Below, piece by piece: positions 1 to 56,337 of a stretch of 56,337 nucleotides of DNA; the stretch's first letter is position 1; the number at the start of each line of letters is the position of its first letter. The notes under the pieces were generated by a model. That model was not told where the DNA came from, ran no database searches, and saw only the letters and a list, made by a program, of their open reading frames with translations. The stretch lies in the NCBI GenBank assembly GCA_033763015.1, contig JANRLA010000060.1:1-56337 (forward strand). Direction: 5' to 3'. The translations under genes were made by a program, and so were the position numbers. This stretch comes from Bacteroidia bacterium. Lineage in GTDB: Bacteria > Bacteroidota > Bacteroidia > J057 > JANRLA01.

Positions 1-116
1 CCAGTTTTAGACTTATAGCTCTCGCTTGAGAGAATGACCTGGCCATTTTTTGCCGTCAGGTTGAAGCGAAACTGGCCGTCTTTGGTCTTTTCGATGATAA
101 AGGCGGGGTGTGCCAT
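1..116 (-). CDS. YegP/UPF0339 (DUF1508) family protein, 5' part; runs off the window start
   Basis: Manual translation from ATG at 116: MAHPAFIIEKTKDGQFRFNLTAKNGQVILSSESYKSKT, matching the DUF1508 pattern (K.G.FRF.L.A.NG.VI..SE.Y). Not in the ORF track. Confidence 0.85.
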   Translation of the reverse strand, partial: MAHPAFIIEKTKDGQFRFNLTAKNGQVILSSESYKSKT

Positions 117-209
117 GCCGTGAGAGAAAATTGGGTGAGAGTGGTACAGGGTACTGTTGCCAAAGTACTACCGTTTCGGCAAACGCCAATCTCAAACCAG
201 CCCTTAGGG

Positions 210-590
210 CTACTTGCCCACAAAAAGCTTCACGGCAATGACCACCATAAACACCGCAAACCCTTTTCTGAGCAGGTTTTGGTCTACCTGGCTGGCCCAC
301 CGCGCACCCATGTACGAGCCCATGACCAACCCCAGCCCGATGATGACGCCGTAGAGCCAGTTTACGTTGCCCGTGCGGTGGTATTTGAGCAGGCCCAAAA
401 TGCCAAAGGGCAATTGGAAGAGCACGAGCGACGTGCCCTGGGCCGAAAGCTGGGTCATGCCCAAGAGCAGCACCAATGCCGGTACCACTACAATACCGCC
501 CCCCACGCCCACCAGGCCCGAGAGTATCCCGGCGGCCACACCAATTGCCAAAAGGGCAACCACCTGTGTTGCCGAAAGGTCGAACTGCAT
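210..590 (-). CDS. Sulfite exporter TauE/SafE (TSUP) family membrane protein
   Basis: GVAAGILSGLVGVGGGIVVVPAL and AQGTSL motifs; hydrophobic; start taken at ATG 590 (MQFDLS). Confidence 0.85.
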   Translation of the reverse strand: MQFDLSATQVVALLAIGVAAGILSGLVGVGGGIVVVPALVLLLGMTQLSAQGTSLVLFQLPFGILGLLKYHRTGNVNWLYGVIIGLGLVMGSYMGARWASQVDQNLLRKGFAVFMVVIAVKLFVGK

Positions 591-655
591 ATTCCGGTTT
601 TTGTCGTCTTGAGCGTCTAAGCTACTGCACCGAACCGGCACCTGCGGGCGAACGT

Positions 656-663
656 TAGTTTTG
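656..663 (+). promoter_or_regulatory. Bacteroidota -7 promoter box (TAnnTTTG) upstream of nuoI
   Basis: TAGTTTTG ending 8 nt before ATG 672. Confidence 0.6.
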
Positions 664-671
664 TAACCGGA

Positions 672-1265
672 ATGGGCTACAAAAGACGAAACAGCTATCT
701 GGGGGCGGCCCTAGTTGCGGCCCTTACGCTGACCAAAGGCCTCAGGCTCACCTGGCGGCACCTGGTGCGCCACCGGCGCAGGGTACCCCAGAGCGTGGCA
801 ACGCCAGGGTACTTCGCCCAGCCCGATGGCCCCGTCACGGTGCAGTACCCACGCGAGGCCATCCCCGTACCCGAGGTTGGGCGCTACCGGTTGTACCTGG
901 AAACCGAAGACTGCATTGGGTGCGACCAGTGCGCCCGCGTATGCCCCGTAGACTGCATCACCATCGAAAAGGTGAAAGCCGTGGGCGAGTTGGGCCAAAC
1001 CAGCGATGGCTCGAAGAAGCGTTTCTGGCTACCCACCTTCGACATCGACATGGCCAAGTGCTGCTACTGCGGCCTCTGCACCGTGGTATGCCCCACCGAG
1101 TGCCTGACGATGACCAAAAACTACGACTACGCCGAATACGACCGCGAGGGCTTCATCTTCCACTTCGGTAACCTGAGCCCTGCCCAGGCCCGCGAAAAAG
1201 AAGCCGAACTTGCCGCCTTCGAGGCCGCCAAAGCCGCCGCCAAAGCCGCCGCCCCCACCCCATGA
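672..1265 (+). CDS. nuoI: NADH-quinone oxidoreductase subunit I (2x 4Fe-4S)
   Basis: VTVQYP; CIGCDQCARVCP and CCYCGLCTVVCP clusters; followed by nuoJ and nuoK. Confidence 0.88.
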   Translation: MGYKRRNSYLGAALVAALTLTKGLRLTWRHLVRHRRRVPQSVATPGYFAQPDGPVTVQYPREAIPVPEVGRYRLYLETEDCIGCDQCARVCPVDCITIEKVKAVGELGQTSDGSKKRFWLPTFDIDMAKCCYCGLCTVVCPTECLTMTKNYDYAEYDREGFIFHFGNLSPAQAREKEAELAAFEAAKAAAKAAAPTP

Positions 1266-1753
1266 CCGTAGCGTTGGCCTGTGTAGCGGCACTGTTGGTG
1301 GCCGCAGCCGTAGGGGTACTGCGCACCCGCAACCTTATCTACCTGGCCTTTGGCCTGTTTGCCATCCTGCTGGCAGTTGCGGGCAGCTTCGCCTTGGCGG
1401 GCGCCGACTTTTTGGCCGTAACCCATGTGCTGGTGTACGTGGGCGGCATTTTGGTACTGCTGGTGTTCGGCATCCTGCTCAGTCGCTCCCGTGAGCTGGG
1501 CGTACCCAGCACCCGTATCCGGGGTGGGGCCCTTGCGCTGGTGAGCGGCCTAGCCCTGGCCGGTGGCCTGGCCTGGGTGTTTAACCCACTGGGGGTTGAG
1601 CCGCAGTTGCCTACCCACGCGGCTACCGCAGCGCCGCTGGGCCGACAACTGCTCAGCACCTACCTGGGAGCTTTCGAGGCCCTGTCGTTTCTTCTCTTGT
1701 TGGCCCTGATTGGGGCCGCCTACCTGGTACGTAAACCCACCCCCCAGCGCTGA
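1262..1753 (+). CDS. nuoJ: NADH-quinone oxidoreductase subunit J
   Basis: ADFLAVTHVLVYVGGILVLLVFGILL and FEALSFLLLLALIGA motifs; ATGA overlap with nuoI. Confidence 0.88.
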   Translation: MTVALACVAALLVAAAVGVLRTRNLIYLAFGLFAILLAVAGSFALAGADFLAVTHVLVYVGGILVLLVFGILLSRSRELGVPSTRIRGGALALVSGLALAGGLAWVFNPLGVEPQLPTHAATAAPLGRQLLSTYLGAFEALSFLLLLALIGAAYLVRKPTPQR

Positions 1754-1755
1754 AC

Positions 1756-2064
1756 ATGAGCCTCTACACGGTGCTAGTTGGGTGTAGCCTGGTGCTGTTG
1801 GCCGTTGGGGTTACGCTGGTGCTCAGCCGCACCAATGCCATTGCGGCCTACATCGGGGTCGAGCTCATGCTCAACGGGGGGCTGCTCAGTTTTGTGGCCC
1901 AGGGGCTGCGCCACCCCGGGGTGCTAGACGGCCAGGTATTTGTGCTGGTGGCGGTGGTGGTGGCTGCCGCCGAGGCCGCCGTGGCGCTGGCCATCTTCCT
2001 GAACTTTTACAAGGGCCGCCAGAGCACCGACCTCGACACCGCTACGACGCTGCGCGACCCCTAG
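1756..2064 (+). CDS. nuoK: NADH-quinone oxidoreductase subunit K
   Basis: GVELMLNG and VAAAEAAVALAI motifs. Confidence 0.92.
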   Translation: MSLYTVLVGCSLVLLAVGVTLVLSRTNAIAAYIGVELMLNGGLLSFVAQGLRHPGVLDGQVFVLVAVVVAAAEAAVALAIFLNFYKGRQSTDLDTATTLRDP

Positions 2065-2093
2065 GCCGATTAGAAAACACGGCGACCAAAGTG

Positions 2094-2101
2094 TAGTTTT
2101 G
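2094..2101 (+). promoter_or_regulatory. Bacteroidota -7 promoter box upstream of GS-III
   Basis: TAGTTTTG in the intergenic region about 105 nt before ATG 2208. Confidence 0.5.
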
Positions 2102-2207
2102 CAGGTCGGTTGTTTTGGGCCCAAGCGGTGCGGCTGTTGCAACGCCAGCGCAGAACGATTGACAAACCGTCAGTCATTCTTCCCTTTTTTTGCCAACTGC
2201 CCGCCCC

Positions 2208-4406
2208 ATGTTCGAATCGCGCATTGCCGATCTCGGCTCCCCAGCCCGTACCACTGGCCCCAACGGTACGCTTCGGGAAAACCCCGTGTCCGACATCTTC
2301 GGCACCCGCGTCTTTGGCCTTGCGGCCATGAAAGAGTACCTCACCGACCGCGCCTACAAGGCCGTCGTCGAGGCCATTCGCTTCAGCCAGAACATTTCGT
2401 TCGAGGTTTCTGAGAATGTGGCCAAGGGCATGAAAAAGTGGGCCATGGACAATGGGGCCACCCACTTTACCCACTGGTTCCAGCCCCTAACGGGCCTCAG
2501 CGCCGAGAAGCACGACGCGTTCTACAAGCCCAGCTTCAACCTCGAGCTCCAGGGCATTGAGAGCCTTTCGGGCCAGCAGCTCATTCAGCAGGAGCCCGAC
2601 GCTTCGTCGTTCCCCTCGGGCGGGCTGCGCAGCACCGACGAAGCCCGTGGCTACACGGTGTGGGACCCCTCGTCGTTTGCCTTCATCCAAGAAATCACCA
2701 CCGGCCGGGTGCTGTGCATCCCCTCGGTCTTCATCAGCTACACCGGCGAAAGCCTCGACTACAAAGCGCCGCTTCTCAAGTCGATTGGTGCCATCAACCA
2801 GGCCGTAGGCAAAACCCTAGAGCTGCTGGGCGACCCCGGCCGCAGCGTAGTACCTACCCTGGGCTGGGAACAGGAGTATTTTGTCATTGACCAAAGCCTG
2901 GCCCGCAAGCGCCCCGACATCCTGCTCAGCGGCCGGGCCCTCTTTGGGCGTATGAGCGCCAAGGGGCAAGAGAAAAACGAGTTCTACTTCGGCTCGATCC
3001 CCGAGCGGGTGCAGCAGTTCATGAACGACTTCGAGAAGCGTTCGCTCGAAATGGGCATACCCCTCAGCTCACGTCACAACGAGGTGGCACCCCACCAATA
3101 CGAGTGCGCCCCGATGTTCGAGGAGGTCAACAGCGCCATTGACCACAACGTGCTGCTCATGAACGTGATGCGCGACACGGCCCGCCAGCACGGCCTGGAG
3201 GTGCTCTTCCACGAAAAGCCTTTCCGCGGCGTAAACGGTTCGGGCAAGCACAGCAACTGGAGCCTTGCAACCGCCCGCGACGGCGAAAACCTGCTTGACC
3301 CCGGCAAAGAGCCCCACAAGAACCTGCGGTTCCTCACGGTGTTCATCAACGTCATCTGCGCGGTAAATAAGCACGCGCACCTGCTACGGGCGGGCATTGC
3401 CAGTTCGGGCAACGACCACCGGCTCGGCCAGCACGAGGCCCCGCCGGCCATCATCTCGGTGTTTACCGGCCAGCAGCTAGGCAAGGTGCTCGACCACTTC
3501 AAGACTAAGGGCCTGAAGGGCACGCCCGACCTGCCGACCCCCGAGCTGGAAAAAGACATCCCCCGCATCCCCACGTTCCTGCTCGACAACACCGACCGTA
3601 ACCGTACCTCGCCCTTCCCCTTTACGGGCAACAAGTTCGAGTTCCGGGCCGTGGGCGCCAGTCACAACCCCTCGTTCGTGCTCACGGTGCTGCAAACCTG
3701 CGTTGCAGAACAGTTCACCCAGTTCAACGCCAAAGTCGAGGCCCTAATCGAGAAAAAGACCAAGCCCGAAGAGGCCGTGGTGAAAGTGCTGCAGGAAGAA
3801 CTCAAGGCCAACGAGCGCATCATCTTCAACGGCGACGGCTACAGCCACGAGTGGGAGGAAGAAGCCGCCCGCCGGGGCCTGCCCAACATCAAGGGTACGC
3901 CTAACGCCGCCGAGCAGCTGCTCGACCCGGCGGCTATTGAGATGTTTGTGCGCCACAAAATCTTCACCCCCGACGAGGTGAAGGCCCGGGTGACCATCAT
4001 CCTGGAGAACTACATCGCAGACATGGCCTGCGAAAACAAGCTGGTCGAAGAGCTGGCCTACAGCCACATCCTGCCCGCAGCCACCGACCACCAGCTCAAG
4101 CTCGTCGAGCTCTACGAGGGCTACGCCGAAATGGGCCTCGACAAGCCCGCTAAGCGCGTAAAAGAAGAAGCCGAACGCGTAGCCAAGCTAGCCGAACGCA
4201 TCTACAGCCAACTGGAAAAGCTGGCCAAAGTGCGCGAGAAAGCTGACAAGCTGACCGAGGTGGCCGATATCGCACGTGTGTACTACGACCAAAGCCTGCC
4301 CACGACCCTCGAAATCCGCGAAGCGGCCGACGAACTCGAACTGGTGGTCGACGACCAACTCTGGCGCCTGCCGAAGTACCGCGAGCTGCTCTTGGTCCGC
4401 AGCTAA
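2208..4406 (+). CDS. glnA: Glutamine synthetase type III
   Basis: HFTHWFQPLTG.SAEKHD, EPDASSFPSGGLR, EQEYF, HNEVAP, HEKPF..NGSGKH, DRNRTSPF.FTGNKFEFR and LPKYRELL motifs. Confidence 0.95.
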   Translation: MFESRIADLGSPARTTGPNGTLRENPVSDIFGTRVFGLAAMKEYLTDRAYKAVVEAIRFSQNISFEVSENVAKGMKKWAMDNGATHFTHWFQPLTGLSAEKHDAFYKPSFNLELQGIESLSGQQLIQQEPDASSFPSGGLRSTDEARGYTVWDPSSFAFIQEITTGRVLCIPSVFISYTGESLDYKAPLLKSIGAINQAVGKTLELLGDPGRSVVPTLGWEQEYFVIDQSLARKRPDILLSGRALFGRMSAKGQEKNEFYFGSIPERVQQFMNDFEKRSLEMGIPLSSRHNEVAPHQYECAPMFEEVNSAIDHNVLLMNVMRDTARQHGLEVLFHEKPFRGVNGSGKHSNWSLATARDGENLLDPGKEPHKNLRFLTVFINVICAVNKHAHLLRAGIASSGNDHRLGQHEAPPAIISVFTGQQLGKVLDHFKTKGLKGTPDLPTPELEKDIPRIPTFLLDNTDRNRTSPFPFTGNKFEFRAVGASHNPSFVLTVLQTCVAEQFTQFNAKVEALIEKKTKPEEAVVKVLQEELKANERIIFNGDGYSHEWEEEAARRGLPNIKGTPNAAEQLLDPAAIEMFVRHKIFTPDEVKARVTIILENYIADMACENKLVEELAYSHILPAATDHQLKLVELYEGYAEMGLDKPAKRVKEEAERVAKLAERIYSQLEKLAKVREKADKLTEVADIARVYYDQSLPTTLEIREAADELELVVDDQLWRLPKYRELLLVRS

Positions 4407-4430
4407 CGGGCACGGTTTACAACTCATAAC

Positions 4431-4463
4431 GCGGCCTCGGTAGGTGTACCCTGCCGGGGCCGC
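4431..4463 (+). terminator. GC-rich hairpin downstream of glnA (possible terminator or stabilising stem)
   Basis: gcggcctcggtagg...cctgccggggccgc pairs with G-U wobbles; only a weak U tract follows. Confidence 0.4.
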
Positions 4464-4501
4464 TATCTTGTACGGCCTTTCGGCGCCTGTGCCCCCGGCC
4501 A

Positions 4502-6658
4502 ATGTTCGAGTTAACGTTTACCCACAGCCCCGTTTATGTGCTGCTGTGCGCTGCCTTGGCAGTAGGTGTTGCCTACTTTCTGTACCAGCGCCCCCCCGCC
4601 GATACCCCTACCTGGGTACGCACCCTCCTGCCGCTACTACGGGGCTTGGCTGTGTTTGCCATCGCACTGCTGCTCATAGAGCCCTTGCTGAGCCTACGCG
4701 CCACACTGCGCTACCCCCCCGCGGTGGTGGTGGTGACCGACGCCACCGAGAGCGTCGCCGCCCAGCTCGATAGCCAGACCCTGCGGCAAACTTACCCCAG
4801 GGCCCTGGGCCAGTTTGCGACCCAACTGCGCGAGGCCGGCGGGCGGGTCGATATTCTGCCCTTCAGCACAGACCTGGAGCCTCTGGGCCGTGCTCCCGAC
4901 AGCCTGGTGTACCGTGGCAAGGGTACTAACCTGGCAACCACCCTTCAATCAATTGAGCGCCGCTACCGCGATGACCACCTGGTGGCCGTTGTGTTCGCTA
5001 CCGACGGTATCTCGACCGAAGGGGCCAGCCCATTGTACGCCGCACAGGCCCTACGGGTGCCCGTACACACCGTACTGTTGGGCGATACCACCCCCAAGCG
5101 TGACCTGCGCATCGAACAGGTGCTGCACAACGAGGTGGGCTACCTGGGCAGCACTACCCAGGTACGGGTGCGCTTGGGCCACCTGGGCTACCCGGGTCAA
5201 ACCCTGACCCTAACGCTTAACGCCCCCGGCGAAGCCCCCCAACGTCAAACCCTGAAGCTACCGGCCAACGGTACGGTAGATGCCGATTTCACCCTGCCGC
5301 TGAACCAGCCGGGTTTTCAGACCTACCGGATTACGGCCAGTGGCCTACCGGGAGAACGGACCCTGGCCAACAACAGCCGCGGCTTCTCAATACAAGTGAT
5401 CGACAGTAGGCTCAAGATCCTGCTGCTGGCCGGTGGCCCTCACCCCGACCTTGGGGCACTCGACGCGGCCCTGAGCGGCGACCCCAGACTTGAGGTGCTG
5501 GGCCGCGTACGGCAAAGCCCAAACCGGTTTTTCACCGAACCCAGCGAGGCCGAATTCGCCACAGCCGACCTGGTCATCCTGCACAACTTCCCGGCCACAG
5601 CCGCCGATAAGCCAGTGATGGACAAACTCTTTGCCCAGGTAGCCGCCCGCGAGCTGCCCCTGCTGCACATCGTAGGCGTGCAGACCCGGCTCAACGTGCA
5701 CCCCGAACAGGCCCAGCACATGGCCCTCTTGAGCAAAAGCCAGCCCGTAAACGGGACCAGCACCGAGGTGCAGCTCACCCTCACGGGCAGTTACCGGTCG
5801 CACGCGACCTACACCTTTGGGCCCGACTTCGATGCCTGGCTAGAAAGTGCCCCGCCCTTGCTGCGGCCCGCAGGCAACTGGTTGCCCCAACGCAGCGCCG
5901 AGGTCTACGCCCGTGCTACCATCAAGGGGATTCAGTTGGAGTACCCGGTCGTTGCCCTGGCGCACGAAGGCAATACCAAACAGGCCGTGCTGCTGGCCGA
6001 GGGCTGGTGGCGCTACCGCATCCACAACTACAGCCTGACGCAAGACTTTGGGTACTTCGATACCTGGCTGCGCAACCTGGTGCAGTGGCTTACGGTGAAA
6101 GAAGACCGTCGGCGGTTTCGGGTGCGGCCCACGCAACTACTGTTTTCGGGCGAGGAGCCCATCCGGTTCGTCGGCCAGGTGTACAACGAGAGCTACAACC
6201 CCCGCAGCGGCGTCGAGATCAAACTCGTCGTAACCGACAGTGCCAACCGCGCCCAGGCCTACTACCTGGCCGAGACCGTACCCGGCAGCTACAGTCTGGA
6301 ACTGAGCGCCCTGCCGGAGGGCAACTACCGCTACAGCGCCGAGGGCACCGTGGCAGGCCAACGCCTCGATACCGACCAGGGCCGCTTTAGTGTGGGCCGC
6401 AGCGACGTAGAGTACACCCGCCTAGAAGCCGACGACGAGTTGCTACGGCAGATTGCCCTACGGACCGGGGGCCAGTACCTGGCCCCGACTGCGCTCGCTG
6501 GGCTTTCTGACAGCATCCGCGCCCAGCCCGCCTTCGCCCCACTGGTCGACTACCAGCGCCAAACCCAGCCCATCAACCGGCTACTTTGGCCCTTGCTGGG
6601 CATCTTACTGGTGCTGGCCACCGAGTGGGTGCTGCGCAAACGCTACGGGCTGGTGTAA
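4502..6658 (+). CDS. VWA-domain membrane protein (N-terminal TMs, VWA, Ig-like, C-terminal EW.LRK TM)
   Basis: MIDAS-like DATES, GTNL, TDG; C-terminal LATEWVLRKRYGL typical of this family. Confidence 0.8.
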   Translation: MFELTFTHSPVYVLLCAALAVGVAYFLYQRPPADTPTWVRTLLPLLRGLAVFAIALLLIEPLLSLRATLRYPPAVVVVTDATESVAAQLDSQTLRQTYPRALGQFATQLREAGGRVDILPFSTDLEPLGRAPDSLVYRGKGTNLATTLQSIERRYRDDHLVAVVFATDGISTEGASPLYAAQALRVPVHTVLLGDTTPKRDLRIEQVLHNEVGYLGSTTQVRVRLGHLGYPGQTLTLTLNAPGEAPQRQTLKLPANGTVDADFTLPLNQPGFQTYRITASGLPGERTLANNSRGFSIQVIDSRLKILLLAGGPHPDLGALDAALSGDPRLEVLGRVRQSPNRFFTEPSEAEFATADLVILHNFPATAADKPVMDKLFAQVAARELPLLHIVGVQTRLNVHPEQAQHMALLSKSQPVNGTSTEVQLTLTGSYRSHATYTFGPDFDAWLESAPPLLRPAGNWLPQRSAEVYARATIKGIQLEYPVVALAHEGNTKQAVLLAEGWWRYRIHNYSLTQDFGYFDTWLRNLVQWLTVKEDRRRFRVRPTQLLFSGEEPIRFVGQVYNESYNPRSGVEIKLVVTDSANRAQAYYLAETVPGSYSLELSALPEGNYRYSAEGTVAGQRLDTDQGRFSVGRSDVEYTRLEADDELLRQIALRTGGQYLAPTALAGLSDSIRAQPAFAPLVDYQRQTQPINRLLWPLLGILLVLATEWVLRKRYGLV

Positions 6659-6686
6659 ACTGGGGGGGCAGTGGTAGTTTGCAGCC

Positions 6687-7619
6687 ATGAAAGTGTTTGC
6701 CATTCTGGTGGTGAGTGTGGCGGTGGTGGTGCTGGGCATGCACGCCGCCAAGGTATCGGCCGAGGAACAGCCACCTGCCCAAGCCCCAGTGGCGAATGGA
6801 CGCCCGCTGCTACCGGTGGTGCCCGACAGCCTATCGTTCTGCGGTGAGCGCATCCCGCTGGAGCGGCCCGAAGTGCGCGAGCGCCTGGAGCGCGAGCTCA
6901 TCGACAACACCCACAAAACGGCCCAGACGCTGCTCATCCTGAAACGGGCTGCGCGCTGGGAGGACATCCTGAAAGGCGAATTGCGGGCCGCCGGTGTGCC
7001 CGAAGACCTGTTCTACCTTGCCGTGGCCGAAAGCGAACTGGCCAATGCCACCAGCCGCGCCGGGGCCCAGGGCTTCTGGCAGTTTATGCCCAGCACCGCC
7101 CCCGAATTTGGCCTGCGGGTGGGTCGCGAACTCGACGAGCGCGACAACCCCATTGCCGCCACCCACGCCGCCGCCCGCTACCTCACGGGCGCCTACGCCC
7201 GCACCCAAAGCTGGCCCCTGGCCGCCGCCGCCTACAACATGGGGCTGGGCCGGGTGCTGCAAAACCAGCGCGACCAAGGGGCGACAGGCTACTTCGACCT
7301 GGCGCTGAACCGCGAGACCCAGCGCTACCTGTACCGCATCTTGAGCTTCAAGTGCATTTTGAGTAACCCGGCGGCGTATGGCTTTGATGTGCCCGCCAGC
7401 GCCGGGTACCAGCCCACCCCCTGCCGCGCCATCGGGGTGAGCCAAGACGTGCCCGACCTGGTGGCCTTTGCCCAGGGGCAGGGGCACACGTACCAAACCC
7501 TGGTGCTGTACAACCCCTGGCTGAAAGGCACCACCCTGGAGGTGCCCACCGGCAAACGCTACACCCTCTACCTGCCCGACCCCAACGGTACTGTGCCCAT
7601 GGGCAGGGTCACGGAATAA
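6687..7619 (+). CDS. Lytic transglycosylase (SLT/MltD-like)
   Basis: YLAVAES, SRAGAQGFWQFMP, AAAYNMG and ETQRY motifs. Confidence 0.92.
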   Translation: MKVFAILVVSVAVVVLGMHAAKVSAEEQPPAQAPVANGRPLLPVVPDSLSFCGERIPLERPEVRERLERELIDNTHKTAQTLLILKRAARWEDILKGELRAAGVPEDLFYLAVAESELANATSRAGAQGFWQFMPSTAPEFGLRVGRELDERDNPIAATHAAARYLTGAYARTQSWPLAAAAYNMGLGRVLQNQRDQGATGYFDLALNRETQRYLYRILSFKCILSNPAAYGFDVPASAGYQPTPCRAIGVSQDVPDLVAFAQGQGHTYQTLVLYNPWLKGTTLEVPTGKRYTLYLPDPNGTVPMGRVTE

Positions 7620-7633
7620 CCCCCACACCCGCC

Positions 7634-8194
7634 ATGCCCGCCCGTACCCAGGACGAACTCTACCGAACCGTCGCCGAGGCCGCCCAGCGGACCCTGCCCG
7701 ACTACCAGGCCCTTTACCAGGGCCTAACCCTGGAACAGCTCAACTGGAAGCCCGACGCCAAACGCTGGAGCATTGGCCAGGTGCTAGACCACCTGTACCT
7801 GCAAGAAAAGATTTACCCGCCACGCATTCTGGCCGCCTGCCAGACGGTAGGGCCGCGGCCGGCGGGGGCCACCTTTCGCTCGGGGCTGCTGGGGGGGTAC
7901 CTTACGCGGCTGGTGGCGCCGGGCGGCAAGCCGGTACCGACCGTGAAACTGCTCGAGCCCCGCGCGAGCCAGTATGACTGGGCCATCGTAGAAAAATGGG
8001 AGCGCCTGCAGGCCGACTTTTTGCGGGCCCTTGAGGCCGCCGCCGACCGCGACCTGCGGCCCGCCTGCATCCCCTGGGCGGTGACGAAGCTGGTGCGCTT
8101 CAGGTTGGGCGATATACTGCTACTGGAGGTGGCCCACAAACAGCGGCACCTGGAGCAGATTGTGCGCCTGAAGCAGCAGATGGGCGCGCTGTAA
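7634..8194 (+). CDS. DinB family protein
   Basis: LNWKP..WSIGQVLDHL and H..RHLEQI motifs. Confidence 0.85.
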   Translation: MPARTQDELYRTVAEAAQRTLPDYQALYQGLTLEQLNWKPDAKRWSIGQVLDHLYLQEKIYPPRILAACQTVGPRPAGATFRSGLLGGYLTRLVAPGGKPVPTVKLLEPRASQYDWAIVEKWERLQADFLRALEAAADRDLRPACIPWAVTKLVRFRLGDILLLEVAHKQRHLEQIVRLKQQMGAL

Positions 8195-8201
8195 ACGGGT
8201 T

Positions 8202-8241
8202 CACCCCGCTAGCCGTCGTGGAAACCACGGGCTGCGGGGTG
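8202..8241. repeat. REP-like imperfect palindrome / hairpin
   Basis: caccccgc-tagcc-gt-cgtgg-aaa-ccacg-ggct-gcggggtg forms a long stem 8 nt after the DinB stop. Confidence 0.55.
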
Positions 8242-8776
8242 TGGGAAGGCCGCCCCCCGCGGTGACCAACGGCGGGGCTTGCCCGGCAGGGCCGGTACCG
8301 TTTGCCAATAACGGGGGCCGGATGCGGGGCTTGGCGCGGACTTGGGGACACTGGCGTTTGGCCAGTTGCCCGCGGCGGGGCCTACGGGGGGCGGGCGCGC
8401 TGATCCGATACCTCACTGTAGGTTGTCGTGTGGGCTCTCGGGGCTGGTTCCGGGCTCGTTTGTTGCTTGCCGGGTTGTGCCGTCCGCCAAGTGGCGTGGG
8501 GGGTACTGTCTGGGGAGTCTTTGTTGTTTACCTGCTCTGGGGGTACGACGGGTGCGCTCGGGTTACCAGCCCTGCCCCGAAGGAGCGCCTGTGCCGGGAC
8601 GCCCTGGCTCGCGTAGTCCAGGTCAACCGCTCACGACCTCACGCCCGACTGGAGAAAACGCGGTGCTCATTCGTCTACTGCGCGCAAGATGGCGCAGACC
8701 CAGCCTGTACCCATGCACGTAGGCGATGGGTATTCAACGGGGTGGAGTAGTAGGGGATTTCGGTGTTCCGTTGGGC

Positions 8777-8860
8777 GCATGTGGGCTTGGGCTTCCTAGC
8801 GCTCATGGCCGCGGGGCCGCGTGGGCGGGGGCCCAGCGCTGGAGATTTGCCGGGGCGGCG
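8777..8860. repeat. ~85 bp direct repeat, copy 1
   Basis: Shares an identical 25 bp block (cgctcatggccgcggggccgcgtgg) and an identical 15 bp block (gcgctggagatttgc) with 9924-10004. Confidence 0.9.
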
Positions 8861-8998
8861 GGTGCTTACTAGGACGAGGGCATTGAAACCCTGCCAAAGG
8901 CCTCTCCTCCTAGATGTATGCAGGTAGGGCTGCGTGTAACCCGCCACAATTTTATCCGTCCACACACGTGGCACAAGTGGTCGCACTATCTTGACGTG

Positions 8999-9910
8999 AT
9001 GGTACGATACTTTCTAGGGTGCGTCCTGGCACTGCTATTTGTGTCCTGTTCGTCCGATGTTGCCGAGCCGGAACCAACCCTAACCGAGTACTATGACCTT
9101 GCCTACGGTACGAGTTCTACCAGGCAGCAACTAGACATTTTCCTGCCTACAAGTGGCACTGCACCTTATCCGGTTGTTCTACTGATCCACGGGGGGTCAT
9201 GGGAGGGAGGCAACCGAAGTACCTTTTACGACAGCCCTTCCTTAAACGGGCTGCTCGAGCAGGGTTTCGCCGTGGTGCCCGTCGGCTACCGCCTCAGCGG
9301 CGAGGCCGTCTACCCGGCCCAGATCCACGACATCAAGGGAGCCATACGCTATCTACGCGCAAACGCTGGTACCTATAGCCTCGATACTAGCCGTATGGGC
9401 GCCTGGGGCTTTTCGGCGGGGGCCCACCTGGCAGTGCTCGCGGCCACCTCCGGCGACGCTGCTTCTCTAGAGGGTACCGTGGGGCCCGCCGGCCCGTCTT
9501 CGCGCCTACAGGCTGTGGCCGATTGGTTTGGGCCCGTTGATTTGCTCACGGCGCAAGCCCAAGTCGTGGCCCAAGGCTGCCCCCCGGCCGAGGACCTGAA
9601 CGGGCCCGATTCGCCCATTACCCGCTTGCTGGGGTTTCAGCCACAAACCAATCCCACTGCAGCTGCGCAGGCGAATCCCATCACATTCCTTACTGCTAAT
9701 GACCCGCCGATGCTCATAGCCCACGGGCTACAAGACTGTACCGTGCCCTTTGCCCAAAGCCAGCAGCTCTACGACAGCTCGCAGGTCAGACAGGGGCCTA
9801 CGGCAACGCAGCTATTACTTTACGCCAACAGCGGTCACGGCAGTGGCGTGTTTGCTACCCAAGCTGCCCTCGATGCTGTGGTGCAGTTTCTGGCCGAGCA
9901 GCTACAGTAG
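8999..9910 (+). CDS. Alpha/beta hydrolase (BD-FAE/HSL-like esterase), predicted lipoprotein
   Basis: Lipobox-like LFVSC, HGGSW, GFSAG nucleophile elbow, HG..D.TVP, GHG; start at ATG 8999. Confidence 0.9.
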   Translation: MVRYFLGCVLALLFVSCSSDVAEPEPTLTEYYDLAYGTSSTRQQLDIFLPTSGTAPYPVVLLIHGGSWEGGNRSTFYDSPSLNGLLEQGFAVVPVGYRLSGEAVYPAQIHDIKGAIRYLRANAGTYSLDTSRMGAWGFSAGAHLAVLAATSGDAASLEGTVGPAGPSSRLQAVADWFGPVDLLTAQAQVVAQGCPPAEDLNGPDSPITRLLGFQPQTNPTAAAQANPITFLTANDPPMLIAHGLQDCTVPFAQSQQLYDSSQVRQGPTATQLLLYANSGHGSGVFATQAALDAVVQFLAEQLQ

Positions 9911-9923
9911 CTTTCGCACATTG

Positions 9924-10004
9924 GCATCTGGGCATTAGGCATCCTATCGCTCATGGCCGCGGGGCCGCGTGGCGGTGCTCGCGCTGGAGATTTGCTGGGC
10001 GGCG
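9924..10004. repeat. ~85 bp direct repeat, copy 2
   Basis: Aligns with 8777-8860; begins 14 nt after the esterase stop. Confidence 0.9.
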
Positions 10005-10055
10005 TCGCGGCTGGCCGCGTCGCAGGCCTAGCGGCCTGTACGCCCCCGCTAACTG

Positions 10056-11012
10056 CTATGCGCTGCGCTCCGCCACTGGGATGTTAATCAGATACTCGTA
10101 AACTACTTTAGAGCCTTCACTTCCAAAGATGCTGATCAAATTATTTTCAGTAACACCAAATATAGCATTGAATTCGTTATCAGTCACTTTGAACTCGCCC
10201 GTCATGAGTGAATCCTTATACAAGTTCAAAAATATTTTCTCGCGAATCGAGAGATCGCTTTTTATATAATTGTAGTAAAATTTAGTGTCAATATCCTTTT
10301 CAACAGTCCTAATGTGGTATATCAAATATTTAAGTTGCTCTAGGTAAGAACCCAAAGCTAATAAGTCAATATTTCTAGAATGCTTATCAAAATTTTCGCC
10401 AAACATTCCACTGGCACCGGATGGATTTTTTATATTGTAGTTGCCTAATACAAGGTCAACAAACTGCATAATAAATGGCTTTTTCATTAAAGGTTGTTGG
10501 TAAGTTTCACTATGTTGGATAAACATTAGCCTATGCTTAAGCTCTAGCAATCGACTATGCATCTTAAAAAAGGTGCTCTCGAACAATTGGATTTGGCTCG
10601 TCTGTACCTGAAGTGCCAATTGCTCCTTCTGGCCTTTTAATTCCTCACGGGTATCTTCTAGTTCTTGGCGCTGCAGCTCTAGTTGACGTCGGTTCTGAAT
10701 AAGCTCTGCACGTTGCAGCAGCACTTGCTGCTTTTGGCCTAGAAATGCAACGTAGATGAGGACAAGGCCAGAGCCGCTCCACAACGTTCCTGCGGCACCC
10801 AACAGAAAAGCGCCCAAATCCTTAGAGTTTGGCCCACTCAGGTAGACTACGATAGCAGAAACAAAAACCAGGGCTCCCACAATTAAAACACCAAAAGCTC
10901 CATTGCGCCATCCGACTGTTTCGTTCTCAATGTCATTAGCCTTTAGGTTAAGGGCATGCGCCTCTTTCTCTAAATGACCTACATCAACTTTTCCTACGGA
11001 ATCTTCTTTCAT
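10056..11012 (-). CDS. AT-rich membrane protein resembling putative phage abortive-infection (putAbiC-like) proteins
   Basis: Two N-terminal TM helices, a coiled coil LELQRQELEDTREELKGQKEQL, QLFESTFF.M and a late Y..YIKS.LS..E segment, recalled as typical of that family; much more AT-rich than the flanks. Confidence 0.6.
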   Translation of the reverse strand: MKEDSVGKVDVGHLEKEAHALNLKANDIENETVGWRNGAFGVLIVGALVFVSAIVVYLSGPNSKDLGAFLLGAAGTLWSGSGLVLIYVAFLGQKQQVLLQRAELIQNRRQLELQRQELEDTREELKGQKEQLALQVQTSQIQLFESTFFKMHSRLLELKHRLMFIQHSETYQQPLMKKPFIMQFVDLVLGNYNIKNPSGASGMFGENFDKHSRNIDLLALGSYLEQLKYLIYHIRTVEKDIDTKFYYNYIKSDLSIREKIFLNLYKDSLMTGEFKVTDNEFNAIFGVTENNLISIFGSEGSKVVYEYLINIPVAERSA

Positions 11013-11048
11013 TGCTACAGTCCTATTGTTTTAGTAATTCTTTTTCTC

Positions 11049-11723
11049 TCACACCACCAACAAGTTACCGGCGACGAGTTTGGAGAGTTGGAGGTCTTTG
11101 CCGGCGATGCGCACTAGGCGGCTATCGTCGAAGGGCAGGTGGTCGAGGACGGTGAGGGGCGTGTTGATGACGAGCCCGACGCGGTCGAGGTACTGCAGGA
11201 ACTCGGGGGTGTGGAGGGTGACGCGGGCGAGGGTGACCTCGGTGCCGGGGGGTACGTCGGCGAGGGGGCGGGTGTTGCGGGCCTCGATTTCGCCGTGTTC
11301 GTTGGGGAGGGGGTCGCCGTGGGGGTCGAACTTGGGGTAGCCGAGGAACTCGTCGAGCTTTTGGATGAGCTCTGGGCTGCGGATGTGCTCGAGCTGCTCG
11401 GCGGTGTCGTGGACTTGGTCCCAGCGGAAGCGGAGTTTTTCGACGAGGAAGACCTCCCAGAGGCGGTGTTTGCGGACGATGCGCAGGGCGATGCGTCGGC
11501 CCTCGGGGCTGAGGCTGACGCCGCGGTAGGGCTGGTAGCGGAGGTAGCCTTTGTCGCCGAGGCGCTTGATCATGTCGGTGACGGAGGCGGGGGTGGTTTT
11601 GAGCTCGGCGGAGAGTGCGGTGGTGGAGACGGAGGCGTCGGGGCCAGCGTCGGCGGAGAGCTTGAGCACGGCCTTGAGGTAGTCCTCTTCGGTGCTGGTG
11701 GGCAGGTGGGGGGCCGCGCTCAT
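11049..11723 (-). CDS. DtxR/MntR family metal-dependent transcriptional regulator with FeoA domain
   Basis: EEDYLKA, ASVTDM, RKHRLWEVFL, AEQLEH and DPHGDP motifs. Confidence 0.95.
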   Translation of the reverse strand: MSAAPHLPTSTEEDYLKAVLKLSADAGPDASVSTTALSAELKTTPASVTDMIKRLGDKGYLRYQPYRGVSLSPEGRRIALRIVRKHRLWEVFLVEKLRFRWDQVHDTAEQLEHIRSPELIQKLDEFLGYPKFDPHGDPLPNEHGEIEARNTRPLADVPPGTEVTLARVTLHTPEFLQYLDRVGLVINTPLTVLDHLPFDDSRLVRIAGKDLQLSKLVAGNLLVV

Positions 11724-11804
11724 GCCCTAAAACTACGGCAGGGGCCCGATACTGTGGGTGGGCCCAGAAAAACTGCCAAAGTGGCAGGCAAGCCGTTCGT
11801 TTCG

Positions 11805-11812
11805 TAGTTTTG
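11805..11812 (+). promoter_or_regulatory. Bacteroidota -7 promoter box upstream of miaB
   Basis: TAGTTTTG about 22 nt before GTG 11835. Confidence 0.6.
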
Positions 11813-11834
11813 TAGGCTTACAGCGCACGCCCCG

Positions 11835-13232
11835 GTGAGTCAGAACACGCAAAAGGTATTTACGCCCTTGGCCGATGCCACGCCCTACACCCAACCGGGC
11901 CTGCCCGGCGCGCGGGGCCTGGCCTACATAGAGACCTACGGGTGCCAGATGAACTTCTCGGACACCGAGATTGTGGCGGCCAGCCTGGCCGAGCTGGGCT
12001 ACGGCTTCACGCACGACGAAGCAGCGGCCGACGTGGTGCTGCTCAACACGTGCGCCATCCGCGAGAACGCCGAACAGAAAGTGTGGCACCGGCTGGCGCA
12101 ACTCAAGGGCCGCAAGCGCCGCAACCCCGACCTCATTGTGGGCCTGTTGGGCTGCATGGCCGAGCGGCTGAAGAAGCAGGTGCTCGAAGACGCGCCGGTG
12201 GTAGACCTGGTGGTGGGCCCCGACGCCTACCGCGACCTGCCCACCCTGCTGGCCGCCGCCGAGGGCGGGCAAAAGGCCGTGAACGTGCTGCTGAGCCGCG
12301 AAGAAACCTACGCCGACCTGGCGCCTATCCGCCTGAATACCAACGGGGTGAGCGCCTTTGTGAGCATCATGCGGGGGTGCGACAACATGTGCGCCTTCTG
12401 TGTGGTGCCCTTTACCCGGGGCCGGGAACGGAGCCGCGACGTGGCGAGCATCGTGCGCGAGTGTGAGCAGCTGGTGGCCGACGGCTACCGCGAGGTAACC
12501 CTGCTGGGCCAGAACGTAGACAGCTACCGCCATGAGGGCACCGACTTTGCCGACCTCCTGGCCCGTGTGGCCGAGGTATCGCCCCTACTGCGGGTACGCT
12601 TCAGCACCAGCCACCCCAAAGACCTGACCGAGCGCGTGGCCCAGGCCCTGGCGGCCTACCCCAACGTGTGCAACTTCATCCACCTGCCGGTGCAGAGTGG
12701 CAGCAGCCGCATCCTGGAGAAAATGAACCGTGGCTACACCCGCGACTGGTACCTGGACCGGCTGGCGATGATCCGCAGCTACGTACCCGAGGTGGGCCTG
12801 AGCACGGACATTATCAGCGGCTATTGCAGCGAAACCGAAGAGGACCACCAGGCGACCCTGAGCCTGATGGCCGAGGCGGGCTTCGACTCGGCGTTTATGT
12901 TTGCCTACAGCGAGCGGCCCGGCACGCTGGCAGCCCGCAAGTACCCCGATGATGTACCGGCCGAGGTAAAGCAGCGCCGCCTGGCGGAAATCATCGAGCT
13001 GCAGGGGCAGCTGTCGGTGGCCAGCAACCGGCGCGAAGTGGGCCGGGTGCACACGGTGCTGGTGGAAGGCACGAGCAAGCGCAGCGTGGCCGACCTCTGC
13101 GGGCGCACCGATACAAACAAGCTGGTGGTCTTTGCAACGCCCGACGGCGTAGGCCCCGGCGACTACGTGCAGGTACAGATTACCGAAACGACCCGGGCGA
13201 CGTTGATAGGCTCAATTGTGGAGCGACCATGA
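11835..13232 (+). CDS. miaB: tRNA-2-methylthio-N6-dimethylallyladenosine synthase
   Basis: [23 protein letters not shown], radical [18 protein letters not shown] and a C-terminal TRAM domain. Confidence 0.96.
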
Positions 13233-14290
13233 TAACACGACTTCATGTACAGAATTTTAAGGGCATTGCAGACCTGCGGCTGAACGGCTTTACAGGACTG
13301 AATGTATTGCTCGGCGTAAATGACACGGGCAAAACTGGGCTGCTCAAGCTCATGTATGCGTTGTCGAAAAGCATTCGGTCATATTCCTTGGCTCAAAAAA
13401 CGAGCAAGGAAAGTTTTACTACTATTCTTGAAGACAAGCTAAAGCACACGTTTAAGCCACGCATTTCCGGTATAAATGAACTCATTAGTTCTGGCGAAAC
13501 CGAAGCTAGTATCGAGGCAGGGTTTGACTTACTTGGAAGCAGAATAGATCCTCTTAGCGTTCATATCATTTCTGATAAAAAGCGGAAAACAACAGAACTA
13601 AGTTCACCCCAGGCAATACCGCTGGTACATGAAGATTTCGATTCGGTTTTTCTACCGCCTAAGGAAGTGCTGTCCATCCACCGAGATATAATCTATTCCA
13701 GAGAAAAAGGAGAACTCGATGGTTTTGACGATACGTATTATGATCTAGCCAAAGCTTTGGAGCGCTCCACAACGAAAGGTAGAACTCATGATGCATTGGT
13801 GACGGTGATAAACAAGCTTGAAAAATTATTCACCCAAACAAAAGTCTACTATGATGAAGTTGCCAGAGACTTTTACCTAGAGAAGAAAGGCACACGGTAT
13901 TCGATAACGATGGCTGCGGAGGGTATACGCAAAATCGGGTTGCTTACCACTTTAATCCGTAACCGCGAACTCTACAGGGATGGGCATCTATTCGTGGATG
14001 AGCCTGAAACCACGTTGCATCCAGTAGCTATACGGTCTTTCATGGAAATGTTGCTGGAAATGACCAAAGCAAACATTCAGGTATTTCTAGCAACTCATAA
14101 CTATTTCGTCTTAAAAGAACTGGAAATTCTTGCTAAAACGTCTAAAATACCAGTCATGTGCTATTCCCTCATGAAAGATACTGATGCCATATCAGTAGAA
14201 AGCTCTGATCTACGTGAGGCTATCCCCGACAACGAGATTATCGAGGAATCCATACGGCTCTTGCAAGCGGACTTAAGGACCAAAATTTAG
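13229..14290 (+). CDS. ABC/AAA_21-type (AbiEii/OLD-like) ATPase, AT-rich
   Basis: N-terminal I..L.VQNFKGI, Walker A GVNDTGKT, signature-like AEGIRK, Walker B LFVDEPE, H-loop ATHNYF; no TM segments. Confidence 0.85.
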
Positions 14291-14295
14291 TACCG

Positions 14296-14832
14296 ATGCC
14301 CTATAACGATAGGCCCGATTTCTGGAGTCGCTTCGAAGACTGCCAAGCGTACCAGGCCATTAGTGGCTACGGGCACAAAGAGATGGACTACATGTATTGG
14401 GATAGTCATACCAAAGTGCTTTACCTGATTGAAGAATCGGGACTAGTACATGGAGAAAAGGACTTATCGGATGACTGTCAACTCGAAAAAGAACTATTTG
14501 AAGTTGTGTTTAAGGCGTATTCAGGGTTTCTGATGCTGTATAGTTCGTTGACAGGTCAATCCACTGCTATGAATTCGCTCTCATCGTGCTTGCCGAATGC
14601 GTTCAAGCGGAGCAGTAGTGGCTGGGGCACATTTAAGGTTAAGCTCTATTTCATCTATACACTGCCTGCCGATACATCCATTCTACTCGCCTTTAGTGCG
14701 TTTAAAGACAAGGCAGACAAAAAACTCGAAACCTTGAAACGGTGTTTTGACGTCATAACGTCCTGTACCTTAATGGACAAGTACTCTGCTAAGCAGTCGT
14801 TACCACAAGGGCTAGTGCCTACCGATTCGTAG
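14296..14832 (+). CDS. Hypothetical protein, ATPase partner with a PD-(D/E)xK-like motif
   Basis: 178-aa ORF filling the gap; AT-rich like the ATPase; MDYMYWDSHTKVLYLIEES resembles the D-x(n)-[LI]IE-x-K core with K replaced by S. Confidence 0.65.
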   Translation: MPYNDRPDFWSRFEDCQAYQAISGYGHKEMDYMYWDSHTKVLYLIEESGLVHGEKDLSDDCQLEKELFEVVFKAYSGFLMLYSSLTGQSTAMNSLSSCLPNAFKRSSSGWGTFKVKLYFIYTLPADTSILLAFSAFKDKADKKLETLKRCFDVITSCTLMDKYSAKQSLPQGLVPTDS

Positions 14833-14834
14833 TC

Positions 14835-16093
<1,259 letters not shown>

Positions 16094-16097
<4 letters not shown>

Positions 16098-16600
16098 ACC
16101 GGACCCGCGCCGCAGTATGTGTAGTGGGTGCAGCCCTGGCGCTAACGGGGTGCTTTCGGTACTCGTTTACGGGCAGTAGGCCGCTGCCGGGTGTCGAGAC
16201 GATTCAGATTGATCAGTTTGTCAACCTGGCGCCACTGGTGAACCCCAATGTGGCAAACGACCTCTCGGAGCAGGTACGCAACACCTTTTTGCGCCAGAGC
16301 AACCTCAAGCTCGTCACCCGCGAGGGCGATGTGGTGGTAACGGGCCAGATTGTACGCTACGAGGTTACCCCGCGTAACATCACGGCGGGCGAGGTGGCGG
16401 CGCTCAACGAGTTTCGGATTACGGTAAAGGTGAAGTACGAGAATACGTTGTTCCCTGACCTGGGATGGACCCAAGAGTTCACCCAGTTTGAGACCTTTGC
16501 ACAAGAGCAGGATTTTACCGCCGCAGAAAATGCCTTGTTGCCTACCCTGCTTGAACGGGTGAGTCTAGATATTTTCAACAAAATACTCGGCGACTGGTAG
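16094..16600 (+). CDS. lptE: LptE-family LPS assembly lipoprotein
   Basis: Lipobox LTGC followed by YSFTG; C-terminal DIFNK...W; conserved Bacteroidota position. Confidence 0.75.
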
Positions 16601-16643
16601 AAGACCGTCATTTTTAGCTCATTCGTCAACCCGCGAAGCTGCC

Positions 16644-19600
16644 ATGAACCCGCTATACCTCTACCGAAAGGTGCGCAAAGAGGCGCTCGATGCCGAAGAG
16701 GCCACCTGGCTTGCCAACGAGCTCAAGGTGCACCCCTACGCGCACGTGCTGCACCTGATCCGGGCGGGCCACCTGCAGCACACCCAGGAAGCCACAGCCG
16801 GCAGTGCGCGGCAACTTGCCGCCCTGTACGCCCCCAGCCGACAACGCCTGGCGCTGTACCTGGACGAAAAGCTGGCCCGTAAGCTGGAAGCGGCCACCGA
16901 AAGCGTAAAAAAACAGGCCTCTGCCGCGGGGAGCACTAAGCCCAAGCCCGCCCCAGAGGCCCCCAAGGCCCCGGCCGCGCCCGTGGTAGAGGCCCCAGCC
17001 CCCGAGGCCAAGGCACCGCTCGCACCCCAGCCCCCAGCCGCGCCCGAGGTCAAGCCCGCCCCAGAGGTAGCCACGCCCAAGGCCCAGGAACGCCCCGAGC
17101 CGGTAGCCCCGGCCACCCCCCCAGCGCCTGCCCCCGAAGCGAAGCCCGAGGCCCAGGAGACACCCGCCCCCAAACCACCGGTAGCCGGTGGGCTGAAGAT
17201 TACGCCCGTGAAGTCGGCCGAGGTTGGGCACTTGAGCCCACCGCCGGTAGCGCCCCCCAAGGTGGAGCTCACTACGCCTTCGCAAAGCCCTACCCTTCGG
17301 CCCGAGGGCGACCCATTGCCCGAAACGAAAGCCCAGACCACCGGCGGGGAAAAAACGGCCCCCACCATTACCCTGACCGAAGTGCCCGCCCCGGTACTTA
17401 ACCAGGGGCTGCAAACCATGCTGCAGGTGCGCACCGGCATGTACCTGCCGCTGGTCGACAAAATTGGGCGCGAACTGGCGGCCTACAAGGCAGACCTACC
17501 GGCAGTAGCCTCTAGCCCAGCGCCTGCTAGCCCCCCCGAAACGGTCGCCCGGGTCGAACCACCGGCCGTAGAGGCGCCAGCCCCCACCCCGGTGCCCGAG
17601 GTAGTAGCCGAGGCCCAAGCCGAACCCGTTGTAACCCAGGCCCCGCCGGTAGCCGAAGCACCGGTGGCTGAGCCCCCGAAGGTGGAAGCGGAGGTACCCG
17701 ATCTGCCCGCCACAGTGCACCTACCGGTAGCCCCTACCGAAACCCCAGCGGTGAGCGAGCTACCCACCGACGAAGCCGACGCGCCCAACCCCGACGACCC
17801 CCAGAAGCAAAAACGCGAACGCATCAGCCTAGAGCAGCTGGCCCAGGAGCAGCAGCAGCAGGTGGAACAGGGGGTAGACGACCTGAAGCACAACCTGCTG
17901 CGGCTAATCCAGGCCCAGATGAGTGGTATGCCGATGCTCACGGTTGAGGTACCGCCCGAAACGACAAAGCCTGCAGCGAAGCCTGACCACATCGCGGCCA
18001 TCACCGAAATCGTGGAGAAGGCCAAAACACTGCACGAAACGACCCGTGTAGTGGTAGACCCGCCCGCAGCTAAACTGCCCGAGCCGAAGCCCGAAGTACC
18101 CAAACCCACCGAGAAAGAAAAGCCGGTAGAGGGTGAGGCCTTGAAGGGCACAGCCGAGAGCATGCTGCGCTTCAGGAGCCCCTCGTTCGACGAAAAGCCG
18201 CTGCAGCTCAACGTTGAGGGCATCGACCGGCGCAAAGCAAAAGCAACTGAAACGCCTGTTACCGAGGCGGCAGCGCCAGCACCCCTCGTAGAGTCACCCG
18301 TGCCACCGGTTACCGAAACACCTTCGGAGGCTATACCGCCAGTGGCCGAACTGGCCCCAACACCGAAGCCCGAACCCCCCGCACCGACGCCTGCCGAAGT
18401 GACCGCTGGACTGGGTGGCGAGGCATCGTTCAAGCGGTTCAAGTCGTTGGAGGACACCCAGGCCACGACAGGTGCGCAGCTGCCCACACCCAAGGTTGAG
18501 CTCGTACCCGCCCCAGAGGCGATTGCGCCGCCAGCTACCCCGAGCGAGGCACCTGCAGCCGAAAACCTGAAAGGCAAGGTGACGACCGAGTCGTTCAACC
18601 GGTTTGTGGCGCCCAAGTTTGACCGGCGCTTTGGGATGATCAACGACCCGTTGCCACCCCAGCCCGAAGCCCCTGCGCAGACCTTGAACCCGATACCGGT
18701 GGTTGCGCTGCCGCCCTTGGAGTCTGACCCAGCCCTGGGCTTGCCGCACACCTCGGCACCGGTAGCCGAAGTGCCGACGGACACGCCGTTACCCCCCAGC
18801 GTGAACCCGGTGTACGACACCCGGCGCGAGGACACAGAGGTACAGCCCGTATCTACCCACCTGGAAGAGCCCCTGGCCGAGCCCATCCCACCGGTGCGCA
18901 AGCCCGCCCCCCTCGGGGTTGACGAGCCCACCGCCAAAGACGGCGGTAAGGCCAGCTTTGGGCGGTTTGTACAGCCCACCTTTGGCCTGGAAACCGTACA
19001 CGCCCAGCCCGAGACCGTACCGCAGCCCGAAGCCACGGCCGAGCCCATCGGCCCATCTGAAACGCCCCAGACGCCCCTACCCCCGGCGGCAGAGGTTCCG
19101 CCTGCGGCGCCGACTGCGCTGGGTGCGCCCATTGTATCGGAATCGATGCGGCGGTTTGTGCCCTTCGAGCCCTCCGGCACGCCGGAACCCACCGCCAAAC
19201 CCGAGGCCACCGTACCCGAAGAAGCCCCCAAGGTGACAAGCCTTAAGGTGCCACCGCCCACGGGTAAGGTTTCGGTGGGGATGGACCGATTCGTTGACCT
19301 GGAGCCCAGCCCGAAACTGGAAGCCCCGGCCAGCAGCGATACCCCACCGGCTACCCCACTACCCGAGGCGCCCCCAGCTACCGCCGAGGCACCGCCAGCC
19401 CCCGAGCCCACCGGTGAACAAACCTTTACCTACCGGCACGGCGAGCTGGAGCTGCAAATCGTGCTGCGGCCCGAACAGCTCAAGTTTTTTGCCGCCGACC
19501 CCACCACACTCTTTGCCCAGGCGGCCACCGAGGTGCTGGCACCGGCGCCCGAACCTGAGGACAGCCCCGAGGCCCCCGAAACCCCGGTTACCTTCAGCCG

Positions 19601-20558
19601 CACGACGGTCGTTGAAGCCCCGAGCGCCCAGTTGGGCGACATGGACCCCGAGGTGATTGGCAAAATCAAAGCCGCCATCGACGAAGAGACCTGGCAGCAG
19701 CTTGAAGAAGCCTTTTTGCGGCCACCGGTGGTCTCTGAAGCCGGCAGCGAGCCCGCTACCCAGGTAGCGCCCAAGCCTGTGGGCCTGGCTCCGCTCAACG
19801 CCTCGCTCACCATCGCCAGCCTGGAGGTAAACCCCGAGCTGCTGGAGCCAGCCGCCCCCGCGTTTGGCGAGGTGATTGAGCAGCAGGAGGACGCCGAAGA
19901 GGACTTCATCCGCAAGATTGGGCTGGAGTCCTCGTACGCCAACCCCGAACTGCCCGAAGACCAGCACCTGGCGGCCGAGCTCCCCTACGAGTTGGGTGGC
20001 GCCGGGGGCGAATACACCGCCCCGCAAACCGAGCCGGAGCTAAACGACCTACTGCGCATCAAAAACCTGCCGCACCCCTCCCAGATTACCCTGCAGACCA
20101 TCCAGCAGAAGTTCCTCGAGAAGATGATCACCTCGATGACCGAGGGCGTGGTGAAAATACCCGCCAGCGGCCCCGAAGAACCGACTATCGTGGCGGCCAC
20201 ACCCCCCGTTGCCGACACGGTTACCGACACGCCTGCCGACACGCCTTCCGATACACCCGCGGGCAATACCGTAGACGAAGCGCTGGCAAAGTTCAATGCC
20301 CTTGAGCCGGTCATCTCGCAGAAAATCAGCTCACTGAAGCAGGCCCCACCAGCGCCTGAGAGCGAAGAGCCCCTGCCGGCCCACCCCGACACGCTGAAAA
20401 ACCCGCTGGAAGAAACGGGCGAAGTGAGCGAAACCCTGGCTGAGCTGCTGGTGAAACAGGGCAAGCTCACGGCGGCGAAGGCGATTTACTTCCAGCTGAG
20501 CATGAAACATCCTGAAAAAAGCGCGTACTTTGCGGCCCGAATTGCCGACTTGGGCTAG
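16644..20558 (+). CDS. Very long Pro/Ala/Glu-rich protein with a conserved TPR-like C-terminus
   Basis: N-terminal HPY...AALYAPSRQRL and C-terminal SETLAELLVKQG...IY.QL..KHPEKSAYFA resemble the conserved hypothetical found between lptE and secG; ~1100 aa low-complexity centre; host-like codon usage. Confidence 0.8.
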   Translation: MNPLYLYRKVRKEALDAEEATWLANELKVHPYAHVLHLIRAGHLQHTQEATAGSARQLAALYAPSRQRLALYLDEKLARKLEAATESVKKQASAAGSTKPKPAPEAPKAPAAPVVEAPAPEAKAPLAPQPPAAPEVKPAPEVATPKAQERPEPVAPATPPAPAPEAKPEAQETPAPKPPVAGGLKITPVKSAEVGHLSPPPVAPPKVELTTPSQSPTLRPEGDPLPETKAQTTGGEKTAPTITLTEVPAPVLNQGLQTMLQVRTGMYLPLVDKIGRELAAYKADLPAVASSPAPASPPETVARVEPPAVEAPAPTPVPEVVAEAQAEPVVTQAPPVAEAPVAEPPKVEAEVPDLPATVHLPVAPTETPAVSELPTDEADAPNPDDPQKQKRERISLEQLAQEQQQQVEQGVDDLKHNLLRLIQAQMSGMPMLTVEVPPETTKPAAKPDHIAAITEIVEKAKTLHETTRVVVDPPAAKLPEPKPEVPKPTEKEKPVEGEALKGTAESMLRFRSPSFDEKPLQLNVEGIDRRKAKATETPVTEAAAPAPLVESPVPPVTETPSEAIPPVAELAPTPKPEPPAPTPAEVTAGLGGEASFKRFKSLEDTQATTGAQLPTPKVELVPAPEAIAPPATPSEAPAAENLKGKVTTESFNRFVAPKFDRRFGMINDPLPPQPEAPAQTLNPIPVVALPPLESDPALGLPHTSAPVAEVPTDTPLPPSVNPVYDTRREDTEVQPVSTHLEEPLAEPIPPVRKPAPLGVDEPTAKDGGKASFGRFVQPTFGLETVHAQPETVPQPEATAEPIGPSETPQTPLPPAAEVPPAAPTALGAPIVSESMRRFVPFEPSGTPEPTAKPEATVPEEAPKVTSLKVPPPTGKVSVGMDRFVDLEPSPKLEAPASSDTPPATPLPEAPPATAEAPPAPEPTGEQTFTYRHGELELQIVLRPEQLKFFAADPTTLFAQAATEVLAPAPEPEDSPEAPETPVTFSRTTVVEAPSAQLGDMDPEVIGKIKAAIDEETWQQLEEAFLRPPVVSEAGSEPATQVAPKPVGLAPLNASLTIASLEVNPELLEPAAPAFGEVIEQQEDAEEDFIRKIGLESSYANPELPEDQHLAAELPYELGGAGGEYTAPQTEPELNDLLRIKNLPHPSQITLQTIQQKFLEKMITSMTEGVVKIPASGPEEPTIVAATPPVADTVTDTPADTPSDTPAGNTVDEALAKFNALEPVISQKISSLKQAPPAPESEEPLPAHPDTLKNPLEETGEVSETLAELLVKQGKLTAAKAIYFQLSMKHPEKSAYFAARIADLG

Positions 20559-20561
20559 TCC

Positions 20562-20948
20562 ATGATCATTGCTGTAACCATACTCATTTTCGTCGTTTGC
20601 GCCCTGCTGGTGCTGTTGGTCCTTATCCAGAACAGCAAGGGTGGCGGCTTGGCCTCTAACATGGGGGCTGCCAGCCAGGTTACCCAGCTTTTTGGGGCCC
20701 GGCGAGGCACCGACTTCGTGCAGCAGCTTACCTGGGGTGCCATGGGCACACTGGTGGTGCTCACGCTGGTCATCAACTTTCTGTTTGCCTACCAAACCAG
20801 TGGTGGTGGCGAAGACAACCAGGGTCCGCGCATCGGCAATAGCCTGGGGCCGGTAGTACCGCCGACGAGCATCCCGACCGCGCCCGAAGGGGCCCCGGCC
20901 GAGACACCCGCTGAGACCCCTGCCGAGGGCGAGGCACCGGCCCAGTAA
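20562..20948 (+). CDS. secG: Preprotein translocase subunit SecG
   Basis: LVLIQNSKGGGL, two TM helices and a disordered tail. Confidence 0.92.
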   Translation: MIIAVTILIFVVCALLVLLVLIQNSKGGGLASNMGAASQVTQLFGARRGTDFVQQLTWGAMGTLVVLTLVINFLFAYQTSGGGEDNQGPRIGNSLGPVVPPTSIPTAPEGAPAETPAETPAEGEAPAQ

Positions 20949-20988
20949 TTCAACGGGCGGCCTGGGTGTAGGCCCACGCCTACGCGCT

Positions 20989-20996
20989 TACCTTTG
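20989..20996 (+). promoter_or_regulatory. Bacteroidota -7 promoter box
   Basis: TACCTTTG 12 nt before ATG 21009. Confidence 0.6.
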
Positions 20997-21008
20997 CGGC
21001 CACACCGT

Positions 21009-23024
21009 ATGGAAGCCGCACCTCTGGCCCCCACCCTCACCCCGCTGCGCTTTGATCGCACGGGCCTTAGCGACGAAAACCTTCTCGACATCTACCGGGC
21101 GCTGCTTTTGCCTCGGATGATTGAAGAGAAAATGCTCATTCTGCTGCGGCAGAACCGCATTAGCAAATGGTTTTCGGGCATTGGGCAAGAGGCCGTGGCG
21201 GTGGGTACCACCCTGGCCCTACGGCCCGACGACTTCATCTTCCCGCTGCACCGCAATCTGGGGGTGTTCACCAGCCGGGGCATGCCCTTCTGGCAACTTT
21301 TTGCCCAGTGGCAGGGCAAGCGCGAGGGCTTCACCAAGGGGCGCGACCGATCGTTCCACTTCGGGGCGCCCGACTACCGGGTGATTGGCATGATCAGCCA
21401 CCTGGGAGCGATGCTGGGCGTGGCCGACGGCACGTCGCTGGCGAGCAACCTATCGGGCAGCGACTACATCTCGGTGGTGTATTCGGGCGATGGGGGGGCG
21501 AGCGAGGGCGACTTCCACGAAGCGATCAATACAGCGGCGGTGTGGGACCTACCGGTCGTCTTCCTCATTGAAAACAACGGGTACGGCCTCTCGACACCCA
21601 GCCGCGAGCAGTTCCGCTGCAAGCAGTTTATTGACAAAGCGATTGGCTACGGCATTGAGGGGGTGCAGGTGGATGGCAACAATGTGCTGGAGGTCTTCCA
21701 GACCACCCGCCGGGTTGCCGAGAAGATGCGGCGCGAGCGCAAACCGGTGCTCCTGGAGTGCATGACCTTCCGCATGCGGGGCCACGAAGAGGCCAGTGGC
21801 ACGAAGTACGTGCCCCAGGAGCTCTTCGATACCTGGAAAACGAAAGACCCTGTGGAGGGCTACGAAGCCTTTTTGCTGGCCCAGGGCATCCTGACCGAGG
21901 CCAAGCGCGACGAGCTAAAGTCGGGCTACAAACAGTACATCCAAGAGGGCCTGGACTACACCTTTGCCCTGCCCGAGCTTACGCCCAACCTGGAAGAAGA
22001 GCTGCGCGACGTGTACGCCCCCAGCGATGGGCTGTTCCGGGTACCCAACCTGGCAAAAGTGAAGCCCCTGCGGTTTGTAGATGCCCTGCGCGAGGGGCTG
22101 TACCAGAGCATGGAACGGCACGAAAAGCTGGTCATCATGGGCCAGGATGTGGCCGAGTACGGGGGGGTATTTAAGGTAACCGAGGGGTTTGTAGATGCCT
22201 TTGGCAAACCCCGGGTGCGCAACACCCCGCTGTGCGAAAGCGCCATTGTGGGGGCGGGCTTTGGCCTGAGCCTGGGGGGCTACAAGGCGGTGGTCGAAAT
22301 GCAGTTTGCCGACTTTGTGAGCTGCGGCTTCAACCAGATTGTAAACAACCTGGCCAAAAACCACTACCGCTGGGGCTTCGCGCCCGACGTGGTGGTGCGC
22401 CTGCCGACCGGTGCCGGCACTGCCGCAGGGCCGTTTCACAGCCAGAGCAACGAGGCCTGGTTCTTTAAAGTGGCGGGCCTCAAGATTGTGTACCCCGCTA
22501 CGGCCGCCGATGCCAAGGGCCTGATTACCAGCGCCATTGAAGACCCCGGGCCGGTACTCTACTTCGAGCACAAGGCCCTGTACCGGAGCCAGACCGACGA
22601 GGTGCCCGAGGAGTACTACAACGTACCCATTGGCGTGGCCAAAACGGTGTGCTACGGCGACCAAGCCACGATCGTCACCTACGGGATGGGTGTACACTGG
22701 GCCCTAACCGCAGCCAAGGCCCACCCCGAGGGCGCGGTAGAGGTGATAGACCTACGCTCGCTCTTGCCCTGGGACGAAGAAAAGGTGTTCGAATCGGTGC
22801 GCAAGACCGGGCGCTGCCTCGTGCTGCACGAAGACACCCTGACCGGCGGCATTGGTGCCGAGGTGGCCGCACGGGTGAGCGAGGCGCTCTTCCGGCACCT
22901 GGATGCGCCGGTGGTGCGGGTGGGGTCGCTGGATACACCGGTGCCGTTCCATGCCGAGCTGGAGCGGCAGTTCCTGCCCCAGGCCCGGCTGGCCGAGCGG
23001 CTGGCGTGGCTGTTGGCGTACTAG
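21009..23024 (+). CDS. 2-oxoacid (probably branched-chain) dehydrogenase E1, fused alpha/beta subunits
   Basis: SGIGQEA, TPP motif GDGG.SEG...NNGY, RGHEE, NTPLCE, EMQFADF and GPFHSQ motifs. Confidence 0.93.
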   Translation: MEAAPLAPTLTPLRFDRTGLSDENLLDIYRALLLPRMIEEKMLILLRQNRISKWFSGIGQEAVAVGTTLALRPDDFIFPLHRNLGVFTSRGMPFWQLFAQWQGKREGFTKGRDRSFHFGAPDYRVIGMISHLGAMLGVADGTSLASNLSGSDYISVVYSGDGGASEGDFHEAINTAAVWDLPVVFLIENNGYGLSTPSREQFRCKQFIDKAIGYGIEGVQVDGNNVLEVFQTTRRVAEKMRRERKPVLLECMTFRMRGHEEASGTKYVPQELFDTWKTKDPVEGYEAFLLAQGILTEAKRDELKSGYKQYIQEGLDYTFALPELTPNLEEELRDVYAPSDGLFRVPNLAKVKPLRFVDALREGLYQSMERHEKLVIMGQDVAEYGGVFKVTEGFVDAFGKPRVRNTPLCESAIVGAGFGLSLGGYKAVVEMQFADFVSCGFNQIVNNLAKNHYRWGFAPDVVVRLPTGAGTAAGPFHSQSNEAWFFKVAGLKIVYPATAADAKGLITSAIEDPGPVLYFEHKALYRSQTDEVPEEYYNVPIGVAKTVCYGDQATIVTYGMGVHWALTAAKAHPEGAVEVIDLRSLLPWDEEKVFESVRKTGRCLVLHEDTLTGGIGAEVAARVSEALFRHLDAPVVRVGSLDTPVPFHAELERQFLPQARLAERLAWLLAY

Positions 23025-23128
23025 GGTTTGCAAATTGTTTGCAGGCGGGGGCTGTCACACCCTGAACGGACGGGCCGAAGTTTGCTGTTGAAACACCGAC
23101 TGAGCCCAATTTACCTCAGCGACCGACC

Positions 23129-23710
23129 ATGAAACGCTTTGTATTCCCTGTACTCTTCGCGCTGCTCGCCCTCCCGGCACTTGCCCAAACGGGCCTGAAA
23201 GTAGGCGACGCCGCCCCCGACTTTACCGGCAAAGACCAGTCTGGCCAGACGGTGAGCCTTGCCTCGGCCCTGAAAAACGGCCCTGTGGTACTGGTATTCT
23301 ACCGTGGGTTTTGGTGCCCGTACTGTAGCAAGCAAGTAAGCGCCCTGCAGGATAGCCTACGTACACTTACGGCCAAAGGTGCCACGGTGATTGCCGTGAG
23401 CCCCGAGGTAGCCGAAGGCATTGGTAAAACCGTTGAAAAGACGAAAGCCAGCTTCGCGGTGGTGTCGGATACCGATGGCGCTATCATGAAAGCCTACGAC
23501 GTGCGCTTTGAGCTCGACGCGGCCACGGCGACCAAGTACAAAGGCTACGGCCTCGACTTTGCGGCCCTCAACGGTGCGAACGGTAGCAGCCTGCCGGTAC
23601 CGGCTACGTATGTGATTGGAAAAGACGGCAAAGTGGCCTTTGTGCATTTTGACCCCGACTTCAAGAACCGCCCCTCGGTGGCTACTTTGGCCAATGCTAT
23701 CCCGAACTAA
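23129..23710 (+). CDS. Peroxiredoxin-like AhpC/TSA family protein with signal peptide
   Basis: FYRGFWCPYC and LPVPATYVI motifs. Confidence 0.9.
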   Translation: MKRFVFPVLFALLALPALAQTGLKVGDAAPDFTGKDQSGQTVSLASALKNGPVVLVFYRGFWCPYCSKQVSALQDSLRTLTAKGATVIAVSPEVAEGIGKTVEKTKASFAVVSDTDGAIMKAYDVRFELDAATATKYKGYGLDFAALNGANGSSLPVPATYVIGKDGKVAFVHFDPDFKNRPSVATLANAIPN

Positions 23711-23714
23711 TTGT

Positions 23715-24389
23715 ATGCGCACCGCGGTGTACACTGTCAAAAGCCTACTCCTAGGAGTGGGCTTTTGCCTGTTTGCCCCCCTTGGCGGACAGGCACAGGG
23801 CGAAAACTTCGTGAGCCTGAGCTACGGCTACGCGCCCGACCCCGAGCTGCACATCGCCTCGGTGGATGCCTACCGGGTGTGGCCCGTGGGCCTGAAAGGT
23901 CGGCTCATGGCCGGTGGGGGGGTTCGGTACAACTACCAGGGCAGTACGGGCCAGATATCGCTAGAGTTGATTGACGATAACCGGAACGCGAATGCCGAGG
24001 TACTGGTGTCGGGCCTGGTGGTGCACAACCTGGCGCTCTTTGCCGAGGCCAGCTACCGCATCAGTGATCGGCTGGAGGGCGGCTTCAACATCGAGTTGGT
24101 GGGGGTTACGTTCGGGCCGGAGCAGTCGCTACCGCTTCAGCCCCCCGATTTTCCCCTCTCGGTAGAACCTGAAACCCTTGGGCTGCTGCTGGTGGGCGAA
24201 AACGATTTGGGCACGCTGAACTCTGAATTTTTTGCCGCCTACCGGGTGAGCGAACGGCTCTGGCTGCGGGCCAACCTCTCGTACGTAGTGAACAACTACC
24301 TCACAACCACACCCGTGACCTCGGGCGAAGAAGCGCGGCTGCAGCGGTTTTTCAGTTACCTCACGGTGGGGGTGCAGTTCCAGCTATGA
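23715..24389 (+). CDS. Hypothetical outer-membrane beta-barrel protein
   Basis: Signal peptide, alternating amphipathic strands, terminal VGVQFQL. Confidence 0.65.
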   Translation: MRTAVYTVKSLLLGVGFCLFAPLGGQAQGENFVSLSYGYAPDPELHIASVDAYRVWPVGLKGRLMAGGGVRYNYQGSTGQISLELIDDNRNANAEVLVSGLVVHNLALFAEASYRISDRLEGGFNIELVGVTFGPEQSLPLQPPDFPLSVEPETLGLLLVGENDLGTLNSEFFAAYRVSERLWLRANLSYVVNNYLTTTPVTSGEEARLQRFFSYLTVGVQFQL

Positions 24390-24928
24390 GCCGCCTAGTA
24401 GTGCCGCTTGGGCTACTGGTGCTGCTGCCGGTAGCATTGTGGGGCCAGCCCAAGGCGCAGCCGGTGGTGGCCGAGGGCTCGTCGGTCACCTTCCGCATCA
24501 AAAATGCTGGCATTTGGGTGGATGGCAGCTTCGGGAGCTTCCGGGGTACGGTTGCCTTCGACCCAGCCGACCTGGGCCATTGCCAACTGGAGGCCGAAGC
24601 CGACGCCAGCAGCCTGGAAACGGGTATCGGTGCCCGCGACCGGCACCTGAAAGAAGCCGACTACTTTGACGTAGCCAACTACCCCAAGCTGCGCTTTAGG
24701 GCCACGGCCTTTGCCCAGGTGGCGGGCGCCTACCAGGTAACGGGCGAGCTTACCCTGAAAGCCACCACCAAAACCGTAACCCTACCCGTGACGGCCCGCC
24801 AAGTGGGCGGCCGCTGGGTGCTTACGACGACCTTTCGGCTAAACCGGCGCGACTACGGCGTGGGTGGCTCCAGTTGGGTGCTTAGCGATACGGTAGAGGT
24901 AACAGCCACCCTTAGCGCAGGCCCCTGA
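24386..24928 (+). CDS. YceI family protein
   Basis: SSVTFRI, TGIGARDRHLK...YFDV..YP and LNRRDYGVG motifs. Confidence 0.92.
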   Translation: MSRLVVPLGLLVLLPVALWGQPKAQPVVAEGSSVTFRIKNAGIWVDGSFGSFRGTVAFDPADLGHCQLEAEADASSLETGIGARDRHLKEADYFDVANYPKLRFRATAFAQVAGAYQVTGELTLKATTKTVTLPVTARQVGGRWVLTTTFRLNRRDYGVGGSSWVLSDTVEVTATLSAGP

Positions 24929-25664
24929 GCCGGTCGGCCAAAATTGCGCCCGTGAGGGCCACGTTGAGGCTTTCGCCGCTACCCCCGGGCCCGTGTGGCA
25001 CGGTGTAGGGCAGGATACCGAACTGACTGGGCCAGGCCGGCGGCAGGCCGTGGCTTTCGCTGCCCAGCAGCAGCCAATCGCGCTCGGGCGGCAGGGGTGC
25101 AGGCGGCTCTCCGGTCACGTACGTGGCGACAATGCGCTGGGCGTGGGCAGCCACCCAACCCTCGAAATCGGCGACGGTGTACACCGGCACCCGGAAGAAC
25201 GCCCCCATCGCGGCCCGCACCACCTTGGGGTTGGTGGCCTCTACGGTGCCCGCACTGGCGTAGAGGGCCCGAAAGCCGTACCAGGCAGCGGTACGTAGCA
25301 GGGTACCCAGGTTGCCGGGATCGGCTACCTCGTAGAGCAGAAATGCCGGGCCCACCACGGGCAGCGGCGTAGGCTGCACGGGACAGGGCAAAACGGCCAG
25401 GGCGCCATCGGGGGCGGCGTGGGTACTGATGCGGGCCAGCTGGGCGTCGGTAACCCGGTAGGTGGCCTCGGCCAGGGCGGCCCATTCCGGGTGTGTGTCG
25501 GCCAGGGCTTCGGTGAGCAGGAGGGCAACGGGGCGCTGGCCCGCTGCCAGGGCCTCGGCGCACACTTTCTGGCCTTCGGCCAGGTAGAGACCTGCGGTCT
25601 GGCGGCCGACCTTCCGGCCCAAGGCGACGAATTCGGTTAGTTTTGCTTTCGGAAGCGGCTGCAT
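24912..25664 (-). CDS. TrmH/SpoU family RNA methyltransferase
   Basis: DPGNLGTLLRTA, PKVVRAAMG, LGSESHGL and ESLNVA motifs. Confidence 0.92.
   Translation of the reverse strand: MQPLPKAKLTEFVALGRKVGRQTAGLYLAEGQKVCAEALAAGQRPVALLLTEALADTHPEWAALAEATYRVTDAQLARISTHAAPDGALAVLPCPVQPTPLPVVGPAFLLYEVADPGNLGTLLRTAAWYGFRALYASAGTVEATNPKVVRAAMGAFFRVPVYTVADFEGWVAAHAQRIVATYVTGEPPAPLPPERDWLLLGSESHGLPPAWPSQFGILPYTVPHGPGGSGESLNVALTGAILADRLRGLR
25638..25645 (+). promoter_or_regulatory. -7 promoter box for the Omp85 gene, lying inside the TrmH gene
   Basis: TAGTTTTG 17 nt before ATG 25663. Confidence 0.5.
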
Positions 25665-28383
25665 GGAAGGACCAACTTACGGCACATACCCTTGGGGCTG
25701 GGCACGCAGCGCCCTTGCGCTGTGTATGGGGGCGCTGCTATGGGGCTGCGAGGGCGTACGCCACCTCGAGGCCGGCGAGCAGCTGCTACGCAACGACCCC
25801 ACCTTTGAAGGCAACCGGACGCTCAGCGACGACGTGCTGGCCGAGGGCGTACTTACCAAGGCCAACCGCAGGCTGGTGGTGCCCAAGCTGTACCTGCACC
25901 TCTACTCGCTGGGGCGAACCCTGGAGCAGGACAGCAGCTTCGCGAAGCGGCTCTACCGCCGGGCCGACAAGAGCCGCTACTACGAAAAGACCTTCGTGCA
26001 CTGGCTGGTAGATGTGGTGGGCGAGCCGCCCCAGGTGGTCGACTCTACGCAGCTGGAGACCGACGCCGATAACCTGGAGAGCATCTACTTCGGCGAGGGC
26101 TTCCTCAACGCAAGCGTGACCCCAGTGGTCAACACACCGAAACGCGACCCCAAGAAGGCCGACGTCGTGTACCGCATTGACGAAGGGCCCGCCTATGTGC
26201 TGCGCGAGCTACGCTACTACTACCGCGACACCACCTCTACGCTACAGGGTGCCGAGCTGGTGGATAGCCTGGGCTACATCCCGAAACGTGCGCGGCAAGA
26301 CAGCACCATCCTGCGCTTGATTGAAGAAAACGGCGACGCCTCGCTACTCGTCCCCGGCGACCGATTTAACGAGGCCAAGCTGACCCAGGAGCGCGTGCGG
26401 CTCTCGAACTTCATGAAAGACCAGGGCTACTACACCTTCGGGCCCGACCAGGTGTTTTATGTGGTAGATACCCTGCCGAAAATCAACCTTTCTGAGGCCC
26501 TGCTGCGGACCGACACCCTGGCGGCGGCCAACCCCAGGCAAGACCCCGACATCGGGCGGGTAGATACCTCGGTCGTGGCTACGGGTCTGGAAGACGCCCA
26601 GCGCCTGCTGCGCGAAGAAGCTCTGGCCGACAAGCGCGACCGCAAAATGGGCCGCCGCGCCGAAAATCGGGTCGTGGCCCAGGGGGGTGGCACCCATGCC
26701 TTCGACCTTGAAGTCATTGTGCCCGATACCGCGCGGGTGTACTACATCGACAGCGTGTTTGTGACCCTGCGGCGGGCGGGCGAGGTCGATACCCGCCAGG
26801 CGGTGCGCTTCAACCTGCTCAACCCCGCTGCCGCCCTGGCCTACGGGGTGAGCCAAAAGGGCCTAAAGCCCGACTACGACCTCAATTTTGCGCTCAAGCC
26901 CGACCTGGCCCAGAGCCTGAACCTGAGTGTCATCGCCAAGCGCATCCGCCAGCGCCCGGGGATCCGTTACAGCCGCCACGAGGCCCAGCTCACGCAGAAC
27001 CAGCTGCAGGGGCTGGGCCTGTTCCGCAACGCGGTCATCAACTTCAGGCCCGTGCCAGGTACGAACAAGCTGCACACGTACATAGACGCCGTGCTGCTGC
27101 GCAACTACACGGCCTCGGTGGGCGCAGAGGTGTTTGTTTCGGACGACCGCCAGCTGGTCTCGAACCTACCGGGGCTAGGGGCTACGGCCCGTTTCGGGGT
27201 GCAGAACCTCTTTGGCCGCGCCGAGCAACTCACGGTGGCGACCAACGGGTTTGTAACCCGCTTTAGCCCGGGCGATGGGGCCCCGCCCGAGTTCTTCTTC
27301 CAGACCACGACCCGGGTGAGCCTGAACATCCCCCGGTTTTTGTTTCTGGAGAGCAACCCCGACCGCGACCTGCTGAAGTACCGGCCCAGCACCTCGTTCA
27401 GCCTTACCTATCAGCAGGAGCAGCGCAACATCTTCGAGCGCACGAACCTATCGGCCGCCTGGCAGTACCAGTGGTACAACCTGCCCAACAGCCTGAGGGC
27501 CCAATCAACCCTCACGCCCCTGAACGTGACGTGGGTTCGGACGATAGAGCAGGCGGGGTTCGACAGCACGATTGCCAGCATCTCTGACACGAGCCTACGG
27601 GCCTTGGTGCTACGCGACTTCGAGCCCCGGCTGGCGACCAAGTCGAGCTACAGCTTTAGCTACAGCCGAGACTACGGCGAGGCACGCAACCGCAACACCT
27701 GGTTTTTCCGCGGTAACGTAGAGGTGGGGGGTAACCTGCCGTTTTTGCTCGACGTCATTACCGGAAGCGACGGCTCGACGACCGACAACCAGTTGGGGGC
27801 CGAGTTCCAGTACGCGCAGTTTGCCCGCCTGTCGCTTGAGTACAAGTACTTCATCCCCACCGGCGCGAGGACCGAGGCCGTGTTCCGGGCCTTTCTGGGT
27901 GGGGCGCGGGCGTACAACACCGCACCGGTGGTGCCGTTCGAAAACCGGTTTTTCACCGGCGGGCCCAGTACCGTGCGCGGATGGCTTAGCGGCACGTTGG
28001 GGCCGGGTACCTGGCGCAGCGACAGTGTGCGCATCAGTAACCTGATAGCCCCGGGGGGCGAAATCATTTTCGAGCTTAACGCCGAATACCGGGCCAAACT
28101 AAGCGACCTGGTGGCCGTGGCCTTCTTCGCTGACGCGGGCAACGTATGGTTTACCAGCACCCGTTTTTTTGAGGACGAGCGGGGTGCACTGCGAAGCGAA
28201 AACCTGCAACTGGGTGTGTCGGCCGGGTTTGGCCTGCGGTTCGACCTCTCGTTTTTTGTTTTTCGGTTCGATATCGGGCAGCAGGTGTATGCGCCCGACG
28301 TGCAGCGGCTCATCGTCAAGGACTTTCGGTCGCTGGGGGCTGGGCGGGCCCAGTTCAACATCGGCATTGGCTACCCGTTCTAA
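25663..28383 (+). CDS. BamA/TamA (Omp85) family lipoprotein, TamL-like
   Basis: Lipobox LWGC, GEPP, POTRA region, FFTGGPSTVRGW...LGPG, FADAGNVW and terminal NIGIGYPF. Confidence 0.9.
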   Translation: MEGPTYGTYPWGWARSALALCMGALLWGCEGVRHLEAGEQLLRNDPTFEGNRTLSDDVLAEGVLTKANRRLVVPKLYLHLYSLGRTLEQDSSFAKRLYRRADKSRYYEKTFVHWLVDVVGEPPQVVDSTQLETDADNLESIYFGEGFLNASVTPVVNTPKRDPKKADVVYRIDEGPAYVLRELRYYYRDTTSTLQGAELVDSLGYIPKRARQDSTILRLIEENGDASLLVPGDRFNEAKLTQERVRLSNFMKDQGYYTFGPDQVFYVVDTLPKINLSEALLRTDTLAAANPRQDPDIGRVDTSVVATGLEDAQRLLREEALADKRDRKMGRRAENRVVAQGGGTHAFDLEVIVPDTARVYYIDSVFVTLRRAGEVDTRQAVRFNLLNPAAALAYGVSQKGLKPDYDLNFALKPDLAQSLNLSVIAKRIRQRPGIRYSRHEAQLTQNQLQGLGLFRNAVINFRPVPGTNKLHTYIDAVLLRNYTASVGAEVFVSDDRQLVSNLPGLGATARFGVQNLFGRAEQLTVATNGFVTRFSPGDGAPPEFFFQTTTRVSLNIPRFLFLESNPDRDLLKYRPSTSFSLTYQQEQRNIFERTNLSAAWQYQWYNLPNSLRAQSTLTPLNVTWVRTIEQAGFDSTIASISDTSLRALVLRDFEPRLATKSSYSFSYSRDYGEARNRNTWFFRGNVEVGGNLPFLLDVITGSDGSTTDNQLGAEFQYAQFARLSLEYKYFIPTGARTEAVFRAFLGGARAYNTAPVVPFENRFFTGGPSTVRGWLSGTLGPGTWRSDSVRISNLIAPGGEIIFELNAEYRAKLSDLVAVAFFADAGNVWFTSTRFFEDERGALRSENLQLGVSAGFGLRFDLSFFVFRFDIGQQVYAPDVQRLIVKDFRSLGAGRAQFNIGIGYPF

Positions 28384-28430
28384 ATGCGGGCGCTCGGGAG
28401 CCGATCGGCCTGCCGATGGGTTGTAGCGGC

Positions 28431-29969
28431 ATGGCTTTTCATACCCTGCGGCTCGTCTTGGGCGACCAGCTTAATCCCCGGCACAGTTGGTACCAGCGGG
28501 TAGACCCCCAGGTGCTGTATGTACTGATGGAGGTGCGCACCGAGGCCACGTACGTGCGGCAGCACCTGAAAAAACTGGCGGTCTTCTTTGCGGCCATGCG
28601 CCGGTTTGCCGCTGCGCTCACGGCCCAGGGCCACCCAGTGCGCTACTACCGGATAACCGACCCCGACAATGGGCAAAGCTTCGAGGCCAACCTGCGCACG
28701 GTACTCGAAGCGGAGGGTATTCGCCGCTTTGAGTACCAGGCGCCCGATGAGTACCGGCTCGACCGGGCGCTGGCCGAATTTGCCGGCAGCCTTGCCATCG
28801 AAACAGCGTGTGTAGACACCGAGCACTTTCTTACCCAGCGGCACGACCTGGCCCGGCTGATGGGCAGCAAAAAGCAGTGGCTGCTCGAGACCTTTTACCG
28901 CCACGAACGCACCCGGCTGGGCATCTTGCTCGAGCCCGACGGCACGCCGGTGGGCGGGCGCTGGAACTACGACGCCGACAACCGCAACCCGCCCCCACCC
29001 CGTAGCGCAGCCTTGCCGCCACCGCCCGATTTCGGGAACGACTACCGGGAGGTGCTCTCAGACATCGCCGCAGCGGGACTGCCGCACTTCGGGCGGGCCG
29101 ATGGGCAGGACTACCCGCTGGACCGCCCCCAGGCCCTGCAGGCGCTCCGAGACTTCGTTGCCCACGGGCTGCCCCATTTCGGTACGTACCAGGACAGCAT
29201 GCGCACCGACGCCCCGTGGCTCTACCACTCGCTACTCTCGTTCGCCCTGAACGTGAAACTGCTGCACCCCCGCGAGGTGGTAGCCGCCGCCCTGGCTGCC
29301 TGGCAGGCGGCCCCCGAGCGCATCGGGCTGGCCCAGCTGGAGGGCTTTGTGCGGCAGATCATCGGCTGGCGCGAGTACATCCGGGGCATGTACTGGGCCC
29401 ACATGCCGCGCTACGCCACGACCAACCACCTGGGCGCCGACCGGCCGCTCCCCGGCTGGTACTGGACCGGCGACACCAAGATGAGCTGCCTGCGCCGCGC
29501 TATCGCCGATAGCCTGCACAACGCCTACGCCCACCACATCCAGCGGCTGATGGTGACCGGCAACTTTGCAGCGCTCATCGGGGCCGACCCCGAGGAGGTG
29601 AATGCCTGGTACCTGGGCATTTACGCCGACGCCATCGAGTGGGTGCAGCTGCCCAATACCCACGGCATGAGCCAGTACGCCGATGGCGGCAAGCTGGCCA
29701 CGAAGCCCTACGTGGCCAGCGGCGCGTACATCGATCGGATGAGCGATTACTGCGCCGGGTGCCACTACCGCGTGAAGCAAAAGACCGGCGCCGGGGCCTG
29801 CCCCCTGAACAGCCTGTACTGGCACTTTCTGCACCGCAACGCGGCCACGCTGGGGGGCAACTTCCGCCTGGCGCAGCCCTACAGCACCTGGCGGCGGATG
29901 GGCCCCGATCAGCAGGCGGCCTACCTCGCCACCGCCGAGGCGTACCTGGCCGAGCTGGAGACGCTCTAA
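28431..29969 (+). CDS. Cryptochrome/photolyase, FeS-BCP (CryB/PhrB-type 6-4 photolyase)
   Basis: LVLGDQL, GGRWNYDADNR, RQIIGWREY, YAHHIQRLMVTGNF and four Cys (MSC, YCAGC, ACP) consistent with a 4Fe-4S cluster. Confidence 0.93.
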   Translation: MAFHTLRLVLGDQLNPRHSWYQRVDPQVLYVLMEVRTEATYVRQHLKKLAVFFAAMRRFAAALTAQGHPVRYYRITDPDNGQSFEANLRTVLEAEGIRRFEYQAPDEYRLDRALAEFAGSLAIETACVDTEHFLTQRHDLARLMGSKKQWLLETFYRHERTRLGILLEPDGTPVGGRWNYDADNRNPPPPRSAALPPPPDFGNDYREVLSDIAAAGLPHFGRADGQDYPLDRPQALQALRDFVAHGLPHFGTYQDSMRTDAPWLYHSLLSFALNVKLLHPREVVAAALAAWQAAPERIGLAQLEGFVRQIIGWREYIRGMYWAHMPRYATTNHLGADRPLPGWYWTGDTKMSCLRRAIADSLHNAYAHHIQRLMVTGNFAALIGADPEEVNAWYLGIYADAIEWVQLPNTHGMSQYADGGKLATKPYVASGAYIDRMSDYCAGCHYRVKQKTGAGACPLNSLYWHFLHRNAATLGGNFRLAQPYSTWRRMGPDQQAAYLATAEAYLAELETL

Positions 29970-30334
29970 CCTGCGCGCTGGGCGGTATAGATGCACCGGG
30001 CGTAGCCGCCCAGGGCGCCCAGGGGTGGGGCCAGTTTGTCTACCGTGCAGGTGACCTGGAGGAGCCGGGGGTCGAGGGCCAGGACGCCCTCGGCGATGCG
30101 GCGGGCGACGGTTTCGATGAGCTTACGGGGGGTGGCCATCTCGTGGGCGATTACCCGATAGGCGGCGGCGTAGTCGAGCGTTTCGGCGAGCGCGTCGGTG
30201 GTGCCGACGGCGGGGCTATCGAGCTGGCAGGTGACCGAAACGCGGTAAGGCCCGCCCAGGGTGGCTTCTTCGGGGTACACGCCGTGGTAGGCGTAGAAGG
30301 GCAGGTCGTAGAGACCGACAGTGGTGCTGGGCAT
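29966..30334 (-). CDS. folB: Dihydroneopterin aldolase
   Basis: FYAYHGVYPEE, TLDY, LIETVA and K.APP motifs. Confidence 0.92.
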   Translation of the reverse strand: MPSTTVGLYDLPFYAYHGVYPEEATLGGPYRVSVTCQLDSPAVGTTDALAETLDYAAAYRVIAHEMATPRKLIETVARRIAEGVLALDPRLLQVTCTVDKLAPPLGALGGYARCIYTAQRAG

Positions 30335-30469
30335 GGGAACGGGCTGAAAGGAGCGAAGGTGGGGCGAAGGTGGGAGGAAGGGCGGGGTATGTCCTAGACC
30401 TAATCTACCCTGTGGGCGGGCTACCAAAACCGCGCCCGCTGTGTACCTTGCAAGCAGAGCTTACTGCAC

Positions 30470-31765
30470 ATGCAACCGACGGTCCAGCGCATTGAAGACA
30501 AGGTCAACCTGACGTTTTTCCCCGAGCACCAGAAGGCCATTTACCGCCGCCTGGAGAGCAAGCACAGCCACGTCGAGATCGACACGAGCGATCCGCTCGA
30601 TACCCAGATGGTGCTCAATTTGGGCCCGCAGCACCCGGCCACGCACGGTGTACTGCGCTGCGTGCTGAAGCTGGACGGCGAACTGATTGAAAAATGCGTG
30701 CTCGACATCGGCTACCTGCACCGCGGCATCGAGAAGCTGGCCGAGTACAAAACGTACCAGGAGTTCATGCCCTACACCGACCGCATGGACTACCTATCGC
30801 CCTACAGCAACAACGTAGCGCTGTGCCTAGCGGTAGAAAAAGTGGCGGGCATTGAGGCCCCGCCCCGCGCCCAGTACATCCGCACCATTGCCTGCGAACT
30901 GGCCCGTATCTCGGCCCACCTGCTCAGCCTGGGCACGTTTTTGATGGACGCCGGGGCCATCTCGATGTTCATGTACACCTTCCGCGAACGCGAGTACATC
31001 TACGACATCTTTGACAAGCTGGCCGGGGTACGCTTTACCGTGAGCCACAGCCGCATTGGGGGCATCCAGTACGACATGACCGACGAAACGGCGGCCATGA
31101 TCGCCAAATGGGTGACGAGCTTCAAGAAAGAGCTGGCCGACTGGAACGCGTTCATCAACAAGAACCCCATTTTCGTGGGCCGCGTGAAAGGCGTCGGCGT
31201 GGTCACGAAAGAGGAGGCCATTGGGTACGGCTTTACCGGGCCCTGCCTGCGCGGTAGCGGCGTGGAGTATGACCTACGGGTGGCGGAGCCCTACCTGGTG
31301 TACAACGAGCTGGATTTCGACATCCCGGTGCGCACCGAGGGCGATGCCATGGCCCGCTACTTTGTGCGGATGGAAGAAATGAAGCAGAGCGCGCGCATCA
31401 TTGAGCAGTGCCTGCAGAAGCTGCCCAAGGGCATCATCCGCGCCGACAACGCCAAGCAGGCCTATGCCAGCAAGCAAGAGGTGTACTACAGCATGGAGGG
31501 CATGATCCACGACTTCATGATGACCGACGTGGGCACGGTGGTACCCAAAGGCGCCGAAGCCTACCACGCCATAGAGGCCCCCAAAGGCGAGCTGGGTTTT
31601 TACATCCTGGGCGACGGCACGGGCAGCCCCTGGCGGCTGAAGATGAAGAGCCCCAGCTTTGCCAACCTACAGGTGCTCGAGTTTATGATGGAAGGCGCGA
31701 TGGTGGCCGACACCGTAGTGCTCATCGGCTCGATTGACCCCGTGATGGGCGAAGCCGACAAATAG
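30470..31765 (+). CDS. nuoD: NADH-quinone oxidoreductase subunit D
   Basis: NLGPQHPATHGVLR, GYLHRGIEK, DRMDY, EAPKGELG and D.VMGEADK motifs. Confidence 0.96.
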   Translation: MQPTVQRIEDKVNLTFFPEHQKAIYRRLESKHSHVEIDTSDPLDTQMVLNLGPQHPATHGVLRCVLKLDGELIEKCVLDIGYLHRGIEKLAEYKTYQEFMPYTDRMDYLSPYSNNVALCLAVEKVAGIEAPPRAQYIRTIACELARISAHLLSLGTFLMDAGAISMFMYTFREREYIYDIFDKLAGVRFTVSHSRIGGIQYDMTDETAAMIAKWVTSFKKELADWNAFINKNPIFVGRVKGVGVVTKEEAIGYGFTGPCLRGSGVEYDLRVAEPYLVYNELDFDIPVRTEGDAMARYFVRMEEMKQSARIIEQCLQKLPKGIIRADNAKQAYASKQEVYYSMEGMIHDFMMTDVGTVVPKGAEAYHAIEAPKGELGFYILGDGTGSPWRLKMKSPSFANLQVLEFMMEGAMVADTVVLIGSIDPVMGEADK

Positions 31766-31779
31766 CCAACGCTTCTGGG

Positions 31780-32352
31780 TTAGAACCGAACCCCGACCCC
31801 GATGAGGAAGGGGATGACGGCATCGTTTTCTGGGACTTCGTCGTCGCCGACGAATACCTCGTCGCCATCGTTCACGCTGTCAAGCCCCGTGCGCAGGTGT
31901 AGGTACCAGCGGTCAGAAAGTGCGTAGTTGAGGCCCAGGTGGACGCCAAAGGCGCCGTAGCTTTCGGTTTCGGTGGCTTCGATCCGTCCGCCTTGGGTCC
32001 CGCGGAACACGTAGTCGCCGTTGTAGTTGTATACGCCCAGGCTAATGCCTGCAAAGGGGACCAGCTTACCCGAGCCAAAGTGGTAGGTGGCCGTTGCCAT
32101 GAGGGGCACGATGGAGAGGTCGGCTTCTAGCTCGCCATTCGGCTGCGCCTCTACCTCGCTTTCGACGAAGACCCCGGTGTAAAAGCCCACCGAAAAGTGG
32201 TCGCTAACGCGGTACTGAGGCCATACCAGCACCCCACCCCAGTCGTCTTCGTCGGACAGCGCAATGCCCGCGCCCAGGTTGATCTCAAACCCCTGCGCCG
32301 CCAGGCTTTGGCCCAACACCAGGAGGACCCCAATGCCAAGAAGTGTTTTCAT
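31780..32352 (-). CDS. Outer-membrane beta-barrel protein (OmpW/OmpA-like)
   Basis: Signal peptide; VPLMATATYHF, PFAGISLG; terminal IGVGVRF. Confidence 0.8.
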   Translation of the reverse strand: MKTLLGIGVLLVLGQSLAAQGFEINLGAGIALSDEDDWGGVLVWPQYRVSDHFSVGFYTGVFVESEVEAQPNGELEADLSIVPLMATATYHFGSGKLVPFAGISLGVYNYNGDYVFRGTQGGRIEATETESYGAFGVHLGLNYALSDRWYLHLRTGLDSVNDGDEVFVGDDEVPENDAVIPFLIGVGVRF

Positions 32353-32444
32353 GGCTGAAAGCTACGGCTAACCCGCCGAGAGTAGTTGCGCAGTAGATAA
32401 ATGATAGTCGTGCTTACCTTAGGGTACACTAACCTACACAACCT

Positions 32445-32963
32445 ATGAAAAACACTGTACTAGCACTCGCAGTGGCCGTTGCACTAACGGCCTGTGGCCC
32501 CAAGGCCGCCGAGGCCCCCAAAGGCCTCTTGAGCAAAGCTGATATCGTTGGCACCTGGATGGCCATTGATGGCGGCGAGATGACGTTCAAAACCTACCAA
32601 AAGGAGCCCAACGACACCACGGTAGCCAACACGGCCGCAAACCTGGCAGCCTGGGGCGTAACCCTGGGCCCAGCGGTGTACAAGGACGATGGCAGCTACA
32701 CCGCCCAAATGACCTTCAAGACCGCCAGCGGGCAAGACTCCTCGGTGACCGAGGTTGGCACCTGGGCGCTGAATGGCGACACGGTGAGCTTCCAGGCCAC
32801 TAGCCCCAAGGCCTATTCGATGCGCTACCTGAACACCGCCTACCAGAACGGTGTCTGGCAGTGGAAAACGCTGGACCCCTACGACTTTGACGAAGACGGC
32901 GAGGTGGACGACTTCATGAGCGGTGCCTCGAAAAAGGCAGAGGCCCCGGCCCCTAAGCAGTAG
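32445..32963 (+). CDS. Lipoprotein, lipocalin-like hypothetical
   Basis: Lipobox LTAC; IVGTW, DGSY and GTW motifs; DFDEDGEVDD possible Ca-binding loop. Confidence 0.7.
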   Translation: MKNTVLALAVAVALTACGPKAAEAPKGLLSKADIVGTWMAIDGGEMTFKTYQKEPNDTTVANTAANLAAWGVTLGPAVYKDDGSYTAQMTFKTASGQDSSVTEVGTWALNGDTVSFQATSPKAYSMRYLNTAYQNGVWQWKTLDPYDFDEDGEVDDFMSGASKKAEAPAPKQ

Positions 32964-32974
32964 CCACTCGCGAG

Positions 32975-33011
32975 ACACAGAAAAGGGCCCCACTGGGGCC
33001 CTTTTCTGTGT
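32975..33011. terminator. Bidirectional rho-independent terminator
   Basis: Perfect inverted repeat acacagaaaagggcccc-act-ggggcccttttctgtgt between convergent genes. Confidence 0.9.
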
Positions 33012-33023
33012 TTTTAACCTGGG

Positions 33024-33161
33024 TTAGAGGTTGAATACCACCCCAAGGTTGAAGGGGACGAGGGTAAAGTCGTCGGAGAAATCGAACAGAAGCGTGGCCT
33101 CGAGGGCAAGCTTGTCGCTGAGGTAATAGCGCGCACCACCGCCCAGGCTTGTAGGCCAAAC
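33024..33161 (-). pseudogene. C-terminal remnant of an outer-membrane beta-barrel gene
   Basis: Manual translation SLGGGARYYLSDKLALEATLLFDFSDDFTLVPFNLGVVFNL*; in-frame TAG at 33162-33164 upstream; no signal peptide. Confidence 0.65.
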
Positions 33162-33199
33162 CTACACGGATGCGGTAGATGCCATGTTCTAGCTAACGA

Positions 33200-33907
33200 C
33201 TACTTGGTGCCGGGGCCCAGCAGCAGTACAACGCCGAAGCTGAGGCTGTTGAAACTGAAGCTTGGGAAGAAGAATGTTTCGACACGATTCTCAACCCTCC
33301 CTATCTGATCAGTAACTGACTGATCTAGGGAAGAAAAATAGCTTTCCTGTACTGTAGAGTTCGAATAGTCCAGGCTAAAAAGAATAAAGCTAGCGGTAGC
33401 CAAGAAGCGCTCCGAAATTTTAACCTGCAGCCCCGGACGGATGCTAATACCAGCACCGTGTGAAGTTGTACTCCTTTCGAAGGCCTTGCTGCCCTGCGAA
33501 AAAAAATTTGTAAACTCATTTTTACGATAGGTGTAGGCTAGATCCGTTTCGGAGTAGACGTTTACCGCTTTCCACTCCGTATAGGTTGTTCGGAAGGAGG
33601 GCCCAATATTAAGCCCCAACTGGTTGGTTACTTCGTCGTCTGAGCCCGATGAGTAGGTTCGGTCCTGGGAAGAACCGAATACAAATATGGAACCGCCCCA
33701 GGCATTTTTTTGAGTGATCTGTTTGAACAGGCTTATGCCTACGGTACCCGAAAGGGAATTAAAACCGGTAGTTGAACCTGTGATCCCGCCGTCGGAATCG
33801 GAATCAGCGGAAAAACTGCCGGACAGTAGCCACTGGCCGGGCTCGATTTGGGCGGTTGCCGTGAGGCACAGGCCGCAGCAGAGGAATAGGTTATACAGTG
33901 CTTTCAT
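33200..33907 (-). CDS. Outer-membrane beta-barrel protein (paralogue A, more AT-rich)
   Basis: Signal peptide, QIEPGQWLLSGSF, RPGLQVK and terminal SLSFGVVLLLG. Confidence 0.75.
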   Translation of the reverse strand: MKALYNLFLCCGLCLTATAQIEPGQWLLSGSFSADSDSDGGITGSTTGFNSLSGTVGISLFKQITQKNAWGGSIFVFGSSQDRTYSSGSDDEVTNQLGLNIGPSFRTTYTEWKAVNVYSETDLAYTYRKNEFTNFFSQGSKAFERSTTSHGAGISIRPGLQVKISERFLATASFILFSLDYSNSTVQESYFSSLDQSVTDQIGRVENRVETFFFPSFSFNSLSFGVVLLLGPGTK

Positions 33908-33915
33908 GTGAAAAG

Positions 33916-33958
33916 TGTTAAAAGTCCGGCCTCAAGATGGCCACACGGACTTTTAACA
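33916..33958. repeat. 13 bp inverted repeat with 17 bp spacer upstream of OMP paralogue A
   Basis: tgttaaaagtccg ... cggacttttaaca. Confidence 0.7.
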
Positions 33959-34021
33959 GTTGTCAATGGCTTCCTAACGTGCCCTGGTTAACAGGTGCTT
34001 AAGAAACTGGCCACCTTGGGC

Positions 34022-34732
34022 TTACTCGCGCCCTTTGCCTAGTACCAGCTGCACCCCGATGGCGAGGCTGCCAAGCGAAAAGCCGGGGAAGAAGCCGTAG
34101 TCGAAGCTGCTCTCAGATACCTCACCGCGTAGGGCTACACTGCCCTGGTCGTCGAACTCGGTGATCTCGAGCGTCTCGTCGGTCATCGAGGCCCGGAAGA
34201 GCTCAAAGCTCAGGGTGACGACCAGGTTTTTGGCGGCCTTGACCTGCGCCCCGGGCCGGAGCGCGAGGTTGAACTGGTCGGTGGCACCGTCGGTGTTCTT
34301 AAAGCGCACGCCACCGGGGTTGAAGTCGTCGGCGTCGGCGGTCGCGTGGCGGTAGGTGAGCGAGAGGTCGGTGTATACGTTAATGAGCGGGGTGTTCGAA
34401 AAGAGCCGCCGGTGGGTGGGCCCAATGCTGTAGCCCTGCACGGTAGAGCGCCTGAGGGGGTTGCCAGAAGAGAAATCTTCGTCGCGACGGATGAAGTCGT
34501 AGCCCACCTCTAGCCCCCAGGCACCCTTGCTGCTGGTTTGTACCAGGAACTGGAAGGTGGCGTCGAGGTCGTCGCTGTCGGCGATAGGCCCTGAAGTCGA
34601 GCCGCCCTCGAGGTCCTGGGCCGAATTGGCGCCCTGAAAGCTGGCATTAAGCAAGAGCTGGCCGGGCTTGAGCTGGCCCGACGCCGAACCAGCTAGCAAG
34701 CCCAAAAGCAGGGCACACCACAGACTTCGCAT
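34022..34732 (-). CDS. Outer-membrane beta-barrel protein (paralogue B)
   Basis: Start MRSLWC at 34732; QLKPGQLLLNASF, RPGAQVK and terminal SLAIGVQLVLG match paralogue A. Confidence 0.75.
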   Translation of the reverse strand: MRSLWCALLLGLLAGSASGQLKPGQLLLNASFQGANSAQDLEGGSTSGPIADSDDLDATFQFLVQTSSKGAWGLEVGYDFIRRDEDFSSGNPLRRSTVQGYSIGPTHRRLFSNTPLINVYTDLSLTYRHATADADDFNPGGVRFKNTDGATDQFNLALRPGAQVKAAKNLVVTLSFELFRASMTDETLEITEFDDQGSVALRGEVSESSFDYGFFPGFSLGSLAIGVQLVLGKGRE

Positions 34733-34772
34733 GCCCAAAGATGAGCAAAAACCCTGCGTGGGCGCTGGGGGC

Positions 34773-36728
<1,956 letters not shown>

Positions 36729-36771
36729 TCATTCGTGCGGGGGCGGTGTAGATTCGGGGCTACGCCCGTCT

Positions 36772-37062
36772 ATGCTCCACCCCCGATTGCAGGAAACCGA
36801 AGAGGCGCTGCGCGCCGAAGGCCATGTATATACGTTCACGATTCAGTCTGACTGCATCCTGTGCAACGAAACTCAGGGCTGCTACGCGGCCGAATCCTTC
36901 AAGGTGGAAGAGATACACGCCTTTGGGAGCAAGCACGAAACCCGGCGCCTGCTCTATGCGATCGTATTTGAAGACGGAGATAGGGGCATGATTCTAGGGT
37001 TGGCCCGTGAACTGGAAATCATTGAGGACCCCGAGCTCTACAGCAAGCTGATGGTCATTTAG
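36772..37062 (+). CDS. Small hypothetical protein, divergent paralogue 1 of the 37558 family
   Basis: L..EG...F; C..T..C; F.VEE.H; LLYAI; LY.KL; aligns with the next two ORFs. Confidence 0.7.
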   Translation: MLHPRLQETEEALRAEGHVYTFTIQSDCILCNETQGCYAAESFKVEEIHAFGSKHETRRLLYAIVFEDGDRGMILGLARELEIIEDPELYSKLMVI

Positions 37063-37169
37063 CCCAGAACCTGTGGTTTAGCTTAACCACTTGCAAAGGC
37101 AAGCGCCAGGGGCCTAGCATTAACGCTGCATTGGGTGTAGCGCCGAAAAGCAGTGGGTTACTTAGTGCT

Positions 37170-37538
37170 ATGGAACCGACCCGACCGACCCCCAACCTGG
37201 TAACTGAAGACCTGCGGCGGTTTGCCCCACTGCAGCTGACCCAACTCTCTGAACGGGCTCAAGAGGTAGTCGCACAACTGCGGCTAAAAGGTGCTTCGAC
37301 ACTGCTCAACGTATATCCCGACTTCCTGGTGTGCCAGGAAACGGGTACCTGCCTTACGGCCGACGAGTTTGAGGTGCTCGAAGTGCACGCCGTGGCAACA
37401 GGCCCGGTGCGTGAACTGATTTACCTGGTGCACGTACCCAAGTATGACGCCCTGGACATCATTATCGGGCGCAGTGAGGAACTGCGCACCATCGACGAGC
37501 CCCAGCTCTACTGCAAACTGTTGGTTATCTGGTGCTAG
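37170..37538 (+). CDS. Small hypothetical protein, divergent paralogue 2
   Basis: CQETGTC, FEVLEVH, LIY and EL..IDEPQLYCKLLVI closely match paralogue 1. Confidence 0.7.
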   Translation: MEPTRPTPNLVTEDLRRFAPLQLTQLSERAQEVVAQLRLKGASTLLNVYPDFLVCQETGTCLTADEFEVLEVHAVATGPVRELIYLVHVPKYDALDIIIGRSEELRTIDEPQLYCKLLVIWC

Positions 37539-37557
37539 CTCGGTAGTAGATTCGGGC

Positions 37558-37863
37558 ATGCATCCTAATGCCTACGATACCCTTTCTCAGGCGGTAAACG
37601 ACCTAGTGGCGCGCGGGTTTACCCTGACCTTTCAGCTACGCGAAGGCGGCGTGTTCTGCGACACGCAGCAGCAGGAATTTCGGCCCGAAGCCTTCCGGGT
37701 CGTAGAGTTCCACCGGTTTGAGGGCAGCACCGACCCTGCCGACGAAGCCGTGGTGTATGCCATCGAAGCCAACAACGGTACCCGGGGGCTGCTAGTGACG
37801 GCCTACGGCGCGATGAGCAGCACCCTGAGCGATGAGCTGGTGCAGAAACTGCGCCTGGGGTAG
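37558..37863 (+). CDS. Conserved small Bacteroidota protein (family often labelled 'phosphoribosylpyrophosphate synthetase'; function unknown)
   Basis: YDTLSQAVNDL..RGFT..F, HRFEG.TDP.D.AVVYAIE and G.LV.AYG motifs; at ~100 aa it is far too short for a true PRPP synthetase. Confidence 0.8.
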   Translation: MHPNAYDTLSQAVNDLVARGFTLTFQLREGGVFCDTQQQEFRPEAFRVVEFHRFEGSTDPADEAVVYAIEANNGTRGLLVTAYGAMSSTLSDELVQKLRLG

Positions 37864-37899
37864 CCTGATATCGACATTCGCGTTTCACTTTTGCACCCC

Positions 37900-39708
37900 A
37901 TGAAACGCGTGTGGATGGCCCTGCTACTGGCAGGGCCGATAGCAGCCCTGGGGCAAACCGATAGCCTGGTGGCGGCCACCGATACGGTGGAGGTATTTGC
38001 CTCGCGTATTGTGTTCCGGACCGTGAGCCCGCTCCGGGTGGTCGCCTTGAACCAGGACCAGCTTGGAGCCCTGCCCGCCGTGAGCCTGAACGATGTACTG
38101 AGCTACGTGCCGGGGCTAGACCTGCGCGAGCGGGGGCCTTTTGGCGTGCAGGCCGACATCAGCATCCGGGGCGGTACGTTCAACCAGACGCTCGTCCTGC
38201 TCGATGGCCTGAAGCTCTCTGACCCCCAGACCGGGCACCACAACCTGAACCTGGCCCTGCCATTGGCGGCGCTGGGGCGGGTCGAGATCCTGAAGGGGCC
38301 GGGCGCGCGTGCGCTGGGCCAGAACGCACTGGCCGGCGCGGTCAACTTTGTGCCGACTACCGAGCTGGGGCCTAGCCTGACGCTCCAATACGGGCAGTAC
38401 GACCTGGCCAATGCTGCCTTTAGTAGTGGGTTTACCCGCGGCACGAGCCGGCACCTGGTGGGCCTGGGCTACACCAGCAGCGCGGGCTACGCCCCCAATA
38501 CCGACTTTGGCATCAGCCAGGCGGTGTACTACGGCCGCTACGCCCTGGGCAAGCAGACACTGACGGCCACCGGGGCCTACAGCGCGCGGCACTTCGGGGC
38601 CGACAATTTTTACTTCCCCGCCGGGCTGGAGTACGAGACCACCGAAAGCAGCCTCGCGGCCCTGGGGCTACGGGGGGGCAAGGTGACCGGCAACCTGTAC
38701 TACCGGCGGCACTTCGACGACTACCGCGCCTTCCGCGACCGGCCCACCACGGCCCGCAACCGCCACACGAGCGAGGTAGTGGGCCTAGACGGCACCTACC
38801 GTACCCAGGCCCTGGGGGGTACCACGGCCACGGGGTTCGATGTGAAGAACGAGCGCATCCTGAGCAACAACCTGGGCTCGCACCAGCGCTGGACCACCGG
38901 GCTGTACCTGGAGCAGGCCTGGGAGCTCGGCCCCTGGGTGATCAGCCCTGGAGTATACACCAACTGGTTTTCAGACTTTGGGTGGGCGGCCTACCCCGGC
39001 CTCGATGCTGCCTACACCGGCCTAAACAACACCAAACTGTACGCGGGGCTAGGCCGGGCCTACCGCATCCCGACCTACATCGACCTGTACCTGAATACCA
39101 GCAGCAACCGGGGCAACCCAGAGCTGGAGCCCGAACGGGCCTGGACCTACGAACTGGGCGGCGAATGGCGTACAGGCCCCTTCGATGCCAACCTGGCCCT
39201 GTTCCAGCGCAGCGGGCAAGACCTCATCGACTACGCCCGGCCCCTCGATGCCCCCACCACCGACCCCTTCACCGCCCGCAACGTGAACGACCTCACCACC
39301 CGTGGCCTGGAGGCAGGCCTGGGCTACACCCGTCGCCTGGGCACCGAGCGTGAGGTGCTGGCCCTGGAGGTGGGCTACACCTTCTTGGAGCAGAACAACG
39401 CGCCTGGCGCCTTCACCTCGCGGTACGTCTTCGATTTCTTGCGGCACCAGGTGGTGGCCAGGGCCCGCCTAACCACCCAGCGCTGGGCGCTGGGGCCCCA
39501 ACTGCGGTACGAAAAGCGCGTCAATGTGCGCGAAAACTACCTGCTCGACCTGCGGCTGGGCTACACCCTGGGCCCGGTCACGCTCACCCTCGAGGGTACC
39601 AACCTCTTCAACCGACCCTACGCAGACATCGGCGGGGTAACCCTGCCGGGGCGGTGGCTGCGGGGCGGCATCGTGTACCAGTTTGCCCGAAAACCAATCG
39701 CGTTCTAA
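37900..39708 (+). CDS. TonB-dependent receptor (BtuB-like)
   Basis: TonB box DTVEV, plug QADISIRGG..QTLVLLDG, RVEILKGP, GNPELEPE and terminal PGRW.RGGI.YQF. Confidence 0.93.
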   Translation: MKRVWMALLLAGPIAALGQTDSLVAATDTVEVFASRIVFRTVSPLRVVALNQDQLGALPAVSLNDVLSYVPGLDLRERGPFGVQADISIRGGTFNQTLVLLDGLKLSDPQTGHHNLNLALPLAALGRVEILKGPGARALGQNALAGAVNFVPTTELGPSLTLQYGQYDLANAAFSSGFTRGTSRHLVGLGYTSSAGYAPNTDFGISQAVYYGRYALGKQTLTATGAYSARHFGADNFYFPAGLEYETTESSLAALGLRGGKVTGNLYYRRHFDDYRAFRDRPTTARNRHTSEVVGLDGTYRTQALGGTTATGFDVKNERILSNNLGSHQRWTTGLYLEQAWELGPWVISPGVYTNWFSDFGWAAYPGLDAAYTGLNNTKLYAGLGRAYRIPTYIDLYLNTSSNRGNPELEPERAWTYELGGEWRTGPFDANLALFQRSGQDLIDYARPLDAPTTDPFTARNVNDLTTRGLEAGLGYTRRLGTEREVLALEVGYTFLEQNNAPGAFTSRYVFDFLRHQVVARARLTTQRWALGPQLRYEKRVNVRENYLLDLRLGYTLGPVTLTLEGTNLFNRPYADIGGVTLPGRWLRGGIVYQFARKPIAF

Positions 39709-41087
39709 CCCACCCTGCGTGTAAGCTTCAGCTGTAGCCAGCCGGGGCTGTGGGGGGCGAGGTCAAGAATTGCGCCCAACAGCTCGGTGCGGGCGGCAAG
39801 CTCAACCAGCGCGGGGTCGGTGAGCAAGGCCTGGGCCGTGGTGTGGCAGTTGGGGGTTTCTTTGAAGACCAGCTGGAGCTGAACCCCTGCCTCAACATCA
39901 GCGAGCACCCCATTGATGTGGTTGCAGCCTGGGTCTTTGAGCAGGTAGGCCACCAGGTCTTGCGTCAGGCGGTAAAAGGTGTACTCTTCTGAGGGGGGCA
40001 GCCGCTGGGTAAGCCCCTCTGCGCTGAACGACAGCGCGTGGCCAGGGTACTGCTTCTGCAGGTCGATAAAGTAGGCCCGCAGGCTGGGGCCCAGGCCAAA
40101 GTCTTTGAGCAGGTTGGGTAGCACCTGCTGGGTCATGCGCCGCACCTCAAGCACGGCATCGTTGAGCAGTGCCTTGCTGGCCTCGATGTGCTTGCCGCCT
40201 TCGCTGCTGGGCAAGGCTTCGAGGTTCATTTTGGCGGCGCTGAGCAGCTGGCCAATGCTCTCGTGCAGGGTTTCGGCGATGCGCAGGCGGTCGCGTTCTT
40301 CCAGCTCTACATAGGTGGTGAGTTTCTGGGCCGTAGCCGAAGCCACCTGGCCGCGCAGGCTGATGAGCAGCCCGCCATCGGCGCCCGAGCTCACCACGGT
40401 GCCCTCTACCTGGACCGAGCCACCCGAGGGGTGCACCAGCCGAGCCCCTGCAGGTAGTGCAACGGCCTCAGCGCGCTGGTGGTGGGCCTGTAGCCACCCC
40501 AGGGCAGCAGTTTCGTTGAGTTGCAGCCGATCGCCAAAGGGTTGGCCCTGTACCGAGGCGAGCGGCAAGCCCACCAGGGCTTCGGCCGAGGGGTTGAGGT
40601 AGAGTACACGCAGCTGGCCATCGAGCACTACCAAGGCATCGTTGACGACGGTAAAGGCCCGCTCGAGGGCAGCCGTTGCCTGCTGGCGGGCAAGAAAGTC
40701 TTGAAAGCGGTGCAGGGCCAGCTCAATGTTGGTGCTCAGGTCGGTGAGCTGGTACGGTTTGATGATGTAGCCGTAGGGTAAAATGGACTTCACCCGCGAG
40801 AGGGTGGCTTGGTCGGAGTAGGCGGTGGTGAAGATGATGGGCACAGGGTAGGACTCGAGCACCTGCCCTGCGGTTTCGATGCCGTCGAGTTCGCCACCGA
40901 GCTTAATGTCCATGAGTACCACGTCGGGGCGTAGTTCCAGGATTTTGACCACGGCCTCTTCGCCGGTCATAGCTACGTGTACGACGTCGTAGCCCAGTTT
41001 GGTGAGTTTCACCCGGGCATTCTCGGCAATCAGGATTTCGTCCTCTACGATAAATACGCGGGTGGGCGGGTTGGGTGTTGGTGTCAC
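39705..41087 (-). CDS. Response regulator-PAS-HisKA_3 hybrid with a degenerate ATPase domain
   Basis: REC (VEDE, LMDI, TAYSD, KP), PAS (LNPSAE), H-box IAETLHESIGQ; GTG start. Confidence 0.85.
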   Translation of the reverse strand: MTPTPNPPTRVFIVEDEILIAENARVKLTKLGYDVVHVAMTGEEAVVKILELRPDVVLMDIKLGGELDGIETAGQVLESYPVPIIFTTAYSDQATLSRVKSILPYGYIIKPYQLTDLSTNIELALHRFQDFLARQQATAALERAFTVVNDALVVLDGQLRVLYLNPSAEALVGLPLASVQGQPFGDRLQLNETAALGWLQAHHQRAEAVALPAGARLVHPSGGSVQVEGTVVSSGADGGLLISLRGQVASATAQKLTTYVELEERDRLRIAETLHESIGQLLSAAKMNLEALPSSEGGKHIEASKALLNDAVLEVRRMTQQVLPNLLKDFGLGPSLRAYFIDLQKQYPGHALSFSAEGLTQRLPPSEEYTFYRLTQDLVAYLLKDPGCNHINGVLADVEAGVQLQLVFKETPNCHTTAQALLTDPALVELAARTELLGAILDLAPHSPGWLQLKLTRRVG

Positions 41088-41284
41088 AGGGAGCGGTGCC
41101 GCCTTGGCACTACGTTATGTGTAGGTTATGTTGTGTAATGCCAGCGTTACAAAATCTGCGCCCAAGATGTACCTAGGTGGTTTGTAGTAGAACGTAGACG
41201 GCCTGTTGGGGTTTCGGTGTGTGACTATTGGAAAGCTAGGCGCTATTGGCTTATTTTGCAGGGAATTTACAGTAGTTACTCGGC

Positions 41285-41560
41285 ATGCACTTGACGAAAG
41301 AGGAGACGGCGGGCATTTTCGCGAAATACAGCCCGAAACAAGCGGCGAATGACAGTGGATCGGCCGAAAGCCAAATCGCACTTTTCAGCGACCGTATTAA
41401 GCACCTGACCGAACACCTGAAACAGCACCCCAAAGACAAGTCGACCCAGACCGGTCTGCTGCGTCTGGTGGGCAAGCGTCGGCGGCTTTTGGCCTACCTG
41501 CAACAGGTAGACATTGAGCGCTACCGCTCAATCATCAAGCTGCTGGGCATCCGCCGCTAA
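41285..41560 (+). CDS. rpsO: 30S ribosomal protein S15
   Basis: [34 protein letters not shown] and LGIRR motifs. Confidence 0.98.
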
Positions 41561-41588
41561 GGCGCCTGCCCAGCCCCCCATTCTGTAT

Positions 41589-43829
41589 ATGCAACGTTTT
41601 AGTGAACGCCTCGAGTGGGCCGAGGGCGAAGCCCTGACACTCGAGACAGGCTGGCTGGCCAAACAAGCCGACGGCGCGGTACTGCTGCGCAAGGGTGACA
41701 CGATGCTACTGGCAACAGTAGTGGCCCGAAAGGAGATTGACCCGAACAAGGACTTTCTGCCCCTCTCGGTCGATTACCGCGAGAACTACGCCTCGGCAGG
41801 GAAAATCCCTGGCGGGTTTTTCAAGCGCGACGGTCGGTCGAACGAGTACGAAATCCTGACCTCGCGGGTGGTAGACCGCTCGATTCGGCCTCTGTTCCCC
41901 GAAGGTTACTTTGCCGACATCCAGGTACTCATTACCCTGCTTTCGTCAGATCCCGAGGTCAAAGGCGATTCGCTGGCGTGTGTGGCAGCCTCGGCGGCGC
42001 TATTGCTTTCCGACATTCCATTCCCCGAGCCGGTAGCCACGGTGCGGGTGTGCCAGATTGGTGGCCAACTGGTACTCAACCCCAAAACTTCTAGCCTGGA
42101 GCACGCTACGCTCGACCTGATCGTGGCCGGCACGCCCGACTCGATCACGATGGTTGAGGGCGAAATGCGCGAGGTGAGCGAAGAGGTGATGCTCGAGGCG
42201 CTGCGCCTGGCCCACGCCCACATCAAAGAACTCAACGCCCTGCAGCTCAAGCTGCAGGCACAGTGCGGCAAGCCCAAACGAGCCTTCGAGCCCAAGCTGG
42301 TCGATGCCGACCTCGAAGCCCGGGTACACGCTTTGGCCAAAGGCGCGCTGGCCGACATTGTGGCCAAACCTGTTGACAAACAGGCCCGGAGCGAAGCCTA
42401 CGATACGCTCTGGAAACAGGTGCTTGAAACCCTGTTGGCCGAACGGCCGGAGCTAGCCGACGACGACGACCAACAGAAGGACGCCAAGCGCGTGTTCGGC
42501 GACCTGAAATGGTCGGTGGTGCGTGAACATTACCTAAGCACCCGCACCCGGCTGGATGGCCGGAAGGGGGAGGATATCCGCCCCATCTGGATCGGGCCTG
42601 GCTACCTGCCTCGCGCACACGGCTCGGCACTCTTTACCCGGGGCGAAACCCAGGCGCTGGGTACCGTCACCTTGGGTACGAAGCTCGACGAGCAGATGAT
42701 CGACTACGCGACGCTCTCGACCTTTAAGCGGTTTTTGCTCCAATACAACTTCCCGCCCTTTTCAACGGGCGAAGTGAAGCCGCTACGGGCACCCGCCCGG
42801 CGCGAGGTAGGCCACGGCAACCTGGCCGAGCGTGCGCTGAAAAACATGCTCCCCGAAGACATCGAGTACACCATTCGGGTCACCTCGGATGTGCTTGAAT
42901 CGAATGGCTCGAGCTCGATGGCAACCGTGTGTGCCGGTTCGCTGGCGCTTATGGATGCCGGTATCAAAATCAAGGCTGCGGTTTCGGGCATTGCCATGGG
43001 CCTTATCGTCGATGGCGACCGGTACATGATTTTGTCTGACATACTGGGCGACGAAGACCACCTGGGCGACATGGACTTTAAGACCACCGGAACCGCCAAC
43101 GGTCTTACGGCCTGCCAGATGGACATTCAGGTGCGGGGCCTTTCTTTCGAGATCCTCTCAGAAGCCCTGGCTCAGGCCAAACGTGGCCGGGAGCACATCC
43201 TGAGCAAAATGAACGAGGTGCTGGCCGAGCCACGCGCCGAGCTATCGAGATACGCACCGCGGATGCTGCGTATGGAGATCCCATCCGACATGATTGGCGC
43301 TGTCATCGGTACCGGTGGCAAGGTTATCCAGGAGATCCAGCGCACCTCGGGGGCCATCGTCAACATCGAAGAGGTAGCCCAGGGTAACAAAACCATTGGC
43401 GTGGTTACCATTTCGTCGCCCGATACCGAGAAGCTGGAAACCGCACTGGCGCGCATCAACGCCATTGTTATCCAACCCGAGGTTGGCGAGACGTACGACG
43501 CGAAGGTGAAATTCCTGAAGGAGGCCGGCGCGGTGCTCGAGTTCATGGGCGGCAAAGAAGGCTGGCTACACATTTCAGAAATCAGCTGGAAGCGCGTAGA
43601 GACCATCGAAGGCACGCTGGAGGTGGGCGAGGAATTCCCGGTACAGCTCTTGGAAGTCGACCCCAAAACGGGCCGCTACCGCCTGAGCCGCAAAGCCCTG
43701 CTGCCCAAACCCGAAGGCTACGAAGAGCGCCCACCCCGTCCGCCCCGCCAGGATGGCGAAGGCCACCACGGCCGTGGACCGCGTCGAGATAACGGCCGAG
43801 GGCCCCGCCGAAACGACCGGCAGGACTAA
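41589..43829 (+). CDS. pnp: Polyribonucleotide nucleotidyltransferase
   Basis: LAKQADG, DFLPLSVDY, FTRGETQ, RREVGHG, ESNGSSSMA and GDMDFK motifs; KH and S1 domains. Confidence 0.98.
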   Translation: MQRFSERLEWAEGEALTLETGWLAKQADGAVLLRKGDTMLLATVVARKEIDPNKDFLPLSVDYRENYASAGKIPGGFFKRDGRSNEYEILTSRVVDRSIRPLFPEGYFADIQVLITLLSSDPEVKGDSLACVAASAALLLSDIPFPEPVATVRVCQIGGQLVLNPKTSSLEHATLDLIVAGTPDSITMVEGEMREVSEEVMLEALRLAHAHIKELNALQLKLQAQCGKPKRAFEPKLVDADLEARVHALAKGALADIVAKPVDKQARSEAYDTLWKQVLETLLAERPELADDDDQQKDAKRVFGDLKWSVVREHYLSTRTRLDGRKGEDIRPIWIGPGYLPRAHGSALFTRGETQALGTVTLGTKLDEQMIDYATLSTFKRFLLQYNFPPFSTGEVKPLRAPARREVGHGNLAERALKNMLPEDIEYTIRVTSDVLESNGSSSMATVCAGSLALMDAGIKIKAAVSGIAMGLIVDGDRYMILSDILGDEDHLGDMDFKTTGTANGLTACQMDIQVRGLSFEILSEALAQAKRGREHILSKMNEVLAEPRAELSRYAPRMLRMEIPSDMIGAVIGTGGKVIQEIQRTSGAIVNIEEVAQGNKTIGVVTISSPDTEKLETALARINAIVIQPEVGETYDAKVKFLKEAGAVLEFMGGKEGWLHISEISWKRVETIEGTLEVGEEFPVQLLEVDPKTGRYRLSRKALLPKPEGYEERPPRPPRQDGEGHHGRGPRRDNGRGPRRNDRQD

Positions 43830-43838
43830 CTTTAGGCC

Positions 43839-44837
43839 ATGAACATTCTGGTTACCGGTGGGGCTGGTTTTATTGGCTCTAATCTGGTAGAGGGTCTGTT
43901 GGCCGATGGCCATTCAGTACGCACGCTCGATAATCTGTCTACTGGGCGCCGGGAAAACCTGGCGCCCTTTGAGCGTCATGCCCAGCACACGTTCTACCAC
44001 CACACAGTTACCGACAAGGCCTTCCTCGAGCCGCACGTTGCCTGGGCCGATCAGGTGTACCACCTCGCCGCACCGGTGGGGGTTAAGTACATCATGCAAA
44101 ACCCCGTGCTCACGGTGCTCGACAACATCCGGGGCATTGATGCCGTGCTGGAGCTTGCCCACAAGTACGCCAAGCGCACGTTGGTAGCCAGTACCAGCGA
44201 AGTGTACGGCAAAAGCCTGGACCTACTCGACCCCGAGCGCACACGCAAGCTCAAAGAGGACGACTTCCGCATCGAGGGCAGCACCCAAAACCACCGGTGG
44301 GCCTACGCCAATACCAAGGCCCTCGACGAGTTCCTTTCGTTTGCCTATTACAAGGAGCATGGCACCCCGGTAGTAGTAGTCCGCTTTTTCAATACCGTGG
44401 GGCCGCGCCAGAGCTCGGAATACGGCATGGTCATCCCTACGTTCGTGAGCAAAGCCGTGCGGGGCGAAGACGTGGTGATCTACGGCACGGGCGAGCAGTT
44501 GCGCAGTTTTCTGCACGTAGACGATGCCATCCGGGCCATCCGGCTGCTCATGGGCACCGATGCCGCCCTGGGCCAGGTATTCAACGTGGGTAACCCCTTC
44601 GAGATAACCATCAACGCACTTGCCCAGCGGGTCGTAACACTGGCAGAAAGCCGCTCGGCCATCCGGCACATTAGTTACGAAGCTGCCTACGGGAGTGGTT
44701 TTGAAGATATGAACCGCCGCACGGCCGACATCGGCAAACTACAGGCGACCGTGCCCTTCGAAATCGAGCACGACCTGGACAGCATCCTGCGCGATACCAT
44801 CGCGTACTACCGCGCCCTTACCCCCGCTGCCGTTTAG
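43839..44837 (+). CDS. NAD-dependent nucleotide-sugar epimerase/dehydratase
   Basis: TGGAGFIGS, ASTSEVYG, YANTK and RFFNTVGPRQ motifs. Confidence 0.92.
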   Translation: MNILVTGGAGFIGSNLVEGLLADGHSVRTLDNLSTGRRENLAPFERHAQHTFYHHTVTDKAFLEPHVAWADQVYHLAAPVGVKYIMQNPVLTVLDNIRGIDAVLELAHKYAKRTLVASTSEVYGKSLDLLDPERTRKLKEDDFRIEGSTQNHRWAYANTKALDEFLSFAYYKEHGTPVVVVRFFNTVGPRQSSEYGMVIPTFVSKAVRGEDVVIYGTGEQLRSFLHVDDAIRAIRLLMGTDAALGQVFNVGNPFEITINALAQRVVTLAESRSAIRHISYEAAYGSGFEDMNRRTADIGKLQATVPFEIEHDLDSILRDTIAYYRALTPAAV

Positions 44838-45418
44838 CCCACCCGGTCGGGGTTGTGGGCTAAAAAATCGGCCCACGAGCGGTAACTACCCCCCACCTGC
44901 TGCGTGCCCGCGGGGGCGGATGTCTGGTAATGAGTATAGGCGACGGCCAGCGCGTCGGTGGCATCGGGCAAGAGGTCGGTATGGTTGCGCAGCTCGGGTA
45001 CCAGCTGTTTGAGCATCTCGGCGACTTGGTGTTTGCTGGCGTTGCCATTGCCCGTAACCGACTGCTTGATGCGTTTGGGGGCATACTCGGTGATGGGCAC
45101 GTCGCGGGCCAGAGCTACGGCCATGACTACACCCTGCGCCCGGCCCAGCTTGAGCATGCTCTGCACGTTTTTGGCGTAAAAGGGCGCCTCGATAGCCATT
45201 TCGTCGGGTTTGTAGGCGTCGAGCAGGCGCTGCACGCTGGTGTAGAGTTGGTGCAGTTTCTGGGGGTGGTCCCAGCCGGGCTTGTTCAGGTGCACAACGC
45301 CAATGGCCAGTAGCGCCACGTGCTTGCCCTGGATCTGCAAAATGCCGTAGCCGGTGTGCTGGGTGCCGGGGTCTATGCCCAACAGCACACGGTCTGGGGC
45401 CGGGCCGGGAGTGGCCAT
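44834..45418 (-). CDS. ruvC: Crossover junction endodeoxyribonuclease RuvC
   Basis: LGIDPGT, IEAPF, KLGRAQG, TGNGNASK and DATDALAVA motifs. Confidence 0.97.
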   Translation of the reverse strand: MATPGPAPDRVLLGIDPGTQHTGYGILQIQGKHVALLAIGVVHLNKPGWDHPQKLHQLYTSVQRLLDAYKPDEMAIEAPFYAKNVQSMLKLGRAQGVVMAVALARDVPITEYAPKRIKQSVTGNGNASKHQVAEMLKQLVPELRNHTDLLPDATDALAVAYTHYQTSAPAGTQQVGGSYRSWADFLAHNPDRVG

Positions 45419-45422
45419 GAGG

Positions 45423-48400
45423 CTAGCTGACCTTGAAGCCGAAGAGCGTCACGTCGTCTAGTTGTTCGCGGTCGTCTTTCCACTCCTTCCACTCCAAGTT
45501 AATGAGTGCCCGCTGGGTGCTCATGGTCTCCTGCTGGGTGCGCAGTACCAGGTCGCGGAAGCGGCGGGTGCTGAAGCGCTTCTCTTCTGGGCCGCCCAGC
45601 TGGTCGATGAAGCCGTCGGTGTAGAGGTACACCGCGTCGCCGGGTTTGAGCTGTACGGTGTGGTTGGTGAAGATGCGCTCTTCTTCCATCTGCTCACCGC
45701 CGATCGACTTTTTGTCGGCCCGAATCGAGATAAGCTCGGTGCCCTCGTAGTAGTTGAAGGGCAGGTTGGCCCCGGCGTACTCGGCCACGCGGTTGGTGGG
45801 GTCGTAGGTGCAGATGGCCACATCCATGCCATCGCGGCTCTCGGTGCCCTCTTCGTCTTGCTTTAGGGCGGTACGGACCCGGATATGGAGCTGGTAGAGG
45901 ATGTCGGCAGGTCGGGTAATGCCGCTCTGGTTCACGATGTCGTTGAGCAGCAGGTAGCCAATGAGGGTCATGAACGCACCAGGCACCCCGTGGCCGGTAC
46001 CATCGGCAATGACGATGACGTTCTTGCCGCCCATGTGGCTGAACCAGTGGAAGTCGCCGCCGACGATGTCTTTGGGCCGGTCGATGACGAACCAGTTGTC
46101 CAGGTGCGCATCGATAAACTCTTTGGCGGGCAGGATGTTCTTCTGAATCCGCTTGGCGTACCGGATGGAGTGCGTAAGGTGCTGGGCCTGTTCTTCGATC
46201 TCGGCCTTGGCCCGGAGCACCTCCTGGTTCTTCTCTTCCAGCTGCGAGTAGGCCAGCTTGAGCCGGTCTACCAGCAGGCGCTCTTTCTGCTCCAGCGCCA
46301 GACCCGAGGTATCGGCCAGCGATGTGATGAAGGTCTGTTCGTCGGCGCTCCACTCCCGGACCGGGCCCCGGTGTTCAATACTTAGGACCCCAACGACACT
46401 GCCCCCCTGCCGGATGGTGGCATCGAGTACGGCGCTGATGCCCTTGGGCTGGAAGACGGTATCGGCCAACTCGCGGGTACGCGGGTCGCGCAGGGCGTCG
46501 GCAGCGGCAATGAGCCGGTCGCGCTCGAGGGTACGGAAGTACACCGGGTAGTCGTCGCGCTTGATGGTCGTGCCCAGCGGGAAGGTGTGCAGCTCGGTCT
46601 CGTCCACGGCCACGCACCTGATTTCGGGGCTATCGGGCTCGTAGAGCCAGAGCGCCGCACGGATGGCGCCCAGCGTCTCGCGGGCCTGCCGCACGATAAG
46701 CTGGAAGGCTTCGTCGATGTTGCCTTCTTTGATGGCCGGGTGGGCGGTGAGCGAAAGGAGCGCCGACTGCTGCTTTTTGAGCCGGAACTCCATCGTCTTC
46801 TGCTGGGTGATGTCTACCAGCACGTTGATCGACTTGATGACCTCGCCGCCGGTATCGAGCACCGGGGTAATGGTAGCCACGACCCAGAACCGGCGACCGT
46901 CTTTGGTCTTGAGTTCAAGCTCGCCCTGCCAGATCTGCCCCTTTAGGATGGTCTTCCACTGTTGGGTGTAGAGGCTATCGGGCTGGGTGCCACTCTTGAG
47001 CAGCGTGTACCGGTTGCCCTCTAGGTCGGATCGGCTGTAGCCCGAAAACTCTATGAGCCGGTCGTTGACGTAGGTAATGTTGCCCTCCAGGTCGGTCTCG
47101 TAGACCATCGAGGAGTTGTTGAGCGCGGCCAACTGACCGGCAAGTTCTACCTGGGTGCGGCGCATATCCTCGTTGGCCGACATGAGCTGCTGCTCCTGGT
47201 CTAGGGCTACGGTGAGCGCCTGCTTGAGCTGTAGCTCCTGCCCCTTCTGCGAGGTGATGTTGAACGACACACCTATATACTTGTACGGCTTGCCATCGAA
47301 GCCAACTACGGGCGTGATGATGAGCAGGGCCCAGACATTCTCGCCGCTTTGGGTGCGGTTGAGCACCTCGCCGCGCCAGATCTTGCCGCTCTCTATGGTC
47401 TGCCACATGTGCTCGTAAAAGGCCGGGCTGTGCAGATCACTCTTCAGGATGCGGTGGTTCTGGCCGAGTACCGATTTGCGGTCGAAACCGTAGACCTTGG
47501 CAAACTCGAGGTTGGCGTAGGTAATGGCACCGTGGATGTTGGTCTCGGCCACGATTGCCGCGTTGTTGAGGGCGTTGATCTGGCCGCGGAGCTCTACCTG
47601 GGTGCGGCGCATCTCCTCGTTGGTGGCCTCGATTTCCTCGGCGTTCTGGCGCAGCTCTTCTTCGAGCGCCTGGCTTTCTTCCAGGGTCATGCGCAGCTCT
47701 TCTTCCATCACCTTGCGGTTGCCCTGCTCCAGGGCCAGCGAGACGATGTCGGCAACCGAGAGGACGAAGTTTTCTTCGTCGAGCGTCCATTGGCGCACAT
47801 CGCCCTGGTGCTCTACGAGCAGAATGCCCACGTTGACACCCCCCAGGTGGATGGGCGCCGAGAGCAGCGATGCGATGCCGTTGGGGCCAAGGTAGGTCTC
47901 TGAGAGGTCGGCCGTTGCGGGGTCGTCCTTCGCGTGCTTGGCGCTGATAACCCGCTCGCCCTGCCAGGTTTCGAAGAGCTTGGGGTAGTCGCTGCGGCTG
48001 ATTTCAAAGCCAGAGCTGTGGTGACGGGTTTTCTGTTCGTACAGGTCGAGGCACCGTACCGACTGGCCCTGTTGGGTGAAAAACCAAAGGCTCACCCGCT
48101 CGCCCAGGATGGCATAGGCCGTGGTTTCTGTAATAAACCGGAGGGCTAGCTGGACGTTACCCGACTTCAGGTCTACGTTACGGGTTAGCTCCTGCAGGGC
48201 ACTGTTTTGCTGAACAAGCCGGTTTTCGAGGCTCTTTTGGTACTGAAAATCTTTGAGTACCAGTTGGTGCTCCTGCTGCGCGTCTTCCAGGCTCTTGCGG
48301 GTGTGGGCCAGTTGGTCGCTCACCTGCTGCAGGTTGGTGCGCAGCGACTCTTCGCTTTGCTTAAGGGAGCTGATTTCGTAGCCCGCCAGGAGGTACCGGG

Positions 48401-49691
48401 CCCCACCGCCGTTTTTGGGCAGCGGCGTGATGGCACTGGCCAGCCAGAAGGCCTTGCCGTCTTTGCGTTGGTTCTTGAGCGTACCGTACCAGGTGTTGCC
48501 GGTCTTGACCGTCTCCCACAGGTCGCGGAAGAAGTCGGGGCCGTGGTTGGGTCCGTTGAGGTGGGTAAGCTCGCGGCCTTCGAGTTCGCTGGCGGTATAG
48601 CCCGCCAGTTGGGCCAGGGCGGTATCGGTGTACACGAAGCGGCCCTCGGCGTCGAGTTCTGCAATGGGCAGTGAGCTCTCGATGGCCGATAGCCGGTCGC
48701 GCAGGTGCTGCAGGTCGGTCTCGAAGCGTTTGAGCGCCTTGTCTTTGTCGCTGTAGCGCTGTTTGCATTCGCCCAGCTCCTCTACGGTCGTGGCCAACTC
48801 GCGCTCGAGTTCGGGTAGCCGCTTGAGCTGTTCGCCAAATTTTTTCAGGCCAATGGCAACGGTTTCGGAATGCTTGATGGCCGAGACCTCGTAGCCGTAG
48901 TTGCCCTCGCCAAACTGCTCGAGCGCTTGCTCGATGTCGCGCAGGTCTTTGTTGAGCTGGTTGAGTTGCTGGCCCAGCCGGCCGAATTCGGTCTTGCCTT
49001 CGGGCAGTTTCTGACGGTTTTTGAGCAGCGTTAAGGCCTTGCGTGCCGGTTGAGCCGCCCATACCCCGCCCAAGGCCGCCAGCAACAGGCCCAGCAGTAC
49101 GGCAAACACGCCCGAGGAAATCCCGACCAGGAAGTAGAGTTGTGTGTTGGTGGCAGCGGTGCTGGGCGCAGCCGAGAGGTGGGCCTGCCGCAGGGTGGCC
49201 AAGGCCTGGTTGGTTTCGCGGGCGCGGGCGGTGAGCGAGCGGCCCAGTACCACGGCGGCGGGGTCTTCGGCGACCTGTAGCGCGGGGTTATCGGCGGGCT
49301 TGCCCAGGTAGGTGGCGATGTCGGTACCAGTACGCAGCAATTCGCCCACCGATTCGGCGAGTTTCTCCTGGGCCTTGGGCGTGGTGAGGGGGGCATCGGC
49401 GGCCCGCTCCAGGTACCGCTTCACCCCAGCAGTAGGGTTGCCAGCCTGCGCTACGACCTGGGGTTTGTCGGGCTCGGTCGTAAAGCGCAAGAGCGCGTCT
49501 TGGTAGGCCTGCGCGTAGGCCGCAACCTGTAGCTGCAGGCTATCGAGCGCCTGCAGGGCTGGGGCTTGGCGGGCCAGTTGCTGGCCCGAGGTACCGCTCT
49601 GCAACAGGCCAGTAACCAATGCGCCACAGCTAACTGCCGCCAAAATGGCCACTGCGCTGGCAAGGAGCCCTATGCGTTTACCGGGTTGCAT
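45423..49691 (-). CDS. Membrane-anchored multi-PAS/GAF PP2C (SpoIIE/RsbU-type) phosphatase
   Basis: Two N-terminal hydrophobic segments, three PAS-PAC and two GAF domains; SpoIIE motifs SIRYAKRIQ, VGGDF, ADGTGHGVPGA, DGMD, YTDG and QLDD. Confidence 0.92.
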   Translation of the reverse strand: MQPGKRIGLLASAVAILAAVSCGALVTGLLQSGTSGQQLARQAPALQALDSLQLQVAAYAQAYQDALLRFTTEPDKPQVVAQAGNPTAGVKRYLERAADAPLTTPKAQEKLAESVGELLRTGTDIATYLGKPADNPALQVAEDPAAVVLGRSLTARARETNQALATLRQAHLSAAPSTAATNTQLYFLVGISSGVFAVLLGLLLAALGGVWAAQPARKALTLLKNRQKLPEGKTEFGRLGQQLNQLNKDLRDIEQALEQFGEGNYGYEVSAIKHSETVAIGLKKFGEQLKRLPELERELATTVEELGECKQRYSDKDKALKRFETDLQHLRDRLSAIESSLPIAELDAEGRFVYTDTALAQLAGYTASELEGRELTHLNGPNHGPDFFRDLWETVKTGNTWYGTLKNQRKDGKAFWLASAITPLPKNGGGARYLLAGYEISSLKQSEESLRTNLQQVSDQLAHTRKSLEDAQQEHQLVLKDFQYQKSLENRLVQQNSALQELTRNVDLKSGNVQLALRFITETTAYAILGERVSLWFFTQQGQSVRCLDLYEQKTRHHSSGFEISRSDYPKLFETWQGERVISAKHAKDDPATADLSETYLGPNGIASLLSAPIHLGGVNVGILLVEHQGDVRQWTLDEENFVLSVADIVSLALEQGNRKVMEEELRMTLEESQALEEELRQNAEEIEATNEEMRRTQVELRGQINALNNAAIVAETNIHGAITYANLEFAKVYGFDRKSVLGQNHRILKSDLHSPAFYEHMWQTIESGKIWRGEVLNRTQSGENVWALLIITPVVGFDGKPYKYIGVSFNITSQKGQELQLKQALTVALDQEQQLMSANEDMRRTQVELAGQLAALNNSSMVYETDLEGNITYVNDRLIEFSGYSRSDLEGNRYTLLKSGTQPDSLYTQQWKTILKGQIWQGELELKTKDGRRFWVVATITPVLDTGGEVIKSINVLVDITQQKTMEFRLKKQQSALLSLTAHPAIKEGNIDEAFQLIVRQARETLGAIRAALWLYEPDSPEIRCVAVDETELHTFPLGTTIKRDDYPVYFRTLERDRLIAAADALRDPRTRELADTVFQPKGISAVLDATIRQGGSVVGVLSIEHRGPVREWSADEQTFITSLADTSGLALEQKERLLVDRLKLAYSQLEEKNQEVLRAKAEIEEQAQHLTHSIRYAKRIQKNILPAKEFIDAHLDNWFVIDRPKDIVGGDFHWFSHMGGKNVIVIADGTGHGVPGAFMTLIGYLLLNDIVNQSGITRPADILYQLHIRVRTALKQDEEGTESRDGMDVAICTYDPTNRVAEYAGANLPFNYYEGTELISIRADKKSIGGEQMEEERIFTNHTVQLKPGDAVYLYTDGFIDQLGGPEEKRFSTRRFRDLVLRTQQETMSTQRALINLEWKEWKDDREQLDDVTLFGFKVS

Positions 49692-49721
49692 ACGTCGTAC
49701 TTCTGAGAGCTATCGGTAAAT

Positions 49722-50843
49722 TTGAGCAAGTGTACAGGTAAGGCTTACCGACTGGGTGCACTGAACCACGGCCAACTACCTGTGCAACCCCAGCCAACTC
49801 GAAAATTAGGTAAAACTGCCGCACCGCAGCACATGCCTTGCCCACCGGGCCACCCGAAAGAACAATTTGGGCTGTTGGCATCCGCCCAGACGTGGCCGGG
49901 GTATCGGCTACCGAAACGGCAGATACTCACCCTGGCACTGGTGGCCGTGGGTGGGTACCTGGGCCTACGGCCCTGGCTGGTAGGGGGCTGGCAGCTACCG
50001 GTAGTGGGGCTACCCATGGCGGTTGCGGCCTGTGCGGCGGCCCTGCTTGTGCCCCTAAACCTGGGCCTAGAGGCCGCCAAGTGGCGAACAGCCCTGCGGC
50101 AGACCGTATGCTGGGGGCAAGCGTGGCGGGCCGTGGTACTGGGCACGGCCTTCGGGCTGGTAACCCCCAACCGGCTGGGCGACTACTATGGCCGCCAACT
50201 GGGCTTTGACCCCGGGCGCAGAGCCACGCTGGTTGTGGCGACGGCGCTGTGCCGCATGGCCCAATGGGTACCGCTGGTACTGGTAGCCGGCGGGTTCGCG
50301 CTGCAGCTACCGGTGGTGGGGGCGGCCTGGGGCCCCTTACCCGAACTGACCGCCCTCTGGGCCGCCCTACTCATCGGTCTGGCGCTACTAGCAGGCTGGG
50401 CCCTGCGCCGCTGGCGCGCACTCGAAGGCCGAGCCTGGCTGCGGGCCCTGCGCGGCCAACTGCAGCAAGGGCTGCGCTACCTGCGGCGGCTACCTGCCAC
50501 CGTGTGGGCCGCTGTGATCCTGCTCAGTTGCCTGCGCACGGGGGTCTACCTGGCGCAGTTCGGGTTGCTACTCTATGGCACGGGGGCCGCAGCCGACGCG
50601 GGTACGGCGCTCTGGGTGGCCTCGGCGGTGCTGGTAACCAAATCGGTGCTGCCAAGCCTGACCTGGGGCGAACTCGGGGTGCGCGAGCTCCTGACCGTCA
50701 GCTACGGCGTTGCCCTGGGCCTGGCTGAGCCCCCACTGGTGCTGGCCAGCCTGCTGCTGTTCACCCTAAACCTGGGGCTGCCGGGCCTGGTGGGCGCCCT
50801 GCTGCTGCCCCGCACCGCCCGAGCGGTGGCCGCACATGCCTGA
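49722..50843 (+). CDS. Lysylphosphatidylglycerol synthase TM-domain (flippase-like) protein; start uncertain
   Basis: LNLGLEAAKW, TPNRLGDYYGR and GELGVRE motifs; multiple TMs; the true start is probably downstream of 49722. Confidence 0.75.
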   Translation: MSKCTGKAYRLGALNHGQLPVQPQPTRKLGKTAAPQHMPCPPGHPKEQFGLLASAQTWPGYRLPKRQILTLALVAVGGYLGLRPWLVGGWQLPVVGLPMAVAACAAALLVPLNLGLEAAKWRTALRQTVCWGQAWRAVVLGTAFGLVTPNRLGDYYGRQLGFDPGRRATLVVATALCRMAQWVPLVLVAGGFALQLPVVGAAWGPLPELTALWAALLIGLALLAGWALRRWRALEGRAWLRALRGQLQQGLRYLRRLPATVWAAVILLSCLRTGVYLAQFGLLLYGTGAAADAGTALWVASAVLVTKSVLPSLTWGELGVRELLTVSYGVALGLAEPPLVLASLLLFTLNLGLPGLVGALLLPRTARAVAAHA

Positions 50844-51948
50844 GTGGGCGTGGTGGGTGCTGCCGACCCTGTACTGTGGCTACATCGCAGCGCACGGGGT
50901 AGGGCTCTGGCAGCTGAGACGACGGCAGGTAGTACCCACGCCAACACCCGTGCTGCCCAGCCTGTCGCTCATCGTGCCCGTGCGCAACGAAGGCGCCCAC
51001 CTGAGGGCCCACGCCGAGCGGTGGCTGGGGCAAGTGTACCCGGAGTTTACGGTGACGGTGGTCGACGACCACTCTTCTGATGGCGCCGCCGCAGGCCTGC
51101 CCCCCGATGCGCGCCTGCGGGTGCTGGCCCTGCCCCACGACCGGGTGGGTAAAAAAGCCGCCCTTGCGCACGGCATCGCCCACACCCACGGGGCTTGGGT
51201 GGTAACTACCGACGGCGACTGCTACCCGCTGAACACCGACTGGTTGGGCACACTTGCCGGGGGTATGTGCCCTGAAACGGTGTGCCTGGTCGGCCCGCTG
51301 CGCAAACGCCACCGCGGCAACCTCTTCGAGGCCGCCCAGGCGCTCGAGAGTGTGGGCCTGGTGGGCCTGGCGGCGGGGGCCATTGGGCTGGGGGCCCCTA
51401 CCCTGGCCAACGGGGCCAACCTGGCCTTCCGCCGCACGGCGTTTGACCAGGTGGCGGGCTATGCGGGGATAGACCACCTGGCCTCGGGCGACGACGAGCT
51501 GCTGGTGCACAAGCTGGCCGGGGCGTTCGGTGGTCGTGCGGTCAGGTTCGTCTTTCACCCCCAGGCCATCGTCGAAACCCCCGCCGAGCAGTCATTACCC
51601 GCGCTTGTGCGCCAGCGGCTGCGGTGGGTAAGCAAAGGCCGCGCGTACCGCAACCCCTTCATGCGCCTGGGGCAGGTGGTAGCCTACCTGGCGTACGCCG
51701 TGCTGCTGCTGTACACGCTGCGGGTGGCGTGGGCGCCCGAGACCTGGCCCTGGGCCCTGGGCCTGTGGGCGCTTAAGCTGCTCACCGAGCTAAGTGTGCT
51801 CTACCCCACGGCGCGGCTCCTGGGCCAGCGCTACCTGCTCTGGTGGCTGCCACTGTACCAGCTGCCGTACCTAGTGTATGTGCTCTACATCGGGGTGGCG
51901 GGGTCGTTCACCCGGTCGTATGACTGGAAAGACCGCCGGGTACAGTAG
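50836..51948 (+). CDS. Glycosyltransferase family 2
   Basis: VPVRNE, DDHSSD, GKK.AL, TDGDC, NGANLAF, SGDD and QRLRW motifs. Confidence 0.92.
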   Translation: MPEWAWWVLPTLYCGYIAAHGVGLWQLRRRQVVPTPTPVLPSLSLIVPVRNEGAHLRAHAERWLGQVYPEFTVTVVDDHSSDGAAAGLPPDARLRVLALPHDRVGKKAALAHGIAHTHGAWVVTTDGDCYPLNTDWLGTLAGGMCPETVCLVGPLRKRHRGNLFEAAQALESVGLVGLAAGAIGLGAPTLANGANLAFRRTAFDQVAGYAGIDHLASGDDELLVHKLAGAFGGRAVRFVFHPQAIVETPAEQSLPALVRQRLRWVSKGRAYRNPFMRLGQVVAYLAYAVLLLYTLRVAWAPETWPWALGLWALKLLTELSVLYPTARLLGQRYLLWWLPLYQLPYLVYVLYIGVAGSFTRSYDWKDRRVQ

Positions 51949-51980
51949 CGCAACTGCCGCCCGGGGTTTACTTTAGTAGG

Positions 51981-53138
51981 ATGCGATTGCTTTACCTCTG
52001 GGCCGCTTGCCTAGCCGTGCTGGGCTGCACCACCGGGCAAACCGAAACCCCACAGGCCGCCACACCCCAACTGCCCGGTGAGGCCGACCCCCGGCTGGGG
52101 TTTGTGCGCCTGCCCCCGGGCTTTAAGATTGCCTATTACGCCGAGGGGGTAGACAATGCCCGCTCGCTGTGCTGGGGCGCGAAGGGTACGCTCTTCGTGA
52201 GCACCCGCTCGGCAGGCAACGTATACGCCCTGCGCGATGAAGACGGCGACGGCAAGGCCGAAAAGCGCTACACAATCGCTACGGGCCTGCACATGCCCAA
52301 CGGCATCGCCTTCAAGGACGGTAGCCTATACGTAGCCGAGGTGAGCACCCTGTGGCGCTACGACAACATCGAGGCCAACCTGGCCCAACCGCCCAAACCC
52401 GTCAGCATCTACACGAACTACCCTACCGACGACCACCACGGCTGGAAGTACATCGCCTTTGGGCCCGATGGCAAGCTGTACATCCCCGTCGGTGCGCCCT
52501 GCAACATCTGCAACCACCCCGAGCAGCCGCTCTACGCCAGCATTACGCGCATGAACCCCGATGGCAGCGGGCGCGAGGTCTTTGCCTCGGGCGTGCGCAA
52601 TACGGTGGGCTTTACCTGGCACCCCACAACGCAGGAGCTGTGGTTTACCGACAATGGCCGCGACATGCTGGGCGACGACACCCCACCCTGCGAGCTCAAT
52701 CACGCCCCACGCGCGGGGATGCACTTCGGGTACCCCTTCTGCCACGGGGGCACGGTGCCAGACCCCGAGTACGGTACGCTGGGCCCCTGCGCCAACTACA
52801 CGGCCCCGGCCCAGAACCTGGGCCCCCACGTGGCGCCGCTGGGCCTGAAGTTCTACACCGGCACGCAGTTCCCCGAAGAGTACCGCAATCACCTGCTCAT
52901 TGCCGAGCACGGCAGCTGGAACCGGTCGCAGAAAATTGGCTACCGGGTGATGAAAGTGACCCTGGTAGGCGACAAGGCCATTGGCTATACCCCCTTTGCC
53001 GAGGGGTGGCTTGACCGTTCGGGCGGCAGTGAGGTTGTGCGTGGGCGGCCGGTGGATGTGCTGCTGCACCCCGATGGCTCGGTGCTCGTCTCCGACGACC
53101 ACGCTGATTGTGTGTACCGCATTTGGTATGCCGGGTAG
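51981..53138 (+). CDS. PQQ-dependent sugar/sorbosone dehydrogenase family lipoprotein
   Basis: Lipobox VLGC; HHGWK.IAFGPDG, GVRNTVG, DNGRD, HGSWNR and GRPVDV motifs. Confidence 0.92.
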   Translation: MRLLYLWAACLAVLGCTTGQTETPQAATPQLPGEADPRLGFVRLPPGFKIAYYAEGVDNARSLCWGAKGTLFVSTRSAGNVYALRDEDGDGKAEKRYTIATGLHMPNGIAFKDGSLYVAEVSTLWRYDNIEANLAQPPKPVSIYTNYPTDDHHGWKYIAFGPDGKLYIPVGAPCNICNHPEQPLYASITRMNPDGSGREVFASGVRNTVGFTWHPTTQELWFTDNGRDMLGDDTPPCELNHAPRAGMHFGYPFCHGGTVPDPEYGTLGPCANYTAPAQNLGPHVAPLGLKFYTGTQFPEEYRNHLLIAEHGSWNRSQKIGYRVMKVTLVGDKAIGYTPFAEGWLDRSGGSEVVRGRPVDVLLHPDGSVLVSDDHADCVYRIWYAG

Positions 53139-53188
53139 CGGGCCCTTTGATAACTTACCGGTAACCTACACCGCGCGACGACCACACT

Positions 53189-53668
53189 ATGACCACTACC
53201 ACACGCCCTGTGTACCGCACCGCCGACGACTACTTTGCGGCCTACGGCACCCATCACCAGAACCCCATCAACAAAGCCTTTCACTGGGTATGTGTGCCCT
53301 TGATCGTGCTGAGCCTACTGGGGCTACTCTGGGAGGTGCAACCACTCCCGCAGTACCCGTGGGCCAACCTGGCGGTGGCCACGGTGGTACTGGCCCAGGT
53401 GTTTTACCTGCGCCTGAGTGTGCCCCTGGGCCTGGGCATGCTGGTGTACAGTGGGCTGTCGATGGCCCTGTTGTACCGCCTAGACCTGCTGGGCTACCCC
53501 ATCTGGCTCATTAGCCTGGGGGTGTTTGTGGCGGCGTGGACTGGCCAGTTCATTGGGCACAAAATCGAGGGGGCGAAACCCTCGTTTCTGGAGGACGTCA
53601 AGTTTCTGCTCATCGGGCCCATCTGGCTGTTGGGCTTTGCGTACCGGCGCTGGGGCATCCGGTACTAG
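53189..53668 (+). CDS. DUF962/Mpo1-like membrane protein
   Basis: HQNPINKAFHWVCVP and QFIGHKIEG.KPSF motifs. Confidence 0.9.
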   Translation: MTTTTRPVYRTADDYFAAYGTHHQNPINKAFHWVCVPLIVLSLLGLLWEVQPLPQYPWANLAVATVVLAQVFYLRLSVPLGLGMLVYSGLSMALLYRLDLLGYPIWLISLGVFVAAWTGQFIGHKIEGAKPSFLEDVKFLLIGPIWLLGFAYRRWGIRY

Positions 53669-53744
53669 GCAACCTACCCCAAATGGGGGAATGTATCGGG
53701 GGTAGATGCCTGCTGGCGGCGCACCCGCGTATCTTTCCGAAACT

Positions 53745-54419
53745 ATGGCAGTAGTTGTTGTAACCGGCGCTTCACGTGGCCTGGGGTTGGCGCTGGCCAA
53801 GCGGTTCGCCGCCGGCGGCGATACGGTGTACGGGCTGGCGCGGAACCCCGAGCGGCTCGCACAGGCGCAGGCAGCGCACCCCGACATTGAATTCGCGGCG
53901 GTAGATGTGACCGACCCCGAGGCCGTACGCGACTACTTTAAAGGCCTAACGGGCGTAAATGTGCTCATTAACAACGCGGGTACCTTCACGCCCCACCCCA
54001 TCCGCGAAGAGCCCGAGGGGTTTTTGGAGCAGGTGCTGCGCGAGAATGTGCTCAGCGCCAGCTACTGCACCCATGCGGTACTGCAGGGCATGATCCGGCG
54101 CAAGGCGGGTACAATCGTCAACATCTGTAGCATCGCCAGCGTAAAGGGCTTCGCGACTGGTGGGGCGTACGTGGCCTCGAAACACGCGCTGCTGGGCTAC
54201 ACGCGCAGCCTGCGCGAAGAACTTAAACCCTACGGTATCGGTGTCATTGCCATCCTGCCCGGTGCGACGCTGACTAGCGCGTGGGACGGCACCGGCGTGG
54301 ACCCCACCCGCATCATGGACCCCGAGGCCGTGGCCGCCCTGGTACACGCCGCCGTACAGGCGGGGCCCGGCGCAGTTGTCGAAGAACTGATGGTACGGCC
54401 CGCCCTGGGCGACCTCTAG
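53745..54419 (+). CDS. SDR family oxidoreductase
   Basis: TGASRGLG, NNAG, YVASK and PGAT motifs. Confidence 0.92.
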   Translation: MAVVVVTGASRGLGLALAKRFAAGGDTVYGLARNPERLAQAQAAHPDIEFAAVDVTDPEAVRDYFKGLTGVNVLINNAGTFTPHPIREEPEGFLEQVLRENVLSASYCTHAVLQGMIRRKAGTIVNICSIASVKGFATGGAYVASKHALLGYTRSLREELKPYGIGVIAILPGATLTSAWDGTGVDPTRIMDPEAVAALVHAAVQAGPGAVVEELMVRPALGDL

Positions 54420-54437
54420 CCCCCGCCACCCGCCGAC

Positions 54438-55154
54438 ATGACACCCCAACCCCCCTGCTTGGTTACCGGTGCCAGCCGAGGTATCGGACGCGCGGTGGTG
54501 CTAGCCCTGGCCCGAGCGCAACGCGGTGCCCACCTGGTGGGCGTGGCCCGTAGCGCCGAGGCGCTGGCCACATTGGGGCCCGAGGTGGCAGCCTTGGGCG
54601 GCACCTTTGAGGCCCTGAGCGGCGATTTGGCAACCGAGCCCGGGCTGCTGCGGCTCCTCGAGCGGCTGCCGCCGCGTCTTCGGCTGGGCTATGTACTGCT
54701 CAACGCCGGGGCGCTGGTAAACAAGCCGTTTGTAGAAACCACGCCCAGCGATTGGCAGCACACGTTTGCTGTGAACGTACTGGGTCAGGCCGAGCTACTG
54801 CGCCAACTGCTCCTGCGCGAACGGGTAGCCCCAGGGGCCCACGTACTTTGGGTGAGTAGCCGGGCCGGTATTTCTGGACCCCGCAAGTACCCGGGCCTCA
54901 GCGCGTACAGTGCGAGCAAGGGGGCGGTGAGCATCCTAACCGAGCAGTTGGCCGAGGAGCTGGCCCCGCTGGGCATCAGCGTCAACGCCCTGGCGCTGGG
55001 GGGGGTACAGACCGAGATGTTTGCCGAGGCCTTCCCTGGCGCCGAGGCCCCCGCGCAGCCCCAGGCCGTGGGCGCGTACGTGGCCGACTTTCTGCTCACG
55101 GGCCACCGCCACTACAACGGCAAGGTGCTGCCCCTCACCCGTCAAACACCCTAG
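54438..55154 (+). CDS. SDR family oxidoreductase
   Basis: TGASRGIG, LNAG..VNKPF, YSASK and ALG.VQTEM motifs. Confidence 0.92.
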   Translation: MTPQPPCLVTGASRGIGRAVVLALARAQRGAHLVGVARSAEALATLGPEVAALGGTFEALSGDLATEPGLLRLLERLPPRLRLGYVLLNAGALVNKPFVETTPSDWQHTFAVNVLGQAELLRQLLLRERVAPGAHVLWVSSRAGISGPRKYPGLSAYSASKGAVSILTEQLAEELAPLGISVNALALGGVQTEMFAEAFPGAEAPAQPQAVGAYVADFLLTGHRHYNGKVLPLTRQTP

Positions 55155-55157
55155 GCC

Positions 55158-56337
55158 GTGCGGGGGTGGCGGGCGCGAACGGCGGGGTGGTTGGCGACGG
55201 GTGTGGGCCTGCTGGGAGCCGTGGGCGCCCTGGCGCAGGAGCGCCCACTGAAAGACCAGACGGTCACCTTCACGCAGTACATCGAAACCCTGACACGGCC
55301 CAGCACCGACAGTACCCGCCGCCTGTTTCTGGAAGGCACCCGCGTACGCTTCGACTATGGGGTCGACAAGCCGGGGATGGATGCCTGGTGGGCCAACGGT
55401 GGCCATGCGCTTACCAGCGGCCCAGGTCTAGTGAACAACTATAACGTCGAGTTCGACCCCGAATTCTGGCTCGTGGTGCGCGACCTGACCTTCGAAGCAG
55501 GGGTAGGTTTCGTGAGCTGCACGGGCCTCAAGTTTCTGGTCAAAGACTGCGTCTTTAAACAAGGGCTACGTTTCACTGGCAACGAGATCTCGTTTCTGGT
55601 CTTTGAAAACTGCCGGTTTGAGAATGGCGTAAAGTTTGACCGCAACACCGTAGCCGACCGCGTGGAGTTTACCAATTGCACGTTTTCGTTTGCGGGCGAG
55701 ACAGAAACCTCGGGTTTTGACCGCACCAGCCAAACGCTCTTAGTCTCGGCCAAGAACGACCCCCTCGACCTACGGCTCACCGGCTGCCGGTTTCTGGCCC
55801 CGCCCGCGGCGGCCACACTGCCGCAGTATGGCATTGGGCTACACAACAGCAGTTACACCAACCTTAGGCTGCAAGGCTGCACCTTTGACGCGCCACTCGA
55901 CCTCTCGCAGAGCATTGTGGCCAACCAGTTTACGCTCCAGCAGTGTACGCTCGGGCAGGGGCTGTACTCGAACGGCCTGTCGATCAACCAGCTAAATGCG
56001 CTGGTGGATTGGGGGAACCTGAAGGACTACCGGCTGCGGGTACGCGACCCTCAGTCGGGCCGCGTATGGGACGGCGAGTCGGCCTTCGGCACCGCCAACG
56101 AAACCCAATACACCCTACTGGCCAGTTGCTACGCCAACTTCTACAACACCTTCAAAAGCCAGGGCAACCGGTTTGCGGCCAACGCCGCCTACATCTAGCT
56201 CAAAACCATCGAGACCCGGCAGCAACGCCAGCTATACACCGAAACCGGCAGCAGCGAGGCGTATTTCATCTGGCTGATGGATCTGTTCCTGGAGGAGTTT
56301 TCCGACTTCGGCACCAACCCCATCCGCAGCATCCGCT
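55158..56337 (+). pseudogene. Secreted/membrane pentapeptide-like beta-helix protein interrupted by an in-frame TAG at 56196-56198; runs off the window end
   Basis: Signal peptide and F.NC.F-type repeats; the frame stays open after the TAG (LKTIETRQQ...FLEEFSDFGTNPIRSIR) with host-like codons. Confidence 0.6.

Follow-up and report, generated by a model that had tools for sequence, protein, structure and literature searches.

We propose that two AT-rich genes lodged between miaB and the gene for a sigma-54-dependent activator are most probably a HEC-02-type anti-phage cassette that was inserted horizontally. This statement is about the identity of the pair, and not about the activity of this particular copy. 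The pair lies in a stretch of 56,337 nucleotides from a Bacteroidia bacterium (the window), and the pair and its neighbors are listed in Table 1. A preliminary description, made from the sequence alone, called the pair uncharacterized. This was wrong: both proteins match the profiles for HEC-02, and the system has been tested in E. coli (10.1101/2024.01.29.577857). The pair should be named as a HEC-02-type defense system rather than as unknown.

Table 1. The inserted pair and the host genes on either side of it.
Feature	Coordinates	Strand	Size or supporting matches
miaB-type tRNA methylthiotransferase, host gene 5' of the insert	11835..13232	+	Pfam UPF0004, Radical_SAM, TRAM
HEC-02A-type ABC ATPase, presumed sensor and regulator	13229..14290	+	353 aa; PADLOC PDLC04214
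HEC-02B-like partner, predicted restriction-endonuclease-like core	14296..14832	+	178 aa; PADLOC PDLC04224
Sigma-54-dependent transcriptional activator, host gene 3' of the insert	14835..16097	+	Pfam Sigma54_activat (E 2.6e-66), AAA_lid_14, HTH_8

HEC-02 (Hma-embedded candidate 02) is defined in PADLOC-DB v2 as an ABC ATPase together with a NERD-like PD-(D/E)xK protein (Payne, Hughes, Fineran and Jackson, bioRxiv 10.1101/2024.01.29.577857). One representative is reported there to protect E. coli, with the plaquing of at least two phages reduced by orders of magnitude; both genes were needed, and the motif of HEC-02B is given as (D/E/Q)xK. We did not find a mechanistic study of HEC-02 in the literature searched beyond this 2024 preprint.

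The ATPase belongs to the HEC-02A family. Its residues 1-351 match positions 1-335 of the 338 in the HEC-02A profile PDLC04214 (E 1e-92), and it also matches PDLC04213 (E 3.3e-70). The next-best system in PADLOC is AbiLi, which matches over nearly the full length (E 2.2e-22). In Pfam, the ATPase matches AAA_15 and AAA_21 (E 9.7e-17 for AAA_21, which is described as "putative AbiEii toxin"). In an alignment of 77 of these ATPases, 41 columns are invariant, and the window protein keeps all of them, including G29, N31, D32, and K35 (the Walker A lysine), E231-G232, D257-E258, and H290. The catalytic motifs of HEC-02 ATPases (Walker A, signature-like, Walker B, and H-loop) are thus all intact, and the ABC-type motifs that were pointed out in the preliminary description fall in these invariant columns. 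The AlphaFold2 model of the protein (pLDDT 87.4, pTM 0.89) is closest to PtuA from Septu and retron I-A, to Rad50, and to SMC heads (E 4e-14 to 3e-11).

The partner is more divergent. Residues 12-164 of 178 match positions 20-167 of the 182 in the HEC-02B profile PDLC04224 with E 3.8e-13, which is at the weak end of the partners that we scanned (E 1.1e-11 to 7.7e-63). We found no match to any other PADLOC profile, which agrees with the earlier remark that this protein is not an HNH or TOPRIM effector. We found no Pfam family for the window protein itself, and NERD (PF08378) matches just 6 of 132 members of its family, with a best E of 0.024. An atlas feature search gave matches of 0.88 to clusters named NERD, which we treat as a lead only. 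Searching with the partner alone found few relatives: two near-identical proteins by a word-index search, and 13 by phmmer against 1.84 billion representatives.

We believe, with moderate confidence, that the core of the partner takes the restriction-endonuclease-like PD-(D/E)xK fold. Its AlphaFold2 model (pLDDT 86.4, pTM 0.84) has a strand-strand-helix arrangement in which D31 precedes the strand 32-36, E46 and S48 lie in the strand 41-49, and K73 lies in the helix 60-86. Structural matches include Upx (Z 7.0), the cleavage domain of FokI (Z 6.6), CdiA-CT (Z 6.1), and N.BspD6I (Z 5.9), as well as Cdn1, Can2, and BstEII. All of the structural matches are below Z 8, Foldseek of the model against the PDB found nothing at E 1e-3 or better, and the sequence profile of the partner family had no matches to PDB chains at E up to 10. 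Since there is no single strong structural match, the fold call rests on the topology, the conserved acidic pair, and the consistent list of nucleases. Cap-snatching endonucleases are also among the weak Foldseek matches of the partner.

Gene order supports the assignment as well. In 72 of the 80 loci from GTDB that were found with an ATPase-alignment query, a HEC-02B gene lies directly 3' of the ATPase gene on the same strand. (A single-sequence ATPase query of genome contigs did not find the relatives that the alignment query did.) The same order is seen at three other loci within the order to which this bacterium belongs, and the arrangement is conserved across many phyla.

The two genes fit between their neighbors almost to the base. 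The ATPase gene overlaps miaB by 4 nt (ATGA, made of the ATG of the one and the TGA stop of the other), 5 nt separate the ATPase gene from the partner gene on the same strand, and the ATG of the activator follows the TAG of the partner after 2 nt. These are the only two long open reading frames between miaB and the activator, and both are intact. The C-terminus of miaB is also intact, as its alignment to relatives reaches residue 461-464 of 465. Orthologs of the activator are present in 24 of the 25 relatives searched, at 53-64% identity for near-full-length matches (and up to 75% only for short partial matches).

Both junctions are real, as independently assembled contigs from public sequencing runs span them. 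The left junction is bridged by record 4 of run X1 (12892-13286) and record 11 of run X2 (13010-13535), and the right junction by record 7 of run X1 (14670-15529) and by record 19 of run X3 (13681-14880), which is from a different study and has 13 differences in 1200 positions. The bridging contigs come from three runs in two studies; two of the runs, X1 and X2, possibly derive from the sample that yielded the window itself. None of the 15 contig joints listed, out of 28, skips the module as an empty site would.

The composition of the pair and its distribution in relatives indicate that it was acquired horizontally and set exactly into the tight junction between miaB and the activator. GC content is 0.41-0.46 along the pair, compared to 0.61-0.68 in the flanks. 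Across the whole 1604-nt module it is 0.437, compared to a genome mean of 0.623 (standard deviation 0.045), and of the 6505 windows of this length in the 2.84-Mb assembly, just 52 have so low a GC content. The GC content at third codon positions is 0.44 and 0.53 in the two genes, versus 0.86 in miaB (GC 0.657, GC3 0.858) and 0.83 in the activator. Among 24 relatives from the same order, miaB directly adjoins the activator in 20; the spacing is -4 or -1 nt at 8 of these loci, and 10 others have 4 to 46 nt between the two genes. None of the 24 loci examined has the pair at this junction, and the partner family is present in only 3 of 78 genomes from the order. In other genomes, homologous pairs adjoin unrelated genes. 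Around 21 other HEC-02 loci (129 flanking open reading frames), the neighbors are mostly housekeeping genes and not defense islands.

A repeat search at the borders of the module found no terminal inverted or direct repeats beyond chance-sized matches, we found no integrase-sized open reading frame in the neighborhood, and there is no tRNA in 1-30000. CATG does flank both ends of the module (13228-13231 and 14833-14836), but we rejected this as a target-site duplication: three of its four bases are accounted for by the start codon present at each end, which makes the match uninformative. We also considered 10056-11012 as a putAbiC gene, and found no support from Pfam even at E up to 10.

The preliminary description fares well on these points. 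It had two AT-rich genes wedged between miaB and the activator, and the reading frames, the spacing at the junctions, and the composition are all as it described. It proposed horizontal acquisition of a two-gene defense-type module, which agrees with the contrast in GC content and with the absence of the pair from the same junction in relatives; and it saw no insertion sequence ends, integrase, or target-site duplication, as did our scans for repeats and reading frames. It also said that finding the pair at this site in all relatives, with host-like composition, would count against acquisition, and we see the reverse (0 of 24 loci, with miaB abutting the activator in 20).

How the pair is transcribed is suggested by its surroundings. 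The -7 promoter motif of the Bacteroidota type is TAnnTTTG. There is a match to it on the + strand at 11805..11812 (TAGTTTTG), 23 nt 5' of the start of miaB, and TAGTTTTG is a candidate for the promoter that serves the entire gene string. This match is weak on its own, as the window has 12 matches to TAnnTTTG and 13.45 are expected by chance. There is no TAnnTTTG on the + strand within 13229-14834, no terminator-like site within the module, and only one sigma-70-like match on its + strand (9 of 12 positions). A look-up among RNA runs listed none that contains this stretch. The arrangement is consistent with the pair using transcription of the host operon: the cassette, with no recognizable promoter or terminator, would be read through from the putative promoter of miaB, coupled to its neighbors by the 4-nt overlap and the 2-nt gap.

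What sets this locus apart most is the active site of the partner, where ExK is changed to ExS. The motif is M30-D31 ... L44-I45-E46-E47-S48, with S48 in place of the ExK lysine, so the (D/E/Q)xK signature that was given by the authors of HEC-02 is absent. The preliminary description gave this motif as MDY-x10-LIEES; the motif and the change from E-x-K to E-x-S were right, and the spacer is really one residue longer. In our two alignments of relatives, column 48 is lysine in 125 of 132 and in 72 of 72, and D31, E46, and K73 are invariant (132 of 132 and 72 of 72). Serine at this position is found only in the window protein, P0001, and P0002, which is a tiny clade of three known sequences. The near-invariant D76 is also serine in the window protein, and P0007, which has T48 and S76, lost K48 and D76 together as the window clade did. 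K48 is missing from 7 of the 12 rows of one subgroup, in which D31, E46, and K73 persist. A tree of 132 partners does not separate one loss of K48 from several (this was a quick search with long branches; the 12-row group has SH-aLRT support of 88).

These changes raise the question of whether the cassette is a decaying or inactive remnant that lost its catalytic lysine and persists only because a deletion within an essential operon is risky. There are two substitutions at near-invariant positions (K48S and D76S), and of the 30 family columns with conservation of 90% or more, the window partner retains just 15. In WonB, the nuclease of the two-gene WonAB system, the ExK lysine is essential: the K71A mutation abolishes both defense and toxicity (E69-L-K71, as we count by eye in a supplementary alignment row; PMC12137116). 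And in the copy from run X3, the partner has 3 non-synonymous and 2 synonymous differences.

We nevertheless consider a remnant unlikely. Both reading frames are full length, with no stops or frameshifts, in all three versions that we have: the window, the copy from run X3 (99% identical; over 13681-14832 it has no stops, and 6 of its differences are synonymous and 6 non-synonymous), and P0133/P0002, whose ATPase and partner are 82% and 78% identical to those of the window. That partner is better conserved than is usual for the family. For 126 pairings between other HEC-02 loci, chosen because their ATPases are 79-85% identical, the median identity of the partners is 63% (5-95% range, 55-73%), so relative to its ATPase the window partner is more conserved than in 95% of comparable HEC-02 pairs. 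This argues against decay, with the caveat that the argument is from a single pair of sequences (the window versus P0133/P0002). The ATPase, with every invariant column in place, does not look like part of a remnant either. The partner retains its metal-binding residues D31 and E46 as well as the invariant K73, and the recurrent loss of K48 in the subgroup where these three residues stay also speaks against decay.

If the pair is a HEC-02 cassette, as we prefer, then what the window partner does is less certain than what it is. The chances seem evenly balanced that it is still a nuclease, using the invariant helix lysine K73. We think it somewhat unlikely that it is an altered or non-catalytic effector, and just as unlikely that its function has been lost. 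Cap-snatching endonucleases provide a precedent for K73, as their catalytic residue is a helix lysine and not the ExK lysine. Tentatively, we suggest that the ExK lysine may be dispensable in HEC-02B, that the invariant K73 may be the catalytic residue, and that the Ser48 clade may be a selectively maintained active variant, although on balance we are doubtful of this. If it is true, then the Ser48 clade perhaps has a changed substrate or metal geometry, and K48 and D76, lost jointly, would be a coupled pair in the second shell. In that case, a promoter-less HEC-02 cassette lying between essential genes that are translationally coupled would also suggest a way for defense genes to insert with no visible mobility gene. 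Either way, nature has run an experiment on the active site of HEC-02 in the Ser48 clade: the acidic pair and the helix lysine are kept and the ExK lysine is dropped, apparently under constraint.

It is improbable that the pair is instead a toxin-antitoxin system (like AbiE or type IV systems), that is, an addiction element that stabilizes its own insertion rather than a sensor and effector for defense. A toxin-antitoxin alternative was raised in the preliminary description, and we found no specific support for it. The Pfam label of the ATPase as a putative AbiEii toxin and the tight coupling of the two genes fit with it, as does the toxicity of WonB alone when overproduced (PMC12137116). But the best match of the ATPase is to HEC-02A and not to an Abi toxin, by 70 orders of magnitude, and the partner has no match to an antitoxin or DNA-binding family in Pfam, NCBIfam, or PADLOC, so we rejected an AbiE-type system. 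Also, the tests by the authors of WonAB spoke against its being a plain toxin-antitoxin pair, as the toxicity needed an active ATPase (PMC12137116), and HEC-02 itself is validated as phage defense (10.1101/2024.01.29.577857). Finally, the perfect fit of the pair into the operon, where start and stop codons overlap or adjoin, might suggest a native housekeeping role tied to miaB or to the activator, but this is close to refuted by the absence of the pair at this junction from every one of the 24 loci in relatives, the rarity of the family in the order (3 of 78 genomes), the low GC3 of both genes relative to their neighbors (0.83-0.86), and the unrelated genes beside homologous pairs in other genomes.

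For the HEC-02 cassette, we suggest the following mechanism. The ABC ATPase, probably as a nucleotide-sandwich dimer like those of PtuA, Rad50, and WonA, would sense a cue of infection. Its binding or hydrolysis of ATP would then license or stabilize the small partner with the PD-(D/E)xK fold, which would cut nucleic acid and stop the infection. By analogy to WonAB, the outcome may be an abortive arrest of growth. Complex prediction for the ATPase and the partner gave scores of 0.01 and 0.00 (alignments A3 and A2) against a mark of 0.32, and these carry no weight either way on binding.

Several other defense systems have a related ATPase. The closest solved structures to the ATPase model include the PtuA chains 9n6b, 9n69, 8ee4, 8sux, and 9o4a (E 4e-14 to 2e-12), and the PtuAB proteins of Septu and retron I-A share the theme of a small, separate nuclease under the control of an ABC ATPase scaffold. 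We rejected Septu itself: the PtuA profile gives a weak and partial match to the window ATPase (E 7.8e-11), and whereas PtuB is an HNH nuclease, the window partner is apparently restriction-endonuclease-like and matches no PtuB or HNH profile. AbiL (AbiLi and AbiLii) and PD-T4-4 are also two-gene defenses in which a related ATPase is combined with a partner (E 1.7e-13 for PD-T4-4_A). AbiL was rejected, as AbiLi is 70 orders of magnitude weaker than HEC-02A and AbiLii has no match at E 0.1 or better; so was PD-T4-4, as the score of its ATPase is far below that of HEC-02A and the window partner does not match PD-T4-4_B. For PARIS, the AriA profiles match only the C-terminal part of the ATPase (E 3.6e-19) and the partner does not match AriB, so this was rejected as well.

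WonAB, from the WASA-1 prophage of Vibrio cholerae, has the same architecture as the window pair: an OLD-type ABC ATPase is followed by a small nuclease that is a variant of PD-(D/E)xK, and both are needed (Nat Microbiol 2025, PMC12137116). The logic is presumably the same too, as the WonB nuclease depends on an active ATPase (PMC12137116). The core of WonB, D ... (I/V)ELK, is as in canonical HEC-02B. WonB is about 140 amino acids, and the context of the Walker A motif in WonA is unlike that of HEC-02A; by eye, from the supplementary rows of PMC12137116, these look like different families. Neither PMC12137116 (0 occurrences of "HEC-02") nor PMC12409358 (0 occurrences of "HEC") states a link between WonAB and HEC-02. 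WonB has and needs the ExK lysine, which the window partner lacks.

HEC-02 is the system that the window pair resembles most. The same two families are adjacent, in the same order and orientation; the sizes agree (about 355 and about 180 amino acids); and the habit of lying embedded between other genes is shared. The window copy is in a housekeeping operon instead of an Hma or BREX locus. It is a clean case of a defense cassette that fits with single-base precision between tightly coupled housekeeping genes and has no visible mobility gene nearby. Its ATPase keeps all of the catalytic motifs, while its partner, without the lysine of (D/E/Q)xK (S48) and without D76, is the most divergent HEC-02B that we scanned. 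The Ser48 clade may bear on which lysine the HEC-02 effector needs.

We think it likely that the two AT-rich genes between miaB and the sigma-54 activator are a real HEC-02-type cassette that was acquired horizontally. Both genes belong to this family: the ATPase matches PADLOC's HEC-02A profile over its whole length (E = 1e-92; the next best is AbiLi, 2e-22), and the partner matches HEC-02B (E = 3.8e-13) and no other PADLOC profile. Pfam gives only the generic AAA_15 and AAA_21 for the ATPase and no match for the partner, and NCBIfam has no match above its cut-offs for either. Payne et al. (bioRxiv 10.1101/2024.01.29.577857) list HEC-02 among nine "Hma-embedded candidates". According to the parts of that preprint available to us, it consists of an ABC ATPase and a NERD-like PD-(D/E)xK protein, at least two phages formed plaques orders of magnitude less efficiently on E. 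coli that carried it, and protection needed both genes; how the ATPase senses infection is stated to be not known, and these parts describe no active-site mutants. The preliminary description had proposed an uncharacterised, horizontally acquired defense module and had suggested running PADLOC and comparing the locus in relatives. It was right about the kind of system, but "uncharacterised" has to be dropped, as both proteins match profiles of a system that was already tested in E. coli.

Within PADLOC, PDLC04146 (labelled HEC-02B) matches ATPases at E = 1e-42 to 1e-47, and PDLC04145 (labelled HEC-02A) weakly matches another member of the partner family, P0018 (E = 5.6e-5). For this HEC-02 sub-type, the library seems to have A and B the wrong way round.

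The two genes usually occur as a pair. At least 808 proteins are related to the ATPase at E = 1e-20 or better; the closest, P0133, is 82% identical and all others listed are at most 43% identical. The partner sequence as sole query finds few relatives, and its profile finds 226. Among GTDB species genomes, at least 561 of the 600 pattern-matching stretches listed encode a relative of the ATPase. We kept 80 ATPase loci among the matches listed, most of them from Bacteroidota, along with records from Leptospiraceae, cyanobacteria, Myxococcota, Campylobacterales, Bacillota, and Gammaproteobacteria. A HEC-02B gene is next downstream on the same strand in 72 of the 80, and several of the other 8 are at contig ends. 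Of the 78 genomes in the window's order, just 3 have the partner family (4 copies in total), and a HEC-02A gene precedes each copy.

Features of the cassette and its surroundings
Feature	Coordinates	Strand	Remarks
ATPase ORF, 353 aa	13229..14290	+	ORF call; between miaB-type gene and sigma-54 activator
Partner ORF, 178 aa	14296..14832	+	ORF call; between miaB-type gene and sigma-54 activator
miaB-type gene	11835..13232		Pfam; upstream neighbor of the pair
Sigma-54 activator	14835..16097		Pfam; downstream neighbor of the pair
Conserved AAA+ core of activator	15034-15621		Aligned contigs over 400 deep; joints and loose ends numerous
AT-rich, foreign-looking ORF, 318 aa	10056-11012	-	GC 0.41, GC3 0.43; 2 kb upstream of the pair
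DtxR/MntR-type repressor gene	11049-11723		Adjoins the 318-aa ORF
1304-aa ORF	16644-20558	+	Rich in Pro/Ala/Glu/Thr, low-complexity stretches; downstream of the gene called lptE in the preliminary description
Further GC dip	33001-34000		0.50 vs about 0.62

The cassette is foreign to this genome in composition and was inserted precisely. GC is 0.41-0.46 across the pair and 0.61-0.68 outside, and the drop coincides exactly with the pair. The AT-richness noticed earlier is borne out across the whole assembly, where the module (GC 0.437) compares with a mean of 0.623 (standard deviation 0.045, 1604-nt windows) and only 52 of 6505 windows of this size are equally low. GC3 is 0.44 and 0.53 in the two genes, as against 0.86 in miaB and 0.83 in the activator. 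The junctions are also as first described: the miaB TGA overlaps the ATPase ATG (ATGA), 5 bases separate the two genes, and 2 bases lie between the partner's TAG and the activator's ATG. A repeat search found no flanking repeats of note at the module borders, no tRNA was found near the module, and no promoter-like or terminator-like signals stood out in a scan of it. Independently assembled contigs from public runs span both junctions, so the arrangement is not an assembly chimera. Two of these runs (X1 and X2) may come from the window's own sample; one spanning contig is from a second study (98.9% identity across 1200 nt). The pile-up of contigs over the activator's AAA+ core is due to other organisms in the metagenomes that match this conserved domain, and is not a feature of the locus.

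The relatives available for comparison are all just of the same order as the host. Of the 25 searched, 24 have an orthologue of the activator; miaB is directly upstream of it in 20 of these 24 (the exceptions are L010, L016, L021, and L028), and an insert is seen in none of them. Leaving out two values that were script artefacts, miaB and the activator overlap by 4 nt (ATGA) in 6 loci and by 1 nt in 2, and are 4 to 46 nt apart in 10. Given these gaps, the site of insertion is among the tightest junctions of the region, and the cassette reproduced its coupling.

Other HEC-02 loci show similar habits. Across 69 of them, the median difference between module GC and flank GC is 0.066, the module being lower, and it is lower by over 0.05 in 43. 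Median GC is 0.336 for modules and 0.400 for flanks (L038-L117), across hosts with flank GC from 0.29 to 0.69. The contrast in the window, about -0.2, is extreme. Among 129 flanking ORFs from 21 loci (Pfam), housekeeping genes predominate (alaS, pheT, clpB, recA, chorismate synthase, nuo genes, sugar-nucleotide enzymes, and others); mobile or defense-like neighbors are only scattered (Fic and DUF4365, HNH, PDDEXK_2, IS200-type Y1_Tnp, YhcG, RhuM, DUF2130). At 7 loci, both neighbors are on the same strand as the pair and within 100 nt of it, and these are ordinary genes: for example, obg-PAP2 and UDP-glucose dehydrogenase, or CMD and 3-methyladenine glycosylase-polA. The embedding in the window is therefore a sharp case of a recurring habit and not a one-off event.

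As for other defense genes, an Arcicella MAG record has an RloB-like gene (PF13707, E = 2.9e-44; L081:2443-3120) two genes upstream of its HEC-02 pair, which suggests a second ATPase-type defense module nearby in that genome. In the window, the 318-aa ORF matches nothing in Pfam, NCBIfam, or PADLOC. A protein-atlas feature search scores it 0.95 against clusters with PF16872 (putAbiC, a putative abortive-infection protein); the top ten hits are all in agreement, and alignment of the atlas model to a phage cluster gives TM 0.53/0.60. This ORF is possibly a second defense gene, independent of the pair.

The structures closest to the ATPase model (pLDDT 87.4) are PtuA (Septu, retron I-A) and the heads of Rad50 and SMC. 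A profile search of PDB sequences, which include no solved HEC-02A structure, is in line with this. The AF2 model of the partner is confident (pLDDT 86.4, pTM 0.84). Foldseek gave it no match at E = 1e-3 or better, and PD-(D/E)xK nucleases dominate its weak list. A structure search independent of Foldseek gave Upx (Z 7.0), the FokI cleavage domain (Z 6.6, rmsd 3.0, 114 aligned), CdiA-CT (Z 6.1), N.BspD6I (Z 5.9), and then Cdn1, BstEII, and Can2, all below the caution line of Z 8. The model places D31 just ahead of strand 32-36, E46 and S48 within strand 41-49, and K73 within a long helix (60-86).

D31, E46, and K73 are invariant across 132 aligned family members. The ExK position is lysine in 125, and position 76 is aspartate in 125. 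The window partner, P0001, and P0002 have serine at both 48 and 76. In 72 further partners, drawn independently from GTDB loci, D31, E46, K48, and K73 are present without exception. In a quick tree, the window clade is on a very long branch inside a divergent group of 12 rows, 7 of which lost K48; all 120 main-group rows kept it. Of the highly conserved columns, the window partner keeps 15 of 30 and the ATPase 86 of 113. K48 and D76 are lost jointly in the window clade and in P0007 (T48, S76), and other members lose just one; 17 of the 72 GTDB partners have histidine at 76 with K48 kept. These patterns suggest that K48 and D76 may be a coupled pair.

We propose that an ATPase dimer would sense infection and then license the partner nuclease. 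The pair would be transcribed from a putative miaB promoter: the sequence 23 nt ahead of the miaB start fits TAnnTTTG and the + strand of the module contains no match, but the motif occurs in the window no more often than expected by chance. The outcome might be abortive, as in WonAB, an analogous system of an ATPase and a small nuclease studied in V. cholerae. There, translation halts and genomic DNA is left intact, according to the portions of PMC12137116 (Nat Microbiol 2025) available to us.

The same portions describe WonB as an ATPase-dependent nuclease whose K71A mutant lost both defense and toxicity; by our count by eye in the V. cholerae row of the supplement, K71 is the lysine of E69-L-K71. 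By analogy, serine in place of the ExK lysine should be damaging. However, neither the acidic pair nor the helix lysine has changed, the ORFs are intact in three versions of the window clade, and the partner and its one relative share 78% identity where the ATPases are 82% identical, which all point against damage. Where the ATPases of other HEC-02 loci are 79-85% identical (126 pairs), median partner identity is 63% (5-95%: 55-73%), so this single comparison argues for constraint and not decay. In cap-snatching endonucleases, the catalytic lysine is on the helix following the third strand. If HEC-02B uses K73 in this way, then the ExK lysine could be dispensable. The one feature that distinguishes the window's copy is its ExK-to-ExS active site, which is conserved within a very small clade, and we view this copy as a variant of HEC-02 and not as a new kind of system.
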